A stretch of 17,014 bases of DNA from an uncultured archaeon (lineage in GTDB: Archaea > Iainarchaeota > Iainarchaeia > Iainarchaeales > CSSED10-239): assembly GCA_964468895.1 (NCBI GenBank), contig CAYXWT010000005.1, forward strand, positions 1 through 17,014, given 5' to 3'. The notes under the pieces are model-generated. The model had not been told where the DNA came from. It was given only the letters and a program-made list of their open reading frames with translations, and searched no databases. The translations under genes were made by a program, and so were the position numbers. Positions within the stretch are counted from its first letter, which is position 1. Each line of letters starts with the position of its first letter. Below are positions 1 through 17,014 of this stretch, piece after piece.

Positions 1-503
1 TTGAGGATTACGTATTACCGCGGCGGCTGGCACGTATATTGCCCTCCTCTTATTCGCGTAGCGTTCTAGACTATACAAAAGCCTGTTTTTGCAGGCACTT
101 GGAATCGCATTATCACGGTTTCCCGCATTGTAAATGTTTCGTAACTGCTGCACCCCGTAGGGCTAGGGACCTTATCTCAGTTCCCTTCTCCGGGCGCTCT
201 CTTTCAAGACCCGTACAGATCTTCGGCTTGGTAGGCAGTTACCCTACCAACAACCTAATCTGACGCAGTCCCATCTTTTTGCATCCTACAAACATGAATG
301 TAAGACCTTTCATATAATAATCATTCCAGATTTATTATACTATTAAGCATTATACTTAGTTTCCCAAGTTTAACTTATCAAAAAGGTAGGTTGACCACGC
401 GTTACTGAGCCGTATGCCAAAACCTCTCATAGTTGAGGCTTTTAGACTTGCATGTCTTAGTCCGATTCCAATAGCAGTATCCACCAGCAGGATCAGCTGG
501 AAT
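1..503 (-). rRNA. rrs: 16S (SSU) rRNA, 5' ~500 nt, archaeal type; gene continues beyond window start
   Basis: The reverse complement of 490-503 reads ATTCCAGCTGATCC..., matching the archaeal SSU 5' end (ATTCCGGTTGATCCTGCC type). The rc of 12-33 reads GTGCCAGCCGCCGCGGTAATAC (universal 515 region) and the rc of 145-160 reads CTACGGGGTGCAGCAG. G+C is clearly higher than in flanking DNA. The exact 5' end is approximate (+/- a few nt). Confidence 0.93.
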
Positions 504-851
504 TGGTATTAAAATGCACACATATATAGTATATGTCATTTATAATATCTTCTAACATCAGACTCAAAATAACTTGAACCCTCATAAAAACAAGAAAAAT
601 CGTTTGTTTTACTAATTCAAAAAAAGTTGAACTAGTATAAACTAATAGGGAACAAAACATTTATAAAGAGATCATCGAAGAGTCTAATATACATATAATA
701 AGCTAGAATTCTTCAAAAATATTTTATAAATTACATTCCAAATATATTATGATTAGAAAAAAATATAAATATATCGTTAATATAAATTTAAGAAATAGAA
801 ATAGAATTTTTTTAAAAATAGATTAAAATTAAATAAAAAAGAAAAAAAGAT

Positions 852-983
852 TTAAGAAGCAGCTTTCTTTCTTAAATACTTTCTTTGTCTCTTTTTCTCT
901 CTCATCTTCTTCTTTTTCCATTTCCAACGCTGTCTAGCCTTGGTTTTTTTGAATCTACTTGAATCTTTTTTTCTAGTACCCAT
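852..983 (-). CDS. rpl41e: ribosomal protein L41e-like, 43 aa, extremely basic (below ORF-track size cut-off)
   Basis: The minus-strand ATG at 983-981 and TAA at 854-852 give MGTRKKDSSRFKKTKARQRWKWKKKKMREKKRQRKYLRKKAAS. The RWKWKKKKMR-KKRQRK core matches the K/R-W-K/R-KKR-M-R...KRKRRK signature of eukaryotic/archaeal L41e. The gene sits between a tRNA and the 16S gene on the same strand. Confidence 0.55.
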   Translation of the reverse strand: MGTRKKDSSRFKKTKARQRWKWKKKKMREKKRQRKYLRKKAAS

Positions 984-1014
984 TTTAAATTTCACCTAAC
1001 AAATATTATTGCTA

Positions 1015-1088
1015 TGCTCCGAACGGGATTCGAACCCGTGTTATCGGCTTGAAAGGCCAAAGTGATTACCGGGCTACACTACCGGAGC
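1015..1088 (-). tRNA. tRNA-Glu (anticodon UUC)
   Basis: The rc reads GCTCCGGTAGTGTAGCCCGGTAATCACTTTGGCCTTTCAAGCCGATAACACGGGTTCGAATCCCGTTCGGAGCA. It folds by hand into a cloverleaf with a 7-bp acceptor stem (one G-U), a 5-bp anticodon stem TTGGC/GCCGA, the loop CT-TTC-AA and a T-arm ACGGG-TTCGAAT-CCCGT. The discriminator is A and no CCA is encoded. Confidence 0.9.
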
Positions 1089-1255
1089 ATGTAAATAACC
1101 TATTACTTTCTTCCAAAAATAATTTAACATCTGATTTCAGTTTATTAATTATTTAAAAAATAATTATAAAATATAAATAGATTATAAATAATAAAGGTAA
1201 GTAAACATTTATAAATATATTTTTTCAGAATATTAATAATATATTTGAGAAAAAA

Positions 1256-2120
1256 ATGAGTATACAAAGATTTGTTGAAAACTTTAAAAATAACGTTAAT
1301 AAAAGTATATAAAATTATATTTCTAGAAATATAAACAATATTAATTTAGAAAAACATTTAATTTTTAATAAAAAAGAAATTTCATATAAAAATACAGTTC
1401 AAAAAAACATAATTAATCTTATTTAGGTTTTAGATTGTACAATTAATATAGGTTCATTAATATCTTTTTTACCTTTAAAAATAATATTTAAGAATGAATT
1501 AAATTTAGATAATTATAAAAAATTAGAAATATTTAAATTATATACTAAAGTATTAAATTCAATTCATTTAGGTCAAACAGCAGATATATTTTGGCATAAC
1601 ATACATAATTATAATATTAATTATGAACGATATTTAATTATGTATTCTTGTAAAACATAAGTTCTTACAAGACTTTGTACAAAATTAGGTTCTATTTTAG
1701 GTACTTATAACAATATACAACAAAGCAGATCATATAAATTTGCTTAAAAAATAGGTGTTACTTTTCAAATATAAGATGATATATTATATCTTAAATCTAG
1801 TAATGAATTTAATAAAATTTGTGGCTGTCAAGATATAGTTAAAGGTAAAAAAACAATCAGAATAATACATACTTTAAATAATTGCAATTTAGAAAAAAAA
1901 TAAATTAATTGAAATATTAAATAAAAAAGAAAATAAAAATCAAAAAAATAAAAATGCTGTAGAAATTATTAATAAGTATAATAGTATTGAATTTGCAGAA
2001 AACAAAGTGAAATAAATAATATTAGAAAGTATAAAAGATATTAATAAATATCTAAAAGAATCTAAATGTAAAAAATACTTACTATAATTTACAGATTATG
2101 TAATTAATAGAAAAATATAA
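1256..2120 (+). pseudogene. trans-polyprenyl (GGPP/FPP-type) diphosphate synthase, disrupted by 7 in-frame stops and one +1 frameshift
   Basis: The conceptual translation from ATG 1256 carries family motifs in the expected order: HLGQTADI (GQ..D), YLIMYSCKT*VL (Y..M...KT.xL), KIGVTFQI*DDIL (G.AFQIxDD second Asp-rich motif) and VKGKKTIRIIHTL (eGKkT.p.ihal). After a shift near 1901 it continues KLIEILNKK...AVEIINKYNSIEFAENK...FTDYVINRKI*. In-frame stops are TAA 1310, TAG 1424, TAA 1658, TAA 1745, TAA 1772, TAA 2013 and TAA 2085. The first Asp-rich motif is degraded to VLDCTIN and the region after it is shortened. Confidence 0.75.
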
Positions 2121-2152
2121 AATTGTTTTGTTTATTATATATAATATAGGTA

Positions 2153-2536
2153 ATGAATATGGATTCAATAGAAAAAATACTTTTTTTACCACATTGTTTA
2201 AGAAAAGCACAAACTTGTAAAGCAACTATAGATAAAAATGGGTATAATTGTAAATTTTGTAATATAGATTGTAAAGTTGGAATTATAAAAAAGTATGCTG
2301 AAAAAAGAGGTTTTTCTGTTTTTATAGCACCTGGTGGAACACTTGTAAAAAATATAATTTCAAAATATAATCCAAAAACTGTTATTGGCATTTGTTGTAA
2401 AAAAGAAGTTAAATTAGCTTTAGATTATCTTAAGAATTATAGTGGAACAATAGATTATATAAAACTTTGCAAAGATGGATGTATTAACACAGATGTAAAT
2501 TTAAATGAAGTTTATAGTAAATTAGATAAATACTAA
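2153..2536 (+). CDS. DUF116-family Cys-rich protein (function unknown)
   Basis: 127-aa ORF with AGGT 2 nt upstream of the ATG. The pattern LFLPHCLR...C......Y.C..C...C.....YAE..GF.V.I.PGGT.V...I....P..VIGI.C..E...........I.L..DGC.NT.V is as I recall for DUF116. Confidence 0.65.
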   Translation: MNMDSIEKILFLPHCLRKAQTCKATIDKNGYNCKFCNIDCKVGIIKKYAEKRGFSVFIAPGGTLVKNIISKYNPKTVIGICCKKEVKLALDYLKNYSGTIDYIKLCKDGCINTDVNLNEVYSKLDKY

Positions 2537-2659
2537 AAAAATAATTATTTATAAGGTTTGTTATTCTTAATTATATATAAATTCCTAGTTTTTAAATTTA
2601 AACTGAATTTAATTAAATTGAATATAAATTAAATATTATTAATTATAGAGGTAATAATT

Positions 2660-2809
2660 ATGGATGAAATTGCAAAAAAAAGAAGATTAGTAAATGTATG
2701 GGTATGCATGAAATGTAATGCAACTATGAGATCTCCTAAAAAACCAGAATTTTGTAGAACTTGTGGATCTGTTAGAATCAGAGCAAAAAAGAAAGGTAAA
2801 AAAGTATAG
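2660..2809 (+). CDS. rpl40e: ribosomal protein L40e (49 aa; below ORF-track cut-off)
   Basis: ATG 2660 is preceded by GAGGT at 2648-2652 and the stop is TAG 2807-2809. The translation is MDEIAKKRRLVNVWVCMKCNATMRSPKKPEFCRTCGSVRIRAKKKGKKV. It has the C-x2-C...C-x2-C zinc ribbon and basic tail typical of archaeal L40e. Confidence 0.8.
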   Translation: MDEIAKKRRLVNVWVCMKCNATMRSPKKPEFCRTCGSVRIRAKKKGKKV

Positions 2810-2852
2810 TTAATTAAAATAATTAATTTAAATTACAATTAACTTCTATTTC

Positions 2853-2865
2853 TTTTTTTATTTTT
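2853..2865 (+). terminator. oligo-T tract (T7 A T5) downstream of L40e; candidate archaeal intrinsic terminator
   Basis: The sequence tttttttattttt lies 44 nt after the L40e stop in a convergent gap. Archaeal RNAP terminates at oligo-T runs. T-runs are common in this AT-rich DNA, so support is weak. Confidence 0.3.
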
Positions 2866-2870
2866 AATTT

Positions 2871-3911
2871 TTAAAACCATTTAGTAATATTTTTCTGCTT
2901 TTGAACATTATCTTTTTCTTTAATAAAATTATCTAAATAGTTTTCTAATCTTACTTTTTCAAAATCATATTTATTAATTAATAATTCTTCTAATTTAATT
3001 CTATTAAAATTAGATTTATTAAATTCTGGATTTTTAGAAATATTTGGATTTAAAAATATATCTTCTACAACTTTATAGTCAAAATCTATAACTTTATTTT
3101 TACTTTTTAAATAAGTAATAATACTTTCAAAATCATCATTATTTTGAACAAGTTTAAGAGCAGTTTTAGGCCCAACACCTATTATTTTTTTATTAAAATC
3201 AGTTCCTATTAATATGCTTAACCAAATTAACTTTTGTCTAGTAATATTAAGATCTTTATAAATAGTATCAGCATAAATAATACAAGGCAAATTATCTACA
3301 AATCTATTTTTAGATATTACTTTTCTTTTTCCAGAAATACTTACATTTTTAAGTAAATGTGGAGAACCAAATAAAAAACAGTCATAATCTTGAGAAGAAG
3401 CATAGTCTAGCAAACCATCTTTAACCATAACAGATATTTGTGATTCTGCCTCACCTGGGGCTGTAAAACAAGGTACCCCTAAATAATTTAACAGCTCTTT
3501 AGATTGATCAATAATATCAGCATTTATGGTAGCTGATTGCTTACCATATCTATAAATGTCAAAAATATTTTCTTTTTCTATTGCAATATTATATTTTACT
3601 CTAGCATCAGCTCTTCTTTGTCTTCTATCTTGTTTAGTTTGATCTTTTAATTTATTACTGGTACCATCAAATACAAAAAAAGGTTGAATACCATATTTAA
3701 GTATATTTGTAACTCTATAAAATAAACCATTTATATGACTAGTAACATCTCCAGATTTATTTTTTAAAGGTAAACCATCTGAACCTCTTATAGTAGTTAC
3801 AAATTGATATAGCATATTATAAGCATCAAAACCTATTTTTTTGTTTTTAAAATTTTTTAAATCTATATCTTGTCTATATTCTTTAATTAAAGAACCAATT
3901 GCTACACCCAT
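2871..3911 (-). CDS. fen: flap endonuclease 1 (FEN1/XPG family)
   Basis: 346 aa. The N-terminus reads MGV.IG.LI......I.L..F..KKIG.DAYN.LYQF, followed by FVFDG, GEAE.Q and GTDFN...GVGPKTALKLV (H3TH). A C-terminal PIP-box-like QKNITKWF is present. Confidence 0.93.
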   Translation of the reverse strand: MGVAIGSLIKEYRQDIDLKNFKNKKIGFDAYNMLYQFVTTIRGSDGLPLKNKSGDVTSHINGLFYRVTNILKYGIQPFFVFDGTSNKLKDQTKQDRRQRRADARVKYNIAIEKENIFDIYRYGKQSATINADIIDQSKELLNYLGVPCFTAPGEAESQISVMVKDGLLDYASSQDYDCFLFGSPHLLKNVSISGKRKVISKNRFVDNLPCIIYADTIYKDLNITRQKLIWLSILIGTDFNKKIIGVGPKTALKLVQNNDDFESIITYLKSKNKVIDFDYKVVEDIFLNPNISKNPEFNKSNFNRIKLEELLINKYDFEKVRLENYLDNFIKEKDNVQKQKNITKWF

Positions 3912-4087
3912 TAAAAAACCTCTTATATCTTAGTATATTATTATAAAAATTAATTATAAAAATCATTTAAATATATAAATTATTACTTACATACATTAGA
4001 TAATAAAAGTAAATATAAATATTATTGTTTCCATATATATAGTATATTAATTTTATATAAAATATATTTTAAATAAGTGTAATAAAT

Positions 4088-4978
4088 ATGCCTGTTAAAA
4101 GAGATATCATCTTAATTATTGAAGGTGGCGCTATGAGTGGTATTTTTTCCACTGGAGTAGTAAGTTCATTTGAACAAAGAAAACTATATCCACAAATACA
4201 CAGCATATATTGTGTATCTGCTGGAGCACAAACAAGTGCTTATTTCTTATCTAAAAAAATACCTAAAGCTGTAGAAATATATACTAAAGATTTATTATCT
4301 AAAAGACAAAAATTTTTAAATCTTAATATATTTAAAATAATTTCTAAAGTTTGGAATTTAATTATTTATAAAGAAAATATGCACTTAATGGATTTAGAAG
4401 TTTTAAAACAAATTCAAAAAACTAAAACTAAAATTAATTTTAAAAATATTAAAGACTCAAAAATTAATTTTTTCGTAAAAGTTTTTGATTTTAAAAATTT
4501 GTGTGTAAAATATGTTGATGGTAAAAAAAACACATCTGAAATAATTAATGTTTCATCTAATATGCCACCATATATGTATTTAAAAACAAGATATACAAAC
4601 TATTATGATGGATCAATAGTTCCAAGTGATGATTTTCTAGATATAGTTAAACAGAATAAAAATAAAAAAATAATTTGGATACTTAATGAAAGAAGAACAA
4701 TATTTAGAAAAATGCACGATTTACCTTTTAGAATAATAGATTTATTGTTAAAAACAAGATACCTTGGTTTAGATTATATGACTTATCACATAATACATTT
4801 TTTTGATGTTCCAACTATAGAAAGATTAAAATTATATAAAAATGTATATTTAGTATATCCAGATAATAATGTAAGAAATTTTACTAGAAATAAAAAGAAA
4901 TTATTAAAATTATATTATCACGGTGTAAAAAAAGGAGATCAAGTTTTAAAAAAATTAAATATTAAATTTAAATTATAA
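4088..4978 (+). CDS. patatin-like phospholipase/acyl hydrolase family protein
   Basis: 296 aa. IIEGGAMSGIFSTGVV matches the patatin GGG.RG oxyanion loop. YCVSAGAQ matches G-x-S-x-G with the first Gly replaced by Cys. YYDGSIV matches the catalytic DG(G/A) motif. Confidence 0.6.
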   Translation: MPVKRDIILIIEGGAMSGIFSTGVVSSFEQRKLYPQIHSIYCVSAGAQTSAYFLSKKIPKAVEIYTKDLLSKRQKFLNLNIFKIISKVWNLIIYKENMHLMDLEVLKQIQKTKTKINFKNIKDSKINFFVKVFDFKNLCVKYVDGKKNTSEIINVSSNMPPYMYLKTRYTNYYDGSIVPSDDFLDIVKQNKNKKIIWILNERRTIFRKMHDLPFRIIDLLLKTRYLGLDYMTYHIIHFFDVPTIERLKLYKNVYLVYPDNNVRNFTRNKKKLLKLYYHGVKKGDQVLKKLNIKFKL

Positions 4979-4983
4979 AAATA

Positions 4984-4988
4984 AGGAG
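4984..4988 (+). promoter_or_regulatory. Shine-Dalgarno-like AGGAG, 8 nt upstream of the M50 protease ATG
   Basis: The sequence is ataAGGAGttttaattATG. The 16S 3' end is outside the window, so the anti-SD cannot be confirmed. Confidence 0.5.
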
Positions 4989-4996
4989 TTTTAATT

Positions 4997-6379
4997 ATGG
5001 GTACAATACTGTGGATTATATTAATTATAGCAATTTTAGTATTATGTGCAAAAATTGCAAAAACATTTTTTAAAAAAGATACAACACTAGGGTGTTTAAT
5101 ACTATTAAAAACAAACTATTTTTCTAAAGTTATAGAAAAACTTGGAAAACACACAAAGTTTCTAGATTTTATTTCAAAAGCAGGAATAGTTATTGGTTTT
5201 GGTGCTTTTGGATGGGATTATGTTATAAAAAATAAAAAAATTTCTAAAAACAATAGATTTCTTTTATTTATAATAATTACAATTGCCTTATCATTTATAA
5301 CATATCTACTTGCAGGAAATATGTTTTTACATAATCCAATAATACCACAGTTTATTGGATATTTCATAATATTTTTAACTGGTCTTATGGGTCTAAGTGG
5401 TTTTACTTTAGGGTCTTTAATTTATTCTGCATATGATATTATTGCAAAAATGATTATAGGACAAGTTGCTTGTCCAGGAGTTGGATTAGTAATTCCTGGT
5501 GTTAAAATGCCAAAAGTAGATTTCCAAGTACCATTATATGGATGGATTATTTTAATAATTTCAGCTATGATTCATGAATTCTTCCATGGCGCTTTACTTA
5601 GAAGATTTAAATTAAAAATTAAATCTGTTGGAGTAATACTTGCAGCAATATTACCACTAGGTGCTTTTGTTGAACCTGATGAAAAAGAACTTAAAAAAGC
5701 AGATCATAATAAAGTTGCACAAATGTATTCTGCTGGTCCTACTAGTAATGTTTTATTATCAATAATATTTATAATATTATTACTTATAACTAATGCTGCC
5801 TCTAACTCATATATTACAGATATTAATAATCAAAAAGATATAGGTATTAAAGTTTCAAATATTGAAGAAGAAACTAATATTTGTGGTAGTATATTTGAAA
5901 ATCCTGCTTATGGGGTGTTACAAGTAAATGATTTAATATTAAATGTAAATGGAAAAGAAATAAAAACAAATTCAGATTATAAAAATTCTTTAAAACAAGA
6001 TTCAAAAAATATATTTGAAGTAATTAACTTAGATACAAATATTTCTAGAATAGAATATATAAAAACAAATGAACTTGGAAATATAGGATTTTCTGCTGAA
6101 ATTCTTAAAAATAAAAATTTTAAAATTCCTTTTAAATATAAGTTTTTACTAGTACTAGCATCAGTTCTTAGTTGGACTGCTTTATTAAATTTTTTAATTG
6201 GAGCTGTAAACTTTTTACCAACTGTACCTTTTGATGGTGGATTTTTATCACAAGCAATATTTAGTAGATATCTAAATAAAAAACAAAATTTAAAGAAAAG
6301 AATGAAAAAAGTAGGTAAATTCTTTGCAATAGTAATAATTATATTATTAATATTAAATATAATTCCTTACTTTTTGTAA
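4997..6379 (+). CDS. site-2 protease family (peptidase M50) membrane metalloprotease with PDZ domain
   Basis: 460 aa with multiple hydrophobic helices. It has HEFFH (HExxH) in a TM segment and a central PDZ-like segment (VLQVNDLILNVNGKEIKT). The C-terminal NFLPTVPFDGG matches the NxxPxxxxDG motif. Confidence 0.85.
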   Translation: MGTILWIILIIAILVLCAKIAKTFFKKDTTLGCLILLKTNYFSKVIEKLGKHTKFLDFISKAGIVIGFGAFGWDYVIKNKKISKNNRFLLFIIITIALSFITYLLAGNMFLHNPIIPQFIGYFIIFLTGLMGLSGFTLGSLIYSAYDIIAKMIIGQVACPGVGLVIPGVKMPKVDFQVPLYGWIILIISAMIHEFFHGALLRRFKLKIKSVGVILAAILPLGAFVEPDEKELKKADHNKVAQMYSAGPTSNVLLSIIFIILLLITNAASNSYITDINNQKDIGIKVSNIEEETNICGSIFENPAYGVLQVNDLILNVNGKEIKTNSDYKNSLKQDSKNIFEVINLDTNISRIEYIKTNELGNIGFSAEILKNKNFKIPFKYKFLLVLASVLSWTALLNFLIGAVNFLPTVPFDGGFLSQAIFSRYLNKKQNLKKRMKKVGKFFAIVIIILLILNIIPYFL

Positions 6380-6397
6380 AAAAACACTTTACTAGAT

Positions 6398-7237
6398 TTA
6401 AAAAAAACGATGAGAATTATTAAGCCAAGCATCAAAAATATATAATTTTCCTTTTTTTAAATCAATAAATAGGTTATCTAGTGTTATATCATCTATATAA
6501 TCGTAAACATCTAATTTATACTTACCTTTAAGAACATCTAATTTCTCATTAACTTGTTTTTGAAGATTTAAACACAGATTTTCAAAATCTTTCGATACAA
6601 AAATTTGATTTTTATAAACTATTTTACCATTATCTTTAATAAATAATTGAGCAACATTATCTAAACGTTTATAATCATAAACTATAAAGCTTTGGTTTGT
6701 TTTTTTATTACAAATACAACAATGAACAGGTACAACATTTAATCCAAGATCTTTTAATATATTTTGAGCAATAGATTCTCTAAAACCATCTCTACCAAAA
6801 TCATATGCAGAATTAATCTTTCCATTAACTTCTTTCACAAAATACTTATGTAGAACCTCTCCAAATCTAACTTGTTCAACAACAAAAATATTTGTATGAC
6901 TTTGTCCTTGATGAATTTTATTATTTAAACTAGCCATTCTTTTTTTAATTATAAAATTAGTACCATTTAAATTTAAGATATATTTATTTGATCCAAACTT
7001 AGGATTACAAAGATTAAATATCTCTTTAAAAAGTAATTTATGATCTAAATAAAAACTTCTGGAATTCTTTGTATATCCAAGTTCCAAGTTTTTAAATTTT
7101 TTAAAAATGAATCTATTATTATTACGATTAATTTCTTCTTTTTTAAAATTAGTTATAAAATTTCTTAATGTTACAGATTTTAAAGATTTTTCTAAGCTTC
7201 TTTTTCTTTTTTTAAACTTAGTTAATATCTTGTGCAC
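6398..7237 (-). CDS. hypothetical protein; possible minimal protein-kinase-like fold (Bud32/RIO/Kdo-kinase-like), start uncertain
   Basis: The ORF is open from 7288, but that codon is TTG and lies inside tRNA-Gly. The first ATG is only at codon 118, and GTG at 7237-7235 follows an AGGT. By eye I see FIIKKR (beta3 Lys?), RESIAQNILKDLGLNVVPV, IDDITLDNLFID (D....N catalytic loop?) and KLYIFDA (DFG-like). The protein ends 10 aa later. No confident family assignment. Confidence 0.45.
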   Translation of the reverse strand: MHKILTKFKKRKRSLEKSLKSVTLRNFITNFKKEEINRNNNRFIFKKFKNLELGYTKNSRSFYLDHKLLFKEIFNLCNPKFGSNKYILNLNGTNFIIKKRMASLNNKIHQGQSHTNIFVVEQVRFGEVLHKYFVKEVNGKINSAYDFGRDGFRESIAQNILKDLGLNVVPVHCCICNKKTNQSFIVYDYKRLDNVAQLFIKDNGKIVYKNQIFVSKDFENLCLNLQKQVNEKLDVLKGKYKLDVYDYIDDITLDNLFIDLKKGKLYIFDAWLNNSHRFF

Positions 7238-7283
7238 TGAAAACAACCTATTTGAGAAATAATGTAATAAATTAAATACAAAG

Positions 7284-7356
7284 TGCAACTACCGGGACTC
7301 GAACCCGGGTCCTGAGCTTGGAAGGCTCGCATACTAAACCACTATACTATAGTTGC
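7284..7356 (-). tRNA. tRNA-Gly (anticodon UCC)
   Basis: The rc reads GCAACTATAGTATAGTGGTTTAGTATGCGAGCCTTCCAAGCTCAGGACCCGGGTTCGAGTCCCGGTAGTTGCA. The acceptor stem GCAACTA/TAGTTGC is perfect, the anticodon loop is CT-TCC-AA and the T-arm is CCGGG-TTCGAGT-CCCGG. No CCA is encoded. Confidence 0.9.
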
Positions 7357-7377
7357 AATATCTAAAAAAAAGTACTA

Positions 7378-7387
7378 CTTATAATAA
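7378..7387 (-). promoter_or_regulatory. candidate TATA box (TTATTATAAG on minus strand) for tRNA-Gly
   Basis: It lies at -22 to -31 relative to the mature tRNA 5' end, which is the spacing expected for archaeal TBP/TFB promoters. AT-rich background makes chance matches frequent. Confidence 0.3.
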
Positions 7388-7425
7388 TGTTATATACAAC
7401 AACATTTAAAAATAATTCTAATTTT

Positions 7426-7848
7426 CTATTTAACTAAAGTTATTAATTTAGTTAATTTTTCTAAATCTTCTTTTTTATAATTTGTAGTAGGCCAAAATGA
7501 GAAATCATCTGTAGAAAACCTTGGAACTATGTGAAAATGTAAGTGATACACACTTTGCTCTGCATCTTTTCCAGATGCATTTAAGATATTAACACCACTA
7601 CAGCCTAATACATCCTTATAATGATTAGAAATAAGCTTTATTGCTTTTATTACTTCTTCAAGATATTTATCTTCACAATCAAATATATTTTCAAAATGCT
7701 TTTTTGGAATTACAAGAGTATGACCTTTAAATTGAGGATTAACATCTAAAAAAGCAAGCACAAAGTTATTTTCATAAATCTTATGACAAGGTATTTCTTC
7801 TTTTATAATTTTACAAAATATACAATCTTCTCTATTTTCAAAACTCAT
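7426..7848 (-). CDS. HIT (histidine triad) family nucleotide hydrolase/transferase
   Basis: Motifs are CIFCKII....P, GHTLVIPK.H and the triad HLHFHIVPR. The track start at 7857 is GTG. ATG at 7848 (MSFENRED...) is the more likely start. The stop codon is TAG. Confidence 0.9.
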   Translation of the reverse strand: MSFENREDCIFCKIIKEEIPCHKIYENNFVLAFLDVNPQFKGHTLVIPKKHFENIFDCEDKYLEEVIKAIKLISNHYKDVLGCSGVNILNASGKDAEQSVYHLHFHIVPRFSTDDFSFWPTTNYKKEDLEKLTKLITLVK

Positions 7849-7896
7849 AACAATCACAATTTAATATAGTTATTTTTATTAAATAATTTTATTATC

Positions 7897-9468
7897 TTAT
7901 ATTAATCCAAAAAACATTAAAATACCTATTATAATAATTACAATTCCTGCAATTAAATGTAAATATTTAATATTTTTTTCTTTCCATTCTTGCACATCTT
8001 TAATTTGACCCATTCCAAAGTATATTAACAATATGACTATTAACATAGGTACTACAAACAACACATTATACCATAACAATAAAGGTACACTTGCTAACAA
8101 ACTGTTAATTGAGAGCATACTGCCTAGTATAATATATGGCCCAATAGTACACGGTAATAAGAACAAAGTTACAAACAAACCCATAAAGAAAGCACCTTTT
8201 GGACTAGTAATTTTAGATACAAACTTTTTCATCGTAGGTCTTAGACTTATAGGCATTTCTGTTCCTAATGATCCTGGTTTATAATTAAAAAAGTCTTTAA
8301 CTTCTAACACACCTAAAACTATTGCAAATAAAGCAACAACTTTATAAATTACAACTCTAATAGGATCTAAAAATGCAAATACTTTAATTAATAATAAACC
8401 ATAAATAAAATACATTATTAAAACTGCTAAAATAAAACACAATCCAGATTTTAAAATTACTTTTTTATTATTAGGATTGGCTATTACTATTGACATTAAC
8501 ATTAATAATAAAACTGCAAGTGCACAAGGATTAACACTATCAGCTAAAGCTAAAAATGAAACTTTTAAAAAACTTATTTTTTTACTTTCTTTACAATCTG
8601 TTAAATCCTCAGAACTAATAACTGCTAAATTACCATCTAGTAAATTAGTATCATCATTCCAATAAAATCTCCAACAAGACAATTGAATAGAATTTTTAAA
8701 TTCTTTAGAACCTTGAGAATAATCTAAAGTTTTATTTTCTAAAAAATTAAATTCTTTATTTTCTAATAGTAAATCTACATTATTAGTATTTAATAATTCT
8801 ATTAAATAATCTGAAGAAAGATTACAATCACATGTTTTTTCTAGAGCTCTATTATTTTTCCAAATAACAGGTCTACCTTTTAATTTATCTAAATTTATAT
8901 TTTCAAAATAATCTGGTTCTCCATCATAAATATTTTTAGGAAGAGGGATAACATTTTCTTGTAAATTATTGAAATTATTATCTATAAAATTAGAAATTTC
9001 ATTATAATAAAATTTATTATCTTTATCAAATATAGCTACAGGAATATCATAACCAGAATTATAAACTTCATTATAATATAACATATATTGTGCATTTTCT
9101 TGCTTATGTTTAACTTCATATTCAATTATGGCTACATCTTTATTATTAACTATTAAATCATTAAAAAGAATAGGATCTATTTTAGCACAATGTGGACAAC
9201 CAATACCTGTAAAATAAACCAAAACTTTAGTTTTAGAATTATTAGAATCTAAAGTTTCTAAAGAATTATCTAAATTAATAGTTGTTGGATCTAAAATATC
9301 AAATGAATTTGGATCAACTATACATTGATCAATACCATTATCATCAATACAATCATCTGATGCATAAATATTAATACTTAAAAAAGATATTAATAAAAAA
9401 ATACTTAAAATTAAAACAATTCTATTTTTAAAATTAAAGGTAAGACTATATTTCTTATTTCTATTCAT
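7897..9468 (-). CDS. membrane thiol:disulfide oxidoreductase: signal/anchor + thioredoxin-like CPHC domain + unknown middle region + DsbD/CcdA-type transmembrane domain
   Basis: 523 aa with an N-terminal hydrophobic segment. VLVYFTGIGCPHCAKI is a Trx-fold CxxC motif. The C-terminal ~230 aa is polytopic, with SVNPCALAVL and LLPCTIGPY, the two membrane Cys motifs of the CcdA/DsbD_2 family. Confidence 0.8.
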   Translation of the reverse strand: MNRNKKYSLTFNFKNRIVLILSIFLLISFLSINIYASDDCIDDNGIDQCIVDPNSFDILDPTTINLDNSLETLDSNNSKTKVLVYFTGIGCPHCAKIDPILFNDLIVNNKDVAIIEYEVKHKQENAQYMLYYNEVYNSGYDIPVAIFDKDNKFYYNEISNFIDNNFNNLQENVIPLPKNIYDGEPDYFENINLDKLKGRPVIWKNNRALEKTCDCNLSSDYLIELLNTNNVDLLLENKEFNFLENKTLDYSQGSKEFKNSIQLSCWRFYWNDDTNLLDGNLAVISSEDLTDCKESKKISFLKVSFLALADSVNPCALAVLLLMLMSIVIANPNNKKVILKSGLCFILAVLIMYFIYGLLLIKVFAFLDPIRVVIYKVVALFAIVLGVLEVKDFFNYKPGSLGTEMPISLRPTMKKFVSKITSPKGAFFMGLFVTLFLLPCTIGPYIILGSMLSINSLLASVPLLLWYNVLFVVPMLIVILLIYFGMGQIKDVQEWKEKNIKYLHLIAGIVIIIIGILMFFGLI

Positions 9469-9524
9469 AAAAATTCACATTTATAATATTATATTAGACC
9501 TTTAAACTTTTAAATATATTTGTA

Positions 9525-10433
9525 TTATTTGGTATAAAACTTATAAGCAATAATTTTATATAAAAGCTTTGCCAAAGTAAAACTTTCAGAAAAATAATTG
9601 TTTTTATCTCCTTTTGGTGCAAATTCAACCAAATCTATACCAATAACGTCTTTATTTTTAAAGATTTCTTTTAATAAATCATTAACTTCATACCAATTTA
9701 AACCACCAGGTTCAGGTGTACCAGTACATTTAATTATAGAAGTATCAAAAACATCTACATCAAAAGAAATAAATACTTTAGAAGGTAACTTTTTTAAAAA
9801 TTTTTTAAGATTATAATTTTTAGATTTAATAATGTCTTCAGATTTTATAATAGATATATTATTAGCAGAACTAGTATTAGATTTTAGATATTCAAATTCT
9901 TCTAAAGACTGAGATCTAACTCCTAAAATCAGGCATTTATGATTTAAAGATACTTTTCTTGTAACACAAGCATGAGGCCAACTATCTTTATCTTCAAAAT
10001 ATTCTCTTAAATCACTATGTGCATCAAAAATAATAACACCAAATTCATCAGTAGAATTCTCTAAAGAATTAACTGTACTTTGAGTTATAGAATGATCTCC
10101 ACCTATAAAAATTGGTAACTTTTCATTTAAATTTAAATTTTGAATTTTATTTGTAATATCTACAATTGCTTTATTATGATTTTTATATTTAGAATTAATT
10201 TCTTTTTCAAGAAATATACCTTGTTCGTAAGGTTCAACTTCTAAATCTAAATCAAAATATTCTAATTCTTTAGAAGCATTAACTATTTCTTTATAACCAT
10301 TAATAGTACCAGAACTACTACTCATATTTGATTCATAATTAATAGGTACAATTACTACTTTTGAATTTTCTTTTAAAGAATATTCAAGTGGTAAATTCAT
10401 AAATCTACTTTTTTCTTTTTTTTTAGAATTCAT
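9525..10433 (-). CDS. speB: agmatinase / ureohydrolase (arginase family)
   Basis: Motifs are GGDHSIT, IIFDAHSDLR, SFDVDVFD....GTPEPGGL and IDLVEFAP, the Mn-binding signatures of arginase/agmatinase. The agmatinase assignment is favoured by the neighbouring decarboxylase (inference). Confidence 0.85.
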   Translation of the reverse strand: MNSKKKEKSRFMNLPLEYSLKENSKVVIVPINYESNMSSSSGTINGYKEIVNASKELEYFDLDLEVEPYEQGIFLEKEINSKYKNHNKAIVDITNKIQNLNLNEKLPIFIGGDHSITQSTVNSLENSTDEFGVIIFDAHSDLREYFEDKDSWPHACVTRKVSLNHKCLILGVRSQSLEEFEYLKSNTSSANNISIIKSEDIIKSKNYNLKKFLKKLPSKVFISFDVDVFDTSIIKCTGTPEPGGLNWYEVNDLLKEIFKNKDVIGIDLVEFAPKGDKNNYFSESFTLAKLLYKIIAYKFYTK

Positions 10434-10441
10434 AATTAATC

Positions 10442-11812
10442 TTATTTAAATTTATTAACAATAGAATTAAAAGAACTAATATTTTTACTAAAATTAAGAT
10501 ATTTAACATCCTCTTTTTTAATAGTAATTTTAGAAGATTTAATTAAGTTTATTTTATCTAAATTTTTAAGAATATAGTCTTCATTTACTTTTTTATTATT
10601 TATTAAAGCATATTTAAAATATTTAACAAAATCACTATGTAAATAGAAACCAAATTCGAAAACATTAATTCCTGCAGGGACTGTAATAATTTTATTAGAA
10701 GTTGTAACTACAGAAACAAAAGCTTCATTTTTTAGAGAATTATTTTTATTTTTAAAATGTTTTATAACTCTAATTAATTTTTTATCATGGCTAGATAAAT
10801 AGTTTTCATATTTATATTTAAAATGAGATGAAAGACCAAACTCTGCATTTTCATGCATTTCTGTGGTTCTAATTTGAACTTCAACATTATAATTTTCAAT
10901 AACAACATTTAAATGTAGAGATCTATAATTATTACTTTTAGGATTTCTAATGAAATTCTTTTCTCTTATAACTTCAAACTTACTTTTTATTAATTCATAA
11001 CATCTATAACAATCTTTTCTATTTTCACAAATAAATCTAACTGCATATATATCTTTAATTAAATTTAAACTTTTTTCTTTTTTTTTAATATAAATATTCT
11101 TAAAAATACTACTTATAGATTTATATCTATAATTAACAAATAATATTTTAGGTTTATATTTATATGGAACATTATCTAAAATAATATCTTTAAAATATTC
11201 TAATTTTTTTTTAGGATATATTTTATTTACTTGTTTTATAAGAGTTTTATATTTCTGTGGGAATTTAGTTTTTATAAATAAATCTTGGATTTTATTTCTA
11301 AAATCATACATACCTAATTGCACACACAAAGGAATTATAGACAATTCTACAGTTTTGAGAAATGTGTTTTTAAACTTGACATCTTTTATTTTATTAAAAT
11401 ATTTAAAAATAACCATAACTTCAGAAAATAAAATTATTACAGACTCAATTCTTGAAAAAGAATTTAGGATATAATTTTTATACTTTTTAGCATTAAAATT
11501 AGAAGAATATAAAATTTCTGGAAAATTAAAATAATAATAATCCTTAGAAATATCTAATATTTGATTATCAATATTTAGTTTGTTTATATTTTCAACAGAT
11601 AAATACTTATAAATATCATAAATCATTGTAGAAAAGATTACATTATTATTATATGATAGCGTATTTTCTGAAATCTCTAATATATACTTAACAAGTGAAA
11701 TTTTAGAAAATATTTTTTTAGAATTATACACTTTTTTACAAATATTATAATATTTTTTAAAATCAGACAAGTATTTTTTTTTTAATAAAAGATATTTTGG
11801 ATAACTTTTCAT
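10442..11812 (-). CDS. RelA/SpoT homologue (RSH): degenerate HD-like N-domain + (p)ppGpp-synthetase-type nucleotidyltransferase domain + C-terminal TGS domain
   Basis: The synthetase core YRYKSISSIFKNI...IKDIYAVRFIC...CY....NFIRNPKSNNYRSLHLNV...VEVQIRTTEMHENAEFGLSSHFKYK matches GRxK...D..A.R...CY...DYI..PK.NGYxSLH...EvQIRT..MH..AE.G.AaHW.YK. The upstream segment VIILFSEVMVIFKYF...ELSIIPLCVQLGMYDFRNKIQDL parallels IKLADRLHNMR...EIYAPLAHRLG...K.ELEDL. At the expected HD position the sequence is TMIYDIYKY. The TGS-like C-terminus reads VTTSNKIITVPAGINVFEFGFYLHSDFVKYFKYALINNKKV. Confidence 0.8.
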   Translation of the reverse strand: MKSYPKYLLLKKKYLSDFKKYYNICKKVYNSKKIFSKISLVKYILEISENTLSYNNNVIFSTMIYDIYKYLSVENINKLNIDNQILDISKDYYYFNFPEILYSSNFNAKKYKNYILNSFSRIESVIILFSEVMVIFKYFNKIKDVKFKNTFLKTVELSIIPLCVQLGMYDFRNKIQDLFIKTKFPQKYKTLIKQVNKIYPKKKLEYFKDIILDNVPYKYKPKILFVNYRYKSISSIFKNIYIKKKEKSLNLIKDIYAVRFICENRKDCYRCYELIKSKFEVIREKNFIRNPKSNNYRSLHLNVVIENYNVEVQIRTTEMHENAEFGLSSHFKYKYENYLSSHDKKLIRVIKHFKNKNNSLKNEAFVSVVTTSNKIITVPAGINVFEFGFYLHSDFVKYFKYALINNKKVNEDYILKNLDKINLIKSSKITIKKEDVKYLNFSKNISSFNSIVNKFK

Positions 11813-11844
11813 AGATAATCTTTATTTTTACTAAAAGCTAGAAA

Positions 11845-12900
11845 TTATTTTATAATTTCTATTTTTGGTCTTTCTAAATTAAAAAGATCTGTATAATAAA
11901 TATAAGAACCAGCATTTAAAAAAACAATTTGGTCTTTTATTTTAGGAACTTTATTAAAATAAACTCTATATCTAAATATATCTTCAGAAGCAGGAGTTGC
12001 ACCTTTAATAACATAAGGATTTCCATTAACTTCTAAACTTTCTCCTTCAACAAGTAATTTTACATTTGTTACTATTGTATCCATTGAACAATTAAACACA
12101 GAAGCATCAATAAAAAGATTATTATCAACAATATTAACTATATTTGCTATTAATTTACCACTTGGAGCAGCTATTGCTCTACCAGGTTCACAAATTAATT
12201 TTATATTTTTAGAATTTACAAATTCTTTAAGTTCTTTTATTTTTTCATAAACAGAATCTATTGTACTTGGATTAGTATTTTTATATTCTACTGGTATACC
12301 TCCTCCAATATCTAGAGAAGATATAATTTCCCAGCTTTTGGAGTTTATAGATTGTTCAAGTTCTCTAACTAAAGACCATTCTGCAAGATTTTGTGTTTTT
12401 CTATGAAAATGTATTCCTAATTGATTTATATTTAAATTATCTTTTAATTTAAGTAATAATTCATTTACTTTTGAAGAATAAAATCCAAATACAAAATATC
12501 TGCCAGTTTGAACAGTATATTCTTTAAGTCTCATTCTTAAAAAAAGATCTATTTTATGATTATTGCTTTTGCAATAATCAAGAATAAAATCTAAATCTTT
12601 AATGTTATCTACAATAAATTTATTAATGTTTTTTTCAAAAATTAAATTTAATTCTTCATTTTCTGGAGAATGAAGCATATACAAAATATTAGAATAATCA
12701 AAATCATTTATATTTTCAAAATGTTTTAATTCATTTAAATGATGTATTAAAAACGAACTATTAGTACTTTGTCCAAGTATATCAACTAAATAAGGATTAG
12801 ACTTAACACTATAGCAAACAACATCACACAAAGAATTAATTTTATTATATTGTTCTATAGCTTTTGATTTACTAATTTGAAATTTAGCTCTTGAAATCAT
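11845..12900 (-). CDS. PLP-dependent Orn/Lys/Arg/DAP decarboxylase family (fold type III), short form; possibly arginine decarboxylase
   Basis: 351 aa. CYSVKSNPYLVDIL is the PLP-Lys motif Y-x-x-K-x-N. Other motifs are GIHFHRKTQ, LDIGGGIPV (Gly-rich phosphate loop), CEPGRAIAAPSG (EPGR) and FLNAGSY. Substrate is inferred only from the operon context with agmatinase. Confidence 0.78.
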   Translation of the reverse strand: MISRAKFQISKSKAIEQYNKINSLCDVVCYSVKSNPYLVDILGQSTNSSFLIHHLNELKHFENINDFDYSNILYMLHSPENEELNLIFEKNINKFIVDNIKDLDFILDYCKSNNHKIDLFLRMRLKEYTVQTGRYFVFGFYSSKVNELLLKLKDNLNINQLGIHFHRKTQNLAEWSLVRELEQSINSKSWEIISSLDIGGGIPVEYKNTNPSTIDSVYEKIKELKEFVNSKNIKLICEPGRAIAAPSGKLIANIVNIVDNNLFIDASVFNCSMDTIVTNVKLLVEGESLEVNGNPYVIKGATPASEDIFRYRVYFNKVPKIKDQIVFLNAGSYIYYTDLFNLERPKIEIIK

Positions 12901-13194
12901 ATTATTTCTATTTATAACCTTTTTAATTATAACACTCTATTTTTCACAACAAAAATATGTTATACAATATATATTATATACTAGAAAAATATATAAATCC
13001 AAAGTTAAACTAGATTTGCTACGGCCAACTACTGTTTAGAAATCAACAACACATATTAGATATAGATATATTTCTAAGCTAATATATTATTAAAAAGCAA
13101 ATTTATAAAATAGGTTTTATTATTAATTATCTATATATAAAAAAAAATATTTAATTTTGCTTTTTCTAAATAAAAATAAATTCAGTGAAAGGTT

Positions 13195-16038
13195 ATGTAT
13201 AAGAATATAATTATTAAAGGTGCTAGAGAACACAATTTAAAAAACATTAATATAGAAATACCTAAATATAAGTTTATAGTTATTACTGGTGTATCTGGAA
13301 GTGGTAAATCTACTTTAGCTTTTGACACTATATATGCTGAAGGACAAAGAAGATACGTAGAAAGCCTTTCTTCTTATGCAAGACAATTTCTTGGAATGAT
13401 GAAAAAACCAGATGTTGATAGTATAGAAGGATTAAGTCCAGCTATTTCTATTGAACAAAAAACAACTTCTAAAAATCCAAGATCTACTGTTGGAACTGTT
13501 ACTGAAGTTTATGATTATCTTCGTTTATTATTTGCAAGAATTGGAGTACCTTATTGTCCAAAACATAATATAAAAATAGAATCTATGTCTTCACAAAAAA
13601 TTAGTGAAAATATAATTTCAGAATTTAATAATCAAGATATAATTATACTTGCACCTATTATTCAACAAAAAAAAGGAACTTATGAAAAGCTTATTGAAGA
13701 TATTAATAAAGAAGGTTATAGTAGAGTTAGAATCAATAACAAAATTATTAAAAGTGAAGAAAAAATAGAACTTGAAAGATATAAAAAACATGATATTGAA
13801 ATTGTAATAGATAGAATAAAAATTAATAAAGATAATAAAAGTAGATTAGTTGAAGATATAGAAAATGCAAATCAAAAATCAAAAACTGGACTTATAAAAA
13901 TATTATTTAAAAATAAAACTAATAAAGAAGAAGAAAAAATATATTCTACAAAAATGTCCTGTCCAGTTTGTGGATTAGCTTATGAAGAATTACAACCAAG
14001 AATGTTTTCTTTTAATAGTCCTTTTGGTGCTTGTGAAAATTGTAGTGGACTTGGTTTCAAAATGGAATTTGATATAAATTTAATAATTCCTAATAAAGAT
14101 ATTGGAATACTTGATGGTGCTATTAAAGTTTATAGAAATGTAATGGATGGTTGGAGAACTCAACATCTTCTAAATGTAGCCAAAGCAAATGGTTTTGATG
14201 GTTTTACAACTATAAATAAATTAACAAAAGAACAATATAACACTTTAATGTATGGTTCTGATCAAAAAATAAAATTTACTTTAAAAAAAAGAGATGGTTC
14301 TGGCTCTTTTATGCACACAGGAAATTGGGAAGGAGTCATTCCTCAACTGGAAAGATTATATAAACAAACAGAATCAGATTATAGAAGAAAAGAACTTACT
14401 AAATTTATGAAAATTCTTCCTTGTAATCAATGTAATGGTAAAAGATTAAAAGAAAAGATTTTATCTGTAAAAATTAAAAATAAAAATATTGTAGATATTA
14501 CAGATTTATCTATTAAAGAAACTATTTCTTTTTTTAAAAATTTAAAATTAAATAAAAAAGAACAAGAAATAGCAAAACATATTTTAAAAGAAATAAATTC
14601 AAGACTTGAATTTTTAGATAAAGTTGGACTTAGTTATTTAACTCTTTCAAGAAGTAGTGGAACTCTTTCTGGTGGAGAAGCACAAAGAATAAGATTAGCT
14701 ACTAATCTTGGAACTAATCTTACTGGAGTATTATATGTTCTTGATGAACCTTCTATTGGACTTCATCAAAGAGATAATCAAAAATTAATAGATACTTTAA
14801 AAAGATTAAGAGATTTAGGTAATACTTTAATAGTAGTAGAACATGATGAAGATACTATTAGACAAGCAGATCATGTTATTGATATTGGACCTGGTGCTGG
14901 TATTCATGGTGGAGAAATAGTTGCAGAAGGAACTCCTAAGCAAATAGAAGAAAATAAAGAATCACTAACTGGAAAATATCTTTCTGGTGTTCATGAAATT
15001 GAACTTCCTAAAAAAAGAAGAACTTTTAATAATTATATTGAACTAAATGGTGCTTGTGAAAATAATTTGAAAAAATTAAATGTAAAAATACCAATTGGTG
15101 TTTTAAATATTATAACTGGTGTAAGTGGAAGTGGAAAATCCACTTTAATTAATGACACATTATACAAAGAAGCTATGAACAAAATCTATAAATCTAAATT
15201 TACTAGTGGAAAACATAAAAATTTAGATTTAAAAAATATAGATAAAGTAATAGCTATCGATCAATCTCCAATAGGCAGAACTCCAAGAAGTAATCCTGCT
15301 ACTTACACTAAACTATTTGATGAAATTAGAATAATTTTTGCAAATACTTTAGAAGCTAAAACTAGAGGTTATAAACCAGGAAGATTTTCTTTTAATGTAA
15401 AAGAAGGGAGATGTCATGCTTGTAATGGTGATGGACAAATAAAAATAGAAATGAATTTTCTTCCAGATGTTTATGTAGATTGTGAAGAATGTAAAGGAAC
15501 TAGGTATAATAGTGAAACACTTGAAGTTAAATATAAAAATAAAAATATAGCTCAAGTATTAGATATGAGTGTAGAAGAAGCATATTCTTTTTTTAAAAAT
15601 ATACCTAAAATTAAAAGAAAATTACAAACATTAATGGATGTTGGTTTAAGTTATATTAAATTAGGTCAAAGCTCAGTAACGCTTTCAGGTGGAGAAGCAC
15701 AAAGAATAAAAATCACTAAAGAACTGTCTAAAATAGGTAGTGGAAATACATTATATATACTTGATGAACCAACTACTGGTCTTCATTTTCATGATGTAAA
15801 AAAACTAATAGAAGTACTAAATAAATTAGTAGATAAAGGTAATACAGTAATTGTAATTGAACATAATCTTGATGTTATAAAATGTGCTGATTATATAATA
15901 GATCTTGGTCCAGAAGGCGGAGATAATGGTGGAAAAATAATAGCAATAGGTACTCCTGAAGAAATCATAAAAAATAAAAACTCTTTTACAGGTATTTATC
16001 TTAAAAAATATATAAATTCAGAAAAAGAAAAGAAATAA
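13195..16038 (+). CDS. uvrA: excinuclease ABC subunit A (UvrA), full length
   Basis: 947 aa. It has two ABC modules, with Walker A GVSGSGKST twice, LSGGEAQRI twice, and LYVLDEPSIGLH / LYILDEPTTGLH. Zn-finger Cys pairs are present (CPVCG...CENCSG, CNQCNG, CHACNG...CEECKG). The N-terminus reads IKGAREHNLKNI. Confidence 0.97.
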   Translation: MYKNIIIKGAREHNLKNINIEIPKYKFIVITGVSGSGKSTLAFDTIYAEGQRRYVESLSSYARQFLGMMKKPDVDSIEGLSPAISIEQKTTSKNPRSTVGTVTEVYDYLRLLFARIGVPYCPKHNIKIESMSSQKISENIISEFNNQDIIILAPIIQQKKGTYEKLIEDINKEGYSRVRINNKIIKSEEKIELERYKKHDIEIVIDRIKINKDNKSRLVEDIENANQKSKTGLIKILFKNKTNKEEEKIYSTKMSCPVCGLAYEELQPRMFSFNSPFGACENCSGLGFKMEFDINLIIPNKDIGILDGAIKVYRNVMDGWRTQHLLNVAKANGFDGFTTINKLTKEQYNTLMYGSDQKIKFTLKKRDGSGSFMHTGNWEGVIPQLERLYKQTESDYRRKELTKFMKILPCNQCNGKRLKEKILSVKIKNKNIVDITDLSIKETISFFKNLKLNKKEQEIAKHILKEINSRLEFLDKVGLSYLTLSRSSGTLSGGEAQRIRLATNLGTNLTGVLYVLDEPSIGLHQRDNQKLIDTLKRLRDLGNTLIVVEHDEDTIRQADHVIDIGPGAGIHGGEIVAEGTPKQIEENKESLTGKYLSGVHEIELPKKRRTFNNYIELNGACENNLKKLNVKIPIGVLNIITGVSGSGKSTLINDTLYKEAMNKIYKSKFTSGKHKNLDLKNIDKVIAIDQSPIGRTPRSNPATYTKLFDEIRIIFANTLEAKTRGYKPGRFSFNVKEGRCHACNGDGQIKIEMNFLPDVYVDCEECKGTRYNSETLEVKYKNKNIAQVLDMSVEEAYSFFKNIPKIKRKLQTLMDVGLSYIKLGQSSVTLSGGEAQRIKITKELSKIGSGNTLYILDEPTTGLHFHDVKKLIEVLNKLVDKGNTVIVIEHNLDVIKCADYIIDLGPEGGDNGGKIIAIGTPEEIIKNKNSFTGIYLKKYINSEKEKK

Positions 16039-16062
16039 AAAACATATAAATTAAGAACTCTT

Positions 16063-17007
16063 ATGGAATATATAAAAATTAATGATATTGTTTTTGGAGA
16101 ACACATAATAAAAGAACCTGTACTTTGTGAACTAATAAAAACAAAAGCAATGAAAAGATTAAAAAATATAAGTAGTAATGGAATACCTCCAAAATATTAT
16201 TATAAAAACCAATTTAGTAGATTAGAACATTCTTTAGGTTGTTTAATTTTAAGCGAACTATTTAATGCATCTTTAGAAGAAAAAATTGCTTGTCTTCTTC
16301 ACGATGTTAATCATACTGCTTTTTCTCATATTTATGATGGTATTTTAAACAATATAGAAGAAGACTATCAAGATAAAACATTTTTTGATTTTTTAAATAA
16401 TACAACAGAAATAAAAGATATATTTCAAAAATATAAAATAGACATAAACAATTTCAAAAACTTTGAAAAATTCAGATTATTAGATAGACCAAAACCACAA
16501 ACTTGTATTGATAGATTAGATTATTGTTTAAGAGAATTTTACAATATTAAAAGAAATAAAGATTATATAAAAAACATTTTATTTAATATAAAAATAACAG
16601 ACAATAAAGAAATAATATTTAAAAATAAAAGTGCTGCAAAAGATTTTGCTGAAGCTTATTTATATTTATTCCTAAATAGATGGAATGAACCTAGAAATAT
16701 AGAAAAGCAAATATTTTTTGCAGATATACTCACAAATGCAATTTCTAAAAATATAATAAGTCATGATGATTTTAAAAAAGATGATATATATGTATTAGAC
16801 AAAATAGAAAATTGTAAAGACAAGAACATAGAAAACCAACTTAAAGAATTAAAAGAAAACACATTTGTTATTAAAAACCCAAAACAGAAAAAACTAAGAC
16901 ATGTAAATCCAAAATATCTTGATGAAAATAATAATGTTTTAGATCTAATGTCTACAGATTATAATTATAAAAATAGAATTGATACTATTTTGAAAGAATA
17001 TGAATAA
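16063..17007 (+). CDS. HD-domain metal-dependent phosphohydrolase (COG1078/dNTPase-like N-terminal region)
   Basis: 314 aa. RLEHSLGC...LLHDVNHTAFSH is the H...HD...H signature of the HD superfamily. It starts 24 nt after uvrA on the same strand. Confidence 0.75.
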   Translation: MEYIKINDIVFGEHIIKEPVLCELIKTKAMKRLKNISSNGIPPKYYYKNQFSRLEHSLGCLILSELFNASLEEKIACLLHDVNHTAFSHIYDGILNNIEEDYQDKTFFDFLNNTTEIKDIFQKYKIDINNFKNFEKFRLLDRPKPQTCIDRLDYCLREFYNIKRNKDYIKNILFNIKITDNKEIIFKNKSAAKDFAEAYLYLFLNRWNEPRNIEKQIFFADILTNAISKNIISHDDFKKDDIYVLDKIENCKDKNIENQLKELKENTFVIKNPKQKKLRHVNPKYLDENNNVLDLMSTDYNYKNRIDTILKEYE

Positions 17008-17014
17008 AAAAAAA

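What the first reader, a model, noticed from the sequence alone, without database searches (positions are those of the whole stretch)
1256..2120. Isoprenoid chain-elongation gene caught in decay: GGPP-type prenyl diphosphate synthase with 7 in-frame stops and a frameshift
The only long ORF-free stretch in the window is not non-coding. Read in frame from ATG 1256, it translates into a recognisable trans-prenyltransferase carrying GQ..D, KT.xL, G.TFQI.DDIL, GKKT and the C-terminal ..DYVINR. It is interrupted by six TAA codons, one TAG codon and a +1 shift.

The stops fall at positions normally occupied by different residues. These include the x of FQIxDD (often Q) and the small residue of KT[AG], so they look like independent AT-biased point mutations rather than one recoded codon. 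The first Asp-rich motif is degraded (VLDCTIN instead of DDxxD) and the segment after it is shortened.

DPANN-type archaea are known to often lack lipid and isoprenoid biosynthesis and to depend on hosts. This would be a snapshot of that loss in progress, and retained pseudogenes are uncommon in streamlined genomes.
Basis: partly seen in the sequence, partly recalled or inferred. Interest (0 to 1): 0.62.

Follow-up and report, generated by a model that had tools for sequence, protein, structure and literature searches.

The report
Dead GGPP-synthase gene in tiny archaeon
Window 1256-2120 is a true, recently inactivated pseudogene of a geranylgeranyl-diphosphate-synthase-like enzyme in a very AT-rich, probably DPANN archaeon, and a sister species (16S 97.4% identical) still has the intact gene at the same spot, so this is a clear but unsurprising case of ongoing gene loss.

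Summary
With stops masked and one frameshift repaired, 1256-2120 (+) matches Pfam polyprenyl_synt (E=1.2e-29). It also matches an intact 355-aa orthologue by tblastn (E=1.25e-54). That orthologue sits in the same gene order (tRNA-Glu, synthase, DUF116, FEN1, patatin) in a congeneric species, L009 (16S 97.4% identical).

Aligned to the orthologue, the lesions are:
- Seven premature stops, replacing K, Y, G, E, Q, E and E codons.
- A net 201-bp in-frame deletion that removes the LLDRGGKRWRP stretch and the whole first Asp-rich motif.
- A 2-bp deletion next to an A-run, which causes the frameshift.
- Two 3-bp indels.
- DDILD changed to DDILY in the second Asp-rich motif.

A second assembly from another sample (L001) carries every lesion. 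Its only 3 differences over 3820 bp all lie inside the pseudogene, and all would change an amino acid.

Constraint is relaxed: omega is 0.45 against 0.17-0.24 in neighbouring genes, amino-acid replacements run about 2:1 on this branch, and GC is 16% against 19.5% in the orthologue. TAA or TAG ends all 12 intact neighbouring genes, so recoding is excluded.

That motif is deleted outright.

Whether the cell has lost GGPP synthesis altogether cannot be told from the about 23 kb available. This is an ordinary kind of event, but cleanly documented.

The parts
1256..2120 (+). Pseudogene of a short-chain trans-isoprenyl (GGPP-like) diphosphate synthase. It is 865 bp against 1068 bp for the intact orthologue.
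   Evidence: PF00348 E=1.2e-29. tblastn with the L009 orthologue gives E=1.25e-54 in three pieces: aa 1-56, 127-282 and 281-355. DNA alignment.
1256..1258 (+). Original ATG start codon, retained.
   Evidence: Aligns with the ATG of the L009 orthologue.
1310..1312 (+). Premature TAA. The orthologue has AAA (Lys).
1424..1426 (+). Premature TAG. The orthologue has TAT (Tyr).
1427..1435 (+). Junction of a net 201-bp (67-codon) in-frame deletion, equivalent to L009 2952-3159. It removes LLDRGGKRWRP and the first Asp-rich motif (LIHDDIEDNALIRRG).
   Evidence: blastn breaks at window 1425/1433 against L009 2951/3160. Alignments.
1496..1501 (+). 3-bp insertion relative to the orthologue. The position is approximate.
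1658..1660 (+). Premature TAA at the invariant Gly of the KTG motif. The orthologue has GGT.
1712..1713 (+). Site of a 3-bp deletion relative to the orthologue. The position is approximate.
1745..1747 (+). Premature TAA. The orthologue has GAA (Glu, in FAEKIG).
1772..1774 (+). Premature TAA at the Gln of FQIQDD. The orthologue has CAG.
1775..1789 (+). Remnant of the second Asp-rich motif. DDILD has become DDILY, so the last Asp is lost.
1891..1900 (+). 2-bp deletion next to or within an 8-A run. This is the frameshift, after which reading continues in frame 2.
2013..2015 (+). Premature TAA in frame 2. The orthologue has GAA (Glu).
2085..2087 (+). Premature TAA in frame 2. The orthologue has GAA (Glu, in LLEFAD).
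2118..2120 (+). Original TAA terminator, retained at the orthologous position.
1688..1866 (+). Three polymorphic sites (1688 G/A, 1860 G/T, 1866 T/C). They are the only differences from a second assembly over 3820 bp, and all would change an amino acid.
   Evidence: The probability of 3 of 3 falling here by length alone is 0.012.
2153..2536 (+). Intact DUF116 gene, co-directional and 32 bp downstream of the pseudogene. It also follows the intact synthase in the sister species.
   Evidence: PF01976 E=1e-32. 72% aa identity to L009 with omega 0.17. Synteny.
1014..1089 (-). tRNA-Glu(UUC), the upstream boundary of the syntenic locus.
2871..3911 (-). FEN1 (flap endonuclease), the downstream synteny anchor.

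Best explanation
Window 1256-2120 is a non-functional remnant (unitary pseudogene) of a GGPP-synthase-like trans-isoprenyl diphosphate synthase.

How it arose:
- In the common ancestor of this organism and its congener (L009) the gene was intact. It lay between tRNA-Glu and a DUF116 gene.
- After the two species split, selection on the gene was lost in this lineage.
- AT-biased mutation then produced seven independent stop codons, of which six are TAA.
- Small deletions produced a frameshift.
- A 201-bp deletion removed the first Asp-rich, Mg2+/diphosphate-binding motif.
- No catalytically competent product can now be made. The longest open piece is 77 codons and lacks both complete Asp-rich motifs.

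Timing. The count of stops fits about 0.10 neutral substitutions per site (range 0.05-0.20). That is roughly a quarter to a half of the branch since the split. This figure is an inference from a simple model.

Likely cause (inferred, not shown). The organism no longer needs its own C20 prenyl-chain elongation, as expected for a host-dependent DPANN archaeon that takes lipids or prenyl precursors from a partner.
For: Shown:
- Homology.
- An intact 355-aa orthologue with both DDxxD motifs sits at the same position and orientation in L009, L010 and L011. The flanks are the same: a 43-aa ORF upstream of the synthase, then DUF116, a 49-aa ORF, FEN1 and patatin. The 16S rRNA is 97.4% identical.
- Each stop maps to a different sense codon in the orthologue.
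- The deletion removes 20 of the 71 columns that are invariant among 8 intact homologues, and 10 more are substituted.
- All lesions are shared by an independent assembly from JGI sample 3300039187. Its only 3 SNPs in 3820 bp lie in the pseudogene and are all non-synonymous.
- Pairwise omega is 0.445, against 0.17 for DUF116, 0.24 for FEN1 and 0.20 for patatin.
- In the amino-acid relative-rate test, 43 replacements are unique to this branch against 23 on the L009 branch (p=0.019). The direction is the same with 6 further outgroups.
- GC is 16.2% against 19.5% in the orthologue, while neighbouring genes are not AT-shifted.
- TAA or TAG ends all 12 intact neighbouring genes, and none has an in-frame stop.
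- A simulation of neutral decay of the orthologue gives 7 stops at about 0.10 substitutions per site.

Context from the literature:
- Incomplete lipid pathways are common in DPANN cluster 2 (PMC7414124).
- DPANN genomes have very few pseudogenes (PMC7289037).
Against: - The nucleotide-level three-taxon test with a distant outgroup (L019) shows an excess only at first codon positions (42 vs 25). Positions 2 and 3 are symmetric (20/20 and 31/31). The acceleration is therefore moderate, or the test is weak.
- dS in a genome with GC3 of 5-10% is poorly estimated, so omega and the age estimates are rough.
- Raw reads were not available.
- Only about 23 kb of this genome was seen (window, L001, L017). 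An intact paralogue elsewhere, and the state of the mevalonate/MEP, GGGP-synthase and DGGGP-synthase genes, are unknown.
- The DPANN assignment is indirect.
Confidence: 0.93

Rival explanations
1. Redundant-copy decay. The organism still makes GGPP from an intact paralogue or a horizontally acquired synthase elsewhere in its genome. This locus is then a superfluous duplicate that is decaying, and no metabolic capacity has been lost.
For: It cannot be excluded, because only about 23 kb of the genome was inspected. The more distant relatives L002 and L003 have no synthase at this locus, which shows that the location of the gene, if present, varies in the group.
Against: No second polyprenyl_synt match was found in the window, L001 or L017. 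The sister species keeps this very copy intact and identical across three samples, which suggests it is the working copy in the genus. That small DPANN genomes rarely carry paralogous short-chain synthases is my own knowledge and was not tested here.
Confidence: 0.2
2. The dead gene's DNA is kept because it still serves the downstream DUF116 gene, as promoter plus 5' leader of a former two-gene operon. That would explain why 81% of its length survives in a streamlined genome. This adds to the pseudogene reading and does not replace it.
For: The synthase and DUF116 are co-directional, 32 bp apart here and 58 bp apart in L009. DUF116 is intact and under purifying selection, with omega 0.17. The original start and stop codons are both still in place.
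Against: No transcription data are available. In 84% A+T DNA, promoter-like boxes cannot be told from background. Simple recency of inactivation explains the retention equally well.
Confidence: 0.25
3. The gene is functional. The stops are read through or recoded, and the frameshift is programmed.
For: Six of the seven stops are the same codon (TAA).
Against: TAA ends 11 of the 12 intact neighbouring genes and TAG ends the twelfth, with no in-frame stops in any of them. The stops replace five different amino acids: K, Y, G, Q and three E. The first Asp-rich motif is physically deleted and the second is mutated. Constraint is relaxed.
Confidence: 0.01
4. The lesions are assembly or sequencing artefacts, or the similarity is chance in AT-rich spacer DNA.
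For: None beyond low-complexity, AT-rich sequence and a homopolymer at the frameshift site.
Against: A second assembly from a different JGI sample has the same 7 stops, deletions and frameshift. The stops are substitutions, not homopolymer-length errors. E-values run from 1e-29 to 1e-54.
Confidence: 0.02

Closest known systems
Archaeal and eukaryote-like short-chain trans-isoprenyl diphosphate synthases (GGPPS/IdsA; Pfam PF00348; e.g. P. horikoshii GGPPS PDB 1wy0, yeast Bts1 2dh4)
   Same: There is clear sequence homology over profile positions 82-251. The GQ..D, KT, FQI.DD and GKK motifs and the C-terminal DY.INR are recognisable. The intact orthologue has both DDxxD motifs and the HSASLIHDDIEDN..RRG signature.
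   Different: The copy here has no open reading frame, lacks the first Asp-rich motif and the KRWRP stretch, and has DDILY in place of DDILD. It is a relic, not an enzyme. Even the intact orthologue falls below every NCBIfam equivalog cut-off (205 against 468 bits), so its product chain length is unknown.
Pseudogenes of reductive genome evolution in host-dependent microbes (e.g. Mycobacterium leprae, young insect endosymbionts)
   Same: Multiple independent stops, small deletions, AT drift and raised omega in a gene whose product can presumably be obtained from a partner. This comparison rests on my own knowledge.
   Different: It occurs in a DPANN-type archaeon, where genomes are reported to be dense with very few pseudogenes (PMC7289037). 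It is an isolated case in a 17-kb window that is otherwise fully coding.
Lipid and isoprenoid pathway gaps in DPANN archaea (N. equitans, Undinarchaeales and others)
   Same: It fits the reported pattern of incomplete lipid biosynthesis and lipid uptake from hosts (PMC7414124).
   Different: Those reports rest on gene absence in MAGs. Here the gene is still visible in decay and can be dated against a congener that keeps it.

Membership tests
Polyprenyl synthetase family (PF00348), by descent | Significant profile similarity above the curated threshold | tested here: met
   103.7 bits against a cut-off of 27, E=1.2e-29, on the repaired translation.
Functional trans-prenyl diphosphate synthase | First Asp-rich motif DDxx(xx)D | tested here: not met
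   Removed by the net 201-bp deletion after 1424. The orthologue has DDIED.
Functional trans-prenyl diphosphate synthase | Second Asp-rich motif DDxxD | tested here: not met
   It reads DDILY (1775-1789) and is directly preceded by an in-frame TAA.
Functional trans-prenyl diphosphate synthase | Uninterrupted reading frame of about 330-360 codons | tested here: not met
   7 premature stops and a 2-bp frameshift. The longest open piece is 77 codons.
GGPP (C20) synthase specifically | Equivalog-level match or demonstrated product chain length | tested here: inconclusive
   The best NCBIfam match is IdsA_Meth. It scores 117.6 bits for the pseudogene and 205 bits for the intact orthologue, against a cut-off of 468. 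The nearest solved structures are GGPPSs. The chain-length-determining region is deleted here.
Unitary pseudogene | Orthologous intact gene at the syntenic position in a close relative | tested here: met
   L009, L010 and L011 have a 355-aa intact gene between tRNA-Glu/16S and DUF116-FEN1-patatin. 16S identity is 97.4%.
Unitary pseudogene | Multiple disabling lesions that are real and not artefacts | tested here: met
   All lesions are shared with an independent assembly, L001. Raw reads were not available.
Unitary pseudogene | Relaxed selective constraint | tested here: met
   Omega 0.445 against 0.17-0.24. Replacements 43 against 23 (p=0.019). GC drop. 3 of 3 population SNPs fall inside the pseudogene. 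The nucleotide three-taxon test was weak.
Unitary pseudogene | No functional product (no protein, no activity) | not testable with these tools
   Needs proteomics or transcriptomics.
DPANN archaeon (host organism) | Phylogenetic placement by rRNA or marker proteins | tested here: inconclusive
   Archaeal 16S. About 20-25% GC. The 16S is followed by tRNA-Ala and then by protein genes, with no 23S found in L001. Homologues of the orthologue are labelled with DPANN phyla. No reference phylogeny could be run.

The most novel reading that the evidence does not exclude
Two congeneric DPANN species (16S 97.4% identical) differ in whether they can elongate prenyl chains. If so, loss of isoprenoid and lipid autonomy is a recent, species-level event in this genus and not an ancient trait of the clade. 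The dead gene would then mark a recent shift to complete dependence on host-derived lipids, or a change of host. A corollary is that the conserved DUF116 partner, retained intact, has a role independent of GGPP synthesis.
Probability: 0.3. Interest if true: 0.5.

Novelty: new member of a known kind. Interest (0 to 1): 0.3.

Why it matters
Claims that DPANN archaea cannot make their own lipids rest mostly on genes missing from incomplete MAGs. A gene seen in the act of decay, next to an intact orthologue in a sister species, is positive evidence of loss and is not an assembly gap. It gives a rough date for the loss. It also gives a natural pair of genomes for asking what else changes when prenyl-chain synthesis is given up, such as transporters, the patatin-like lipase or host range. 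Finally, it is one of the few documented pseudogenes in a group reported to have almost none (PMC7289037). The mechanism itself, relaxed selection plus AT-biased mutation and deletion, is textbook.

Tried and rejected
- The word-indexed protein search with the repaired translation found nothing at E<=1e-3. Its candidates were low-complexity K/N/I-rich proteins.
- FEN1-anchored scan of GTDB genomes. It found only two moderately related genomes, L002 (16S 90.5%) and L003 (84.6%). Both keep FEN1, tRNA-Glu and 16S but have unrelated genes in between. The 360-aa ORF at that place in L002 has the size and orientation of the synthase but shows no similarity to it.
- The DUF116 homologue P0003 (L012) has an unrelated upstream ORF. 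P0005 (L015) sits among tRNA-modification genes. The synthase-DUF116 pairing is therefore not general.
- The nucleotide three-taxon rate test with L019 was only weakly informative.
- Promoter and terminator scans were not run. The bacterial consensus does not apply to archaea, and 84% A+T makes TATA-like matches meaningless.

Full report
**What is in the window**

The window is archaeal and extremely AT-rich, about 20% G+C outside the rRNA. Its genes, in order:

| Coordinates | Strand | Feature |
|---|---|---|
| 1-503 | - | 5' part of a 16S rRNA gene |
| 1014-1089 | - | tRNA-Glu(UUC) |
| 1256-2120 | + | the stretch in question |
| 2153-2536 | + | DUF116 gene |
| 2871-3911 | - | FEN1 |
| 4088-4978 | + | patatin-like protein |
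| 4997-6379 | + | M50 protease |
| 7283-7356 | - | tRNA-Gly |
| 7426-7857 | - | HIT protein |
| 9525-10433 | - | arginase-family enzyme |
| 10442-11812 | - | RelA/SpoT-TGS protein |
| 11845-12900 | - | Orn/Arg decarboxylase |
| 13195-16038 | + | UvrA |
| 16063-17007 | + | HD-domain protein |

The 12 intact genes end in TAA (11 genes) or TAG (1 gene), and none contains an in-frame stop. The standard stop codons are therefore in use.

**Checking the observation**

Frame 1 from ATG 1256 carries TAA 1310, TAG 1424, TAA 1658, TAA 1745 and TAA 1772. After a shift near the A-run 1893-1900 the sense continues in frame 2, with TAA 2013 and TAA 2085, and ends at TAA 2118.

I masked the stops and repaired the shift. 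The resulting 288-residue translation gives these matches:

- Pfam polyprenyl_synt: 103.7 bits, E=1.2e-29, profile positions 82-251 of 251.
- NCBIfam IdsA_Meth: E=6.7e-34.
- P. horikoshii GGPPS, PDB 1wy0: E=1e-16.

The other two frames of the same DNA hold 26 and 45 stops. About 33 stops would be expected at compositional equilibrium.

**Finding the intact counterpart**

Several searches failed first:

- A word-indexed search with the damaged translation found nothing.
- FEN1-anchored scans reached only distant relatives.

A search with the adjacent DUF116 protein succeeded. It found a 72%-identical homologue, P0002. Its contigs L009, L010 and L011 come from three JGI samples and carry, in order: a 43-aa ORF, an intact 355-aa polyprenyl synthase, DUF116, a 49-aa ORF, FEN1 and patatin. 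This is the gene order of the window.

The full 16S of the window's population is on L001. It is 97.4% identical to that of L009, 90.5% to L002 and 84.6% to L003. L009 is therefore a congeneric but distinct species.

tblastn of the L009 protein against the window gives E=1.25e-54 in three pieces: aa 1-56, 127-282 and 281-355.

**Anatomy of the damage**

| Window position | Lesion | State in the L009 orthologue |
|---|---|---|
| 1310 | TAA | AAA (Lys) |
| 1424 | TAG | TAT (Tyr) |
| just after 1424 | net 201-bp in-frame deletion | L009 2952-3159 |
| near 1498 | 3-bp insertion | - |
| 1658 | TAA | GGT (the invariant Gly of KTG) |
| near 1712/1713 | 3-bp deletion | - |
| 1745 | TAA | GAA (Glu) |
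| 1772 | TAA | CAG (the Gln of FQIQDD) |
| 1775-1789 | DDILY | DDILD |
| next to the 8-A run, 1893-1900 | 2-bp deletion (frameshift) | - |
| 2013 | TAA | GAA (Glu) |
| 2085 | TAA | GAA (Glu) |

The 201-bp deletion removes LLDRGGKRWRP and the whole first Asp-rich motif (LIHDDIEDNALIRRG). The original ATG and the original terminator are both still in place.

That motif is deleted, not degraded.

Of the 71 columns invariant among eight intact homologues, 20 are deleted and 10 are substituted. The longest open piece is 77 codons.

**Are the lesions real?**

L001 is a 7.7-kb contig from a different JGI sample (3300039187). It is 99.92% identical to window 1-3820 and carries every stop, the deletions and the frameshift.

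Its only three differences are at 1688 G/A, 1860 G/T and 1866 T/C. All three lie inside the pseudogene, and all three would change an amino acid. By length alone the chance of that is 0.012. This is what neutral polymorphism in a dead gene, flanked by constrained DNA, looks like.

**Relaxed constraint**

- Pairwise Nei-Gojobori omega against L009 is 0.445 for the pseudogene. It is 0.17 for DUF116, 0.24 for FEN1 and 0.20 for patatin.
- With the 55%-identical homologue P0008 as outgroup, 43 amino-acid replacements are unique to the window branch against 23 on the L009 branch (p=0.019). Six further outgroups give the same direction.
- The pseudogene has 16.2% G+C against 19.5% in the orthologue. 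The neighbouring genes are not AT-shifted relative to theirs.
- A nucleotide-level three-taxon count with L019 was only weakly asymmetric: position 1, 42 vs 25; position 2, 20 vs 20; position 3, 31 vs 31. I report this as a limit on the strength of the signal.
- I simulated neutral decay of the orthologue under the pseudogene's base composition. Seven stops are reached at about 0.10 substitutions per site, with a 5-95% range of roughly 0.05-0.20.
- Set against a per-branch synonymous divergence of roughly 0.35-0.45 (half the dS), that suggests inactivity for about a quarter to a half of the time since the species split. The omega-based estimate is somewhat higher. Both are rough, because synonymous sites are nearly saturated with A/T.

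**Explanation**

This is a unitary pseudogene of a GGPP-synthase-like trans-isoprenyl diphosphate synthase. It was inactivated after the split from a congener that retains the gene.

- Shown: homology, orthology, the lesions, their reality in two assemblies, and relaxed constraint.
- Inferred: the loss reflects dependence on a partner for prenyl chains or lipids. This fits literature on DPANN lipid-pathway gaps (PMC7414124). Retention of a pseudogene is unusual for the group (PMC7289037).

Three things are not established:

- Taxonomy. The DPANN affiliation rests on the labels of homologues of the orthologue and on genome style.
- Product chain length. Even the intact orthologue is below every equivalog cut-off.
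- Whether another synthase, or any other lipid gene, exists elsewhere. Only about 23 kb of this genome (window, L001, L017) was seen, with no second PF00348 match.

**Rivals**

- Read-through or recoding is excluded by stop-codon usage in the neighbours, by the five different residues replaced, and by the physical loss of the catalytic motif.
- Artefact is excluded by the second assembly.
- Chance similarity is excluded by the E-values.
- Two readings remain open. One is that a paralogue elsewhere makes the loss metabolically silent (about 0.2). The other is that the relic persists because it carries the promoter and leader of the still-needed DUF116 gene (about 0.25, and compatible with the main reading).

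**Comparison with what is known, and verdict**

By descent this is a member of PF00348, but it fails every test of a working enzyme. As a phenomenon it is a standard pseudogene of reductive evolution.

What is slightly unusual is the host group and the availability of an intact congeneric orthologue. I rate it a new member of a known kind, with modest interest (0.3).

Noticed in passing
L013 7498-15838 (GCA_054040355.1 JBPKZC010000032.1) and L014: In an archaeal context (L7Ae, S28e, EF-2, S15 genes), a DUF116 gene lies tail-to-tail with a polyprenyl synthase. A bacterial-type MEP-pathway cluster follows: a GHMP-kinase+LytB (IspE-IspH-like) fusion, a thiolase-like gene, an IspD+YgbB (IspD-IspF) fusion and DXR. 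MEP genes in a Woesearchaeota clade are already described (Castelle et al. 2021, PMC8204110), so this is probably known. The IspE-IspH-like fusion and the DUF116 neighbour were not checked against that paper.
   Followed up: partly
window 2153-2536; L009 3908-4297; L013 7498-7920; L015 6001-6315; L012 564-950: The short (104-140 aa) DUF116 protein sits next to a polyprenyl synthase in two separate lineages: the window/L009 genus and L013. It does not in L015, where it lies among wyosine and TilS-like tRNA-modification genes, nor in L012. A functional link between DUF116 and isoprenoid metabolism is therefore possible but not general. Here DUF116 survives intact while the synthase decays.
   Followed up: partly
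window 1688, 1860, 1866 (against L001 5567, 5739, 5745): The only three differences between two assemblies of this population over 3820 bp all lie inside the pseudogene, and all would be non-synonymous. None lies in the 16S, tRNA, DUF116 or FEN1 genes.
   Followed up: yes
L002 15291-16158 (-): The patatin-like gene of the relative L002 is split into two overlapping ORFs in different frames (204 aa and 91 aa; tblastn HSPs for aa 3-203 and 202-286). This is either a frameshifted, possibly decaying lipase gene or a MAG sequencing error.
   Followed up: no
L001 2653-4382 (-), window 1-503: The 16S rRNA gene is followed by tRNA-Ala(UGC) and then by protein-coding ORFs, with no 23S rRNA. The rRNA genes appear to be unlinked. 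L002 carries three tRNA-Ala genes (CGC, AGC, UGC) after its 16S.
   Followed up: no
window 852-983 (-) and 2660-2809 (+): Two very small ORFs (43 aa, Lys/Arg-rich; 49 aa) are called as genes at the same relative positions in L001 and in the sister species L009, L010 and L011. Neither has a Pfam match. They may be real small proteins, and the 43-aa one looks like a ribosomal-protein-type basic peptide.
   Followed up: no
window 10442-11812 (-), 13195-16038 (+); L017 3179-4666: Bacterial-type genes occur in this tiny archaeal genome: a RelA/SpoT+TGS protein, UvrA and, just beyond the window end, UvrC. An agmatinase/arginase and Orn/Arg-decarboxylase pair (9525-12900) suggests that polyamine synthesis is retained.
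   Followed up: no
L002 8391-9473 (-); L003 2602-3174 (+): The interval between FEN1 and tRNA-Glu/16S is a variable slot in this family. L002 holds a 360-aa ORF with no Pfam match and no similarity to the synthase. L003 holds a 190-aa ORF with no match and an 84-aa zinc-ribbon-like ORF.
   Followed up: partly

What the first reader, a model, noticed from the sequence alone, without database searches (positions are those of the whole stretch)
10442..11812. RelA/SpoT-type alarmone synthetase homologue in an archaeal genomic context, with truncated pseudo-HD / SYNTH / TGS architecture
The contig is archaeal by 16S, FEN1, L40e and L41e, and its composition is uniform throughout. Yet this 456-aa ORF carries a near-complete (p)ppGpp synthetase signature: R-x-K, DIYAVRF, NYRSLH and EVQIRTxEMHxxAE. 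These include the residues aligning by eye to the catalytic Asp and the EvQIRT Glu of bacterial Rel enzymes.

The N-terminal region keeps the helical scaffold of the hydrolase domain, but the HD dyad position reads YD and the following ED reads KY. That suggests a RelA-like inactive hydrolase. The protein ends right after a TGS domain, so it lacks the helical/ZFD/ACT(RRM) ribosome-docking half of long RSHs.

Established knowledge holds that RSH enzymes and (p)ppGpp signalling are essentially bacterial or plastid, and rare and patchy in Archaea. A TGS-bearing synthetase-only form in a reduced archaeon is unusual. It might sense uncharged tRNA without bacterial-type ribosome contacts, or use a different acceptor (pppApp, or tRNA 3' pyrophosphorylation as in toxSAS enzymes).
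Basis: partly seen in the sequence, partly recalled or inferred. Interest (0 to 1): 0.72.

Follow-up and report, generated by a model that had tools for sequence, protein, structure and literature searches.

The report
Truncated alarmone synthetase in DPANN archaeon
This gene in a very AT-rich, small-celled (DPANN) archaeon encodes a stripped-down relative of the bacterial stress-signal enzyme RelA whose making site looks intact and whose breaking site is dead; such genes have already been noted in these archaea, so it is a divergent variant, not a first.

Summary
ORF 10442-11812 (-), 456 aa, matches Pfam RelA_SpoT (E 1.4e-27) and TGS (E 5.7e-7).

The N-terminal 165-200 residues give no HD_4 sequence hit. 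Two AlphaFold models, one built from the 4-member clade alone, still superpose on Rel HD+SYNTH crystal structures (TM 0.71-0.76). The hydrolase signature HHDEDDN reads YYDKYEI. The protein stops 31 residues after TGS, and agmatinase starts 8 nt later.

The contig is archaeal (16S, FEN1) and most likely Iainarchaeota/Diapherotrites. Gene order recurs in two independent assemblies, GC is uniform, and dN/dS (0.33) matches the neighbours. It is therefore neither a mis-join nor a recent transfer.

The novelty claim is overstated:
- Li et al. 2021 reported RelA/SpoT in 69% of Diapherotrites and 42% of Woesearchaeota genomes.
- I found named Diapherotrites and Woesearchaeota RSHs of 606-630 aa, many with degenerate HD motifs.
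- Bacterial RshC has the same truncation after TGS.

What is distinctive is a very isolated clade: 4 sequences, at most about 30% identical to any other RSH. It combines a dead HD with loss of the ribosome-docking half. The likely function is a monofunctional (p)ppGpp synthetase, which is untested.

The parts
10442..11812 (-). Complete RSH gene, 456 aa plus TAA stop at 10442-10444: pseudo-HD, SYNTH, TGS and a short helical tail
   Evidence: ORF. Pfam hits. TIGR00691 scores 136.5 bits over aa 107-443. The PDB profile search gives B. subtilis Rel 6yxa at E 3e-39. AlphaFold model has pLDDT 85.3 and pTM 0.81.
11318..11812 (-). Pseudo-hydrolase (HD-fold) domain, aa 1-165. The catalytic signature HHDEDDN is replaced by Y43, Y65, D66, K69, Y70, E131, I135
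   Evidence: No HD_4 hit. hhalign against HD is only weak, E 0.013, but in register. Both models align to Rel HD+SYNTH crystal structures over 320-355 columns with TM 0.6-0.76. Conservation is 71/57/33% within the clade and dN/dS is 0.36.
11168..11317 (-). Helical connector between pseudo-HD and SYNTH (central helix bundle region), aa 166-215
   Evidence: Aligned to Rel/RelA in HMM alignments starting at aa 107. L166 and G167 are invariant. Helices 145-165, 169-183, 185-198 and 202-214 have pLDDT above 90.
10793..11167 (-). Alarmone synthetase (SYNTH, RelA_SpoT) domain, aa 216-340, with R229, K231, D254, R259, K292, N294, Y296, H300, E311, Q313, R315
   Evidence: Pfam PF04607 E 1.4e-27. These are invariant columns in the 85-sequence alignment and in the 4-member clade. 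pLDDT is 85-96. dN/dS is 0.27.
10721..10792 (-). Low-confidence linker with one helix, aa 341-364
   Evidence: pLDDT is below 50 at 329-345 and 352-361. It is the least conserved segment within the clade, at 67/35/35% identity.
10529..10720 (-). TGS domain, aa 365-428. H392 aligns with E. coli RelA H432 and B. subtilis Rel H420
   Evidence: Pfam PF02824 at 29.9 bits. H392 is invariant in 85 sequences. The role of H432/H420 is from PMC7797070. dN/dS of 0.18 is the lowest in the gene.
10445..10528 (-). C-terminal tail, aa 429-456. Two short helices correspond to the first part of the helical (AH) domain, and the protein ends here
   Evidence: Aligned to B. subtilis Rel up to residue 485 and to RelA up to residue 499. 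Helices 433-438 and 442-455 are in the model. The stop and the next gene's start are 8 nt apart.
11845..12900 (-). Upstream co-directional gene: PLP-dependent Orn/Arg/DAP-type decarboxylase, 351 aa, 32 nt before the RSH start
   Evidence: Pfam Orn_Arg_deC_N E 4.7e-18. NCBIfam lysA, nspC and speA hits are all below cut-off. The same order occurs in L001 and L002.
9525..10433 (-). Downstream co-directional gene: agmatinase/arginase family, 302 aa, 8 nt after the RSH stop
   Evidence: Pfam Arginase E 2.5e-48. TIGR01230 agmatinase scores 162.8 bits against a cut-off of 174.3. The same order occurs in L001 and L002 but not in L003 or L004.

Best explanation
The gene encodes a strongly diverged, shortened member of the long RelA/SpoT-homologue (RSH) family, resident in a DPANN archaeon most like Iainarchaeota/Diapherotrites. 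It most likely descends from the 606-635 aa HD-SYNTH-TGS-(RIS)-ACT type of RSH that is common in these archaea and was originally acquired from Bacteria.

Shown here:
- The synthetase domain keeps every residue that binds ATP, Mg2+ and the guanine-nucleotide acceptor in Rel/RelA.
- The N-terminal domain keeps the HD fold but has lost the metal-binding and catalytic residues.
- The TGS domain is kept and everything after the first ~30 residues of the helical domain is absent.
- The gene evolves under purifying selection like its neighbours.

Inferred:
- The protein is a monofunctional alarmone synthetase that transfers pyrophosphate from ATP to the 3'-OH of GDP/GTP to make (p)ppGpp.
- The pseudo-HD serves as a structural or allosteric partner of the synthetase, as in RelA.
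- The TGS domain, with H392 equivalent to RelA H432, acts as the cis-regulatory module, probably reading the 3' CCA end of uncharged tRNA or simply gating the synthetase.
- Lacking the ZFD and RRM/ACT domains, it cannot dock on a ribosome the way RelA does. Control would then be mainly off the ribosome and through expression, here apparently co-transcribed with a decarboxylase and an agmatinase.
- Removal of the product must rely on an unlinked hydrolase that is not in this window.
For: - Domain hits: RelA_SpoT E 1.4e-27 and TGS E 5.7e-7. TIGR00691 scores 136.5 bits over aa 107-443. PDB profile hits are B. subtilis Rel 3e-39 and E. coli RelA 2e-35.
- Invariant synthetase residues and H392 across 85 RSHs and within the clade.
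- Hydrolase signature YYDKYEI against HHDEDDN.
- HD fold recovered with a deep alignment (pLDDT 85; TM 0.72-0.76 to 7oiw and 8acu) and with the clade-only alignment (TM 0.71-0.76).
- True truncation, with a length of 456-464 aa conserved in four homologues at 38-74% identity.
- Purifying selection: dN/dS 0.33, against 0.30 and 0.24 for the flanking genes.
- Archaeal host: 16S and FEN1, whose nearest named relatives are Candidatus Iainarchaeum and Diapherotrites.
- Affinity to archaeal RSHs. In NJ trees the clade (100/100 monophyletic) nests in a 51-71-taxon group with no bacterial RSH of 700 aa or more. That group contains Diapherotrites P0138 and P0456, and P0465, P0134 and P0133, which lie on contigs with RPA/RadA, Taw1 or Pus10.
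- Literature: RSHs are frequent in DPANN (PMC8407392). The role of the TGS histidine is from PMC7797070.
Against: - No enzymatic or in vivo data exist for any archaeal RSH, and (p)ppGpp has not been detected in the archaea tested, Haloferax and Sulfolobus (PMC10249747).
- The window shows no alarmone hydrolase. The nearby HD protein is dNTPase/SAMHD1-like.
- The TGS match is weak, 29.9 bits against 65-80 bits in other DPANN RSHs.
- Isolated TGS without the helical domain did not bind tRNA stably in B. subtilis Rel.
- D286 of the RxKD motif is N here.
- Placement among archaeal RSHs rests on distance trees of a long branch. Only 55 of 100 bootstraps are free of bacterial long forms among the nearest 15 or more taxa.
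- The polyamine-gene linkage is seen only in the two closest relatives.
Confidence: 0.6

Rival explanations
1. The enzyme uses a non-canonical acceptor. It would make (pp)pApp, or pyrophosphorylate the 3' CCA end of tRNA as toxic small alarmone synthetases do, with the TGS domain presenting the tRNA end to the active site.
For: TGS domains contact tRNA CCA ends and H392 is conserved. D286 of the RxKD motif is changed to N. There is a weak PADLOC hit to a candidate defence protein, PDC-S33, at 49.7 bits over the SYNTH core. No hydrolase partner is visible in the window.
Against: The acceptor-side residues K292, N294, Y296 and H300 are identical to those of (p)ppGpp-making long RSHs. The best sequence and fold matches are Rel, RelA and SpoT, followed by RelP/RelQ, and no toxSAS or pppApp synthetase appears among the PDB hits at E<=0.01. 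There is no bicistronic toxin-antitoxin layout, since the neighbours are a decarboxylase and an agmatinase.
Confidence: 0.12
2. The protein is a catalytically silent remnant, kept for a binding or scaffolding role such as tRNA or nucleotide binding, with no alarmone made.
For: The clade sits on a very long branch (distance about 1.6-1.7 to all other RSHs). The HD is already dead and the regulatory half is lost. The TIGR00691 score is far below the curated cut-off, 136 against 499. The host is a reduced, AT-rich genome where decay is common.
Against: All ten or more synthetase active-site residues are invariant in four homologues that are only 38-74% identical overall. SYNTH is the best conserved domain (82/61/39%) and has dN/dS 0.27. 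This is not expected if catalysis were lost.
Confidence: 0.1
3. The gene is bacterial or CPR DNA: a contaminant, a chimeric join or a very recent horizontal transfer into the archaeal contig.
For: RSHs are ancestrally bacterial. The contig also carries bacterial-type UvrA. The best GTDB genome hits are Chloroflexota and Patescibacteria.
Against: Those hits are only 22-30% identical. Among 1.84 billion representative proteins, nothing outside the 4-member clade scores above 196 bits, against 689-773 bits within it. The decarboxylase-RSH-agmatinase-membrane protein-HIT and UvrA-HD order is reproduced in two other assemblies from different samples at 74% protein identity. GC is uniform at about 0.17-0.22 across the gene and its flanks. 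dN/dS and divergence match the neighbours. Distant clade members lie on low-GC contigs too, one next to an archaeo-eukaryotic-type GTPase.
Confidence: 0.03

Closest known systems
DPANN (Diapherotrites/Woesearchaeota-type) long RSHs of about 606-635 aa, e.g. P0138 and P0456 (NCBI: Candidatus Diapherotrites archaeon) and P0127 (Candidatus Woesearchaeota archaeon); noted as a class in Li et al. 2021 (PMC8407392)
   Same: The host superphylum is the same. Both have the N-terminal HD-type domain, SYNTH and TGS, and the hydrolase motif is often degenerate (HHE..S in the Diapherotrites proteins; intact in only 29 of 84 mid-length forms). The window clade nests among them in NJ trees.
   Different: Those proteins still match Pfam HD_4 and usually carry RelA_RIS and/or ACT_4 at the C-terminus. 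Three of three checked loci sit next to a TIM gene. The window protein has no detectable HD_4 signal and no RIS/ACT. It is at most about 25-30% identical to them and sits between polyamine genes.
E. coli RelA, a monofunctional [hS] long RSH (PDB 5iqr, 5kpv)
   Same: Both have an inactive pseudo-hydrolase domain followed by an active-type SYNTH and a TGS domain with the CCA-stacking histidine (H432 = H392). The profile E-value is 2e-35 and Foldseek gives 1.4e-19.
   Different: RelA has the full helical, ZFD and RRM/ACT half that docks on the ribosome, and this protein stops about 30 residues after TGS. RelA carries EFDD where this protein has REKN (the functional reading of that motif is from my own knowledge of Sajish et al.). 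Identity is about 19-20%. The window protein closely resembles in extent the artificial RelA 1-455 fragment, known from my own knowledge as constitutively active.
RshC[HS] of Bacilli (Atkinson et al. 2011, PMC3153485)
   Same: [quoted passage not shown] This is the same C-terminal truncation point.
   Different: RshC is classed as [HS], with both catalytic domains intact, and is bacterial. Here the hydrolase site is dead and the host is archaeal.
B. subtilis / S. equisimilis Rel, a bifunctional long RSH (PDB 6yxa, 8acu, 1vj7)
   Same: This is the best overall sequence and fold match: 6yxa at E 3e-39 over aa 107-459 and Foldseek 1e-19, and 8acu_B at TM 0.76 over 329 columns. The RxK(D/N) motif is of the Rel type.
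   Different: Rel has an active Mn2+-dependent hydrolase (HHDEDDN) and the full CTD. Here the hydrolase signature is destroyed and the CTD is reduced to TGS.
Small alarmone synthetases RelP/RelQ (PDB 6ewz, 5ded)
   Same: They share the SYNTH fold and catalytic residues (E 1e-10 to 1e-14) and act as ribosome-independent synthetases.
   Different: SASs are single-domain tetramers of about 200-240 aa with no HD-fold domain and no TGS. They cover only aa 204-345 of this protein.

Membership tests
RSH superfamily (RelA/SpoT homologues) | Significant match to the synthetase (RelA_SpoT, PF04607) and/or HD_4 domain | tested here: met
   PF04607 scores 96.6 bits against a cut-off of 27, E 1.4e-27.
RSH superfamily (RelA/SpoT homologues) | Synthetase active-site residues (RelSeq numbering, from my own knowledge: R241, K243, D264, R269, K304, Y308, H312, E323, Q325, R327; Rel D264 is also named in PMC7797070) | tested here: met
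   R229, K231, D254, R259, K292, Y296, H300, E311, Q313 and R315 are invariant columns in 85 sequences and in the clade.
Long RSH (Rel/RelA/SpoT type) | N-terminal HD-type domain preceding SYNTH | tested here: inconclusive
   The sequence test failed: no HD_4 hit at E<=1 and hhalign probability 3%. The fold test was met: both AlphaFold models superpose on HD+SYNTH crystal structures over 320-355 columns with TM up to 0.76. HMM alignments also cover the distal HD helices from aa 107.
Long RSH (Rel/RelA/SpoT type) | TGS domain after SYNTH | tested here: met
   PF02824 scores 29.9 bits against a cut-off of 22.2. H392 aligns with RelA H432.
Long RSH (Rel/RelA/SpoT type) | Helical (AH), ZFD/RIS (CC) and RRM/ACT domains | tested here: not met
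   There are no PF19296, PF28438 or PF13291 hits. The protein ends at aa 456 with the next gene 8 nt away. tblastn with RIS/ACT tails finds nothing in the window.
Long RSH (Rel/RelA/SpoT type) | NCBIfam TIGR00691 spoT_relA curated cut-off | tested here: not met
   The score is 136.5 bits against a cut-off of 499.2.
Bifunctional Rel/SpoT [HS] | Hydrolase metal-binding and catalytic residues H..HD..ED..D..N | tested here: not met
   The signature is YYDKYEI in the window protein and YYN(K/R/E)(Y/F)EI in the three relatives.
RelA [hS] subgroup | Inactive HD plus active SYNTH | tested here: met
RelA [hS] subgroup | Beta/gamma-proteobacterial clade, EXDD motif and full CTD | tested here: not met
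   The motif reads REKN. The CTD is absent. The clade groups with archaeal mid-length RSHs and not with long bacterial forms.
RshC-like truncated long RSH | Truncation within the helical domain with TGS retained | tested here: met
   The alignment to B. subtilis Rel ends at residue 485, inside the helical region. The definition is from PMC3153485.
RshC-like truncated long RSH | Phylogenetic membership in the Bacilli RshC subgroup with an intact hydrolase | not tested
   No RshC reference sequence was available. The hydrolase is not intact, so strict membership is unlikely.
Small alarmone synthetase (SAS) / toxSAS | Single SYNTH domain; for toxSAS, a bicistronic operon with an antitoxin | tested here: not met
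   There are an additional ~215 aa N-terminal domain and a TGS domain. The neighbours are a decarboxylase and an agmatinase. PADLOC gives only a weak PDC-S33 hit.
DPANN-type archaeal RSH group | Grouping with RSHs from Diapherotrites/Woesearchaeota contigs to the exclusion of bacterial long RSHs | tested here: inconclusive
   The NJ point estimate nests the clade in a 51-71-taxon group free of proteins of 700 aa or more. That group includes P0138, P0456, P0465, P0134 and P0133. Only 55 of 100 bootstraps keep the nearest 15 or more taxa free of long bacterial forms. No ML tree was possible.

The most novel reading that the evidence does not exclude
This clade is a working, minimal, ribosome-independent stringent factor of DPANN archaea. 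The TGS domain alone senses uncharged tRNA, or another starvation cue, and switches on (p)ppGpp synthesis. The alarmone is wired to arginine-to-putrescine metabolism through the decarboxylase-RSH-agmatinase operon. That would establish genuine alarmone signalling in Archaea with a sensing mode different from bacterial RelA.
Probability: 0.2. Interest if true: 0.7.

Novelty: new variant of a known kind. Interest (0 to 1): 0.4.

Why it matters
Reviews of archaeal second messengers still state that (p)ppGpp has not been found in Archaea and that its enzymes are rare there (PMC10249747). Metagenome-derived DPANN genomes, however, carry RSH genes often (PMC8407392). None has been tested.

This 456-aa form is the smallest long-RSH derivative seen here that keeps an intact-looking synthetase and TGS domain, and it has shed the parts that dock on bacterial ribosomes. 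If it is active, it would be a compact test case for two questions. One is whether alarmone signalling works in an archaeal cell. The other is what a TGS domain can sense without the ribosome-binding half.

If it is only another diverged copy, the value is limited to annotation. It should be named a monofunctional RelA/SpoT-family synthetase, not a bifunctional synthetase/hydrolase as JGI pipelines label its relatives.

Tried and rejected
- Chimeric assembly or contamination was rejected. Synteny is the same in L001 and L002 from two other samples, GC is uniform, and divergence matches the neighbours.
- Recent bacterial or CPR transfer was rejected. No relative above about 30% identity appears in 185,579 GTDB species genomes. 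Nothing between 196 and 689 bits appears among 1.84 billion representatives.
- A small alarmone hydrolase in the window was not found. The HD protein at 16063-17007 matches dNTPase/SAMHD1-type HD proteins, not SpoT/Mesh1. tblastn with a Rel HD domain hits only the RSH gene itself, weakly.
- A split-off RIS/ACT gene, as seen in L036, is absent from the window.
- A conserved functional link to polyamine genes was rejected as a family trait. It is not conserved in L003 or L004.
- Sequence-only proof of the pseudo-HD by hhalign was too weak (E 0.013, probability 3%), so I relied on structure prediction.
- Names for the nearest neighbours in the tree were sought.
- Defence-system membership was tested. 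There is only a weak PDC-S33 hit over the SYNTH core.
- Maximum-likelihood phylogeny was not possible with the installed tools. NJ with a Kimura distance and 100 bootstraps was used instead.
Full report

Yes. The minus-strand ORF 10442-11812 encodes 456 aa, and nothing of 60 aa or more lies on the other strand. Pfam finds RelA_SpoT (aa 229-337, 96.6 bits, E 1.4e-27) and TGS (aa 367-425, 29.9 bits, E 5.7e-7). It finds no HD_4 even at E<=1. NCBIfam TIGR00691 (spoT_relA) aligns aa 107-443 to profile positions 90-440 of 687 at 136.5 bits, far below its 499-bit cut-off. A profile of the gene and its three relatives hits B. subtilis Rel (6yxa, E 3e-39, aa 107-459 to 120-485) and E. coli RelA (E 2e-35) in the PDB.

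In an 85-sequence alignment with bacterial long RSHs, R229, K231, D254, R259, K292, Y296, H300, E311, Q313 and R315 are invariant columns.

**2. The N-terminal domain**

The positions that read H, HD, ED, D, N in active hydrolases (signature HHDEDDN) read Y43, Y65-D66, K69-Y70, E131, I135. The three relatives have YYN(K/R/E)(Y/F)EI, so even D66 is not conserved.

Sequence evidence that this is an HD domain at all is weak. hhalign of aa 1-165 against a Rel HD alignment gives E 0.013 and probability 3%, though it is in the expected register.

Fold evidence is good. An AlphaFold model from the 85-sequence alignment has pLDDT 85.3 and pTM 0.81, with the N-terminal helices at about 83-95. It matches HD+SYNTH crystal structures over 320-355 columns (8acu_B TM 0.76, 7oiw_A TM 0.72, 1vj7 TM 0.67). 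A second model used only the four clade sequences, so no bacterial HD information entered the alignment. It has lower confidence (pLDDT 68.6) but gives the same result (7oiw_A 325 of 327 columns, TM 0.76; 1vj7_A TM 0.74).

The domain is as conserved within the clade as the rest of the protein (71/57/33% identity, against 82/61/39% for SYNTH). Its dN/dS is 0.36. It is therefore a retained pseudo-hydrolase scaffold.

**3. The C-terminus**

The protein ends 31 residues after TGS. These residues form two short helices that align with the start of the helical domain of Rel/RelA. The TAA stop is followed after 8 nt by the agmatinase ATG in another frame. tblastn with RIS/ACT tails of relatives finds nothing in the window. 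All four clade members are 456-464 aa.

H392 is invariant and aligns with RelA H432 and Rel H420. That histidine stacks on the 3' CCA end of deacylated tRNA, and its substitution abolishes activation (PMC7797070). The same paper reports that TGS alone does not bind tRNA stably, whereas TGS plus the helical domain does. tRNA sensing by this protein is therefore plausible but not assured.

**4. Host and assembly**

The window carries the 5' 487 positions of an archaeal 16S rRNA (411 bits), FEN1, an L40e-like ORF and two tRNAs.

FEN1's nearest named relatives are Candidatus Iainarchaeum/ainarchaeum sp. and Candidatus Diapherotrites archaeon, at 45-55% identity. That lineage is Archaea; Nanobdellati; Candidatus Iainarchaeota.

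GC is 17-27% throughout. The order decarboxylase - RSH - agmatinase - membrane protein - HIT, with UvrA and an HD protein on the other side, recurs in two contigs from other samples whose RSH is 74% identical (L001, L002). dN/dS against that orthologue is 0.33 for the RSH, 0.30 for agmatinase, 0.24 for the decarboxylase and 0.16 for UvrA.

More distant members lie on contigs with 14-29% GC (L003, 38% identity; L004, 54% identity). One is beside a GTPase with MMR_HSR1, YGR210-like_G4 and TGS domains, a family I know as archaeo-eukaryotic. A mis-join or a recent transfer is therefore excluded for practical purposes.

**5. How isolated is it?**

- Among 5.8 billion clusters, only four proteins are close: 100, 74, 54 and 38% identity. 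The next hits are bacterial long RSHs at about 27%.
- An exhaustive HMM search of 1.84 billion representatives gives 773 and 689 bits for the two clade representatives, then drops to 196 bits.
- No GTDB species genome has a close relative. The best hits are Chloroflexota and Patescibacteria at 22-30%.

**6. Where does it come from?**

The top non-clade hits are enriched in proteins of 600-650 aa. Named examples are P0127 (Candidatus Woesearchaeota, 616 aa) and P0138 and P0456 (Candidatus Diapherotrites, 608 and 620 aa). Their architecture is HD_4 - RelA_SpoT - TGS - (RIS) - ACT_4.

Three loci of this type are archaeal by context: RPA and RadA in L035, Pus10 in L036 and the wyosine enzyme Taw1 in L037. 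All three have a divergent TIM gene next to the RSH.

In NJ trees on aa 107-430, the clade is monophyletic in 100 of 100 bootstraps. It nests in a 51-71-taxon group that contains these archaeal proteins and no bacterial form of 700 aa or more. In 55 of 100 bootstraps, the nearest 15 or more taxa contain no long bacterial form. This is moderate evidence, limited by the long branch and the method. It suggests the gene is an offshoot of the DPANN RSH lineage that lost its C-terminal domains.

Degenerate hydrolase motifs are common in this lineage. They are intact in 1 of 19 short, 29 of 84 mid-length and 44 of 60 long forms.

**7. What was already known**

- Atkinson et al. 2011 found no long RSHs in Archaea, only a few SAS/SAH. 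They described bacterial RshC as truncated within the helical domain with TGS kept (PMC3153485).
- Li et al. 2021 reported RelA/SpoT in 69.0% of Diapherotrites, 41.7% of Woesearchaeota, 21.3% of Pacearchaeota and 19.0% of Nanoarchaeota genomes, predicted to have come from Bacteria (PMC8407392).
- Reviews from 2021-2023 still state that (p)ppGpp has not been detected in Archaea (PMC10249747).
- I found no experimental work on any DPANN RSH.

**8. Mechanism**

Shown:
- an intact-looking synthetase site;
- a dead hydrolase site on a retained HD fold;
- a retained TGS domain with the CCA-stacking histidine;
- absence of the ribosome-docking domains;
- purifying selection.

Inferred:
- The product is (p)ppGpp made from ATP and GDP/GTP, because the acceptor-side residues are those of Rel/RelA and the nearest structures are Rel, RelA and SpoT, followed by RelP/RelQ.
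- The pseudo-HD is a structural or allosteric partner, as in RelA.
- TGS is the only regulatory module left.
- Activity is controlled off the ribosome and by expression.
- The tight spacing (32 nt and 8 nt) suggests co-transcription with a PLP decarboxylase and an agmatinase, a likely arginine-to-putrescine route. This linkage is limited to the two closest species, so it is not a family trait.
- A hydrolase must exist elsewhere. None is in the window.

**9. Verdict**

Its rarity is overstated. This is a new, very divergent and reduced variant of a known enzyme family, in a group of archaea where the family has already been reported. Its function is untested.

Noticed in passing
L035 7235-9881; L036 952-3234; L037 7248-9908: In all three archaeal mid-length RSH loci examined, a triosephosphate isomerase (PF00121) gene lies directly upstream of the RSH and is transcribed divergently. 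This looks like a conserved gene pair in DPANN-type RSH loci, and it is absent from the window.
   Followed up: partly
L036 1795-3678: The RSH is split. A 479-aa HD_4-SYNTH-TGS ORF is followed 76 nt later by a separate 122-aa ORF carrying RelA_RIS + ACT_4. This is either a frameshift or an intermediate on the way to the TGS-terminal short form.
   Followed up: no
L034 395-2443: P0251 (466 aa) is a second, unrelated-looking short form with only RelA_SpoT + TGS on record and a degenerate hydrolase signature (KVQDVDQ). It is the nearest neighbour of the clade in NJ trees and sits next to an HD_3 (PF13023) phosphohydrolase gene.
   Followed up: partly
window 13195-17007; L001 304-8639: Bacterial-type UvrA is followed by a dNTPase/SAMHD1-like HD protein. 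In the related contig the pair continues with UvrC and UvrB, giving a complete UvrABC cluster with an embedded HD protein in an Iainarchaeota-like genome.
   Followed up: partly
window 9525-12900: A PLP-dependent Orn/Arg/DAP-type decarboxylase and an agmatinase flank the RSH with gaps of 32 and 8 nt. This is a probable arginine-to-putrescine operon interrupted by an alarmone synthetase gene. It is conserved only in the 74%-identical relative.
   Followed up: partly
window 6398-7356: A 296-aa ORF with no Pfam match has a TTG start that overlaps tRNA-Gly(UCC) by about 6 nt. The real start is probably further downstream.
   Followed up: no
window 1-1089 and 2660-2809: The 5' 487 positions of an archaeal 16S rRNA run off the window start, with tRNA-Glu(UUC) about 500 nt upstream on the same strand. 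A 49-aa zinc-ribbon ORF resembles ribosomal protein L40e, and a very basic ORF inside 852-995(-) resembles L41e.
   Followed up: partly
window 10849-11152 (aa 221-321 of the RSH): There is a weak PADLOC match (49.7 bits) of the SYNTH core to PDC-S33, a candidate phage-defence protein. It probably reflects only the shared synthetase fold.
   Followed up: no
window, whole: GC is extremely low, 17-27% in protein-coding parts and 34% over the rRNA. Relatives reach 14% GC (L004). This is among the most AT-rich archaeal sequence I would expect.
   Followed up: no
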